This document shows, piece after piece, positions 1 through 8,389 of a stretch of DNA of 8,389 nt. The notes under the pieces are model-generated. The model was not told the origin of the DNA. It searched no databases and saw only the letters and a list, made by a program, of their open reading frames with translations. Where the stretch lies: the UHGV virus genome UHGV-1378212. The stretch is one strand, 5' to 3'. Numbering within the stretch: position 1 is the first letter of the stretch; the number at the start of each line of letters is the position of its first letter. A program made the position numbers and the translations under genes. Source of the stretch: a virus.

Positions 1-55
1 GGACGGATTACCATCAATGTACAAATGTGTCGCTTTACCTTCGCCATTAGATCCT
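1..55. repeat. Terminal direct repeat, copy 1 (identical to 8288-8342): assembly overlap of a circular genome
   Basis: 55-nt string ggacggattaccatcaatgtacaaatgtgtcgctttaccttcgccattagatcct occurs at 1-55 and again at 8288-8342; sequence diverges only where adapter begins. Confidence 0.9.
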
Positions 56-213
56 ATCGATCGTACTTTCATCGTTGCTTCATGCGAGCCGCGAACAGTC
101 AGTCGCTTAACGGTTTCCCACTCAATTGCACCGTCAGCATCAACGCTGACAACACTCCCCGCCGGAAGCGGTTTGTGTGTGCAAGGGAAAATCCCGGTAA
201 GCCAATCGATCAC
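1..213 (-). CDS. II: Replication initiation (nicking) protein gene II, N-terminal segment; joins 7448-8342 across the circular junction (about 350 aa total). Likely GTG start at 211-213
   Basis: Hand translation of minus strand from 213 downward gives (M)IDWLTGIFPCTHKPLPAGSVVSVDADGAIEWETVKRLTVRGSHEATMKVRSIGSNGEGKATHLYIDGN..., continuous with the 287-aa ORF at 7448-8311; starts MID like recalled M13 pII; SD-like GAGGA 7 nt upstream of GTG; in-frame stop at 262-264 bounds the ORF; alternative GTG at 253-255 lacks an SD. Confidence 0.75.
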   Translation of the reverse strand, partial: MIDWLTGIFPCTHKPLPAGSVVSVDADGAIEWETVKRLTVRGSHEATMKVRSIGSNGEGKATHLYIDGNPS

Positions 214-382
214 GAATAAATCCTCAAAATTGCAAAAATGACGACTTACTAACACATGAGTTCAGTAGTTCATTAGTGTTTTAACATTACATCAGTGAGC
301 TAGTGAGTTCAAGAGGCTTGGATGATATGAGTTCATGAGCATGTATACTCACTTCAAATATTGCATTGAACGAGCGTAAAAA
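214..382. promoter_or_regulatory. Divergent control region between gene II (minus) and the plus-strand cassette; contains iterated ATGAGTTCA/GTGAGTTCA motifs; candidate operator and/or plus-strand origin
   Basis: TGAGTTCA at 257-264, 304-311, 328-335 (9-mer ATGAGTTCA exact at 256-264 and 327-335); tandem AGTGAG at 294-299 and 302-307; TATACT -10-like hexamer at 344-349; divergent gene starts at 213 (minus) and 383 (plus). Confidence 0.45.
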
Positions 383-565
383 ATGGCAAAGCGCACGACT
401 TATAACGTGACGGAAGAAAGAAAAATGAAACTAGAACGACTGGCTATAAATGCCAGTGTAAAACTAGGAAAAACAATTACATGGACAGAGATTTTAGGTT
501 ATCTGATTGATAACTACTCTAAAGATGCAGCAGAAGATCTCATGTCTGCCAAACAAAAGGATTAA
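383..565 (+). CDS. Small DNA-binding protein, ribbon-helix-helix (CopG/Arc-like) candidate; possible repressor
   Basis: 60-aa ORF MAKRTTYNVTEERKMKLERLAINASVKLGKTITWTEILGYLIDNY...; N-terminal basic beta-strand (KRTTYNV) followed by two predicted helices with G-x-T at helix-2 start fits RHH pattern; no clear SD (possible leaderless or weak RBS); first gene of a terminated plus-strand operon. Confidence 0.45.
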   Translation: MAKRTTYNVTEERKMKLERLAINASVKLGKTITWTEILGYLIDNYSKDAAEDLMSAKQKD

Positions 566-610
566 GTACCACGAATGGTACAAACGTGCAGTATTACCAA
601 CACTGCACGT
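566..610 (+). promoter_or_regulatory. Two adjacent perfect stem-loops immediately after the RHH gene stop
   Basis: Hairpin 1: GTACCA-cgaa-TGGTAC at 566-581; hairpin 2: ACGTGCAGT-attaccaac-ACTGCACGT at 584-610, followed by T-rich tctagtttgt. Confidence 0.5.
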
Positions 611-680
611 TCTAGTTTGTGCAAAACTTAAACAAAAAGTAAGTCATCGAGATAAACAAAACGAGTCAAAGTATATACTG

Positions 681-821
681 ATGAATACGCCAAAAAAAAG
701 TGAACAAAAACAGAATGATAAGCAACAAGGCTTTGCCCAAGATGGTTTGGACACATCTAAAGCAAAAAGGCTTTTAGAAAAAGCTCAACAATCCACTACT
801 AAACCAACACAAGGAAAGTAA
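681..821 (+). CDS. Hypothetical small hydrophilic protein (46 aa), Lys/Gln-rich; C-terminal motif shared with the next ORF
   Basis: ATG at 681 is the first plausible start after the RHH stop within the 507-821 ORF; stop TAA 819-821 sits 1 nt before the next ATG (823); C-terminal GLDTSKAKRLLEKAQQS resembles GLNTSKASSLLAKIQSQS of the next ORF; no SD seen. Confidence 0.35.
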   Translation: MNTPKKSEQKQNDKQQGFAQDGLDTSKAKRLLEKAQQSTTKPTQGK

Positions 822-822
822 T

Positions 823-1098
823 ATGTTATCTTTTCAGGTTTTCCTTTTTAAAAAAGCATTAGAGGAAGAATTAGATATAATCAAATGGCATCCAACAAAT
901 GAACAATTGGAGGAGATGTTCAATGAGATAAAAAAACTCAGTGGCAATGAAAGCATCACTGAAGTTGAAAATATCGTTCATCGAATTTACAAAAAACCGA
1001 TTACAAGAATGATTTGTAATGGATTGAATACATCGAAAGCAAGTTCGCTATTGGCAAAAATTCAATCCCAGTCAAATAACACTCAACAAAAAAGATAG
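823..1098 (+). CDS. Hypothetical protein (91 aa)
   Basis: ORF MLSFQVFLFKKALEEELDIIKWHPTNEQLEEMFNEIKK...; SD-like AGGAAAG 6 nt upstream of ATG; stop TAG 1096-1098 overlaps the next start (GTG 1098); C-terminal motif paralogous to previous ORF. Confidence 0.55.
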   Translation: MLSFQVFLFKKALEEELDIIKWHPTNEQLEEMFNEIKKLSGNESITEVENIVHRIYKKPITRMICNGLNTSKASSLLAKIQSQSNNTQQKR

Positions 1099-1802
1099 TG
1101 AAATCAGATATGGATGTTCACGGTATCATTGATAATCAAAAAAAAGAAATTGAGCGTTTATATGAAAAATATACTGAGTCATTAGAGTGTTACCTATCTG
1201 GTAAATGTGATTTTGATACCGTGAATTCATGTGGAGACAGTTTTTTCGGCTATTTAGAACACTGCGCTGCACATAACAGAACAGTAGATGAATTAAATAA
1301 TACTCAATGGAATCAATGGCTTGCAGAAACATGCATTGATGTTCTTCACCTTATCTTAGCTCATTACAAAAAATATAGAGAGGTAATGAATGATAATAGT
1401 ATTAAACCAAGCTCCACTGCTTTTGCTTCAATGCAAAGGATAGTAAAAGCCCATGACAAACGTTCTGCAAAAGAAATAAGGAATCTTTTCGTTAATGAAG
1501 ATATGCCAGTATATGGATTTGACAATAAAGGAAAAGAAAAATTGACAAAAGCACACGAGAGAATAGCGGCATTTAGCTTTGGCATTTTACTTGTTATTCT
1601 TTTTATAATAATCGCAATATTTATACCTAATCCAACGAACTTTCAATACACTTTCTTTCGAATAATTCTTTCAGCAGCAGTTGCTGGGGTAGTCTCATTT
1701 ATACCCGGGTTTATAGAAGTCAAAATATCAAACTGGGTAAGAGCAGGTGGAGCATTAGCTGTATTTGTGATTGTCTATTACGTGGCTCCCGCAGCATTAT
1801 GA
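1098..1802 (+). CDS. Hypothetical membrane protein: Cys-rich soluble N-terminal domain (~165 aa) plus three predicted C-terminal transmembrane helices; candidate effector/exclusion protein
   Basis: 234-aa ORF (GTG 1098, alternative ATG 1110); hydrophobic stretches AAFSFGILLVILFIIIAIFIP, FFRIILSAAVAGVVSFIPGFI, AGGALAVFVIVYYVAPAAL at the C-terminus; five Cys in the N-terminal domain; followed by an intrinsic terminator. Confidence 0.6.
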   Translation: MKSDMDVHGIIDNQKKEIERLYEKYTESLECYLSGKCDFDTVNSCGDSFFGYLEHCAAHNRTVDELNNTQWNQWLAETCIDVLHLILAHYKKYREVMNDNSIKPSSTAFASMQRIVKAHDKRSAKEIRNLFVNEDMPVYGFDNKGKEKLTKAHERIAAFSFGILLVILFIIIAIFIPNPTNFQYTFFRIILSAAVAGVVSFIPGFIEVKISNWVRAGGALAVFVIVYYVAPAAL

Positions 1803-1832
1803 ATTGGTTCGCACAATGACGTTATGCTAAAG

Positions 1833-1870
1833 AGGCCGCTGCGGGATTCTATTTTCGCAGCGGCCTTTTC
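1833..1870 (+). terminator. Rho-independent terminator of the plus-strand cassette (possibly bidirectional, between convergent genes)
   Basis: Perfect 11-bp stem AGGCCGCTGCG (1833-1843) / CGCAGCGGCCT (1856-1866), 12-nt loop, followed by TTTT (1867-1870); lies between orf234 stop (1802) and the convergent minus-strand orf77 stop (1938). Confidence 0.75.
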
Positions 1871-1937
1871 AACATAACGAGTCGTACATTATGCGCACCA
1901 ATGGTAAGGATGGTGGGAACTGGCGTTACCGGTGCCG

Positions 1938-2171
1938 TCATTGGTCACAGACCGTAATCCACTGGCCCAGGACGTCTTTCAGGCAATGTTGGCATAAATC
2001 CAGTTTTAAGCGATTACTGTCACCAAAAATTGAACCGTATCCAGCTAAGTGATTAACAGACAGAAACTCATTGAACTCAATGTCATCTACCACCGTCTTC
2101 GCATGGCGACCACAGCGATCGCAGGTCTTCGCACATAACATTACAGTATCGCTGGATGTGAAAAATTGCAT
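1938..2171 (-). CDS. Hypothetical zinc-ribbon protein (77 aa) with two CxxC pairs
   Basis: ORF MQFFTSSDTVMLCAKTCDRCGRHAKTVVDDIEFNEFLSVNHLAGYGSIFGDSNRLKLDLCQHCLKDVLGQWITVCDQ; CDRC and CQHC separated by ~41 residues; strong SD GAGGAG 5 nt upstream of ATG (minus strand). Confidence 0.65.
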   Translation of the reverse strand: MQFFTSSDTVMLCAKTCDRCGRHAKTVVDDIEFNEFLSVNHLAGYGSIFGDSNRLKLDLCQHCLKDVLGQWITVCDQ

Positions 2172-2244
2172 TTTATCTCCTCGTAATGCTGCCGCGCCGA
2201 ATCAGCAATAACGCTAAAAAAACAGAATTGTTCGGCTTGGCCAA

Positions 2245-2285
2245 CCCCGGACACTAACAAAAGCAAGTTTTGTCACTGTCCGGGG
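2245..2285 (-). other. Stem-loop between orf102 and orf77 (possible terminator/attenuator or single-strand origin hairpin)
   Basis: CCCCGGACA (2245-2253) pairs with TGTCCGGGG (2277-2285); inner ACAAAA/TTTTGT pairing in the loop; a run of seven T on the phage strand lies ~30 nt downstream. Confidence 0.45.
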
Positions 2286-2288
2286 TTA

Positions 2289-2597
2289 TCATATAAACCA
2301 ATAGACCGTCCTTACGCCATTCTGGTTATCAATAACATAGCCGCATTGTTTCCTTAAAAATTCTTCTGCTAAATCAATGGCTTTTAAAGAAATCTCATAA
2401 GAAGGAAGTAAAGTGTATCCTTTCCCTTCACTGGCAGCTGCTTTGATCGCATCCAGAGTATTATCAATCAGTAACAGAGCAAGTGATGCTTCATTTACCT
2501 GAGCCGAAGAACTTCTGGCTGCAAGTGTCATTGTTTTTGCTTCTTCCGCTGTAATCGTTCGTTCTGCCAGAGCAGATAAAATCCCATAAGAATCCAT
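2289..2597 (-). CDS. Hypothetical protein (102 aa), phage-sense cargo gene
   Basis: ORF MDSYGILSALAERTITAEEAKTMTLAARSSSAQVNEASLALLLIDNTLDAIKAAASEGKGYTLLPSYEISLKAIDLAEEFLRKQCGYVIDNQNGVRTVYWFI; SD-like GGGGT 6 nt upstream of ATG; no family recognised. Confidence 0.55.
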   Translation of the reverse strand: MDSYGILSALAERTITAEEAKTMTLAARSSSAQVNEASLALLLIDNTLDAIKAAASEGKGYTLLPSYEISLKAIDLAEEFLRKQCGYVIDNQNGVRTVYWFI

Positions 2598-2617
2598 TAG
2601 TTACCCCAATCAATAAT

Positions 2618-2677
2618 GTCCATTTGATGGATAGCGAGCAGGGCTCACGCACCTACCCGCTATCCATCAAAGTGGAC
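2618..2677 (-). terminator. Long imperfect hairpin at the 3' end of gene IV: candidate gene IV terminator and/or packaging-signal hairpin
   Basis: GTCCATTTGATGGATAGCG (2618-2636) pairs with CGCTATCCATCAAAGTGGAC (2658-2677) with one bulged base, ~21-nt loop; overlaps the gene IV stop (2667-2669); in Ff phages the packaging signal is a long hairpin directly after gene IV. Confidence 0.5.
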
Positions 2678-3932
2678 GAATGATATGTGCTGTAAGCAAA
2701 ATATACATAATACGCTGTTCATTGCTGTCTGCCTTGCTACTGAAAATCCAGCCTATAAGAGGAATTTTACTTATAACTGGAACTGAACGCTCAGCATTGC
2801 TAAACGATGAATCGATAAGCCCCCCCAATAACAACGTCTGACCATCCTTAATCTGGACTGTCGTCTGAATCTGGCGCTGATTAGTAATAATATCGGATGC
2901 CTGATCATCATTGCTGATTGAATCAGCGCGAGTGTCGATAGTCAGAACTAGTTGCCCGTTACCCATGACAACAGGCGTTACCTTGAGAGAAACGCCAACA
3001 TCATGACGCTCGATAGTCTGAAACGGATTATTTACCCCGGCAGATTCGCCCGTTACCTTTCCGGTGATAAACGGCACATTCTTACCTACGGAAATGTAAC
3101 CAGTCTGACCAGACTGAGTAAGAATACGCGGCGTTGAAATCACCTTAGAGCGTGAATTACTCTGGACAGCACGCAGAGACAGCGCCAACACGTTACCATC
3201 AAAAATACCAAAAGAACCGCCCGCCGTAGAAAGAGCGCTACCCAGTGCAGAAGTATTAAAGCCCCCCGCAACCTTATGACCGGATGCAGAACCTGCCGCA
3301 AACGATAAATCAACGCCATCAGACAAGCTGGTTTCAAACATCAGCGACTGAATGAGAACCTGATCGCGGGCAACATCCACAGAATTGATAAAATCGGACA
3401 GAACCGGCAGCAGCTCGTCAGGCGCAGAAACAATCAGCGAGTTATTGCCTGGATAATCCACGACATTACCACCACCATTAGAATCAAGATAAATTTTAAT
3501 CAGTTGCTGAACATCGGACGATCTAACTTTTGTCAGCTTAAAATTTCTGACCGTAAGCGCCACAGGTACTGGCTGGTAAGATGGCTCAGAAGGAAAAGTA
3601 TCATAAGACTGGTTATCAGAATCATCGGAATCCGAAACCATCTGTGAAGGTAATTTAGACGGCAAAGAGACTACCGCAGGATTGCCAGAAAGCATGACAA
3701 AACCGTTAGCATTCAGAACAGACTTAAAGAAATCATCAATATTTGTTGGATTAACATCAGCATTAAATACGGTTACGTTTCCTTTAATATCAGGATTAAC
3801 AATAACAGGCTTGCCAGTTTTTGAAGAATACCACTGAACAAATGAGCGAACAGATGAATTGTTTAAATTAACAGTTTCAGCAGAAACGCAGAATGAACAG
3901 GCAAATAAAAAAGCAACAATAACAGAGCGCAT
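2667..3932 (-). CDS. IV: Gene IV secretin (phage export channel, pIV)
   Basis: From internal ATG at 3930-3932: MRSVIVAFLFACSFCVSAETVNLNNSSVRSFVQWYSSKTGKPVIVNPDIKGNVTVF... resembles recalled M13 pIV N-terminus (signal peptide then VIEMNNSPLRDFVTWYSKQSGESVIVSPDVKGTVTVY); AGGAG upstream; the 452-aa track ORF is an upstream in-frame extension that overlaps gene I. Confidence 0.9.
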   Translation of the reverse strand: MRSVIVAFLFACSFCVSAETVNLNNSSVRSFVQWYSSKTGKPVIVNPDIKGNVTVFNADVNPTNIDDFFKSVLNANGFVMLSGNPAVVSLPSKLPSQMVSDSDDSDNQSYDTFPSEPSYQPVPVALTVRNFKLTKVRSSDVQQLIKIYLDSNGGGNVVDYPGNNSLIVSAPDELLPVLSDFINSVDVARDQVLIQSLMFETSLSDGVDLSFAAGSASGHKVAGGFNTSALGSALSTAGGSFGIFDGNVLALSLRAVQSNSRSKVISTPRILTQSGQTGYISVGKNVPFITGKVTGESAGVNNPFQTIERHDVGVSLKVTPVVMGNGQLVLTIDTRADSISNDDQASDIITNQRQIQTTVQIKDGQTLLLGGLIDSSFSNAERSVPVISKIPLIGWIFSSKADSNEQRIMYILLTAHIIRPL

Positions 3933-3939
3933 AATAATA

Positions 3940-4314
3940 TTACTCCTGACAGATAACAGTCTGTAAATAACGGCCTTTTCTAATAACAACACGACAGGCA
4001 TCTTTAATATCAACGGAATAACCATCTTTAATCAAATCAAAATACTGATATTTCGTACCTTTTGCATCAACAAACGTAACGGAAACGTCAAAGCCAAGTT
4101 GTGAAAAAGAATTAATAGAAAGTCGGGGTAAGTCACTGGACGAATCAGGCGTTACCGCCCTCGCCTGTTCAGCATAAGCAGATTTAATAGCGGAGATTTC
4201 ATCAACATTCTTTCCAGACTGGAGCCAGAAACCAAGCGCAAGCCCCAGCGCCAAAAAAGAAAGCATTAATATAAGACGGTTCGATTTGCGAAAATAAATT
4301 TTCGTGAGGCGCAT
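3940..4314 (-). CDS. XI: Gene XI (pXI), in-frame internal start within gene I
   Basis: Internal Met at residue 241 of pI (ATG at 4312-4314, minus strand) begins MRLTKIYFRKSNRLILMLSF..., matching the position and sequence of M13 pXI start (MKLTKIYLKKFSRV...) including the membrane-spanning segment. Confidence 0.6.
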   Translation of the reverse strand: MRLTKIYFRKSNRLILMLSFLALGLALGFWLQSGKNVDEISAIKSAYAEQARAVTPDSSSDLPRLSINSFSQLGFDVSVTFVDAKGTKYQYFDLIKDGYSVDIKDACRVVIRKGRYLQTVICQE

Positions 4315-5034
4315 ATAATAATTAAATCCTCTGTGAACAGAAAATTGACCGTGCGTGATAAATGGTGGCAAAAGCGAATAAGCACCATGCGGATAGTTAT
4401 CAGTAAAAACCTGTTTTGTATTGTAGGCGGAATATAATGATTTTCCGGTGTATATCCATTTATCAACAGTAATTGAATTAACGTTATCACCATATTTGAC
4501 AATGCCAAAGTGTACCTTTGGTAAAGAAAATCGCGCCCCTGAAACCAAATTCATAATGGAGCCAACAAAAGGAATGTTTAATTTATCTGAACGGCGACAA
4601 TAAACAACATGCTCAGCAAGCGCCAGACGAGCTTGCTTATCCATTATCGAAATATCCTGAATCAAAAATATAATATCCCAGCCTAATTTTCTGGCATGTA
4701 AAAACCAGTCAATAACAGGTTGTCTGTCTTTATCACCCCATGAGCGGGAATTAAACCAAGTACCACATTCATCAAGTACAAGGAGGCCATTACGGGATTC
4801 ATCGTAAGATGTATTCCCAATACCAATAGCAAGTAAATCATTTAATGAAGGCTTGTCAGGAATGCGAATAACGCGCGTTTTTTTCGCATAACGCCCAACC
4901 ATAGGCATATTATGCAATTTAAGATCAAGATTAGTGGCAACAGGACAACCCTTAGCAAGTCTTTCCTGTATTCTGGAAACACTAACAAGTGTCTTGCCTG
5001 AGCCTAATTTGCCTGTTACTACATGAACCGCCAT
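3940..5034 (-). CDS. I: Gene I assembly ATPase (pI, Zot-like), Walker A GKLGSGKT
   Basis: 364-aa ORF MAVHVVTGKLGSGKTLVSVSRIQERLAKGCPVATNLDLKL... very similar to recalled M13 pI (MAVYFVTGKLGSGKTLVSVGKIQDKIVAGCKIATNLDLRL...); start abuts gene VI stop (TAAATG). Confidence 0.95.
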   Translation of the reverse strand: MAVHVVTGKLGSGKTLVSVSRIQERLAKGCPVATNLDLKLHNMPMVGRYAKKTRVIRIPDKPSLNDLLAIGIGNTSYDESRNGLLVLDECGTWFNSRSWGDKDRQPVIDWFLHARKLGWDIIFLIQDISIMDKQARLALAEHVVYCRRSDKLNIPFVGSIMNLVSGARFSLPKVHFGIVKYGDNVNSITVDKWIYTGKSLYSAYNTKQVFTDNYPHGAYSLLPPFITHGQFSVHRGFNYYMRLTKIYFRKSNRLILMLSFLALGLALGFWLQSGKNVDEISAIKSAYAEQARAVTPDSSSDLPRLSINSFSQLGFDVSVTFVDAKGTKYQYFDLIKDGYSVDIKDACRVVIRKGRYLQTVICQE

Positions 5035-5376
5035 TTAAATCACCCTGTTTGCATAATCAAGAAATTTTTGTTTTAAATCGAAAACAAAAACACTGATACG
5101 AGTAACCATAATAACGTTAACACACGCCTGAAAATGGTCAGGCAATACAGACGCCATTAAATGGGAGAAATCAGCAGGTAAACCGTTATACATGACCTCA
5201 GCAAGGTACTGCATTAAAAGCGTAACAGTTGTTGTAATTAATGCGACCAATGCAAAGGCGATTAATCCTGTTCTGGTAGCAAGTCGAGCTAAAAAACTCG
5301 CCACATAGCCAATAAACAAAGGAACAAGACCAATAAGAAAACGCAACAATGCAGGAATACCTAATAATAAAGGCAT
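5035..5376 (-). CDS. VI: Gene VI minor coat protein (pVI)
   Basis: [32 protein letters not shown]...FVFDLKQKFLDYANRVI resembles recalled M13 pVI (MPVLLGIPLLLRFLGF...FIFDVKQKIVSYLDWDK); ATG at 5374-5376 overlaps gene III stop by 1 nt (track ORF starts one codon earlier at GTG 5379). Confidence 0.9.
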   Translation of the reverse strand: MPLLLGIPALLRFLIGLVPLFIGYVASFLARLATRTGLIAFALVALITTTVTLLMQYLAEVMYNGLPADFSHLMASVLPDHFQACVNVIMVTRISVFVFDLKQKFLDYANRVI

Positions 5377-6626
5377 CACTCACCCCCTTTGCGAAGCAAT
5401 GAAGTTAAAGAAGTAAAGACATACCAGAACGTAAGGCAATAAAAAACCCATGAAAGAACATCTTTAATAGTCAGTAATTTATCGCAACCAATATCAATCT
5501 GATAAACCTCTCCGGGAAAAATAATAAAATCAGAGCAGCCGTTACCATTGGGTAAATTAGGCAGCATAGCACCTTTATTTAAAAATGCTTCCCATAAAGC
5601 ACCGTGAGAATCCTTTTCAATTCCCAATTCAGAATCAGCCAAAGTAGAAGCGCCATCTAATTCAGAGTCGCCCTTTCCATAACGAGAATCACCACCTGAA
5701 GGGTCAGCAAAACGGCCAGCCCCCCGCGTAAGATTGTTAATGGAATCGTCAAGACGATTTATATTATTCCTAGTTTGTTCATCGGCATTTTTTTTATCAT
5801 CTGATGAAGTGTCTTTCTCCGTTAATTTATCATGAATATCGCTGGCTATTTTGGGTGAAGCACCTTCGATAGCAGACTGAATATCACCTTTAGAAAGACT
5901 GGAACCACTAAAGCCACCGCCAGAACTACCGCCACCGGACTCACCACCGCCAGAACTACCGCCACCGGACTCACCACCGCCAGACTCACCACCGCCAGAC
6001 TCACCACCACCATTTTGGGGGGTTGAGGGTTTATCAGAGGGGTCAGCTACAGTACCTGTAGGCTTCCATGTTGCAGCGCAAACAGTACCATCACCCTGAC
6101 AAACAATGACACCAGTAGCCTCATATTCACAGCCGTTATAGTAGATATAACGACCACCATCATATGAATCAACATTATTAAATACACCTTCTTCTGGCGG
6201 CTTCGCTTCACAAATTTCTTCTGGTGTCGGGTCAGTAGGTTTTTCATCAGGAACAGAACGCTGAATATCACCAACAATATAAGCCGTTAAAGACCAATAT
6301 TTATCCTTCTGCCCTGGTGAATCGCTGTAAGTACAATCACCAGTAAAAACAAGACGGAATTCAGAATCAGGCCAGATACCCTCATAAGTTGGTTTAACCT
6401 GAGTAAATACACTCTGAGCACTGGATTTAGCACCCTGACAAGCGGAGGCCTGCATAGCAGCATCAATATAGTAAACCGTTGACTTAGAGCCATCCTGATT
6501 GGTTATTTGCTTACTTTCAGCGTAGGCAGAGCTTTGATAAGTGGATTTAGTAATGCTTTCCCATGACTCAGCATGTGAAAAAGGAGAAATGAGGACAGCG
6601 GAAAGAATTAATATTTTCCTTTTCAT
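5376..6626 (-). CDS. III: Gene III adsorption / minor coat protein (pIII) with signal peptide, Gly-rich linkers and C-terminal anchor
   Basis: From internal ATG at 6624-6626: [19 protein letters not shown]|ESWES... signal peptide; Cys-rich N-domains; linker [33 protein letters not shown]; hydrophobic C-terminal anchor; position after gene VIII terminator; the 464-aa track ORF is an upstream extension overlapping gene VIII. Confidence 0.9.
5914..6011. repeat. Tandem direct repeats (2 x 30 nt, then 2 x 15 nt) encoding the Gly/Ser/Glu linker of pIII
   Basis: ccaccgccagaactaccgccaccggactca at 5914-5943 and 5944-5973; ccaccgccagactca at 5974-5988 and 5989-6003. Confidence 0.9.
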
Positions 6627-6635
6627 AGTAACCCG

Positions 6636-6663
6636 CTTTAATAAAGGGGCAACGAGTGCCCCT
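6636..6663 (-). terminator. Rho-independent terminator after gene VIII (before gene III)
   Basis: On minus strand GGGGCA-ctcgt-TGCCCC stem-loop (plus coords 6646-6662) followed by TTTATT; same location as the central terminator of Ff phages. Confidence 0.8.
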
Positions 6664-6672
6664 GAGTGAAAT

Positions 6673-6915
6673 TCAAACCGCTTTTGAAGAGAATTTTTTG
6701 AAAATACGAATGGCAAGCCCAGCGCCAACCACAGCCACAACAACAGGCCATACTTTACCAATGAGATCATTTGCCTGAGTCAACAAAGCATCCATTGCCT
6801 GACCTGCATAATCAGTACCACCTGTAGCGCCTTCAGCCGCAAAAGAACTTGCAGAAACAAAAAGCGCAGTTGAAGCCAGAGCAACTTTATATTTAACAGT
6901 AGACAGAATTTTCAT
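6673..6915 (-). CDS. VIII: Gene VIII major coat protein (pVIII) precursor
   Basis: [26 protein letters not shown]|[54 protein letters not shown]: signal peptide, acidic N-terminus, hydrophobic core, basic C-terminus KKFSSKAV typical of Ff/IKe coat proteins; SD GGAG 8 nt upstream. Confidence 0.95.
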
Positions 6916-6934
6916 AGGAATAACTCCATTAAGG

Positions 6935-7030
6935 TTACATTAATCGGTCAGAAAATGATTTAAATGAACCGACCGCATAGAAAAGGGCAAAACCAAAGGT
7001 ATAAGCCCCGAAGAAATAAACGATATACAT
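6935..7030 (-). CDS. IX: Gene IX minor coat protein (pIX), 31 aa
   Basis: MYIVYFFGAYTFGFALFYAVGSFKSFSDRLM, a small hydrophobic protein between gene VII and gene VIII as in Ff; its ATG overlaps the gene VII stop (TAATG); the 74-aa track ORF is an upstream extension. Confidence 0.65.
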   Translation of the reverse strand: MYIVYFFGAYTFGFALFYAVGSFKSFSDRLM

Positions 7031-7116
7031 TAACGAAAGACCCCCGCAGTAATCGCGCCGAGGCCAAAAGAAATAACGATGCCAGACGCTATCAAAATTT
7101 GAATAACATCGTCCAT
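7030..7116 (-). CDS. VII: Gene VII minor coat protein (pVII), 28 aa
   Basis: Hand-translated MDDVIQILIASGIVISFGLGAITAGVFR (ATG at 7114-7116, stop at 7030-7032); small hydrophobic protein in the canonical position after gene V; below the ORF-track size cutoff. Confidence 0.6.
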   Translation of the reverse strand: MDDVIQILIASGIVISFGLGAITAGVFR

Positions 7117-7118
7117 AT

Positions 7119-7436
7119 TTAACCTTTGATCTCTGCGATGCCACCATCGGAAGAAACATTATAAGTTACACCTTCCCTACCCTCCATTGACCACGCACGG
7201 ACATAGACAGGAATTTGAACTAATTTCCCAATGAAAGCATTCGCCTGGTTCATTAGACCTGCGTTAACGAGAGTCTGAGAAACTCGAATAATAATTTGAT
7301 CCTGCTTTGTACCACCAAAACCATCAGGTATTTCAAGGCCAATACCAATTTCATTATAATAGCCCTGACCATTAACTTTATTACGTTGGCGGGCTCCCAA
7401 CATTTTACCCTTAACGAAAAGACCATAATTAGACAT
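7119..7436 (-). CDS. V: Gene V ssDNA-binding protein candidate (105 aa), divergent from Ff pV
   Basis: ORF in the canonical position between gene II/X and gene VII; weak resemblance to M13 pV (G-x-x-Y-x-NE region); assignment rests mainly on synteny. Confidence 0.6.
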   Translation of the reverse strand: MSNYGLFVKGKMLGARQRNKVNGQGYYNEIGIGLEIPDGFGGTKQDQIIIRVSQTLVNAGLMNQANAFIGKLVQIPVYVRAWSMEGREGVTYNVSSDGGIAEIKG

Positions 7437-7447
7437 ATTACTTTCCT

Positions 7448-7762
7448 TTAATGCCAGCTACTGGCGTGCGAAATACGGTTGTAATCGAAAATAAAACCTT
7501 TCTCATAAATCCATAAGGGGATTTCCACTGGCTTGGCTTCCAGCGTTCTTATTAGCGGAACAACGTTATTAGAGTCTGGTGAATCACAATAGAAATTAAT
7601 ATCGATACCGAACGAAAGCAATTCTCTTCTATGGCGATAAAAAGTGTTATGAGGTAACATTTCTTTCATGTTAGCCCCTTGTTTCCAAAGTAAATAAGTT
7701 GACTGTATTTTTCTTGGCAGTTTCGTTATTTTTTCATCACTTAAAATAGCATTCTGATTCAT
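7448..7762 (-). CDS. X: Gene X (pX), in-frame internal start within gene II
   Basis: Internal ATG at 7760-7762 begins MNQNAILSDEKITKLPRK..., comparable to M13 pX start MNIYDDSAVLDAIQSK and in the equivalent position in the C-terminal third of pII. Confidence 0.55.
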   Translation of the reverse strand: MNQNAILSDEKITKLPRKIQSTYLLWKQGANMKEMLPHNTFYRHRRELLSFGIDINFYCDSPDSNNVVPLIRTLEAKPVEIPLWIYEKGFIFDYNRISHASSWH

Positions 7763-8342
7763 TTCTATTCTCCCTACATATTCAGAGAATAATTGACGTG
7801 GTGTTTTCATATTCCAGTTAGCGCCAAGCGTTAAATTTAAATCAATAAGCTCAGTTGTTCTTAATGTTAATTCAATACGTAATTTATCTTTCGTCCAGTC
7901 CAGTAACCCGGCTCGTACAAAATCTTCGGCTATCTGGTGCCCTTTTTTACCCGAAACGTGTTCATCATATTTTGAATAAAATTTCAGACTCCATCGACGG
8001 GAGTTTTTACCTAAATAAACTGTACCGCCTTTCCCACATGCGCGACCATGGCGTGTTTTAGCTTTAAATTCGGCGGCATAAAGCCATGATCTGACATTTT
8101 CTAGCGTAGATAATGAATACATGTAATTAATGTCAACACGTGAAATTTTATACTGACCTGCTATAACAGCTTTATAAGACGCTAAATCATGAGGAATATT
8201 CAATAAGGATAAAATCCTGGCATAGACCGTCAACATGAGCCCTTGTATATCATCCGACCCAACAACAGAATGCCCCTGCAAAAACTTGGACGGATTACCA
8301 TCAATGTACAAATGTGTCGCTTTACCTTCGCCATTAGATCCT
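7448..8342 (-). CDS. II: Gene II replication initiation protein, C-terminal segment (continues at 56-213 via circular junction)
   Basis: 287-aa track ORF plus upstream in-frame codons to 8342; C-terminus ...NNVVPLIRTLEAKPVEIPLWIYEKGFIFDYNRIS matches recalled M13 pII C-terminus (NNVVPLVRFINVDFSSQRPDWY); the track start at 8311 is a TTG, not the real start. Confidence 0.9.
8288..8342. repeat. Terminal direct repeat, copy 2 (identical to 1-55)
   Basis: Exact 55-nt match to window start. Confidence 0.9.
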
Positions 8343-8389
8343 GTCTCTTATACACATCTCCGAGCCCACGAGACGTAGAGGAATCTCGT
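8341..8389. other. Sequencing-library adapter read-through (Tn5 mosaic end plus Nextera adapter with an index-like 8-mer), not biological sequence
   Basis: CTGTCTCTTATACACATCT (Tn5 mosaic end) followed by CCGAGCCCACGAGAC, 8 nt GTAGAGGA, then ATCTCGT (start of ATCTCGTATGCCGTCTTCTGCTTG); begins exactly where the terminal repeat stops matching. Confidence 0.9.

Follow-up and report, generated by a model that had tools for sequence, protein, structure and literature searches.

The window, by which we mean the whole 8,389-nt stretch analyzed here, carries on its minus strand ten inovirus core genes in the Ff order, as judged from Pfam and PHROG matches and from homology to IKe and I2-2. The core genes and the elements associated with them are the following:

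7448..8287 (3' part) and 1..213 (5' part), minus strand: gene II, rolling-circle initiator, 350 aa, GTG start at 213 (Pfam Phage_CRI 5e-69, G2P_X_C 5e-29)
7448..7762, minus strand: gene X, 104 aa, from an internal in-frame start in gene II (ATG at 7762, GGGAG Shine-Dalgarno)
7119..7436, minus strand: gene V, ssDNA-binding protein, 105 aa (Pfam Putative_G5P 7e-51)
7030..7116, minus strand: gene VII, 28 aa (Pfam Inovirus_G7P_2; 70% identical to IKe and I2-2)
6935..7030, minus strand: gene IX, 31 aa (PHROG 28333; 53-57% identical to I2-2/IKe pIX), its start overlapping the gene VII stop
6673..6915, minus strand: gene VIII, major coat protein, 80-aa precursor (Pfam Phage_coatGP8 5e-19)
6636..6662, minus strand: GC-rich hairpin and T-run, GGGGCACTCGTTGCCCC TTTATT, after gene VIII; terminator-like, in the Ff position, read by eye from the sequence
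5376..6626, minus strand: gene III, attachment protein, 416 aa (Pfam G3P_pilus-bind 6e-26, Phage_Coat_A 8e-6)
5035..5376, minus strand: gene VI, 113 aa (Pfam DUF5455; 52-53% identical to IKe and I2-2 pVI)
3940..5034, minus strand: gene I, Zot-type assembly ATPase, 364 aa (Pfam Zot 3e-40)
3940..4314, minus strand: gene XI, internal in gene I, 124 aa (ATG at 4314, which is pI Met241; Shine-Dalgarno)
2667..3932, minus strand: gene IV, outer-membrane secretin, 421 aa (Pfam Secretin 6e-43, Secretin_N, GspD N0; 72-73% identical to IKe and I2-2)
2618..2677, minus strand: long near-perfect hairpin at the gene IV stop (DNA fold -24.7 kcal/mol, z -7.4)

This complement contains the components that characterize the Inoviridae: a pII-type rolling-circle initiator with a pV ssDNA-binding protein, a small coat protein with g7p, g9p, g3p and g6p in conserved order, and a Zot-type pI ATPase with a pIV secretin. 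The virion and assembly proteins are 52-73% identical to those of IKe and I2-2, including pVIII (60% to IKe g8p, 53% to I2-2), pI (66% and 64%, respectively) and pIII (52-53%), in which a pilus-binding domain is followed by a TolA-binding-type domain. Several features noted in the initial annotation are indeed present, namely the overlapping stop/start junctions (TAAATG at VI/I, TGATG at III/VI, TAATG at VII/IX), the internal in-frame starts of X and XI, both with Shine-Dalgarno sequences, and a coat protein C-terminus of the IKe type. Gene X aligns from residue 1 of I2-2 pX. The Ff/IKe likeness does not, however, extend to the replication module: pII is only about 20% identical to its IKe counterpart, as against 56% for I2-2 and 86% for YpfΦ, and for pV the figures are 41% (I2-2) and 93% (YpfΦ), with no similarity to the IKe protein detected. 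By sequence comparison, the replication genes are thus of the I2-2/YpfΦ type rather than the IKe type. Among the noncoding elements, the hairpin at the gene IV stop aligns with the regions annotated as the morphogenetic signal in IKe and I2-2 and is a candidate packaging (morphogenetic) signal; the terminator-like element after gene VIII was not among the matches of a simple hairpin scan.

The ends of the contig carry two features of assembly origin:

1..55 and 8288..8342, no strand: 55-nt terminal direct repeat, copies 1 and 2, an assembly overlap; copy 1 lies within gene II
8341..8389, plus strand: adapter tail, CTGTCTCTTATACACATCT and index, an artefact excluded from the phage DNA

In a self-comparison, positions 1-55 and 8288-8342 are exactly identical and the match ends at 56 versus 8343; there is no realistic chance that such a repeat arose by accident. 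The sequence CTGTCTCTTATACACATCT begins at 8341, its initial two bases coinciding with phage sequence, and the tail continues as CCGAGCCCACGAGAC-GTAGAGGA-ATCTCGT up to 8389. We take this tail to be Nextera read-through with an i7 index, that is, an untrimmed-adapter tip; a Nextera short-read library would have been assembled into a cycle with a 55-nt k-mer overlap and this tip. After circularization the unit is 8,287 bp long, and the gene II frame is stop-free from 213 over the join to 7448, yielding a product of 350 aa that corresponds to the 1,053-nt gene annotated in RefSeq. The terminal repeat, the continuity of gene II across the contig ends and the complete unit of about 8287 bp had all been proposed from the sequence and are borne out. 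The accompanying claim of a circular genome is right insofar as the window holds one complete inovirus genome unit, but circularity of a short-read contig is not sufficient proof that the molecule exists as a free circle.

The initial annotation missed that positions 214-2666, about 2.4 kb or ~29% of the unit, fall outside the Ff paradigm. Two additional genes follow gene IV in this segment, which also contains a dif-like attP and four ORFs oriented opposite to the core:

2289..2597, minus strand: h1, 102 aa, restricted to the UPΦ group; carries the published IntCheck_RV primer site
2243..2287, minus strand: hairpin with 20-nt arms in the h1-h2 spacer (z -5.5)
1938..2171, minus strand: h2, 77 aa, a probable zinc ribbon (two CxxC pairs)
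1806..1899, minus strand: attP, two inverted dif-like sites with a GC-rich hairpin between them; prophage junctions and ssDNA fold
1110..1802, plus strand: cargo orf230, whose N-domain is entirely helical and whose C-terminal module consists of 3 transmembrane helices
823..1098, plus strand: cargo orf91, whose sole match is a PHROG of unknown function
681..821, plus strand: cargo orf46 (RefSeq-annotated; PHROG 6875)
580..610, minus strand: hairpin ACGTGCAGT-gttggtaat-ACTGCACGT, followed by TTGT; candidate plus-strand origin (pII nick site) and module junction
383..565, plus strand: orf60, small helical protein, divergent from gene II
257..339, no strand: four to five TGAGTTCA-type repeats in the divergent control region, kept in a Brenneria relative

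The h1 protein produced no Pfam, NCBIfam, PADLOC or PDB match, and a search of 5.8 billion proteins recovered homologues from close relatives only. In the spacer between h1 and h2, about 106 nt are 88% identical to YpfΦ, and the hairpin located there is possibly a minus-strand origin or a terminator. The position of orf60 corresponds to those of rstR in CTXφ and YPO2273 in YpfΦ, by analogy with which it is a candidate repressor, with the TGAGTTCA-type repeats as candidate operators.

The attP consists of site A, which on the phage-sense strand reads GGTGCGCATAA-(11 nt)-TTATGTTGAAA from 1899 down to 1867, and the inverted site B, GGTTCGCACAA-TGACG-TTATGCTAAAG, at 1806-1832; the 15 nucleotides GGTGCGCATAATGTA at 1885-1899 are those of E. 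coli dif. As single-stranded DNA the region folds at -31 kcal/mol (z -6.1), and the pairing is kept in an alignment (89% of cells paired; both partners altered in 5 pairs). Conservation of the attP hairpin is so high that two-sided changes are limited to a single sequence, from Brenneria, from which all five derive. The GC-rich inner stem, flanked by A and T runs, could also simply terminate transcription in both directions between the convergent genes. No integrase was found among the ORFs or family matches of the window, and this absence, combined with two inverted dif-like sites able to fold into a forked hairpin on the plus strand, is typical of CTXφ-type Xer-dependent integrating elements (IMEX). 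Such elements also integrate so as to leave one hybrid site and, at the opposite end, an intact dif, which permits tandem arrays; all of this is seen in the prophages.

In E. coli 85.0412, MS 200-1 and ECONIH2, prophages with 100% identity to the window occupy dif, next to hipA, as tandem insertions. In E. coli 85.0412, two tandem copies lie between hipA and dif with a spacing of 8,287 bp, the length of the circularized unit. The prophage junctions show an attL of the form host-GGTGCGCATAA|TGTACGACTCG... and an attR ending in ...GGTGCGCATAATGTATATTATGTTAAAT, an intact dif. The phage is temperate, and the prophage junctions rule out an episomal phage of the Ff/IKe type. A classical non-integrating phage of this kind would agree with the gene order and with virion and assembly genes like those of IKe, but it is very improbable given the dif-like attP, the identical integrated copies, the six extra ORFs (4/6 of them on the opposite strand) and a pII and pV unlike those of IKe.

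Ten core genes are collinear and homologous with those of I2-2 (Lineavirus I22, NC_001332), as expected of Lineavirus, at 41-73% aa identity (pII 56%, pV 41%, pVII 70%, pIX 53%, pVIII 53%, pIII 53%, pVI 53%, pI 64%, pIV 73%), and the I2-2 intergenic region has the 27-nt hairpin as well. Unlike the window phage, I2-2 (6,744 bp) is non-integrating and lacks attP, h1, h2, reverse-strand genes and cargo; lineaviruses are further distinguished by an episomal cycle and an intergenic region free of genes and attP, in place of which the window phage has an attP, tandem copies and six extra ORFs. IKe (NC_002014) shares the virion and assembly genes (52-72% identical), the coat C-terminus type and the g3p domain order, but it is likewise non-integrating, has the dissimilar pII and pV described above and lacks the origin hairpin.

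YpfΦ of Yersinia pestis and CUS-1φ of E. coli O18:K1:H7 resemble the window phage in dif integration, tandem arrays and variable genes beside attL, share its origin hairpin and have a closely similar attP (93-99% nt), pII (86%) and pV (93%). That the window is itself one of these prophages, known from ExPEC and Y. pestis, nevertheless has a negligible probability: CUS-1 and YpfΦ reportedly share 99% identity over 7.1 kb, and instead of about 99% nt identity across this 7.1-kb core, only gII-gV (80% nt), attP and the origin region of the window align to the Y. pestis locus. The structural genes have no nucleotide similarity to that locus, which refutes the identity, and no protein match was found there beyond pII, pV and a distant pIV (27%). 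In addition, YpfΦ lacks h1 and h2, and the regulator of YpfΦ-like phages is an HTH protein as opposed to orf60.

The UPΦ viruses, filamentous phages that insert at dif in E. coli and related bacteria, are described as having an I2-2/IKe-like core, gII and gV more than 85% identical to YpfΦ, h1, h2, reverse ORFs beside dif and tandem integration (Shapiro & Putonti 2020, Virus Evolution 6:veaa030). All three published UPφ901 primers match the window exactly; one copy in the ECONIH2 array, which the authors discuss, is 100% identical to it; and the UPΦ gene set (I, II, III, IV, V, VI, VIII, h1 and h2) is complete and identical to the ECONIH2 prophage genes that they cite, with orf60 probably their h3. 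Similarity to YpfΦ above 85% is confined to gII and gV, as described for the group, pIV being the only other match, and complete genomes contain tandem copies with 100% identity to the window at the host dif. We are therefore highly confident that the window represents a UPΦ virus in the form of one complete unit of 8,287 bp, and that this virus is a temperate filamentous phage of Enterobacterales, similar to Lineavirus. The UPΦ group is already published, so the finding is real but not new, and the earlier placement as Ff/IKe-type missed this membership, which the exact primer matches and the identical ECONIH2 copy reveal; that placement stands for the Ff gene order and for the IKe/I2-2-like virion and assembly genes, but not for the replication module, ~29% of the unit or the dif integration.

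To bear the name UPφ901 itself, a phage must reach 99% aa identity or more with the UPφ901 reference. The window phage differs from the stated length of UPφ901 (8,287 versus 7,560 bp), so that its attP-origin cargo may not be that of UPφ901 (h4, h5). The origin position, the two-site attP and the module boundaries are absent from the UPΦ description in the accessible part of the same paper (Shapiro & Putonti 2020).

Closely related DNA has been catalogued as a small cryptic plasmid (Salmonella 'plasmid unnamed2', 7,938 bp; PLSDB NZ_CP140410.1), which is 98.9% identical over 86% of the unit and typed as non-mobilizable. That record holds the full inovirus gene set and hence is a phage replicative form, and UPφ901 DNA was DNase-protected in culture supernatants (Shapiro & Putonti 2020, veaa030); we consider it very unlikely that the window is a plasmid. 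The authors' attempts to infect new hosts with UPφ901 were unsuccessful.

A weightier alternative concerns the physical form of the UPΦ unit: a de Bruijn assembler could have collapsed a tandem prophage array at dif to its repeat unit and closed this into a cycle, with no free molecule behind it. UPΦ prophages occur as 2 to 15 head-to-tail copies, the junction between successive copies has the same sequence as the circular join across attP, and short-read assemblies leave such arrays unresolved (Shapiro & Putonti 2020, veaa030). Because UPΦ phages form these arrays, the circular contig cannot stand alone as proof of a free circle. Yet the contig passes unbroken through attP and breaks only at the adapter tip inside gene II, whereas, arguing from assembler behaviour, the graph of an isolate assembly would branch at attP, where the hipA-side and dif-side junctions diverge, and the contig would stop at that point. 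On balance, we regard a collapsed array as a serious possibility, albeit the less probable one.

The integration of this UPΦ virus can be likened, feature by feature, to that of CTXφ of Vibrio cholerae, which also relies on host XerCD, has no integrase, carries an attP of two inverted dif-like sites folding on the plus strand, regenerates dif at one end and forms tandem arrays; CTXφ, too, has accessory genes on the flanks of its core, and its regulator is transcribed divergently from the replication gene, as is the candidate regulator orf60. CTXφ is not known to encode a secretin of its own, whereas the window phage encodes pIV. Integration of ssDNA is proven for CTXφ. For the window phage we infer, by analogy, integration via folded ssDNA, perhaps with strand exchange by XerC alone. 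The spacing of 11 nt between the XerC arm and the XerD-like arm exceeds what a normal duplex site would allow, which argues for a single-stranded substrate; the junction sequences are compatible with ssDNA and dsDNA alike.

In the life cycle that we propose, the viral (+) strand is the minus strand of the window. The hairpin at 580-610 would be nicked by pII to start rolling-circle replication, pV would coat the plus strand, and the hairpin at the gene IV end would act as packaging signal, after which pI/pXI and the pIV secretin would extrude a virion of pVIII, pVII/pIX and pIII/pVI, the pIII layout being of the IKe type, with a pilus-binding domain and then a TolA-type domain. For integration, the two inverted dif-like sites of the CTXφ/YpfΦ-type attP would form a forked hairpin on the plus strand, which host XerC/XerD would recombine with the chromosomal dif without a phage-encoded integrase, so that the junction next to hipA becomes a hybrid and dif is intact at the other end. 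Since dif remains intact there, further copies could enter and tandem arrays build up. Lysogeny or replication would likely be regulated by orf60 and the TGAGTTCA repeats, and the attP-origin segment would serve as a cargo slot.

The hairpin at 580-610 is conserved among UPΦ and YpfΦ-like phages and also in the intergenic region of I2-2, was not found in IKe by sequence comparison, and its two flanks assort independently of each other; it is a candidate plus-strand origin with a putative nick site. The cargo genes (orf46, orf91 and orf230) lie exactly between attP and this hairpin. This segment varies among otherwise identical phages and reassorts between UPΦ and YpfΦ-like phages, with switch points at attP and at the origin hairpin. 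A smaller variation affects gene III, where 15-nt repeats at 5914-6018 encode the Gly-rich linker: pIII ranges from 406 to 461 aa across prophages, and a variable GGGES linker in g3p is common to the window and to UPφ901 and the UPΦ phages as published.

The first 55 nucleotides of the window recur exactly at 8288-8342, where the identity stops in a comparison of the 8,389-nt sequence with itself, and from 8341 the contig reads CTGTCTCTTATACACATCTCCGAGCCCACGAGAC-GTAGAGGA-ATCTCGT, a tail that we take to be Nextera read-through including an i7 index. What was assembled is therefore an 8,287-bp cycle whose ends overlap by 55 nt, plus an adapter tip; the overlap and the 47-nt adapter tail are due for trimming. 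Gene II (350 aa) starts with a GTG at window position 213 and stays open across the circular join up to a stop at 7448, and the RefSeq annotation carries an identical 1,053-nt gene II. The exact repeat and the continuous frame bear out the circular genome of about 8287 bp with a 55-bp assembly overlap proposed in the initial annotation.

The core genes all lie on the minus strand in the Ff order II(X)-V-VII-IX-VIII-III-VI-I(XI)-IV, and the stop/start overlaps and internal starts of X and XI that had been noted from the sequence were all found, each internal start being accompanied by a Shine-Dalgarno sequence. Every core gene product could be assigned to a Pfam family except for pIX (31 aa), whose matches are a PHROG family and its counterparts in the Lineavirus references IKe and I2-2. 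The Pfam domains of the g3p protein are arranged in the order pilus-binding domain, then Phage_Coat_A. Because a megablast search of 50,697 phage records yielded similarity to only ~190 nt of gene IV, a close relative is absent from that phage collection. The virion and assembly proteins of IKe are 52-72% identical to those of the window, but its pII is only ~20% identical and its pV shows no similarity, whereas all ten proteins of I2-2 are homologous and collinear, with identities of 56% (pII), 41% (pV), 70% (pVII), 53% (pIX), 53% (pVIII), 53% (pIII), 53% (pVI), 64% (pI) and 73% (pIV). The description "IKe-like" is thus right for the morphogenesis genes but fails for the replication genes, and I2-2 is the nearest classified phage overall. 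Within g3p, 15-nt tandem repeats (window 5914-6018) encode a GGGSE/GGGES linker, and the number of repeats differs among otherwise near-identical prophages, so that g3p varies from 406 to 461 aa.

Outside the core genes, the unit contains the following features:

383..565 (+), ORF orf60
580..610 (-), candidate plus-strand origin hairpin
681..821 (+), cargo gene orf46
823..1098 (+), cargo gene orf91
1110..1802 (+), cargo gene orf230
1806..1899 (-), attP
1938..2171 (-), ORF h2
2289..2597 (-), ORF h1

A megablast search of 5,426 complete E. coli genomes showed that at least 80% of the unit is covered in 47 genomes, several of them at 100% identity. E. coli 85.0412 carries two head-to-tail copies, spaced by exactly 8,287 bp and flanked by hipA on one side and a LysR pseudogene on the other. 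At the hipA side the junction sequence is host-GGTGCGCATAA/TGTACGACTCGTTATGTTG... (the slash marks the junction), the copy-to-copy junction is identical to the circular sequence, and the far junction (...CCATTGGTGCGCATAATGTATATTATGTTAAAT) is an intact dif. No integrase was detected among the window ORFs or the family matches. Given the dif junctions, the tandem copies and the lack of an integrase, the phage is temperate and relies on host Xer recombination. Since tandem arrays also assemble into cycles, a circular contig is not in itself proof of a free molecule, and the circle could conceivably be a collapsed prophage array, an explanation that deserves some, though limited, credence. However, the contig is continuous through attP and its only end is the adapter tip, which mildly favours an assembly graph lacking branches to the host, as expected for a replicative form, virion DNA or a high copy number. 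In E. coli EC5502 (NZ_CP092647.1), gene III is matched at 15 places in a single chromosome, suggesting either a tandem array of great length or numerous insertions.

Integration at dif beside hipA prompted CUS-1φ/YpfΦ as our first hypothesis on the identity of the phage. A pII scan of species-representative genomes recovered the tandem YpfΦ of Y. pestis, with a period of 8.74 kb, which has gII-gV in common with the window (80% nucleotide identity; pII 86% and pV 93% at the amino acid level) but otherwise shares only attP, the hairpin region, a short h1-h2 stretch and a distant pIV; the CUS-1/YpfΦ identification was therefore rejected. Instead, the window is a UPΦ virus, a member of the group of dif-integrating filamentous phages described by Shapiro and Putonti (2020), and neither an Ff/IKe phage nor CUS-1. 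Three published UPΦ primers match it exactly (6027-6046, 6477-6496 and 2551-2570), and one copy in the E. coli ECONIH2 array, which Shapiro and Putonti (2020) discuss, is 100% identical to it. The contig is accordingly clean and complete as a genome, and the phage group to which it belongs is published; the element itself has already been described and is present in RefSeq genomes at 100% identity. The initial annotation was right in part. The reference UPφ901 might carry a different cargo, because its stated length is 7,560 bp. UPΦ phages are frequent among uropathogenic E. coli and related Enterobacterales.

On the phage-sense strand, attP reads GGTGCGCATAA-TGTACGACTCG-TTATGTTGAAA; identity to dif extends over the XerC arm and four bases beyond it, and a XerD-like arm lies 11 nt off. 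Further along come a GC-rich hairpin and a second site in inverted orientation, GGTTCGCACAA-TGACG-TTATGCTAAAG. The 131-nt attP region is predicted to fold as single-stranded DNA at -31 kcal/mol (z -6.1), with the XerC-type arms pairing with each other and the XerD-type arms likewise. Among 11 sequences, this pairing is kept in 89% of cells, and two-sided changes occur at five pairs compared with 0.5 expected, all five coming from a single Brenneria sequence. Such a two-site arrangement has been proposed for YpfΦ and proven for CTXφ, and we infer a single-stranded DNA integration route for the present phage; the inner stem could equally be a bidirectional terminator. A piece of attP of ~72 nt (window 1806-1877), comprising the inner GC hairpin and the second dif-like site but lacking the exact XerC arm, has 88-93% identical counterparts on ~490 plasmids, the majority being conjugative IncF plasmids of E. 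coli. These copies adjoin the 3' ends of unrelated genes (positions 3001-3071 and 3001-3074 of two plasmid loci, L008 and L009), for example an STM4504/CBY_0614-family gene next to MacB-family efflux pump genes in pJIE186-2 and, on an IncHI plasmid, a hypothetical gene. Many of the ~490 matches are probably one ancestral locus copied along with the plasmid.

The candidate origin is a minus-strand hairpin, ACGTGCAGT-N9-ACTGCACGT followed by TTGT (window 580-610). Among non-coding sequences it alone matches I2-2, in whose intergenic region it is located, and both UPΦ and YpfΦ-like phages have one; it was not found in IKe, so that the hairpin follows the pII type. The sequences on its two sides assort independently of each other. 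The window and the ECONIH2 copy with the second cargo (cargo B) are 100% identical on the regulator side but unrelated on the cargo side; the cargo-side 150 nt of that copy are 99% identical to those of a YpfΦ-like phage in a Klebsiella plasmid, the regulator side being unrelated; and this phage is in turn 99% identical to Y. pestis YpfΦ on the regulator side but unrelated on the cargo side. The second module boundary is the attP core. The candidate origin, the two-site attP and the cargo that reassorts exactly at both, even with YpfΦ-like phages, provide experimental handles. Among catalogued small E. coli "plasmids" is a YpfΦ-like inovirus (NZ_CP128883.1, 9,565 bp), which is also integrated, apparently in tandem, in a large K. 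pneumoniae IncFIB/HI1B plasmid; this inovirus has attP and the origin hairpin as in the window, but different structural genes and an HTH regulator. The h1-h2 spacer (window 2172-2288) includes ~106 nt, with a hairpin of 20-nt arms, that are 88% identical to YpfΦ despite unrelated genes on either side; this stretch may be part of a shared replication module (a minus-strand origin) or a terminator.

The triple UPΦ array of ECONIH2 (1573000-1603000) has core proteins with identical RefSeq accessions and two cargos: the hipA-proximal copy carries that of the window, and in the two copies nearer dif the cargo consists of a 140-aa ORF, an ECs_2282-family zinc-binding protein and a 159-aa ORF. The same order of copies was observed in a second locus (L023), and in a Salmonella replicative form the slot is occupied by a Doc/Fic toxin. 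The cargo region (window 501-1500) has a G+C content of 33-34% compared with about 36-48% in the rest of the unit, which fits a separate origin of the cargo. If, in a mixed dif array, replication began at the origin of one prophage and ended at that of the next copy, the product would package the cargo of the downstream element with the core of the upstream element. The observed reassortment of flanks and cargo is what such replication would yield, and this ori-to-ori mechanism has been shown for CTXφ by Davis and Waldor (cited in Shapiro and Putonti 2020). We tentatively propose that the interval between attP and the origin is an exchangeable slot and that ori-to-ori replication in mixed arrays moves cargo, perhaps exclusion, defence or addiction genes, between the unrelated UPΦ and YpfΦ-like inoviruses. 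If true, this would be a cross-lineage cargo shuffler in enterobacterial inoviruses. The orf230 gene, the Salmonella Doc/Fic toxin and the ECONIH2 zinc-binding trio may be such exclusion, defence or addiction genes.

The six accessory ORFs gave nothing credible in Pfam, NCBIfam or PADLOC, and each belongs to its own PHROG, all of them families of unknown function; a PDB sequence search with orf60, h1, h2 and orf230 produced no match. Full-length homologues of orf230 are present in Proteus, Pectobacterium, Aeromonas and Microbulbifer, and its C-terminal module of three transmembrane helices also follows different N-domains in other proteins. AlphaFold models orf230 as all-helical (pLDDT 83), with no significant fold match in the PDB. 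Identical copies of the protein occur widely in public assemblies, and the 10 places listed all lie in UPΦ prophages. The homology search with h1 retrieved close relatives only. The location of orf60 is that of rstR and YPO2273, and the adjacent divergent control region contains four to five TGAGTTCA repeats. Our initial guess that orf60 is a ribbon-helix-helix repressor is unsupported, as its single-sequence model (pLDDT 76) consists of three helices without a significant fold match. An Rfam search returned nothing above noise, and a simple promoter/terminator scan was uninformative because it found fewer sites than in shuffled sequence.

Finally, pII proteins of the same family turned up in contigs binned to a "Candidatus Nanosynbacter" MAG (JARKOR010000214.1, 98% amino acid identity) and an "Aerococcus" MAG (JAUMZL010000036.1, 85%). 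The former is an almost complete UPΦ prophage whose attL flank resembles that of E. coli, and both contigs are probably mis-binned enterobacterial DNA.

Follow-up and report, generated by a model that had tools for sequence, protein, structure and literature searches.

The rstR/ig-2/rstA immunity module of CTXphi consists of a small repressor gene that lies divergent from the gene for the replication initiator, with operators in the short intergenic region between them. The module is swapped as a cassette between otherwise similar phages (heteroimmunity), and CTXphi enters the chromosome at dif by means of two dif-like sites in inverted orientation; in each of these respects it resembles the locus described below. 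The canonical RstR proteins (El Tor and classical) are helix-turn-helix (HTH) proteins that bind long operators as tetramers, and the rstA promoter (P_rstA) is co-repressed by LexA.

A second kind of precedent is the site layout of ribbon-helix-helix (RHH) proteins that bind arrays (ParG, MetJ and omega). RHH dimers occupy tandem short repeats: 8-bp boxes in the case of MetJ, and 7-bp heptads, in either orientation, in the case of omega. CopG, from the rolling-circle plasmid pMV158, represses synthesis of the rolling-circle initiator. Dimers of ParG bind cooperatively, one to each box, to arrays of tetramer boxes, direct or inverted, whose invariant 4-bp spacers give an 8-bp period, and ribbon residues 2, 4 and 6 of ParG set its DNA specificity (PMC3413123).

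The UPphi901 group of filamentous phages comprises relatives of I2-2 and IKe that integrate in tandem at dif and carry reverse-oriented ORFs adjoining dif (PMC7307601). The words repressor, RstR and operator are absent from that paper, the one publication on the group that our search found, and it names no regulator of lysogeny. For YpfPhi, the positional RstR homologue YPO2273 has been proposed as a regulator of replication, a role that "awaits experimental demonstration" (PMC4266046). Our search of the literature on RHH repressors of filamentous phages found nothing relevant.

The stretch of DNA analysed here (the window) is a circular contig of 8,389 nucleotides. Bases 1–55 recur at 8288–8342 and are followed by 47 bases of Nextera adapter (8343–8389), which stands at the ends of many unrelated phage records as well; the genome unit is therefore 8,287 bp. 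Unlike CTXphi, the phage has Ff/IKe-like morphogenesis genes, secretin included: the minus strand carries the full Ff/IKe-like set of gII, gV, gVIII, gIII, gVI, gI (Zot family) and the gIV secretin. The gene for the replication initiator pII crosses the circular junction, its 5' part occupying 1–213 and its 3' part, defined by the ORF list and Pfam, 7448–8287. It begins with a GTG at 213, the same start as in RefSeq, preceded by a Shine-Dalgarno sequence (GAGGA, 221–225, minus strand) recognized in the sequence, and specifies 350 amino acids with the Pfam domains Phage_CRI and G2P_X_C. The plus strand holds a 60-aa ORF (383–565) and three more small ORFs, all of which match PHROG families of unknown function.

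Prophages in E. coli chromosomes match the window at 99.7–100% identity; of 5,426 complete E. coli genomes, 47 match it at full length, F11, MS 200-1 and ECONIH2 among them. E. coli 85.0412 (L005, 1–14265) carries a tandem prophage array, at least two and a half copies of which lie in the fetched stretch; the array ends adjoining hipA, in the dif region, and resembles those of CTXphi and YpfPhi. A variant covering 86% of the window is found as a 7.9-kb Salmonella "plasmid" (L004), which is probably the replicative form. Dif-like sites form an inverted pair (about 1805–1832 and 1871–1902, within 1798–1913) around a hairpin with 24-bp arms, and this arrangement, at ~1805–1900, we take to be a CTXphi-style attP. 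The gene set, the tandem integration at dif and the reverse-oriented ORFs fit the published UPphi901 group (PMC7307601), and we conclude that the window is a temperate, dif-integrating UPphi-type inovirus prophage. Identity with CUS-1 or YpfPhi was considered and rejected, for all that those phages have in common with the window is the gII/gV module, and their cassette is of the HTH kind. Searches of the phage collection with distant blastn (window 1–2700) gave no match, and megablast gave only short matches to pIV and to the adapter.

Several other features of these genomes were recorded. The same ~100 bp of dif-like sequence matches some 400 mostly conjugative enterobacterial plasmids at 87–98% identity; in the one plasmid checked it stands directly after an STM4504/CBY_0614 gene, and some UPphi variants carry genes of that family as cargo. 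Cargo on the 3' side of the 60-aa gene differs between near-identical phages (window 566–1802 against L004 5067–5801): orf46, orf91 and orf234 (a predicted membrane protein) in the window, a Doc-family toxin in the Salmonella plasmid and an STM4504-family gene in other variants. A hairpin with 20-bp arms at 2623–2671, between orf102 and gIV, is like the annotated "morphogenetic signal" of I2-2 (common core CAGGGCT-ACGCACCTACCC) and is probably the packaging signal; another long hairpin lies at 2243–2287. A near-identical prophage copy (60-aa protein 100% and pII 98% identical) occurs on a contig binned as "Candidatus Nanosynbacter" (L014, JARKOR010000214.1), a label that is almost certainly a binning error.

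Exactly 169 bp (214–382) separate the GTG at 213, where gII starts on the minus strand, from the ATG at 383, where the 60-aa ORF starts. A preliminary description of the locus reported three copies of TGAGTTCA in this interval, and these indeed stand on the plus strand at 257–264, 304–311 and 328–335; two of them extend, as had been said, to the 9-mer ATGAGTTCA (256–264 and 327–335), the remaining copy reading GTGAGTTCA. In dinucleotide-preserving shuffles of the whole 8.4-kb window, 0.30 copies of TGAGTTCA are expected on both strands together. Four are observed, a number reached in none of 200 shuffles, and three of these exact 8-mers fall within 80 bp. The fourth (2072–2079, minus strand) lies inside orf77 and is kept in close relatives; it is probably a chance occurrence.

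The exact 8-mers do not stand alone: degenerate copies flank them in strict 8-bp register at 249–256 (CTAACACA), 265–272 (GTAGTTCA), 296–303 (TGAGCTAG) and 336–343 (TGAGCATG). The AGTGAG pair that had also been reported is present (294–299 and 302–307) and amounts to two adjoining 8-bp boxes. Seven boxes are thus arranged in three clusters, in which the exact 8-mers are the best-preserved units. We designate the clusters putative operators O3, O2 and O1. O3 (249–272) comprises three tandem boxes, CTAACACA, TGAGTTCA and GTAGTTCA, which follow the proposed promoter of gII and precede its start; O2 (296–311), with two tandem boxes, TGAGCTAG and TGAGTTCA, overlaps the proposed gII –35; and O1 (328–343), with TGAGTTCA and TGAGCATG in tandem, abuts the proposed –10 of the 60-aa gene. 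The distance between O1 and O2 is 24 bp, or three box lengths (3 × 8), and homologous clusters to all three are found in 8-bp register in relatives.

The structure model of the 60-aa protein resembles RHH proteins, with an N-terminal beta-strand followed by two helices (beta-alpha-alpha); the predicted ribbon, KRTTYNVT, spans residues 3–10. The model comprises a single chain; that the protein dimerises is an assumption based on the fold class. The protein belongs to no Pfam family and has no sequence match in PDB, a Foldseek search returned nothing, and BLASTP against ParG gave no alignment. The family profile, compared with the ParG RHH domain (1P94) by hhalign, gave an E-value of 9e-5 with a probability of only 59%, and placed KRTTYNVT opposite the ParG ribbon KRVNVNFD. 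MetJ, omega and CopG show no detectable sequence relationship to the protein and have other box sequences, and MetJ, moreover, needs a corepressor.

With tblastn, three kinds of homologue were found: an ORF of If1 that lies unannotated in its "major intergenic region" (58% identity), the "RstR-like putative transcriptional regulator" of Vibrio phage VAI1 (42%), and the "environmental RstR" or "RstR-like protein, repressor of rstA transcription" of CTXphi variants GQ466611 and GU942563 (41%). Both VAI1 and CTXphi VC106 have the gene in divergent orientation to rstA. The matches include neither of the canonical RstR proteins, El Tor or classical. Judged by these alignments, the 60-aa protein is a homologue of the RHH-type "RstR-like" alleles and stands outside the canonical RstR family of CTXphi, whose members differ from it in being HTH proteins. 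The family is small, amounting to ~70 clusters (at 50% identity) in a set of 1.84 billion representatives. Its sequence is conserved in the helices (ERLAI..., WTD/E-I-x-NYLIDNY) and variable in the ribbon. The exact 60-aa protein is present on at least 1,000 contigs.

The likeness to the divergent rstR/rstA layout that the preliminary description had pointed out is accordingly borne out, by the homology (41–42% to RstR-like proteins), by the same divergent position and by an upstream box that is repeated three times there too. The accompanying remark that such a layout would be unexpected for an Ff/IKe-type phage did not hold: the window is a dif-integrating temperate UPphi-type prophage (PMC7307601), and If1 and I2-2 too carry unannotated homologues of the small gene. 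In If1 (L001, NC_001954; 5119–7316) the homologue runs from 5322 to 5119 on the minus strand. "ORF348" of If1 and a 147-aa ORF are an IS200/IS605 element (Y1_Tnp plus OrfB_IS605/TnpB), which sits between the RHH homologue and its box/promoter region beside the replication gene. The homologue in I2-2 (L013, NC_001332; 2720–3090) is divergent from gII and frameshifted; the frameshift may be real, or it may be a sequencing error in an old record, and an intact homologue of the I2-2 protein (P0121) exists elsewhere.

Whether the boxes serve the small protein or pII can be judged from relatives. Loci were fetched with progressively more distant RHH homologues, some of them on metagenomic or draft contigs. 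In records from Brenneria, Phytobacter, Scandinavium, Providencia and other enterobacterial or metagenomic sources, the RHH protein is 59–98% identical to that of the window and the ribbon reads K-R-x-T-Y-N-V-T throughout. All loci with this ribbon carry intergenic TGAGTTCA or TGAACTCA at three matching positions from the ATG, the third box being degenerate in L017. Measured from the RHH ATG, the boxes lie at about –126, –79 and –55 in the window, –120, –73 and –49 in L010, –119, –74 and –50 in L008, and –122, –77 and –52 in L006. L015, L016 and L010 share the 47/24 spacing of the window, and L008 and L006 have 45/24 to 45/25; in L017 exact copies occupy the first two positions, 46 bp apart. 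Additional boxes in relatives stand exactly 8 bp away, and orientation flips between lineages: O2 of L008 is a perfect 16-bp palindrome (TGAACTCATGAGTTCA), and elsewhere the box occurs in either orientation (TGAACTCA).

In order to quantify conservation we aligned seven lineages with RHH proteins 59–98% identical, counting a column as conserved where at least six of the seven sequences agreed. By this measure 73% of columns in the boxes and 92% in the exact 8-mers are conserved, against 32% in the intergenic columns between and around the boxes. Beyond this region, each locus has no copy of the 8-mer or next to none.

The replication proteins of these loci are of different kinds. The TYNVT ribbon and its TGARYTCA boxes occur with three replication lineages: the I2-2-type pII of the window, an If1-type Rep, and Rep_trans (PF02486) in L017. 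The If1-type Rep of L006, L008, L010 and L011 belongs to the same Pfam family as the pII of the window and yields no significant BLASTP match to it (E ≥ 0.009). Conversely, the Rep of L010 is 86% identical to that of If1, and If1 has the ribbon TMAIV with GCATGTAT-type boxes instead. If1, Pectobacterium L021 and Rosenbergiella L024 share a ribbon of TMAIV or TMAIT and GCATGTATGC-type boxes, which are in 8-bp register in L024; TGAGTTCA was not found in any of the three. I2-2, the pII of which is 56% identical to that of the window, has the ribbon TASIT and, upstream of gII, a perfect 18-bp palindrome (ATACGTGTATACACGTAT). VAI1 and CTXphi VC106 have the ribbon TVRIN and three GCATGC boxes, located in VC106 at –111, –83 and –60 from the ATG. 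Four ribbon classes therefore pair with four box types: TYNVT with TGARYTCA, TMAIV/TMAIT with GCATGTATGC, TASIT with ATACGTGTATACACGTAT, and TVRIN with GCATGC. The boxes track the ribbon of the RHH protein and not the replication protein, which suggests that they belong to the small regulator rather than to pII.

The same pairing bears on the possibility that a host transcription factor, such as a regulator of the SlyA/RovA type or another global regulator, uses the boxes to control the gII promoter. There is a precedent in YpfPhi, whose genes are repressed by RovA; this regulator binds to a putative promoter region belonging to the replication gene YPO2274 (PMC4266046). However, the boxes vary with the phage ribbon inside a single host range (the E. 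coli phages If1, I2-2 and CUS-1 differ) and are constant over hosts from Providencia to Escherichia, and their tandem 8-bp, orientation-free arrangement suits an RHH array. We regard control by a host factor as very unlikely.

The preliminary description had offered, as an alternative, that the repeats are binding sites for pII at the plus-strand origin; the TGAGTTCA copies would then be recognition repeats comparable to the beta, gamma and delta repeats beside the Ff nick site. The Ff origin lies directly upstream of gII, which is where the TGAGTTCA repeats stand and where Ff (f1/M13) likewise has short repeats. The pII of the window is a Phage_CRI protein, and the phage sense strand reads TGAACTCA, which may loosely resemble the Ff TGGACTC repeat. 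Against this, one box type accompanies three lineages of replication protein, while the box is missing upstream of gII where pII is 56–85% identical (I2-2, 56%; UTI89, 85%), and L010 and If1, with Reps 86% identical, have different boxes; unlike the repeats of Ff, then, the boxes do not co-vary with pII. The Ff nick-site consensus is also missing. Alignment with the IKe/Ff origin region had been proposed as a means of locating the nick site; a search with GTTCTTTAATAGTGGACTC gave no match at up to three mismatches, and the 12-mer core was no commoner than expected by chance, with none within 214–382. At chance level, this search means that the origin is not locatable by similarity. Predicted single-stranded structure of the intergenic strand is ordinary (z = +1.2). 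Taken with the ribbon-linked distribution of the boxes, these data leave the origin reading extremely improbable.

What tracks pII type is a different element, a conserved block at 555–634 that contains a hairpin at 583–611 (AACGTGCAGTATT-ACC-AACACTGCACGTT, z = –2.9). It is the only non-coding sequence that the window has in common with UTI89 (CUS-1) and I2-2, phages with an I2-2-type pII (~82–91% conserved), and it is absent from loci with If1-type Rep. It lies outside the putative operators and is a reasonable candidate for a pII-specific cis element, possibly the plus-strand origin. In CTXphi the origin is on the far side of rstR. Literature on origin mapping in I2-2 yielded nothing relevant.

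A comparison with CUS-1-type prophages provides a further view of the region. In 114 E. coli genomes, UTI89 among them, pII is 85% identical to that of the window over its full length (350 aa in UTI89). UTI89 and the window lose nucleotide similarity at window 212, where gII starts, and regain it at 555, directly at the conserved hairpin block. Between the breaks UTI89 has an unrelated intergenic region, without TGAGTTCA, and a gene for a 148-aa HTH_3/cI-like protein. The UTI89 prophage, too, is integrated at dif, and this gene fills the very slot of the 60-aa gene, flanked on one side by the similar gII (85% identity) and on the other by the hairpin block; it is an alternative cassette and not a homologue of the 60-aa gene. 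YPO2273 of YpfPhi is presumably its counterpart. On the evidence of this block replacement, window 213–554, comprising the putative operators and the RHH gene, behaves as an immunity cassette that is swapped as a unit, with the 555–634 block directly outside it. The ribbon-linked boxes and the block swap together point to the boxes as putative operators of an exchangeable immunity cassette and not as origin sites for pII.

Two further roles for the RHH protein itself were weighed. In the first, it is a ParG-like centromere binder, and the replicative-form plasmid is stabilised through the boxes as its partition site. ParG is the only known protein reached by the sequence profile, and its centromere, parH, is likewise built of box arrays with an 8-bp period. 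ParG (plasmid TP228; OF operator and parH) resembles the system proposed here in being an RHH protein that binds short-box arrays at this period and represses its own promoter (PMC3413123). Yet its partition role with the partner ParF and its long N-terminal tail have no equivalent in the window, and its core box is ACTC with AT-rich spacers, as against TGARYTCA with CATG-like junctions. None of the ORFs of the 8.3-kb genome is assigned by Pfam or PHROG to a ParA/ParF-type ATPase. Every relative has the RHH gene where rstR would stand, pointing away from the replication gene, the boxes overlap likely promoters, and in CUS-1 the gene is exchanged for that of an HTH cI-type repressor, all of which makes a partition function highly unlikely.

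In the second, the cargo operon downstream is all that the boxes serve, with the protein as its antitoxin-like autoregulator. Each lineage has cargo genes of its own, but all have the RHH gene, the boxes and the divergent replication gene; in neither I2-2 nor If1 is a partner toxin gene recognisable on the downstream side; and the conserved hairpin block stands between the RHH gene and the cargo. This role, too, we consider highly improbable.

The reading that we favor, and hold to be likely, is that the TGAGTTCA repeats are operator boxes for the 60-aa RHH protein (383–565), an RstR-like homologue that would silence the prophage. Consensus scans of the intergenic region suggest where it might act. 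For the RHH gene we propose a plus-strand promoter at 322–349, with a –35 of ATGATA (322–327), a 16-nt spacer and a –10 of TATACT (344–349). The last is the best –10 on the plus strand and aligns with TATACT, TAGAAT or TATAAT in relatives, although the scan did not find the promoter again in L010, L008 or L006. For gII we propose a minus-strand promoter at 284–312, with a –35 of TTGAAC (312–307), a 17-nt spacer and a –10 of TAATGT (289–284). Its –35 is invariant in a five-locus alignment, and among the relatives the scan found this promoter in L006 only (TTGAAC-18-TATATT). Because the scans are inconsistent among relatives, both positions are offered as proposals.

On these premises a mechanism can be outlined. 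One RHH dimer would bind each 8-bp box (consensus TGA-R-Y-TCA, in either orientation) by inserting its two-stranded ribbon, KRTTYNVT, into the major groove, and dimers on neighboring boxes, 8 bp from center to center, would bind cooperatively; the proposed coating of O1, O2 and O3 follows the analogy with ParG. At O1 (328–343) the protein would occupy the spacer and –35 region of its own promoter, resulting in autoregulation. At O2 (296–311) it would occupy the gII –35, and at O3 (249–272) the stretch just downstream, about +5 to +28 of the gII transcript; occupancy of both would prevent expression of the replication initiator and of the genes that follow gII in transcription. The dif-integrated prophage would then remain quiescent, and the lysogen would be immune to superinfection by phages with the same cassette. 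That the protein binds the boxes, in what stoichiometry its dimers do so, where the promoters lie and that regulation is by repression are what we infer from the sequence comparisons and the structure model.

Silencing of this kind would not be absolute. UPphi901 lysogens release virions spontaneously (PMC7307601), which implies that repression is incomplete or regulated. There is no LexA (SOS) box in the intergenic region, unlike the situation in CTXphi with its LexA co-repression, so that induction, if any, would proceed differently from that of CTXphi.

The immunity module of the rstR/ig-2/rstA type and the site layout of RHH array binders are known kinds. New here are a putative regulator, with its operators, for phages of the UPphi type, a series of ribbons each matched to its boxes, and comparative evidence that points to movement of the cassette between replication modules. 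A broader scenario may be entertained, though tentatively and with rather more doubt than confidence: a portable heteroimmunity cassette has moved among at least three replication lineages in inoviruses of Enterobacterales and Vibrio, diversifying mainly by joint change of ribbon and box, and the "non-temperate" phages If1 and I2-2 are descendants of temperate phages with a broken switch (through the IS element in If1 and the frameshift in I2-2).

For the biology of these phages, the putative repressor, the seven boxes and the limits of the cassette provide a testable model of how UPphi-type prophages are silenced. The model predicts mutual immunity groups, for example UPphi against CUS-1/YpfPhi, and bears on the shuffling of replication and immunity modules among filamentous phages. 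The pairs of ribbons and boxes form a natural series on a conserved scaffold, which should be useful for working out rules of RHH specificity, as has been done with ParG chimeras.

Follow-up and report, generated by a model that had tools for sequence, protein, structure and literature searches.

Type II antitoxins (Phd, CcdA, ParD, and RelB) combine an N-terminal domain or disordered region with a C-terminal helix that folds onto the partner protein. Their genes lie upstream of the partner's gene, with coupled translation, on mobile elements. In Bacillus, the SpoIISA toxin is a protein of ~250 amino acids with three transmembrane (TM) helices and a cytosolic domain, and it is encoded beside two adjacent small paralogous antitoxins, SpoIISB and SpoIISC (~45-56 amino acids). 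A tandem duplication gave rise to SpoIISB and SpoIISC, which have a short conserved motif in common, and each of them binds the SpoIISA cytosolic domain (PMC4926146). Filamentous phages of the CUS-1/YpfPhi lineage integrate at dif in a XerC/D-dependent manner, and the ORFs adjacent to attL vary among these phages. (The varying ORFs are unrelated to each other, and their function was left unassigned in that study; PMC4266046.) The Z/fun locus of P2 is a recognised hotspot for defence and accessory genes (PMC13586616). TM proteins in such defence systems are generally viewed as effectors of abortive infection (PMC9122126).

We analysed a stretch of viral DNA of 8,389 nt, which we call the window. 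It contains one circular filamentous-phage genome: the first 55 nt are repeated at position 8288, which gives a unit of 8287 bp. (A Nextera adapter follows the repeat unit at the end of the window.) The minus strand carries the standard inovirus genes, namely gII, gV, the major coat gene, a g3p-like gene, DUF5455, Zot/pI, and secretin/pIV. An identical prophage (100%) is present in 22 of 5426 complete E. coli genomes. It adjoins hipBA, which is the dif region, and the junction between prophage and chromosome on the hipA side maps inside a dif-like attP site. Since the prophage lies in the dif region and the phage has a dif-like attP, we place it in the CUS-1/YpfPhi lineage; by these features, it is a CUS-1/YpfPhi-type filamentous phage of E. 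coli.

Between the backbone and attP lie three plus-strand genes, with these features (positions in the window):

383-565, plus strand: orf60, a small phage-backbone protein in an rstR-like position, upstream of the cassette and outside it.
~613-1802, plus strand: the swappable, AT-rich cargo cassette orf46-orf91-orf230 (31-35% GC).
681-821, plus strand: orf46 (S), 46 amino acids, basic and hydrophilic, with a variable K/Q/N-rich leader (residues 1-16) and the motif helix.
729-800, plus strand: the conserved block of orf46, GFAQDGLDTSKAKRLLEKAQQSTT (codons 17-40).
744-794, plus strand: the motif core of orf46, GLDTSKAKRLLEKAQQS.
823-1098, plus strand: orf91 (L), 91 amino acids, with an alpha/beta domain (residues 1-62), the motif, and a long C-terminal helix.
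1021-1071, plus strand: the motif core of orf91, GLNTSKASSLLAKIQSQ, in which N69-T70-S71 caps the C-terminal helix.
1110-1802, plus strand: orf230 (M), a membrane protein with a helical N-domain (residues 1 to ~140, nt 1110 to ~1530) and a three-TM module (residues ~147-225).
1832-1869: a GC-rich, terminator-like hairpin beside attP, which bounds the cassette on the right.
1871-1900: the dif-like attP (reverse complement TGGTGCGCATAATGTACGACTCGTTATGTT), which also bounds the cassette on the right.

The best view of this region as cargo comes from E. coli Combat2C1, which has two tandem variants of the prophage. They have the same sequence up to ~612 and from ~1803. Between these positions, each variant has a three-gene cassette, and the other cassette is unrelated to orf46-orf91-orf230. 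Different cassettes in identical backbones imply that the orf46-orf91-orf230 region is a swappable cargo cassette. More generally, the region has the marks of cargo ("moron") genes: it lies between the backbone regulator and attP, it is replaced by unrelated genes, and its composition is atypical (31-35% GC in a profile of the window, versus 42-50% for the backbone). orf60 is the same in both tandem variants despite the different cargo. It matches phrog_2503, a family with no assigned function, and from reading its sequence pattern, orf60 is probably a ribbon-helix-helix regulator. Upstream of the cassette, one site alone resembles a promoter (322-349). Little space is left between the genes: TAAtATG joins orf46 to orf91, and 11 nt separate orf91 from orf230. 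Across the related cassettes described below, the packing is likewise operon-like, with stop and start codons that overlap or adjoin.

As judged by its conservation, orf46 is a real gene of 46 amino acids. PGAP calls it as a gene (WP_001335097.1), and every one of the six orf46-type clusters in the database is 46 amino acids long. In cassettes from Dickeya, Pectobacterium, and metagenomes, the ATG and the 46-amino-acid length are kept and the upstream DNA is unrelated. Several of the orthologs have a good Shine-Dalgarno sequence; the copy in the window has no clear one. (We rejected an upstream-extended form of 98-104 amino acids, which is implied by phrog_6875. It would cross the cargo boundary, it is not conserved, and the DNA upstream of the orthologs is unrelated.) The orf46 protein has a pI of 9.9 and a GRAVY of -1.76, and its leader (residues 1-16) is probably disordered.

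The Shine-Dalgarno sequence of orf91, AAGGAAAG, lies within the tail codons of orf46, outside the motif. The AF2 model of orf91 (mean pLDDT 82.9) has helices at residues 3-17, 26-37, 45-56, and 70-89 and strands at 19-21 and 61-62, and the domain contains W22-x-P-T-x-x-Q. After the domain, a coil that includes G67-L68 leads into a long helix that starts at T70, with N69 and S71 as the cap. The motif helix is modelled with a pLDDT of 68-78, versus 84-92 for the core of the domain. What precedes G67 is strand 61-62 and coil, not helix; orf46 has only the disordered leader there. Among 1.84 billion representatives, the orf91 family forms ~30 clusters (50% identity), with lengths of 79-117 amino acids. 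In an alignment of 32 members, G67 reaches at least 90% conservation and L77 never varies. All of the clusters end with G-h-[DN]-x-[ST]-x(3-4)-LL-x-h, which comes in two flavours, "TSK/TST" and "NSD."

In the AF2 model of orf230 (pLDDT 81.7, and above 90 for residues 11-140), the TM helices span residues 147-171, 177-197, and 207-225. The N-domain is presumably on the cytoplasmic side of the first TM helix, which is the side rich in lysine and arginine. orf230 has 70 relatives in the database, and there are ~35 clusters of full-length orf230-type relatives. The relatives come from Proteus, Cronobacter, Aeromonas, Microbulbifer, a P2-like phage, plasmids, and many metagenomes. The TM module is highly conserved, and it may be N-terminal, central, or C-terminal in proteins with unrelated soluble domains (ankyrin and DUF4019, for example).

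Neither orf46, orf91, nor orf230 has a matching family in Pfam, NCBIfam, or PADLOC. (The sole match of orf230 in PADLOC-DB v2 is to Csx27, with E = 0.0056 and 15 bits.) Sequence profile searches of PDB found no relative of orf91 or orf230, and structural searches with the models of these two proteins returned generic helical matches only, none of them significant. A literature search under the RefSeq accessions found no publications. Public records list one of the three under a wrong name, "S-(hydroxymethyl)glutathione dehydrogenase."

A first-pass annotation of the window had proposed that the two consecutive small ORFs share a C-terminal motif, and this was borne out. The motif is G-L-[DN]-T-S-K-A-x-x-L-L-x-K-x-Q. 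The best local BLOSUM62 alignment of orf46 and orf91 is exactly the motif segment, with a score of 49. Alignment against shuffled controls had been named beforehand as a check, and 0 of 5000 shuffles reached this score (mean 23.5, standard deviation 4.3, maximum 45). The similarity is also significant if shuffling is limited to the two 26-amino-acid tails. When we compared a profile of 10 orf46-type sequences with a profile of 11 orf91-type sequences using hhalign, only 26 columns aligned, with a probability of 92.5% and E = 4.8e-7. Between them, the shuffles and the profiles exclude chance as the source of the similarity. In both proteins, the glycine of the motif is 25 residues from the stop codon, and the paired leucines are L31/L32 in orf46 and L76/L77 in orf91.

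Some details of the first-pass annotation fared less well. Both ORFs and the motif are where it had put them, but the peptides that it quoted slightly overrun its coordinates. (Nucleotides 1021-1068 of orf91 encode GLNTSKASSLLAKIQS.) Eight further codons and a stop codon follow each core, so the next start codon does not come directly after the motif. Nor is the peptide clearly better conserved than the DNA in this pair: the core has 10 of 16 amino acids in common, versus 32 of 51 nucleotides (63%), and the tails have 11 of 26 amino acids in common, with 48 of 81 nucleotides identical over the last 27 codons (59%). Of the 27 sites at each codon position, 17 are identical at position 1, 17 at position 2, and 14 at position 3.

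A search for the motif in other phage or plasmid proteins had been suggested as a check, and the motif proved to be widespread. Using a pattern scan with an alignment of orf230-type proteins (hereafter M), we gathered related loci, which include phages and plasmids. We then compared a 21-column HMM of the motif to all stop-to-stop ORFs, on both strands, in all of the loci (E ≤ 1). All 102 matches are on the same strand as M and directly upstream of a full-length M. There were no matches in the ~45 loci whose M relative shares the TM module only. Thus the motif proteins go together with the helical N-domain of M.

In its generalised form, G-h-[DN]-x-S-x(3-4)-LL, the motif ends one to four small proteins per cassette across ~50 related loci. 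The N-terminal parts of these proteins are of three kinds: a disordered leader (S), an orf91-type alpha/beta domain (L), or a divergent version of the L domain (X). Five-gene cassettes with the order short-long-short-long-M are found in a Cedecea genome, an IMG/VR inovirus, GCA_977070325.1, and metagenome contigs, and the motif ends all four of their small proteins. The pair in the window looks like the first short gene and the second long gene of the four-gene form. Other arrangements are short-long-long, X-long, X-short, and a single gene. Cassettes with a single small gene keep the motif (L030/L032, L035, L015, L049, L072, and L100, which is from a P2-like phage), so a second motif-bearing partner is not needed.

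The proposal that orf46 and orf91 arose by tandem duplication followed by divergence holds in part. Modules have been duplicated or shuffled within the family, but not recently and locally in the phage of the window. Homology between orf46 and orf91 is confined to the C-terminal module, so orf46 did not arise as a diverged copy of all of orf91. Both types are old, and each is conserved in its own right.

Cassettes of this family are carried in the attL-adjacent slot of several inovirus backbones. Those orthologous to the cassette in the window are in inoviruses of Dickeya zeae and Pectobacterium versatile and in assemblies of sequencing runs and metagenomes, and the phage backbones differ. In a P2-like phage, a cassette with a long-type gene and M occupies the Z/fun position, between the FI sheath gene and the tail-fibre genes. 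Another is on a 109-kb plasmid of Cronobacter that has phage-like replication genes (gp32-, RecA-, and DNA-polymerase-III-alpha-like), and other plasmids carry it too. Still others are in islands flanked by integrases or IS elements, one of which adjoins AbiJ/Abi_C and a toxin-deaminase gene. Overall, the family ranges over Enterobacterales, Aeromonas, Microbulbifer, and many metagenomes. Judged by this distribution, the motif defines a family of small cytoplasmic proteins, uncharacterised so far, whose genes travel on mobile elements together with the gene for one type of membrane protein.

We also asked how the motifs of one cassette compare with each other. For each cassette, we took the first and the last motif protein and set their likeness against that between proteins of different cassettes. 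In the NSD class (n = 12), motifs from the same cassette have on average 11.75 of 16 residues identical, versus 10.67 across cassettes (p = 0.0003). In the TSK class (n = 10), motif proteins from the same cassette are also more alike (p = 0.023). For example, the two motifs in locus L042 are GADNSDFNTLLALALA and GADNSDYNTLLTLALA, and in L034 a ...TLIALAI... variant is present in both proteins. A caveat is that the effect is modest (~1 residue in 16) and that the pooled p-value is dominated by one class split that parallels the phylogeny of M. Part of the co-variation could reflect lineage-specific amino-acid composition. Gene conversion is ruled out as the cause of the likeness within cassettes: identical residues mostly use different codons, so a recent conversion is not responsible. 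(The share of identical residues with the same codon is 1/12 in L047, 5/14 in L042, and 6/10 in the window.)

The motif module consists of a turn with a glycine and a hydrophobic residue, an Asp/Asn-x-Ser helix cap, and an amphipathic helix with a hydrophobic stripe (A/L...LL..h). The helix is otherwise polar, with a basic character in the TSK class and an acidic one in the NSD class. A polar helix with a conserved hydrophobic stripe favours a protein interface over a lipid anchor; we consider a membrane-anchoring amphipathic helix unlikely, as the helix is too polar, and it is acidic in the NSD class. The charges of the motif and of the N-domain of M show a complementary trend of the right sign, which is weak and comes from a small, non-independent sample. 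(The pattern G-h-x-x-x-x-A-x-x-h-h resembles the GhGxxxAxxhh of HhH/SAP DNA-binding motifs. We rejected this assignment because there was no profile match at E ≤ 1 and the geometry is wrong.)

Our preferred reading, to which we assign a probability of roughly 0.5, is that the motif is a putative docking helix for the cytoplasmic domain of M, within a toxin-antitoxin-like or defence/exclusion module. The reasons are the co-occurrence of the motif with M, the co-variation, and the architecture of the cassette. The docking helix of each small protein would bind one common surface on the cytoplasmic N-domain of M. We infer this contact from co-occurrence and co-variation only. The small proteins would then be interchangeable regulators of a membrane-acting effector: either antitoxins that neutralise it or adaptors that sense a trigger. 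orf46 would be a minimal, helix-only form and orf91 a form with an extra domain, and the two would be partly redundant. The cassette would act like a toxin-antitoxin system or an abortive-infection/exclusion module and would benefit the phage that carries it.

Besides the modest size of the co-variation, several observations count against docking in a module of this kind. First, orf91 has been lost in natural alleles in which orf230 is intact. These alleles have a frameshift in orf91 (in the A7 run at 930-936, or at ~1045, inside the motif), and both orf46 and orf230 are intact in them. This implies that orf91 is dispensable, at least when orf46 is present. Dispensability fits redundancy with orf46, and it would fit equally well if M were not toxic, or not constitutively toxic. 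Second, the searches of PADLOC, Pfam, and NCBIfam gave no match to a defence or toxin-antitoxin family, and those by fold gave generic helical matches only. Third, the charge trend between the motif and the N-domain is weak. Fourth, the copy of orf46 in the window has no clear Shine-Dalgarno sequence.

A bolder version of the docking reading is possible, and we put it forward tentatively. The cassettes might be a plug-and-socket family of membrane-effector systems of phages and plasmids, with the motif as the plug and the orf230-type helical N-domain as the socket. Adaptors that range from a bare helix to a helix with a sensor domain, in one to four copies, would hold the three-TM effector off or trigger it. 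The adaptors would be swapped, duplicated, and deleted while the plug and socket co-evolve. If so, the cassettes would be a new anti-phage, exclusion, or addiction system in the cargo slots of filamentous and P2-like phages.

The main rival to docking is that the motif helix is an oligomerisation element. The small proteins would pair or bundle, as hetero- or homo-oligomers, and M would merely be a co-expressed neighbour or a downstream target. Helix-helix pairing would also be expected to produce co-variation of the motifs within a cassette, and an amphipathic helix that is modelled with moderate pLDDT as a monomer is compatible with a need for a partner. We nevertheless consider this explanation unlikely. 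Since cassettes that have just one small gene retain the motif, hetero-pairing is not its general role (homo-oligomers are possible), and self-association would not explain why the motif is restricted to loci whose M has the specific N-domain.

Short C-terminal helical peptides are often degrons or ligands of host proteins. The motif might therefore bind a factor from the host or from a competing phage (a protease adaptor, a membrane or division protein, or a protein of an incoming phage), or it might be a degradation tag. The disordered leader of orf46 would suit a labile protein, and the loss of orf91 without the loss of orf230 is also as expected from this explanation. But a conserved host target would hold the motif constant within Enterobacterales, and instead, both the class of the motif (TSK to NSD) and its fine sequence shift with the clade of M and with the cassette. 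The strict co-occurrence with the N-domain of M would also be unexplained. We therefore view a host ligand or degron as quite improbable.

Next in order is a nucleic-acid element (an RNA structure, a translational-coupling element, or a recombination site) at the 3' ends of orf46 and orf91. The first-pass annotation had offered an RNA or translational-coupling element as its alternative to selection on the coding sequence, and both motifs are indeed near gene junctions in a set of tightly packed genes. Comparisons of orthologs argue for the peptide. Across five orthologous cassettes, the conserved block of orf46 has a dN of 0-0.018 and a dS of 0.13-1.6, with 0-1 replacements versus 2-13 synonymous differences per pair. 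The 15 codons that precede the block have a dN of 0.17-0.30. For the motif of orf91, dN/dS among orthologs is 0.03-0.11. These ratios show strong purifying selection on the motif at the protein level. Because the differences among orthologs are almost all synonymous, selection must act on the peptide and not on the RNA. So the claim of coding-level selection stands, on the evidence of the orthologs and not of the orf46/orf91 pair from which it had been drawn.

The RNA itself points the same way. The orf91 segment at 1021-1071 can form a hairpin with a 9-bp stem (z = -3.98), which is the best evidence for a nucleic-acid element. However, the orf46 segment adopts a different and weak fold (z = -1.96 in the case of the core and -0.25 with flanks). 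All 9 pairs of the orf91 stem can form in the window only; 6 of 9 can form in an ortholog with the identical peptide, and 4-6 of 9 in others. The hairpin arises because the codons for G-L-N and for I-Q-S happen to be reverse-complement compatible. A search of Rfam found no match for the motif segments, synonymous sites vary freely, and across the family the motif lies anywhere from 20 to 45 codons ahead of the stop codon. At the level of the family, a nucleic-acid element is refuted, and we give it very little credence.

Finally, both tails are compositionally biased and orf46 is very short, with no good ribosome-binding site in the window, but the idea that the likeness of these K/Q/S/T-rich, low-complexity tails is accidental, or that orf46 is a decaying, non-coding remnant of a duplicated orf91, is already refuted by the composition-preserving shuffles and the profile-profile comparison, by orthologs of orf46 that keep the start codon, the length, and the invariant 24-residue block at dS up to 1.6, and by the recurrence of short, motif-only proteins in distant cassettes.

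All three genes of the cassette were previously hypothetical, and their parts belong to no described family. The common tail helix links ~30 orf91-type clusters and ~35 full-length orf230-type clusters into one cassette family. The slots that the cassettes occupy are in a P2-like phage and in a clinically relevant lineage of prophages (the CUS-1/YpfPhi type, which is found in ExPEC and is related to a phage of Yersinia pestis), and such accessory slots usually house functions in defence, exclusion, or addiction. If the docking reading is correct, then the cassette would be a compact system for the control of a membrane effector by multiple adaptors, and it would provide a short peptide and a domain that co-evolve. 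If it is not, then a peptide of 16-24 residues that is invariant across saturated synonymous divergence still needs to be explained.

How does the cassette compare with the known systems? As cargo, it shares its lineage, its integration at dif, and its slot between the regulator and the att site with the attL-adjacent ORFs of CUS-1/YpfPhi phages and with the ctxAB cargo of CTXphi. The reports on those ORFs (PMC4266046) mention neither the cassette nor the motif, and they do not cover how widely it occurs elsewhere. The likeness to the defence cargo of P2 hotspots (Z/fun and old/tin) is in location and architecture only, with no match in PADLOC.

The small genes of the cassette would resemble type II antitoxins such as Phd, CcdA, ParD, and RelB in architecture, in their place upstream of the partner with coupled translation, and in being carried on mobile elements. 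The two groups are not homologous, and the searches with orf91 recognised no DNA-binding fold. In the cassette, the partner is a membrane protein, and an operon has several paralogs that bear the motif.

With SpoIIS, the differences are in arrangement and in setting. A Pfam scan of orf46, orf91, and orf230 (E ≤ 1) found no SpoIIS family, and sequence searches of PDB were likewise empty. SpoIISA has its TM helices at the N-terminus, and its gene is followed by the small genes; in the cassette, the small genes come first, and M has its TM helices at the C-terminus. SpoIIS belongs to the chromosomal core in Bacilli, and the cassette is phage cargo in Proteobacteria. And unlike in SpoIIS, the small proteins of the cassettes have different N-terminal parts and number from one to four. 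Nevertheless, both systems place a three-TM protein with a cytosolic domain (orf230, as modelled) beside at least two small proteins that share a motif (orf46 and orf91). In kind, the cassette resembles known modules of small proteins and a membrane effector, and SpoIISABC is its closest functional precedent.

The slot that holds the cargo cassette (orf46, orf91 and orf230) can carry other genes. In the first tandem prophage copy of E. coli Combat2C1, the same backbone has another cassette in the same slot (981-2186 of locus L001), with these proteins:

Within 981-2186 of L001, protein 1: 140 aa, multi-TM
Within 981-2186 of L001, protein 2: 91 aa, named "ECs_2282 family putative zinc-binding protein"
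Within 981-2186 of L001, protein 3: 159 aa, with an N-terminal TM helix

Furthermore, in two gut-metagenome contigs (L030 and L032), the gene for the 140-aa TM protein is followed by a long-type gene (the type of orf91) and an M gene (the type of orf230), and this pair is of a different clade. Hence, cassettes both stack and swap in the slot.

A non-coding element, AAAGTTCGGGTGTCACAGAACCCCGAACCGCTTCGCGG, which contains the hairpin GTTCGGG/CCCGAAC, is conserved ahead of many cassettes, on different backbones. In L002, L003 and L004, its distance upstream of the short gene (the type of orf46) is about 60-110 nt, and it is also present in L006, L010, L023/24, L026/27 and L030/32. The element may mark the boundary of a cassette, serve as a site of recombination, or be a hairpin with a regulatory role. 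It is absent from the window, where we found these features around the cargo:

586-608: hairpin GTGCAGTattaccaacACTGCAC, just ahead of the cargo boundary, in place of the AAAGTTCGGGTGTCACAGAACCCCGAACCGCTTCGCGG element
1832-1869: GC-rich terminator-like hairpin, GAGGCCGCTGCG...CGCAGCGGCCTTTT, directly 5' of attP
1871-1900: dif-like attP, in which the XerC arm (GGTGCGCATAA) is perfect and the central region is extended

(The loop of the hairpin at 1832-1869 exceeds 8 nt, which is why a simple terminator scan missed it.)

The ends of the window need a separate comment. The contig is circular, and its terminal overlap shows as a repeat of the first 55 nt (1-55) at 8288-8342. The repeat is followed at 8343-8389 by a Nextera transposase adapter, which begins CTGTCTCTTATACACATCT and which accounts for spurious megablast matches to many unrelated phage records. 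The final 102 nt of the window (8288-8389) are an assembly artefact. The window's origin also cuts one gene in two:

7448-8311, minus strand: gII, 350 aa as the PGAP call

Several members of the orf91 family (P0001, P0005 and P0006) are named "S-(hydroxymethyl)glutathione dehydrogenase" in NCBI and UniRef. This is a propagated mis-annotation: the name cannot hold for a protein of 91 aa that lacks such a domain.

Within the orf91 motif (1021-1068), a perfect 9-bp inverted repeat pairs the G-L-N codons (GGATTGAAT) with the I-Q-S codons (ATTCAATCC). The hairpin that it forms in RNA is more stable than expected (z = -3.98; none of 200 shuffles was equally stable). Since orthologs do not keep it, it probably arose as a side effect of codons that happen to be reverse-complement-compatible. 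In this phage, it could influence local mRNA stability or the translation of orf230.

Natural frameshift alleles of orf91 also exist. One has lost a single nt from the A7 run at 930-936 and is seen in an NCBI assembly as well as in independent Logan assemblies. Another, with a 1-nt deletion at about 1045, within the motif, is carried by GCA_041030985.1 in both of its tandem prophage copies. Every frameshift allele (loci L101-L104) is accompanied by intact orf46 and orf230. The A7 run could be a slippage-prone (phase-variable) site, or else the site of a recurrent sequencing error.

In M proteins, the N-domain loop between long helices 2 and 3 (residues ~55-62 of orf230; ~1272-1295 in the window) has a motif-like cap. 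In alignment A6, this cap switches class in step with the motif of the small proteins: the loop reads ...FVGNSDLLGAH... in NSD-class cassettes, whereas it reads ...AHN[RN][ST][VLI][DE]E... in TSK-class cassettes. The motif HMM did not detect the cap in this loop. The resemblance may be a coincidence, or the cap may be an internal pseudo-ligand.

orf230 also has a membrane module:

~1546-1799: 3-TM module, ...FGV.F...IPNPT.FQY..FR...PGFIEVK...LRAGGALAVF...

Pfam has no model for it. At 45-60% identity, the module recurs in Vibrio, Aeromonas, Verrucomicrobiota and Acidobacteria proteins (P0055-P0083), where it is joined to unrelated soluble domains (ankyrin, DUF4019 or unknown beta-rich domains), with the fusion being N-terminal, central or C-terminal. 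It looks like an uncharacterised membrane module that is reused widely.

Follow-up and report, generated by a model that had tools for sequence, protein, structure and literature searches.

The RexA/RexB pair of phage lambda aborts superinfecting phage through depolarisation of the membrane. By organisation this pair appears to be the closest analogue of the three-gene cassette described here, while by habitat the TM-effector cassettes of the P2/P4 hotspots appear closest. Like RexA/RexB, the cassette combines one or more prophage-encoded, putatively cytoplasmic components with a small polytopic inner-membrane protein, and both gene sets (for the cassette, the genes alone) are situated on the lysogeny side, adjoining the gene in the repressor position and on the same strand. 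Membrane depolarisation as the outcome would be a further likeness, which for the cassette is proposed. RexB spans the membrane with four TM helices and lacks a large soluble domain, whereas the membrane protein of the cassette (TM230 below) has a putative regulatory, soluble domain joined to its TM part, and the partners of TM230 are, unlike those in Rex, one to three small paralogues of 46-100 aa. There is no sequence relationship between the two systems; hhalign returned a probability of 0.2% for the 3TM module of TM230 (profile A2) against RexB and of 0.3% for profile A1 against RexA.

TM proteins act as suicide effectors in systems of the P2/P4 hotspots (Rousset et al. 2022, PMC9122126), examples of which are a hydrolase paired with a TM protein and the 2TM-1TM-TIR set of phage AC1 (PMC9122126). 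These systems share with the cassette the format of a small multi-gene set in a phage cargo hotspot with a TM protein as presumed effector. They differ in that they occupy the old/tin hotspot (PMC9122126), whereas the P2 homologue of the cassette occupies the Z/fun slot, and in that the cassette is devoid of an enzyme (TIR, hydrolase or RT). None of the PADLOC v2 models of P2/P4 hotspot TM-effector systems matched the cassette proteins. Inoviruses in turn carry exclusion genes as well as TA modules, often in the form of TA pairs (PMC6813254).

The window corresponds to the filamentous prophage CUS-1

The window, i.e. the entire stretch of 8,389 nucleotides that was analysed, is a filamentous phage genome assembled as a circle, in which bases 1-54 repeat positions 8289-8342 and a Nextera adapter is present at 8342-8389. 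Its minus strand encodes the standard inovirus genes pII, pV, pVIII, a pIII-like gene, pVI, pI/Zot and the pIV secretin. When the entire window was compared with the phage collection by megablast, matches were confined to a small part of pIV (IKe, PEar) and to the adapter, the latter accounting for spurious matches to unrelated phages. A 100% identical prophage adjoins hipBA in one to three tandem copies in extra-intestinal E. coli (e.g. F11, MS 200-1 and 85.0412). We identify the window as CUS-1, a filamentous prophage of E. coli, and it fits the published description of this phage, the relative of Yersinia pestis Ypf-phi in E. coli K1 (PMC4266046). The attL-adjacent end of CUS-1 harbors two ORFs without known function, "orf1 and orf1a", in place of which Ypf-phi has other ORFs (PMC4266046). 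TM230 is encoded within this variable end, as the last gene before the dif-like attP, with its stop codon at 1802.

TM230 combines a helical domain with three predicted TM helices

An earlier note, made from the letters alone, had placed a 234-aa protein at 1098-1802. This ORF, from the GTG at 1098 to the stop codon at 1802, is real, while its start has to be moved: translation most likely begins at the ATG at 1110, since the RefSeq model, the PHROG 5814 alignment and the closest homologues all begin there, and the upstream GTG merely adds four codons. The resulting gene (1110..1802, + strand; WP_000382466.1, PHROG 5814) encodes 230 aa, a helical N-domain followed by a 3TM module, and the numbering below refers to this form. 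Profile positions 1-230 of the 230 in PHROG 5814 match aa 5-234 of the 234-aa ORF (E = 5.7e-144).

The three hydrophobic segments that the note had seen at the C-terminus were confirmed by hydropathy and by the helices of the AlphaFold2 model. They span aa 153-173, 182-202 and 212-230, with Kyte-Doolittle 19-residue peaks of 3.19, 1.99 and 1.97, the maximum of 3.19 being attained by 0.05% of 2000 shuffles. AlphaFold2 placed helices at 147-171, 177-195 and 207-228 with moderate confidence for this part of the protein (pLDDT 47-71). TM230 is predicted to be an integral membrane protein with three TM helices. Lysine and arginine are abundant ahead of TM1 and in loop 2, which has a charge of +2, while loop 1 contains neither and is uncharged; this distribution favours an N-in, C-out topology.

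The N-terminal helical-bundle domain (aa 1-140; 1110..1529, + strand) is predicted to be cytoplasmic and was modelled as an all-helical bundle with high confidence (pLDDT > 90 over aa 11-140). Residues W67, A72, E73, C75, L79, H85, P100, A106, Q109, R110, P133, Y135, G136 and F137 are invariant in alignment A1. No specific fold or sequence relative of the domain was found in the PDB or BFVD, Foldseek searches of both returning nothing at E<=1e-3.

The N-terminal region had also been described as rich in cysteines, with a C-x6-C-x7-C spacing. Five cysteines (C27, C33, C41, C52 and C75) are indeed present, spaced C-x5-C-x7-C, and five in 152 residues is no notable richness. Among 27 full-length homologues C27 was found in 1/27, C33 in 8/27, C41 in 2/27, C52 in 4/27 and C75 in 27/27; with C75 alone invariant there is no conserved cysteine cluster, and a pattern of at least four conserved Cys/His ligands, as expected of a Cys-rich or zinc-binding domain, was absent from the same 27 proteins. 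A role of the domain in sensing metal or redox state through cysteines could be argued from the five cysteines of the present allele and from the invariance of C75, E73 and H85 together. We rejected this explanation on the poor conservation of the other four cysteines, and the predicted all-helical bundle, which lacks a zinc-finger-like element, and the lack of any Pfam zinc-finger or metal-binding match make it highly implausible as well. The emphasis that had been placed on the cysteines was wrong.

Small paralogous partners are encoded directly upstream

The protein had been regarded as standing alone and the operon had been missed. TM230 closes a tightly coupled, AT-rich operon, orf46-orf91-TM230, in which the orf46 stop codon and the orf91 ATG are separated by 1 nt (821/823) and the orf91 stop codon and the TM230 ATG by 11 nt (1098/1110). 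The GC content of the cassette is 33.6% vs 41.2% for the rest of the phage. The first gene, orf46 (681..821, + strand; WP_001335097.1), encodes a mini-protein that retains only the motif G-L-D-T-S-K-A-x2-L-L; PHROG 6875, of which orf46 is a full-length member (E = 4.8e-67), models a longer 98-aa form with a start at 525. The second gene, orf91 (823..1098, + strand; WP_000948310.1), encodes a small partner that is a full-length member of PHROG 6502 (E = 1.3e-63), with W-x-P-T-x2-Q and a C-terminal G-L-N-T-S-K-A-x2-L-L, so that both small proteins have the C-terminal motif G-L-(D/N)-T-S-K-A-x2-L-L in common. PHROGs 5814, 6502 and 6875 carry no function, and membership in them shows only that the proteins had been catalogued before as phage hypothetical proteins. 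AlphaFold2 modelled orf91 as four helices with poor confidence (pLDDT 57), which fits a subunit that folds on its partner without proving it.

A profile of the small proteins was applied to the loci of full-length TM230 homologues. One to three small paralogues of about 85 aa were located directly upstream and on the same strand in 26/26 of these loci, which belong to Gamma- and Betaproteobacteria, Acidobacteriota, an actinomycete MAG, Sulfurovum and Tepidisphaeraceae and include Proteus, Aeromonas, Microbulbifer, Cedecea, many Pseudomonas, Paraburkholderia, Methylobacter and an Acidobacteriaceae MAG. The membrane protein is always part of an operon of two to four genes with small partners. 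All small paralogues share the motif G-[LVI]-D-x-S-x4-L-L. Outside the enterobacterial clade they form two subfamilies, A (FGTxPxEPTxxQ...HCPSxGxYxYxGxDNSDLNTLLALA) and B (WNPTxxQL...VCPxTxF..EGxDNSDLxTLLALA), usually in the order A, B, TM gene, while in the enterobacterial clade a mini-protein of 46-57 aa keeps the shared motif alone. Three A-B fusion proteins (L038 with 175 aa, P0251 and P0252) argue that A and B work together. The family of small proteins comprises at least 172 clusters, all of which are unannotated or misnamed "S-(hydroxymethyl)glutathione dehydrogenase", and it has no relative in Pfam or the PDB.

This arrangement bears on the possibility that the cassette is an addiction (TA-like) module, with the 3TM protein as toxin and the small proteins as antitoxins, and that its main role is to stabilise the unstable episomal or tandem filamentous prophage, plasmids and islands instead of stopping other phages. 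A small upstream gene translationally coupled to a larger membrane-protein gene is what such a module would look like. The cassette is also found on plasmids and mobile elements, TA pairs are frequent in inoviruses (PMC6813254), phages of the Ypf-phi/CUS-1 type have been described as unstable episomes (PMC4266046), and truncated TM genes occur in the databases (P0010 and cluster members). However, two to three paralogous "antitoxins", A-B fusions and a conserved regulatory domain of 140 residues in the "toxin" are atypical of TA modules, and the 3TM module is also found joined to other domains in lone genes that lack the small partners. We consider an addiction module unlikely as the explanation, although it would be compatible with abortive infection, the two not being mutually exclusive. 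If the cassette were only an addiction module, the finding would be an ordinary one.

The 3TM module is conserved and shuffled among proteins

The 3TM module (aa 145-230; 1542..1799, + strand), in which TM1 corresponds to 1566-1628, TM2 to 1653-1715 and TM3 to 1743-1799, is characterised by the motifs FG(V/I)xF, PNPTxFQY, FRI, PGFIEV, RAGGALAVF and PA. The last ~85 residues of TM230 are 50-60% identical to proteins that are otherwise unrelated and in which the module is either N- or C-terminal. A profile search of 1.84 billion proteins, clustered at 50% identity, retrieved the representatives of 2901 clusters at E<=1e-3, a number that falls to 1783 at E<=1e-10. Pfam has no model for the module, and none matched in 141 further members either. 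A TIR domain is located N-terminal to the module in P0076, and FGE-sulfatase and TPR_10/12 domains are located C-terminal to it in P0095 and P0183. Further partners are ankyrin, DUF4019, CHAT, CarboxypepD_reg, BACON, PEGA, Big_1 and SPOR, and the majority of the partner regions contain no recognised domain.

Exchange was observed for the N-domain as well. Together with its small partners it occurs with other TM regions: in two homologues (L041 and L040) it is joined to unrelated TM segments, and in a Pectobacterium homologue (P0008) the N-domain is 66% identical and the TM part 28%. Across the family the mean pairwise identity is 58% for the TM module vs 43% for the N-domain. The N-domain and the 3TM module are independently mobile units. 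The conservation of the 3TM module, at 55-60% identity across phyla, is far above that usual for simple pore-formers and could instead mean that the module interacts specifically with some conserved machinery of the membrane.

Homologous cassettes occupy cargo slots of diverse elements

In the P2-like Peduovirus OU784750.1 an 85-aa and a 233-aa version of the proteins (27% and 28% identity) are encoded between the tail-fibre genes and FI, divergent from FI, in the slot and orientation of fun(Z) in P2, a gene annotated there as non-essential, involved in lysogenic conversion and blocking T5. The equivalence to Fun(Z) is positional only, and Fun(Z) is a single protein of 528 aa, unlike the multi-gene cassette; canonical P2 had no tblastn match to TM230. 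A second inovirus (L014), whose pI and pIV are 54% and 50% identical to those of CUS-1, encodes a 59% homologue together with three small genes. In a CUS-1 variant with core genes 98-100% identical, the same slot adjoining hipA is filled by a divergent allele, consisting of a 98-aa small protein, a 262-aa TM protein (37% identity) and a different membrane ORF of 140 aa. Cassettes of this family are present on at least three inovirus backbones. Homologous cassettes were also found on plasmids, and the Microbulbifer homologue adjoins a prophage integrase. The cassette moves between cargo slots of inoviruses, P2-like phages and plasmids. A composite transposon around the Proteus cassette was considered as well and dropped, the two flanking 375-aa ORFs being unrelated to each other.

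A role in virion morphogenesis was rejected on the presence of the cassette outside inoviruses. The same distribution argues for a function more general than the exclusion of Ff/IKe that had been suggested earlier, in which the protein interferes with pilus-mediated entry. In its wider form, this explanation holds that TM230 excludes competing filamentous phages at the inner membrane by acting on pilus- or TolQRA-mediated entry, and an inner-membrane protein of an inovirus, with family cassettes on several inovirus backbones, would suit it. It is difficult to reconcile with cassettes in a P2-like myovirus, on plasmids, at an integrase-adjacent prophage end and on chromosomal islands in many phyla, including those in which Ff-type entry is irrelevant, and TM230 resembles neither pIII nor any other exclusion determinant that is known. 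We regard it as very unlikely.

The two CUS-1 alleles each occur on roughly 950-1000 Enterobacteriaceae contigs, always as "hypothetical". Among 5426 complete E. coli genomes the exact allele is present in 22, and the other two alleles are present in one and two genomes, respectively; the distribution is rare and patchy. The exact allele derives mainly from human extra-intestinal E. coli isolates, as would be expected of a lysogenic-conversion or host-fitness factor unrelated to phages, e.g. a membrane protein of the envelope or of stress signalling. Such a factor could also account for the modest in vivo fitness advantage reported for CUS-1 and Ypf-phi, both ends of which carry unexplained ORFs (PMC4266046), for the extreme conservation of the 3TM module and for the envelope-type domains (SPOR, PEGA, Big_1, BACON, CarboxypepD_reg and DUF4019) on its C-terminal, predicted periplasmic side. 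The CUS-1 gene hit by STM, however, is puvA, a pIII-like attachment gene outside the cassette, and Ypf-phi has other ORFs in the cassette slot (PMC4266046), while the occurrence of the cassette in environmental bacteria of many phyla and in phage cargo hotspots is a misfit for a virulence role. A fitness factor of this kind is, in our judgement, improbable.

The genes neighbouring the homologues, based on crude ORF calls, include nSTAND3, Gabija GajA, gop-beta-cII, KAP NTPase, HEPN/Toprim and OLD-like genes, where the three neighbourhoods with Gabija/gop-beta-cII come from orthologous loci in Pseudomonas and therefore count as one observation. Several other neighbourhoods consist of housekeeping or uninformative genes.

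Comparison with known protein families and defence systems

Scans of the six accessory ORFs with Pfam, NCBIfam and PADLOC yielded sub-threshold matches only. The best Pfam/NCBIfam matches, in a search that included SLATT, holins, Hok/TisB-type toxins and DUFs, were ENOD93 with 16.4 bits (cut-off 25) and EscR with 17.7 bits (cut-off 179). PADLOC-DB v2.0.0 comprises 5027 models, including the CBASS, Pycsar and Thoeris TM effectors, Kiwa and Zorya as well as the Rousset and Vassallo systems and HEC/PDC candidates. Its only matches were Csx27 for TM230 (E = 0.0057, 15 bits) and Cas8b for orf77 (E = 0.023), neither of them significant, and orf91 and orf46 had no match. Profiles A1, A2 (3TM module) and A5 had no match among PDB sequences. 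With regard to TM effectors responding to cyclic nucleotides (CBASS Cap14/15, PycTM), the operon contains no cyclase, TIR or any Pfam domain.

TM230 was known already as a hypothetical protein (PHROG 5814), and a literature search found no study of any cassette protein. The combination of a helical domain with tandem small paralogues and a widely shuffled, strongly conserved 3TM module, swapped between the cargo slots of inoviruses, P2 and plasmids, does not appear in the libraries and literature searched.

A candidate phage-exclusion module

TM230 is best explained as the membrane protein of an accessory (moron) operon of three genes, orf46-orf91-TM230, located in the variable slot of CUS-1 next to attP. 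As to its function, we tentatively favour a membrane effector within a so far uncharacterised module for phage exclusion or abortive infection, a reading that we place slightly below an even chance. TM230 would reside in the inner membrane in the N-in/C-out orientation, with its helical N-domain in the cytoplasm, where the small partners may dock on this domain via the shared G-L-D-x-S-x4-L-L helix and either keep TM230 switched off or pass on a signal that a phage has infected the cell. Upon a trigger the 3TM module would oligomerise and compromise the membrane, with loss of the proton-motive force, and the damage would abort or exclude the competing phage.

This exclusion or abortive-infection reading is supported by the coupling and AT-richness of the operon, by the partners upstream in every surveyed locus and their fused A-B forms, by the mobility of the cassette between cargo slots and by its patchy distribution. 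Further support comes from the nSTAND3, GajA, gop-beta-cII, KAP NTPase, HEPN/Toprim and OLD-like neighbours, from the TIR fusions and exchanged N-domains, a modularity typical of defence effectors, and from the precedents of exclusion and TA genes in inoviruses (PMC6813254) and of suicide TM effectors (PMC9122126). Against it stands that no family in PADLOC, Pfam or NCBIfam exceeded its threshold, that the 3TM module is more conserved than pore-formers usually are, that the Gabija/gop-beta-cII neighbourhoods amount to one observation while several others are uninformative, and that the AlphaFold2 models of the TM part and of orf91 are of moderate and poor confidence, respectively. The proposal of the earlier note that a soluble domain joined to a TM bundle acts as an anti-phage membrane effector is upheld in part, as a general idea and by the genomic context, while the match to a known defence family is missing.

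It is possible, if rather doubtful, that the cassette represents the first case of a two-part anti-phage system that is phylogenetically broad, has so far gone undescribed and is exchanged among cargo hotspots. The sensor/regulator unit would then consist of one to three tandem small paralogues with the docking helix together with the helical domain of ~140 aa, and the effector would be the new, very conserved 3TM module, which bacteria also couple to TIR, FGE-sulfatase, TPR and many unknown domains. Inoviruses, P2-like phages and plasmids would swap alleles of the system and thereby equip their hosts to resist competing phages.

Should the cassette serve in defence or exclusion, the anti-phage repertoire would gain a new multi-component family, and CUS-1/Ypf-phi, a small chronic phage of extra-intestinal pathogenic E. 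coli related to a phage of the plague bacillus, would shield its host against other phages. A concrete function would thereby be assigned to the "orf1/orf1a" end of CUS-1, which has long been unexplained. The 3TM module, with about 2,900 clusters and no Pfam model, could then serve as a marker for further conflict systems, and tandem small paralogues with a short common motif would represent an uncommon design for regulation or sensing that merits structural work.

Boundaries of the cargo slot

Downstream of TM230 two inverted dif-like sites (1803..1905, no strand assigned) can pair as a long forked hairpin (z = -6.2) with a GC-rich stem at 1833-1867. The sites were located by eye and by alignment, an exact dif search allowing up to three mismatches having found nothing. 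This hairpin at 1803-1905 is a CTX-phi-type attP and marks the end of the cargo slot, and the prophage boundary in this region adjoins hipA. The GC-rich stem, which is followed by TTTTC, could in addition be the terminator of the cassette transcript.

On the opposite side, the first gene on the cassette strand encodes a 60-aa protein (383..565, + strand; PHROG 2503) and is divergent from pII. From its position, which matches that of the rstR-like gene in the Ypf-phi/CUS-1 map (PMC4266046), we infer a repressor-type gene. The CUS-1 variant with the other cassette allele has the same 60-aa gene at 100% identity. A promoter-like site is located at 322-349, and the cassette follows downstream of the 60-aa gene on the same strand. 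Between the two a hairpin at 583-611 may separate transcription of the 60-aa gene from that of the cassette.

The 3TM module and its fusion partners

Profile searches with the C-terminal 3TM module of the target (1110-1802, + strand) alone retrieved 2901 cluster representatives at E<=1e-3, and the module by itself is a large family without a Pfam model, which includes proteins P0058-P0198. Its fusion partners were highly variable and included TIR_2, CHAT, FGE-sulfatase, TPR_10/12, ankyrin and DUF4019 as well as CarboxypepD_reg, BACON, PEGA, Big_1 and SPOR.

Within the CUS-1 backbone itself, a second phage (L015, IMGVR_UViG_3300045988_181437) with core proteins 98-100% identical carries at the same slot a cargo other than that of the window. 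This cargo (7143-8789) comprises an ORF of 140 aa with multiple TM segments, a small protein of 98 aa and a target homologue of 262 aa, the last sharing 37% identity with the target and bearing an extra hydrophobic segment before TM1; beyond the cargo lie an IS element and hipA.

Small-protein paralogues

Some NCBI records name homologues of orf91, the cassette gene preceding the target, 'S-(hydroxymethyl)glutathione dehydrogenase' (P0243, P0247 and P0248). For a 91-aa protein that lacks any such domain, the naming is evidently a propagated annotation error. In the Pseudomonas inefficax locus L038 (4609-5389 and 7339-7863), the main cassette is preceded, at a distance of about 2 kb, by a second array of small proteins, made up of three paralogues. 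A fused small protein of 175 aa, joining the A and B subfamilies found outside the enterobacterial clade, is encoded directly 5' of the TM gene in this locus.

Putative control region upstream of the cassette

The intergenic region between pII and the divergent 60-aa ORF in the repressor position contains three to four copies of the direct repeat TGAGTTCA(N)(T/G)AG (257-339), overlapped by a promoter-like site at 322-349; these repeats are likely to be operators for the phage repressor. Directly 3' of the stop codon of the 60-aa ORF lies a 13-bp inverted repeat, AACGTGCAGTATT / AACACTGCACGTT (583-611), which may act as a terminator or attenuator between this gene and the cassette.

attP and window ends

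Region 1803-1905 contains a pair of dif-like sites in inverted orientation (GGTTCGCACAATGACGTTATGCTAAAG, + strand; GGTGCGCATAATGTACGACTCGTTATGTTGAA, - strand) on either side of a GC-rich stem. As ssDNA the region was computed to form a long hairpin with a fork (-29 kcal/mol, z = -6.2). It constitutes an attP of the CTX-phi-like kind, at which XerCD would integrate the phage into dif, beside hipA. The window ends share a 54-nt overlap (1-54 versus 8289-8342), which reflects circular assembly, and the true phage genome is about 8288 nt long. The final 48 nt (8342-8389) are Nextera adapter read-through (CTGTCTCTTATACACATCTCCGAGCCCACGAGAC plus index), and because of this adapter spurious matches to unrelated phage records were obtained.

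Other genes of the window

On the far side of attP, two accessory ORFs of unknown function on the - strand encode proteins of 77 aa (1938-2171, PHROG 5435) and 102 aa (2289-2597, PHROG 4115) and are probably homologues of YPO2280a/YPO2281. In the 77-aa protein, two CxxC pairs resemble a zinc ribbon, and the protein matches zf-FPG_IleRS weakly (E = 0.004); it is this protein, not the target, that is the Cys-motif protein of the window. The pIII-like attachment gene (puvA-type, 5376-6770, - strand) encodes, in the 5846-6013 region, a run of glycine-rich linker repeats with (S/E)SGGG in the repeat, and such glycine-rich linker repeats are common to this protein and Ff pIII.

Follow-up and report, generated by a model that had tools for sequence, protein, structure and literature searches.

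The closest described counterparts of the locus are found in the UPΦ viruses, filamentous phages defined by Shapiro and Putonti (2020, Virus Evol 6:veaa030; PMC7307601). That paper describes for UPΦ viruses two novel ORFs, termed h1 and h2, where IKe, I2-2, and M13 have an intergenic region, and three reverse-oriented ORFs beyond dif. A literature search found no follow-up characterization of UPΦ h1 and h2. Other small genes have been described at such positions. YPO2280a and YPO2281 of YpfΦ, together with their CUS-1 homologs, lie after the secretin gene by attR/dif and have "no predictable function" (Derbise and Carniel, 2014; PMC4266046). The ctxAB genes of CTXΦ are likewise accessory genes placed after the assembly and secretion module by the XerCD site, and the attP(+) of CTXΦ forms a forked hairpin. 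The intergenic region of IKe holds the packaging signal and the minus- and plus-strand origins.

The locus was analyzed within the window, that is, the whole stretch of 8,389 nucleotides of virus genome UHGV-1378212. Bases 1-55 of the window were repeated at 8288-8342 and followed by Illumina Nextera adapter, indicating that the window represents a circle of 8287 nt whose ends overlap in the assembly. The whole window is a circular UPΦ-type filamentous phage (inovirus) genome with an XerCD/dif attP, and its genes outside the locus are arranged as follows.

gII: start at 213, past the window start, then from 8287 down to 7448, minus strand
gV: 7119-7436, minus strand
gVIII: 6673-6915, minus strand
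gIII: 5376-6770, minus strand
gVI: 5035-5379, minus strand
gI/Zot: 3940-5034, minus strand
gIV, secretin: 2667-4025, minus strand
Antisense cassette: 383-1802, plus strand

Prophages in E. coli ECONIH2, F11, MS 200-1, and other strains matched the whole window at 100% identity, and PMC7307601 names ECONIH2 among the hosts of UPΦ. Of 5426 complete E. coli genomes, 47 contained at least 80% of the window, and the h1 and h2 proteins described below each occurred in identical sequence on at least 1000 contigs. The prophage copies form tandem arrays at the E. coli dif locus beside hipBA, and most of the strains that carry them are uropathogenic or extra-intestinal. The best match in the GenBank phage collection was gIV of IKe, with 79% DNA identity; the phage of the window itself was absent from that collection. 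The g3p protein bears GGGES repeats. Compared with a YpfΦ-type phage (locus L014), gII was 85% and gV 93% identical, while gIV was only 27% identical, and the DNA common to both phages consisted only of gII/gV, attP, the I2 element described below, and one segment of about 70 nt. The window shows the features by which UPΦ viruses are defined, namely IKe/I2-2-like morphogenesis genes, gII and gV close to those of YpfΦ (more than 85% identity in the definition of that paper), the GGGES repeats of g3p, a dif-type attP, two ORFs in the IKe-intergenic region, and reverse ORFs beyond dif. Judged by these features, the phage is a UPΦ virus in the sense of Shapiro and Putonti. It is apparently of the same type, with the same genes, as UPΦ901 and the other "UPΦ viruses", in which two ORFs of no assigned function beside dif are followed by three reverse ORFs, and the h1 and h2 genes themselves have therefore already been described as UPΦ accessory genes. 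Identification of the phage as CUS-1/YpfΦ, with the two ORFs as YPO2280a/YPO2281, was dropped because L014 shares little DNA with the window, its ORFs at the corresponding positions are unrelated, and the UPΦ features match. The true YpfΦ-type phage is a different inovirus, found alongside the phage of the window in the E. coli arrays; L014 and the first prophage of L001 represent it.

In the following, h1 denotes the 102-aa ORF and h2 the 77-aa ORF; these names were assumed from gene order, and the assignment in the UPΦ paper may differ. The locus contains the following features.

I3: about 2618-2675 (inverted repeat 2623-2671), minus strand, hairpin over the gIV stop codon, located by inverted-repeat search
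h1: 2289-2597, minus strand, accessory gene with ATG start, 102 aa, acidic (pI 4.7), predicted cytoplasmic, in cargo slot A (packaging hairpin to I2)
I2: 2185-2288, minus strand, element that splits the two ORFs, with a 19-20-bp hairpin at 2243-2287 and a downstream box GCTGATTCGGCGCGGCAGC
h2: 1938-2171, minus strand, accessory gene with ATG start, 77 aa, acidic (pI 5.4), Cys4 zinc-finger-like, in cargo slot B (I2 to attP)
attP (I1): 1803-1902, minus strand, two inverted dif-like sites predicted to fold the viral single strand into a forked hairpin, right border of slot B

The sequence-only reading had placed two phage-sense cargo genes with good Shine-Dalgarno sequences between the gIV hairpin and the antisense cassette, and these observations held. 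Both ORFs lie between the hairpin at the gIV stop codon and the attP/antisense cassette, and a Shine-Dalgarno sequence stands 6 nt before each ATG (GGGG at 2604-2607 for h1, GAGGAG at 2178-2183 for h2). Both are accessory insertions in DNA that is non-coding in IKe (PMC7307601). The impression that the region is noticeably GC-richer than the rest of the genome was overstated. GC content was 42.6% in the region compared with 40.2% in the window and 40.8% in the phage core, only the plus-strand cassette was clearly lower (34.2%), and the h1 gene alone had 39.5%. Scanning of positions 1700-2800 for sigma-70 promoter and intrinsic-terminator consensus detected no sites.

As the region is intergenic in IKe and the window contains many spurious ORFs of 30-80 aa, the two ORFs might be supposed to be chance open frames in non-coding DNA. 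The conservation pattern refutes this explanation, to which we give practically no credence. Diverged homologs keep the frame with dN/dS of 0.05-0.15, that is, 0.13-0.15 for h1 against homologs of 60% identity and 0.05-0.06 for h2, with dS near saturation for both genes. The start residues of both ORFs are also kept among homologs. A profile of h2 gave E-values down to 1e-39 over hundreds of taxa, and a confident AF2 model was obtained for h2. Together with the Shine-Dalgarno sites of both ORFs and the strong PHROG matches of both proteins given below, these results indicate that h1 and h2 are real genes under purifying selection.

The order of the region is gIV with an IKe-type packaging hairpin, h1, I2, h2, and the XerCD attP hairpin, with the three conserved cis elements serving as borders. 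The apical part of I3 (22 nt) was 91% identical to IKe, with a predicted ssDNA hairpin of -21.4 kcal/mol, and the stem-loop annotated as "morphogenetic (packaging) signal" of IKe at 6141-6196 is in the equivalent position. The likeness in both position and apical sequence points to I3 as the homolog of the IKe packaging-signal stem-loop. The remaining IKe intergenic region, by contrast, is replaced in UPΦ by h1, I2, h2, attP, and the reverse cassette. At the other border, attP contains dif-like sites at 1806-1832 (GGTTCGCACAA..TTATGCTAAAG) and, on the minus strand, at 1899-1867 (GGTGCGCATAA..TTATGTTGAAA). Its ssDNA fold was calculated as -31.2 kcal/mol (z = -7.7), and matches of about 92-96% were found at E. 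coli dif loci beside hipBA. Sequence and fold thus predict that attP is a CTXΦ-like XerCD substrate.

The 117-nt spacer between h1 and h2 is occupied by I2. The ssDNA fold of I2 had z = -4.9, and in an alignment of 11 sequences 95% of cells were paired, with compensatory changes in 5 of 19 pairs. I2 was 83-88% identical in four inovirus loci that have neither h1 nor h2 (L013, L014, L102, and L103), and it is one of only four short segments common to the window and L014 outside gII/gV. No I2 counterpart was detectable in IKe. Since I2 and attP are common to the YpfΦ-type phage, I2 appears to travel with the replication/integration module and not with the IKe-like assembly module. We infer that I2 is a candidate origin or processing element in replication.

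The conservation of I2 in loci without either gene indicates that h1 and h2 occupy two separate cargo slots. Related phages fill these slots with other, unrelated small ORFs or leave them empty. In slot A, Salmonella UPΦ-like phages have an h1 of 60% identity, L014, L102, and L103 have a basic ORF of 82 aa, and Providencia phages have an ORF of 128 aa, the latter two being unrelated to h1; the slot is empty in L013 and L017. Slot B holds h2 homologs in several other lineages, a 65-aa ORF in L014, and a 57-aa ORF in L013, and is empty in L102, L103, and L006. The 128-aa ORF of the Providencia inoviruses was tried as a remote h1 homolog and rejected (hhalign probability 2.4%). The slots of YpfΦ-type phages are flanked by I2 and attP as in the window. 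In L014 and the first prophage of L001, their 82-aa and 65-aa ORFs are unrelated to h1 and h2, and tblastn with h1 or h2 found nothing in L014. From their position, the slot ORFs of L014 are presumably YPO2280a/YPO2281.

The sequence-only reading had also found the two genes reminiscent of a toxin-antitoxin or anti-defence pair, and h1 and h2 are said to "likely interact" in PMC7307601. Several observations would fit a two-gene module with a joint function, whether as toxin and antitoxin or as other interacting partners. The two genes are neighbors on one strand, both occur in every phage copy of at least 99% identity (9 distinct contigs here) and, according to that paper, in all 229 UPΦ prophages, and a few members of the h2 family are fused C-terminally to antitoxin-type domains. 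Outside this near-identical lineage, however, h1 and h2 were never found together. Every diverged homolog of either gene was found without the other, with five h1-only loci (including L006, L007, and the complete circular, UPΦ-like L027) and more than 76 h2-only loci (including the YpfΦ-type L017), so that close relatives with h1 alone or h2 alone exist. In the Salmonella UPΦ-like phages, h1 was 60% identical and the core proteins 89-95% identical, and h2 was absent. The sequence-only reading had itself named absence of co-occurrence in other genomes as evidence against pairing, and this absence is what was observed.

The features of a type II toxin-antitoxin operon were not found either. Instead of tight bicistronic spacing, the two genes are separated by the 117-nt spacer with its conserved hairpin, which also exists without either gene; co-occurrence across diverged genomes and toxin or antitoxin homology were both lacking. 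Pfam, NCBIfam, and PADLOC searches with both proteins gave no toxin, antitoxin, or defence match and only sub-threshold noise (e.g., zf-FPG_IleRS 0.0042 and S-layer 0.02). Sequence-profile searches against the PDB gave nothing significant for the proteins, and tblastn of both against 50,697 GenBank phage records gave no match. The antitoxin-type domains fused to h2-family members were PF09722, DUF4926, and, weakly, CcdA, and none of these members had a corresponding toxin gene next to it. The PF09722 (Xre_MbcA_ParS_C) fusions, in P0083, P0101, and P0110, had no RES/ParT-type toxin gene alongside. The spacer element, the lack of toxin, antitoxin, or defence homology, and the lack of co-occurrence together make both a toxin-antitoxin-like pair and the proposed interaction unlikely, and we consider a two-gene module of any kind distinctly improbable. 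Instead, h1 and h2 are probably two independently acquired genes in the two cargo slots of a UPΦ-type phage.

The two genes also differ in their distribution. The h1 protein matched phrog_4115 over residues 1-102 (2.9e-68; PHROG label "unknown function"). When 1.84 billion representative proteins were searched exhaustively with HMMER, only 7 matched, of which 6 belong to this lineage and 1 was weak. An h1 profile detected 10 contigs in IMG/VR, all of inovirus size, and a single match among 185,579 species-representative genomes, on a contig assigned, probably by mis-binning, to a "Nanosynbacter" MAG. By tblastn, h1 was present on only two plasmid records, each carrying this phage. By these searches, h1 is a near-orphan confined to UPΦ-like phages. 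The AF2 model of h1 (pLDDT 70) showed three N-terminal helices and an alpha/beta C-terminal part; the helical N-terminus is fast-diverging and the C-terminal part is conserved.

The h2 protein matched phrog_5435 over residues 1-77 (4.5e-46; PHROG label "unknown function"). A search with the single sequence found only 14 relatives, while a profile built from six relatives matched 1655 clusters at E <= 1e-3, none of which had a Pfam domain over the h2 region. A Pfam scan of all 79 h2-family members likewise gave no common family. PMC7307601 reports no h1 or h2 homologs outside UPΦ-related prophages, whereas the h2 family found here comprises at least 1655 clusters, well beyond UPΦ. The family signature consists of C17xxC20, E32, E35, GYGSxFGDG, D58-L-C-Q-H-C63 (DLCQHC), and W71. 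C20, C60, and C63 do not vary, and at least 90% of the 79 sequences keep C17; in the close homolog P0008, this residue is replaced by Ser. C13 and C75 of h2 are not conserved. On these results, h2 is a member of a large unnamed family of Cys4 domains of about 60 residues.

The 77-aa protein had been described from its CxxC...CxxC pattern as a zinc ribbon. The pattern was confirmed (C17xxC20 and C60xxC63); the ribbon fold was not. In the AF2 model (pLDDT 88), a beta-hairpin carries the first CxxC as a zinc knuckle, the second CxxC lies at the N-terminus of a helix, and no HTH was present. The model predicts that h2 is a treble-clef-like putative zinc finger, not a classical zinc ribbon. The MqsA/YgiT antitoxins resemble h2 as small CxxC...CxxC proteins encoded on mobile elements. 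However, the 77-aa protein matched no YgiT/MqsA model of Pfam or NCBIfam at E <= 1, and h2 lacks an HTH domain and a conserved toxin partner. The two-knuckle ribbon of MqsA/YgiT also differs from the knuckle plus helix predicted for h2.

In several inovirus lineages, the h2 homolog is the last gene before attP, after the secretin gene. The order secretin-I2-h2-dif was found in L017 (82% h2 identity), L036/37 (64%), L039 (57%), and Klebsiella L105-107 (56%); in L038, only I2 was visible before the contig end. The Providencia loci L109-112 have h2 homologs of 57-59% identity and dif, without a detectable I2. Copies of h2 on Enterobacteriaceae plasmids keep I2/attP-like remnants, in L009 also a secretin remnant, and look like decayed inovirus insertions. 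The family also extends to tailed phages, other plasmids, and defence islands, with most members in tailed-phage contigs. Among the IMG/VR homologs, 51 of 73 loci were on contigs of 15-461 kb, beside homing (GIY-YIG) endonucleases, methyltransferases, and RNR. One homolog on a 7-kb Proteus plasmid adjoins a SIR2 gene, one is on a Ralstonia plasmid, and one lies among the Fic, TacA, and Hachiman genes of a defence island. A conserved neighbor of h2 was sought in 57 diverged loci and none was found, the largest neighbor clusters covering 5 loci.

The recurrent linkage of h2 to I2 and attP favors the main rival explanation for this gene, a role in the phage life cycle. As a nucleic-acid-binding zinc finger, h2 could tune XerCD integration/excision at attP or replication at I2. 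The acidity of the protein speaks against this. In addition, h2 is dispensable, as L014, L102, L103, and L027 have I2/attP of 83-99% identity and no h2, and most family members stand in tailed-phage contigs without I2 or dif context. We therefore regard a life-cycle role of h2 as unlikely.

A secreted virulence factor like ctxAB was also considered. The position of h1 and h2 is that of ctxAB and other inovirus conversion genes (PMC4266046, PMC7307601), and the hosts are mostly uropathogenic or extra-intestinal E. coli. On the other hand, neither protein has a signal peptide, a transmembrane segment, or a hydrophobic segment (maximum Kyte-Doolittle score over 19-residue windows 0.66 and 1.21). 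No sequence relation to ctxAB, no toxin domain, and no toxin-family match were found, and the h2 family is widespread in environmental phages. For small, acidic proteins lacking signal peptides and membrane segments, a CTX-like secreted toxin is very unlikely, and we would put the secreted-factor explanation among the most improbable considered here.

We tentatively favor the view that h1 and h2 are stand-alone proteins modulating the host or a competitor, forming no toxin-antitoxin couple and no secreted toxin. Each would act singly, through binding, as a small acidic protein of the cytoplasm that is expressed from the prophage or the replicative form. For h2, this would be a zinc-stabilized module that binds and modulates a component of the host or of a competing element, and may serve anti-defence, superinfection, or host modulation. 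A more specific proposal, which we hold to be possible but somewhat more doubtful, is that the h2 family represents widespread unnamed zinc fingers of mobile elements with a defined activity, either as new anti-defence or host take-over inhibitors or in tuning the XerCD/dif integration of filamentous phages. The I2-h2-attP segment would then be a portable end-module passed between inoviruses, and h1 a lineage-specific add-on with a target of its own.

Compared with what PMC7307601 describes, the new points are the very large h2 family, the independence of h1 and h2, and the conserved cis element between them, which is common to YpfΦ-type phages. That paper suggests interacting genes; here, co-occurrence was absent outside the lineage and an h1 of 60% identity exists without h2. 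The outcome is a useful but modest correction and does not reveal a new kind of system. It shifts the question: a test for toxin-antitoxin pairing is not the most rewarding step. Better targets are h2 alone, as a member of a large family spread over phages and plasmids and a recurrent cargo at the end of inovirus genomes, and the I2 hairpin, which may act in cis in replication or processing. UPΦ-type prophages are present at dif in many uropathogenic and extra-intestinal E. coli, and also in Salmonella and Klebsiella. As h1 and h2 lie in the slot that harbors cholera toxin in CTXΦ, it is reasonable to ask whether their function bears on the fitness of the host.

The ends of the window were compared with each other. 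Bases 1-55 are repeated at 8288-8342, and a Nextera adapter (CTGTCTCTTATACACATCTCCGAGCCCACGAGAC plus index) occupies 8343-8389, directly after the repeated 55 bases, indicating a circular assembly of 8287 nt with a terminal overlap and an adapter left untrimmed. The phage gene gII starts at 213 on the minus strand and wraps across the circle junction.

The window was also compared with prophage copies in E. coli, showing that hypervariability in this phage lies in the plus-strand cassette at 383-1802. In roughly half of the E. coli copies, only 86% of the window is covered and the cassette position is taken by different genes, among them those for a Doc-family toxin, a protein of the STM4504/CBY_0614 family and a PD-(D/E)XK nuclease. 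Tandem copies inside a single strain differ in this cassette (F11). The 234-aa cassette protein (1098-1802) is, by inspection, hydrophobic in its C-terminal region, and its only PADLOC match was a weak one to Csx27 (0.0057). Adjoining the cassette, the dif-like/hairpin segment of about 75 nt (1802-1877) has matches of about 92% in some 900 E. coli records, many large plasmids among them. In several E. coli chromosomes (loci such as L012) it lies directly 3′ of a SIR2-family gene, next to hipBA/dif. Past Xer-dependent insertions may have left these copies behind as footprints.

The 77-aa zinc-finger-like protein h2 has a close homolog, P0008, with 71% identity (loci L002-L005), in which the first zinc-ligand cysteine (C17) is replaced by serine; despite this replacement, P0008 is intact on at least 19 contigs. 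Its gene sits on plasmids, in a leading-region-like stretch that also holds genes for YubE and an N6_N4 methyltransferase; the ORF after it is unrelated, charged and 77 aa long. On a 7-kb Proteus plasmid, an h2 homolog adjoins the gene for an 844-aa SIR2 protein.

Two further elements lie in or next to the cargo sites, of which slot A runs from the packaging hairpin to I2:
Window 2185-2288: I2, between h1 and h2, made up of a conserved hairpin and the box GCTGATTCGGCGCGGCAGC.
L014 (a YpfΦ-type inovirus) 6633-6881 and locus L102 2106-2354: a very basic 82-aa ORF (MSVK..RDRLPGGRLKSYRRVGSH…) in slot A.

The I2 hairpin and box share 83-88% identity with those of YpfΦ-type and other dif-integrating inoviruses, a higher conservation than that of gII/gV (80%). 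Candidate roles for I2 are those of a replication origin or of an element for RNA/ssDNA processing, and we know of no published description of it. The 82-aa ORF was found in YpfΦ-type phages and also in a UPΦ relative of 84-86% identity, indicating that it is a second cargo gene swapped among inovirus lineages.

Among species-representative genomes, the 102-aa ORF h1 was found in one only, a MAG labelled Candidatus Nanosynbacter. Its contig (JARKOR010000214.1) carries a UPΦ copy at 99% identity and is almost certainly an enterobacterial contig that was mis-binned. Shortened forms of h1 were also observed. In the viral contig IMGVR_UViG_2541047720_000001 (L026/L032), h1 is cut down to residues 38-102 and abuts a shortened match to the secretin gene gIV, while gII is only partial; this contig is a further rearranged UPΦ variant. 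A Citrobacter youngae contig of 3.55 kb (L104) carries a deletion derivative in which gII codons 1-43 are fused in frame to h1 codons 35-102, with window position 76 joined to 2495 at an 8-nt microhomology, ATGAAGCA. Every structural gene is gone, while the plus-strand cassette, I2, h2 and attP are retained. Many "G2P, partial" fusion proteins like this one, encoded in assemblies of E. coli, Salmonella and Klebsiella, group with h1 on clustering. The fusion type may represent a defective, helper-dependent mini-phage that is widespread.

What the first reader, a model, noticed from the sequence alone, without database searches (positions are those of the whole stretch)
2618..2677. Long hairpin overlapping the gene IV stop: candidate packaging signal
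A ~19-bp imperfect stem with a ~21-nt loop sits exactly where Ff phages have the packaging-signal hairpin, which doubles as the gene IV terminator. Its position defines where cargo was tolerated: both cargo modules lie downstream of it, so it remains adjacent to gene IV.
Basis: partly seen in the sequence, partly recalled or inferred. Interest (0 to 1): 0.45.

Follow-up and report, generated by a model that had tools for sequence, protein, structure and literature searches.

The report
Packaging-signal hairpin of a UPΦ-type filamentous phage
The hairpin at the end of gene IV is real and is the clear counterpart of the DNA hairpin that phages IKe and I2-2 are annotated as using to start virion assembly, so it is an ordinary, expected element of a filamentous phage group that has already been described.

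Summary
The window is a circular UPΦ901-like filamentous phage (a relative of IKe and I2-2 that integrates at dif), given as the reverse complement. The hairpin at 2618-2677 is confirmed. On the phage strand it forms a stem of about 27 pairs (G·T pairs included) with one C bulge, one T bulge and a GTGA loop. Its energy is -24.5 kcal/mol (z = -7.8), the most stable local ssDNA fold in the genome. The gene IV stop codon lies in its 5' arm.

It aligns with the annotated 'morphogenetic signal' of I2-2 and IKe. The apex, GGGTAGGTGCG-NN-AGCCCTGC, is identical, and the lower stem differs through compensatory changes: 92% of pair cells are paired across 13 distinct sequences, against at most 48% in shifted controls. 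A covariance model finds one site per phage genome, always at the end of gene IV and clearly favouring the phage strand.

No U-tract follows the hairpin, and the next gene starts 21 nt downstream, so a role as an intrinsic terminator is not supported. Variable DNA in relatives begins at or just after the hairpin.

The same apex also occurs in small ColpVC-type plasmids, next to phage-type (-) and (+) origins. That argues it is an independent cis element.

Verdict: a new member of a known kind, of low to moderate interest. Function is inferred, not tested.

The parts
2618..2677 (-). Packaging-signal (morphogenetic-signal) hairpin on the phage (+) strand. From base to tip: 5-bp basal stem, C bulge, 20-bp stem, T bulge, 2-bp GC cap, GTGA loop.
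   Evidence: DNA folds. Most stable local fold in the genome. Aligns with the annotated I2-2 and IKe signals. Covariation. Single strand-specific covariance-model hit at 2623-2671.
2638..2658 (-). Conserved apex GGGTAGGTGCGTGAGCCCTGC. It holds an invariant T·G pair, a T bulge, a GC cap and a 3-4 nt loop, usually GNNA. It carries most of the ascending-limb motif CGGGT..GGTG, whose first C lies at 2659, just outside this range.
   Evidence: Identical except for the two loop bases in IKe, I2-2, PEar1, several IMG/VR contigs and ColpVC plasmids. The motif is reported for the Ff PS in bioRxiv 10.1101/2023.12.30.573655, citing Russel & Model 1989, and is visible in f1.
2667..4025 (-). Gene IV (secretin). 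The last three codons and the TGA stop (2669-2667) form part of the hairpin's 5' arm. In the E. coli prophage record NCBI's PGAP pipeline annotates a 421-aa product, which corresponds to a start at window 3932.
   Evidence: Pfam Secretin, Secretin_N and GspD_N0; PHROG 1012. PGAP annotation in L003.
7030..7116 (-). Gene VII (MDDVIQILIASGIVISFGLGAITAGVFR). It is the presumed partner that recognises the hairpin at the leading virion tip. The C-terminal Arg is conserved.
   Evidence: Translation. Homologs in IKe, I2-2 and relatives. PGAP names it 'tail virion protein G7P-2'. The role of pVII Arg33 in recognising the M13 PS comes from PMC10480500. Recognition in this phage is inferred.
6935..7030 (-). 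Gene IX (MYIVYFFGAYTFGFALFYAVGSFKSFSDRLM), the presumed second recognition partner.
   Evidence: Translation. Homologs. Role inferred from Ff.
2289..2597 (-). First accessory gene downstream of the hairpin, taken here to be 'h1' of the UPΦ901 paper by position (102 aa, PHROG 4115, function unknown). Its ATG lies 21 nt after the hairpin. It marks the start of the variable region.

Best explanation
The hairpin is the packaging (morphogenetic) signal of this UPΦ901-like phage.

Shown here:
- The 60-nt imperfect palindrome folds on the packaged (+) strand into a duplex of about 27 bp, the strongest local structure in the genome.
- It is homologous to the signals annotated in IKe and I2-2.
- Its apex sequence is invariant, while its lower stem is kept by compensatory changes.

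Inferred from the Ff model:
- pV coats the new single strands but leaves this duplex exposed.
- At the inner membrane the pVII/pIX cap, together with pI/pXI, recognises the hairpin, displaces pV and starts addition of pVIII. The hairpin therefore ends up at the leading tip of the virion and fixes the orientation of the DNA.
- The invariant apex (T bulge, T·G wobble, GC cap, GNNA-type loop, ascending-limb motif CGGGT-GGTG) is probably the part that is read. The lower stem probably supplies only duplex length.

Because the 5' arm is also the end of gene IV, the element is anchored there. Accessory DNA has accumulated only on its 3' side.
For: 1. Anatomy. The DNA fold gives -24.5 kcal/mol with z = -7.8, the best 70-nt fold on the phage strand.
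2. Homology. The blastn alignment with I2-2 runs through gene IV into the feature annotated 'morphogenetic signal'. A three-way alignment shows an identical apex and the same overlap with the gene IV stop.
3. Conservation. Every relative with a pIV that is 100% down to about 47% identical has a long hairpin straddling or directly following the stop codon, where the contig extends that far, with z from -3.7 to -8.5.
4. Covariation across 13 distinct sequences. 92.3% of cells are paired against at most 47.7% when the partner is slid. 11 of 22 pairs change on both sides. The covariation score is 0.443 against 0.187 in shuffles, and 0 of 500 shuffles reach it.
5. A covariance model finds one site per phage genome, always at the end of gene IV, scoring 66.6 bits on the phage strand and 31.3 on the other.
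6. The ascending-limb motif CGGGT..GGTG reported for the Ff PS is present.
7. pVII and pIX are encoded, and their C-termini are conserved with IKe and I2-2.
8. ColpVC-type plasmids have no gene IV but carry the same apex in a long hairpin with a different lower stem, next to homologs of the phage (-) and (+) origins. The element is therefore kept as a cis signal in its own right.
Against: - There is no experiment on this phage. The UPΦ901 paper does not mention a packaging signal.
- I could not read Russel & Model 1989, so the experimental status of the IKe signal rests on secondary citation, on the GenBank annotation, which says 'pot.', and on my recollection.
- The hairpin folds just as convincingly as RNA (-51.4 kcal/mol, z = -9.2), and mRNA has the same sense as the packaged strand. 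Folding alone therefore cannot separate a DNA role from an RNA role.
- Two other large hairpins lie downstream (2243-2287 and 1820-1879) and have no assigned function.
- A subset of close relatives (pIV 76-97% identical) has a hairpin with a different apex, GGGTGCG..AGCCCC, yet almost identical pVII and pIX. Either the apex sequence is read loosely, or only the shared GGTGCG/GCC core matters.
Confidence: 0.8

Rival explanations
1. The hairpin acts mainly at the RNA level, as a terminator or a 3'-end stabiliser of gene IV transcripts, or as a regulator of translation of the downstream gene h1.
For: The RNA fold is very stable (-51.4 kcal/mol, z = -9.2). The IKe record annotates its counterpart as 'pot. 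transcription termination'. In Ff the PS hairpin is also the terminator after gene IV (my own knowledge of Ff biology). The h1 ribosome-binding site lies just after the hairpin.
Against: No U-tract follows the hairpin in the window (GGACATTATTGATTGG), and none is conserved in relatives. The terminator scan does not call the site. h1 starts 21 nt downstream with no room for a promoter, so read-through is needed to express it. The same apex is kept in plasmids that have no gene IV and no gene directly downstream. A secondary RNA role is not excluded.
Confidence: 0.1
2. The hairpin is the complementary-strand (-) origin, that is, a single-strand initiation site. The packaging signal would then be one of the other hairpins, 2243-2287 or 1820-1879.
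For: The window has no homolog of the Ff/IKe-type (-) origin, so some other structure must prime the (-) strand. The hairpin at 2243-2287 is conserved at about 85% identity even in relatives where h1 is replaced, so it too is functional.
Against: The hairpin is homologous to the IKe and I2-2 element that sits beside a separate, annotated (-) origin. In the ColpVC plasmids the same apex lies next to, and is distinct from, a clear (-) origin homolog. The other two hairpins have no counterpart in IKe or I2-2, although those phages share pVII/pIX C-termini with the window.
Confidence: 0.07
3. The hairpin is a chance or neutral palindrome, or a recombination scar at the gene IV / cargo junction, with no function of its own.
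For: It lies exactly at a boundary where similarity between relatives breaks.
Against: z = -7.8 with 0 of 200 shuffles folding as well. The covariation and the invariant apex hold across phages whose gene IV DNA is only about 70% identical. The covariance model gives one strand-specific site per genome.
Confidence: 0.02

Closest known systems
Morphogenetic (packaging) signal of the Lineavirus phages I2-2 (NC_001332 2260-2330) and IKe (NC_002014 6141-6196); Erwinia phage PEar1 also has it, unannotated
   Same: It has the same position, overlapping the last 11-14 nt of gene IV, and the same strand. The apex GGGTAGGTGCG-NN-AGCCCTGC is the same, with the T bulge, the T·G pair and a 2-bp cap. The overall architecture is the same (basal stem, bulge or internal loop, long stem). 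The partner proteins pVII and pIX are homologous.
   Different: The sequence of the lower stem differs through compensatory changes. In the window the stem is longer and more regular (20 uninterrupted pairs, against an interrupted stem in IKe). It is followed directly by accessory genes rather than by a non-coding region containing the (-) origin. The host phage integrates at dif.
Ff (f1/M13/fd) packaging signal, hairpin [A], f1 about 5500-5577
   Same: It is a long imperfect hairpin on the (+) strand that begins at the gene IV stop. It carries the ascending-limb motif CGGGT..GGTG. It is recognised by pVII/pIX with pI.
   Different: There is no alignable sequence beyond the short motif, and the covariance model does not detect f1. 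The Ff hairpin also serves as the terminator of gene IV (my own knowledge), whereas this one has no U-tract.
Hairpin variant of other UPΦ-type phages (IMG/VR contigs L035/L082, L036/L083, L037, L041, L043, L045)
   Same: It has the same position and a similar length, with the shared core GGTGCG-loop-GCC and the T bulge. Where complete contigs were compared, pVII and pIX are nearly identical.
   Different: The apex is GGGTGCG..AGCCCC instead of GGTAGGTGCG..AGCCCTGC, and the lower stems differ. Similarity to the window breaks at 2664 in four of these contigs and at 2641 in two, even where pIV is 97% identical. The hairpin and h1 have therefore been exchanged together as a block.
Packaging signal of the Xanthomonas integrative filamentous phages φLf, φLf-UK and φLf2 (bioRxiv 10.1101/2023.12.30.573655)
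   Same: It is a cis-acting DNA hairpin needed for encapsidation in a phage that integrates into the host genome.
   Different: The Xanthomonas signal has a short 7-8 bp GC stem with essential loop bases, works in either orientation and usually lies inside the replication gene. There is no sequence relationship.

Membership tests
Ff/IKe-type filamentous-phage packaging (morphogenetic) signal | A long imperfect hairpin formed by the packaged (+) strand | tested here: met
   About 27 pairs, -24.5 kcal/mol, z = -7.8. Strongest local fold of the phage strand.
Ff/IKe-type filamentous-phage packaging (morphogenetic) signal | Located at or immediately 3' of the end of gene IV | tested here: met
   The gene IV TGA (2669-2667) lies inside the 5' arm. 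The geometry matches I2-2 and IKe.
Ff/IKe-type filamentous-phage packaging (morphogenetic) signal | Sequence homology to a signal annotated or characterised in a relative | tested here: met
   The apex is identical to IKe and I2-2 apart from the two loop bases. The blastn alignment with I2-2 extends into its annotated signal.
Ff/IKe-type filamentous-phage packaging (morphogenetic) signal | Structure maintained by selection (compensatory changes) | tested here: met
   92.3% of cells paired, against at most 47.7% when slid. 11 pairs change on both sides. 0 of 500 shuffles reach the covariation score.
Ff/IKe-type filamentous-phage packaging (morphogenetic) signal | Dependence on strand and orientation | tested here: inconclusive
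   By computation the phage strand is favoured: G·T pairs exist only on that strand, the energies are -25.3 against -21.5 kcal/mol, and the covariance model scores 66.6 against 31.3 bits. Functional dependence on orientation needs an assay.
Ff/IKe-type filamentous-phage packaging (morphogenetic) signal | Ascending-limb motif CGGGT followed closely by GGTG (Russel & Model 1989, as cited in bioRxiv 10.1101/2023.12.30.573655) | tested here: met
   The window has CGGGTAGGTG and f1 has CGGGTGTGGTG.
Ff/IKe-type filamentous-phage packaging (morphogenetic) signal | Cognate pVII/pIX cap proteins are encoded | tested here: met
   Genes VII (7116-7030) and IX (7030-6935) are present, and their C-termini are conserved with IKe and I2-2.
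Ff/IKe-type filamentous-phage packaging (morphogenetic) signal | Required in cis for efficient encapsidation, and located at the pVII/pIX end of the virion | not testable with these tools
   Needs phagemid, deletion and virion-end mapping experiments.
Rho-independent (intrinsic) transcription terminator | A GC-rich hairpin immediately followed by a U/T tract | tested here: not met
   The tail is ATTATTGATTGG. The scan does not call the site. No T-run is conserved in relatives.
Ff/IKe-type (-) strand origin | Homology to the (-) origin hairpins of f1 and IKe | tested here: not met
   The hairpin aligns with the PS, not with IKe 6333-6438. The window has no match to the (-) origin homolog found in ColpVC plasmids.
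XerCD dif-like attachment site | Similarity to dif (XerC arm plus central region) | tested here: not met
   The 15-nt identity to dif, GGTGCGCATAATGTA, lies at about 1881-1895, not in this hairpin.
Any Rfam family | A match at the gathering score | tested here: not met
   No matches in the window.

The most novel reading that the evidence does not exclude
The invariant apex (T bulge, T·G wobble, GC cap, GNNA-type loop) would be a sequence-specific packaging code shared by all IKe, I2-2, PEar and UPΦ-type phages. Small ColpVC-type Rep_1 plasmids of Enterobacteriaceae carry this apex together with homologs of the phage (-) origin and of both the IKe-type and the I2-2/UPΦ-type (+) origin cores. 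They would then be natural phagemids or satellites, replicated and exported by these phages. In that case the window's hairpin is one instance of a signal that mediates cross-packaging between phages and plasmid hitch-hiking in clinical E. coli, Salmonella and Klebsiella.
Probability: 0.3. Interest if true: 0.6.

Novelty: new member of a known kind. Interest (0 to 1): 0.27.

Why it matters
For this phage the result fills a gap in annotation. The paper describing UPΦ901 names the genes and the dif site but none of the cis elements. Knowing the packaging signal and the (+) origin (about 565-634) is what is needed to build phagemids or helper systems for a prophage carried by many uropathogenic E. 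coli.

More generally, the comparison gives a defined target for mutagenesis of pVII/pIX recognition: an invariant apex on a freely covarying stem. It also shows that the gene IV / packaging-signal junction is the fixed edge beyond which accessory DNA is exchanged in this lineage.

The element itself is expected and is not surprising to a specialist.

Tried and rejected
- A plain MAFFT alignment of 16 hairpins, including the variant-apex group, gave a poor RNAalifold consensus because indels put the 3' arms out of register. I replaced it with an alignment of the 13 sequences that share the apex, and gave the structure explicitly.
- I tested whether the two apex types go with different pVII or pIX sequences. 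They do not: the proteins are nearly identical. The test therefore does not discriminate between explanations.
- Russel & Model 1989 (PMC250900) is not held, so I could not read the primary evidence on the IKe PS.
- A search for full-length E. coli dif with up to 3 mismatches found nothing. The phage site shares only 15 nt with dif, as seen at the prophage junctions.
- The Rfam scan found nothing, and the terminator scan did not call the hairpin.
- Megablast against the phage collection found no close relative. The relatives came from E. coli genomes, plasmids and IMG/VR contigs.
- Several genome-contig hits to the apex pattern in high-GC, unrelated genomes were chance matches inside coding sequence and were discarded.
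- Literature searches for natural filamentous phagemids, or for a link between ColpVC plasmids and filamentous phages, found nothing relevant.

Full report
**What the window is.** All core filamentous-phage genes lie on the window's minus strand: gII, gV, gVII, gIX, gVIII, gIII, gVI, gI and gIV. They were identified from ORFs, Pfam and PHROGs. The phage (+) strand, which is both the coding strand and the packaged strand, is therefore the reverse complement of the window. Bases 8340-8389 are a Nextera adapter, and 8290-8339 repeat bases 1-50, so the contig is a circle of about 8289 nt.

The same sequence occurs at 99.7-100% identity in 47 complete E. coli genomes. In the strain examined it lies in tandem copies next to hipBA at the dif locus. 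It also occurs as a 7.9-kb 'plasmid' in Salmonella with part of the accessory region replaced. This matches the published UPΦ901 group, which consists of IKe/I2-2-like phages that integrate at dif and carry two forward accessory genes, named h1 and h2 in that paper, plus several reverse ORFs (PMC7307601). That paper does not mention a packaging signal, a hairpin or a stem-loop.

**The observation.** The inverted repeat is at exactly 2618-2677. On the phage strand it folds as a 5-bp basal stem, a C bulge, 20 consecutive pairs, a T bulge, a 2-bp GC cap and a GTGA loop. The energy is -24.5 kcal/mol, with z = -7.8 and 0 of 200 shuffles folding as well.

Those wobble pairs exist only on the phage strand. 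The opposite strand folds less well (-21.5 against -25.3 kcal/mol in the same 96-nt frame). In a scan of the whole genome in 70-nt windows this is the most stable local ssDNA structure. It is followed by hairpins at 2220-2289 (-21.7), 1815-1884 (-21.5) and the (+) origin region at 565-634 (-18.4). The gene IV stop codon, TGA at 2669-2667, lies in the 5' arm, so the last three codons of gene IV are part of the stem.

**Homology to known signals.** A sensitive blastn search aligns the window with phage I2-2 through gene IV and on to window 2629, into the I2-2 feature annotated 'morphogenetic signal'. The IKe record annotates the equivalent stem-loop as 'pot. transcription termination, morphogenetic signal'.

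In a three-way alignment the apex GGGTAGGTGCG-NN-AGCCCTGC is identical. All three hairpins begin 11-14 nt before the gene IV stop, and the lower stems differ while remaining complementary. The ascending limb carries CGGGT-A-GGTG. This is the short motif that a recent preprint, citing Russel & Model 1989, gives as the feature of the Ff packaging-signal stem. It is visible in f1 as CGGGTGTGGTG.

**Conservation and covariation.** I collected relatives in two ways: with an exact-pattern scan for the apex and with the pIV protein. Every relative whose pIV is 100% down to about 47% identical has a long hairpin straddling or directly following the gene IV stop, wherever the contig extends past it. 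In the IKe/I2-2/UPΦ-type sequences that were refolded individually, z ranged from -3.7 to -8.5.

I aligned thirteen distinct sequences that share the apex: the window and variants of it, IMG/VR contigs, I2-2, IKe, PEar1 and two plasmids. I scored them against an explicit 22-pair structure, with these results:
- 92.3% of cells are paired, against 31-48% when the 3' partner is slid by 1-3 columns.
- 11 pairs show changes on both sides.
- The covariation score is 0.443 against 0.187 in column shuffles, and none of 500 shuffles reaches it.
- The eight apical pairs, including one T·G pair, and the T bulge never vary.

This pattern is what one expects of an element in which the apex is read as sequence and the rest as duplex.

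A covariance model built from this alignment finds exactly one site per phage genome, always at the end of gene IV. It strongly prefers the phage strand (66.6 against 31.3 bits in the window). It finds nothing in If1-like phages, in Ff or in more distant relatives.

**A second flavour of the hairpin.** Some UPΦ-type contigs have a pIV that is 76-97% identical to the window's, but a hairpin with a different apex (GGGTGCG..AGCCCC) and different stems. Their similarity to the window stops at 2664 or 2641, inside the hairpin. It resumes only at about 2290-2185 and, in some of them, again at about 1925-1804. Where complete contigs were compared, their pVII and pIX are nearly identical to those of the window. 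Recognition therefore tolerates both apices, or reads only the shared GGTGCG/GCC core with its T bulge.

**Terminator or packaging signal?** The hairpin is equally impressive as RNA (-51.4 kcal/mol, z = -9.2), and mRNA has the same sense as the packaged strand. Even so, an intrinsic-terminator role has little support:
- No U-tract follows it in the window, and none is conserved in relatives.
- The terminator scan does not call it.
- The h1 start codon lies 21 nt downstream behind a GGGG ribosome-binding site, which requires read-through.

**An independent argument from small plasmids.** The apex-pattern scan also hit small contigs in Kluyvera and Pantoea. These belong to a family of 1.5-2.4 kb plasmids, one of them typed as a ColpVC replicon, with at least 25 records in the PLSDB plasmid collection from E. 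coli, Salmonella, Klebsiella, Enterobacter and Lelliottia. The one examined in detail encodes a Rep_1 rolling-circle protein and no phage structural genes.

On the Rep-coding strand they carry, in order:
- a 145-nt homolog of the IKe/PEar1/f1 (-) origin, at 79-82% identity;
- a long hairpin with the same apex as the window but a different, complementary lower stem;
- an IKe-type (+) origin core;
- an I2-2/UPΦ-type (+) origin core.

The hairpin is thus kept where there is no gene IV to terminate, in the company of the other cis elements that a phagemid needs. This favours a role in DNA packaging over a role tied to gene IV.

**Context in the window.** The (+) origin aligns with the nick regions of f1, IKe and I2-2 at about 565-634. 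That is about 2 kb downstream of the hairpin, rather than about 0.4 kb as in IKe. Between the two lie h1, a conserved hairpin (2243-2287), h2, the dif-like site (about 1881-1895), another hairpin (1820-1879) and three reverse ORFs.

The window has no homolog of the Ff/IKe (-) origin. One of the two downstream hairpins may serve that role. This is why I keep a small probability that the functions of the hairpins are assigned differently.

**Mechanism, and what is shown or inferred.** Shown here are the fold, its strand bias, its homology to the annotated signals, its covariation, its uniqueness in each genome and the presence of pVII and pIX. The rest is inferred from Ff: pV leaves the hairpin exposed, and the pVII/pIX cap with pI/pXI recognises it and starts assembly, so that the hairpin ends up at the leading tip. 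Nothing has been tested in this phage. I could not read the primary genetic paper on the f1 and IKe signals.

**Verdict.** The element is a new member of a known kind in a phage group that has already been published. I put 0.8 on the packaging-signal explanation and rate interest at about 0.27.

The most novel reading left open concerns the shared apex and the small plasmids that carry it. They may be natural phagemids of this phage lineage (probability about 0.3).

Noticed in passing
L122 (NZ_CP041120.1) 508-958; L026 1900-2260 (minus strand); also L119, L120, L121, L028: Small plasmids of 1.5-2.4 kb in Enterobacteriaceae (L122 is typed as a ColpVC replicon; L026 encodes a Rep_1 protein) carry four filamentous-phage cis elements and no phage structural genes. 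The elements are a homolog of the Ff/IKe (-) origin, a hairpin with the IKe/I2-2/UPΦ packaging-signal apex, and two tandem (+) origin cores, one IKe-type and one I2-2/UPΦ-type. They look like natural phagemids or satellites of these phages. I found no paper that says so.
   Followed up: partly
window 8290-8389: Bases 8340-8389 are a Nextera transposase adapter. This explains the matches to the ends of many unrelated phage records. Bases 8290-8339 repeat window 1-50, so the contig is a circle of about 8289 nt with an assembly overlap. Gene II is split across the ends of the window.
   Followed up: yes
window 1798-1913 (dif-like site at about 1881-1895, plus the hairpin at 1820-1879): The phage attachment site shares GGTGCGCATAATGTA with E. 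coli dif, and the prophage lies in tandem copies next to hipBA. The roughly 100 nt running from this site through the adjacent 24-nt-arm hairpin also matches about 400 mostly conjugative plasmids at 90-95% identity, in unannotated DNA (E. coli, Klebsiella, Salmonella, Pantoea, Serratia). What this element does on plasmids is unexplained. It could be a Xer site or a remnant of phage integration.
   Followed up: partly
window 2243-2287 (conserved block 2185-2292): A hairpin with 20-nt arms and a 5-nt loop begins immediately after the h1 stop codon (-21.7 kcal/mol). It is conserved at about 85% identity even in relatives whose h1 is replaced, and it has no counterpart in IKe or I2-2. Its function is unknown. 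It is a candidate for the (-) strand origin, because the window has no Ff/IKe-type (-) origin.
   Followed up: partly
window 565-634: The (+) strand origin, GAACGTGCAGTGTTGGTAATACTGCACGTTTGTACCATTCGTGGTAC on the phage strand, aligns with the nick regions of f1, IKe and I2-2. It lies among the reverse-oriented ORFs, about 2 kb from the packaging signal. The ORF listing output shows a 104-aa ORF (507-821) across it, but PGAP annotates only 681-821.
   Followed up: partly
L004 (Salmonella 'plasmid' NZ_CP140410.1, 7938 bp): This is the replicative form of a variant that is about 99% identical to the window. The three reverse ORFs at window about 670-1800 are replaced by a gene for a death-on-curing (Doc) family toxin. 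The hairpin, h1, h2 and the dif-like site are unchanged.
   Followed up: partly
L123 (K. pneumoniae plasmid pBio3, locus 1134-2784): A gene II/X-family replication gene, followed by the same (-) origin homolog and packaging-signal-like hairpin, lies on a 328-kb conjugative plasmid immediately upstream of blaCTX-M-15.
   Followed up: no
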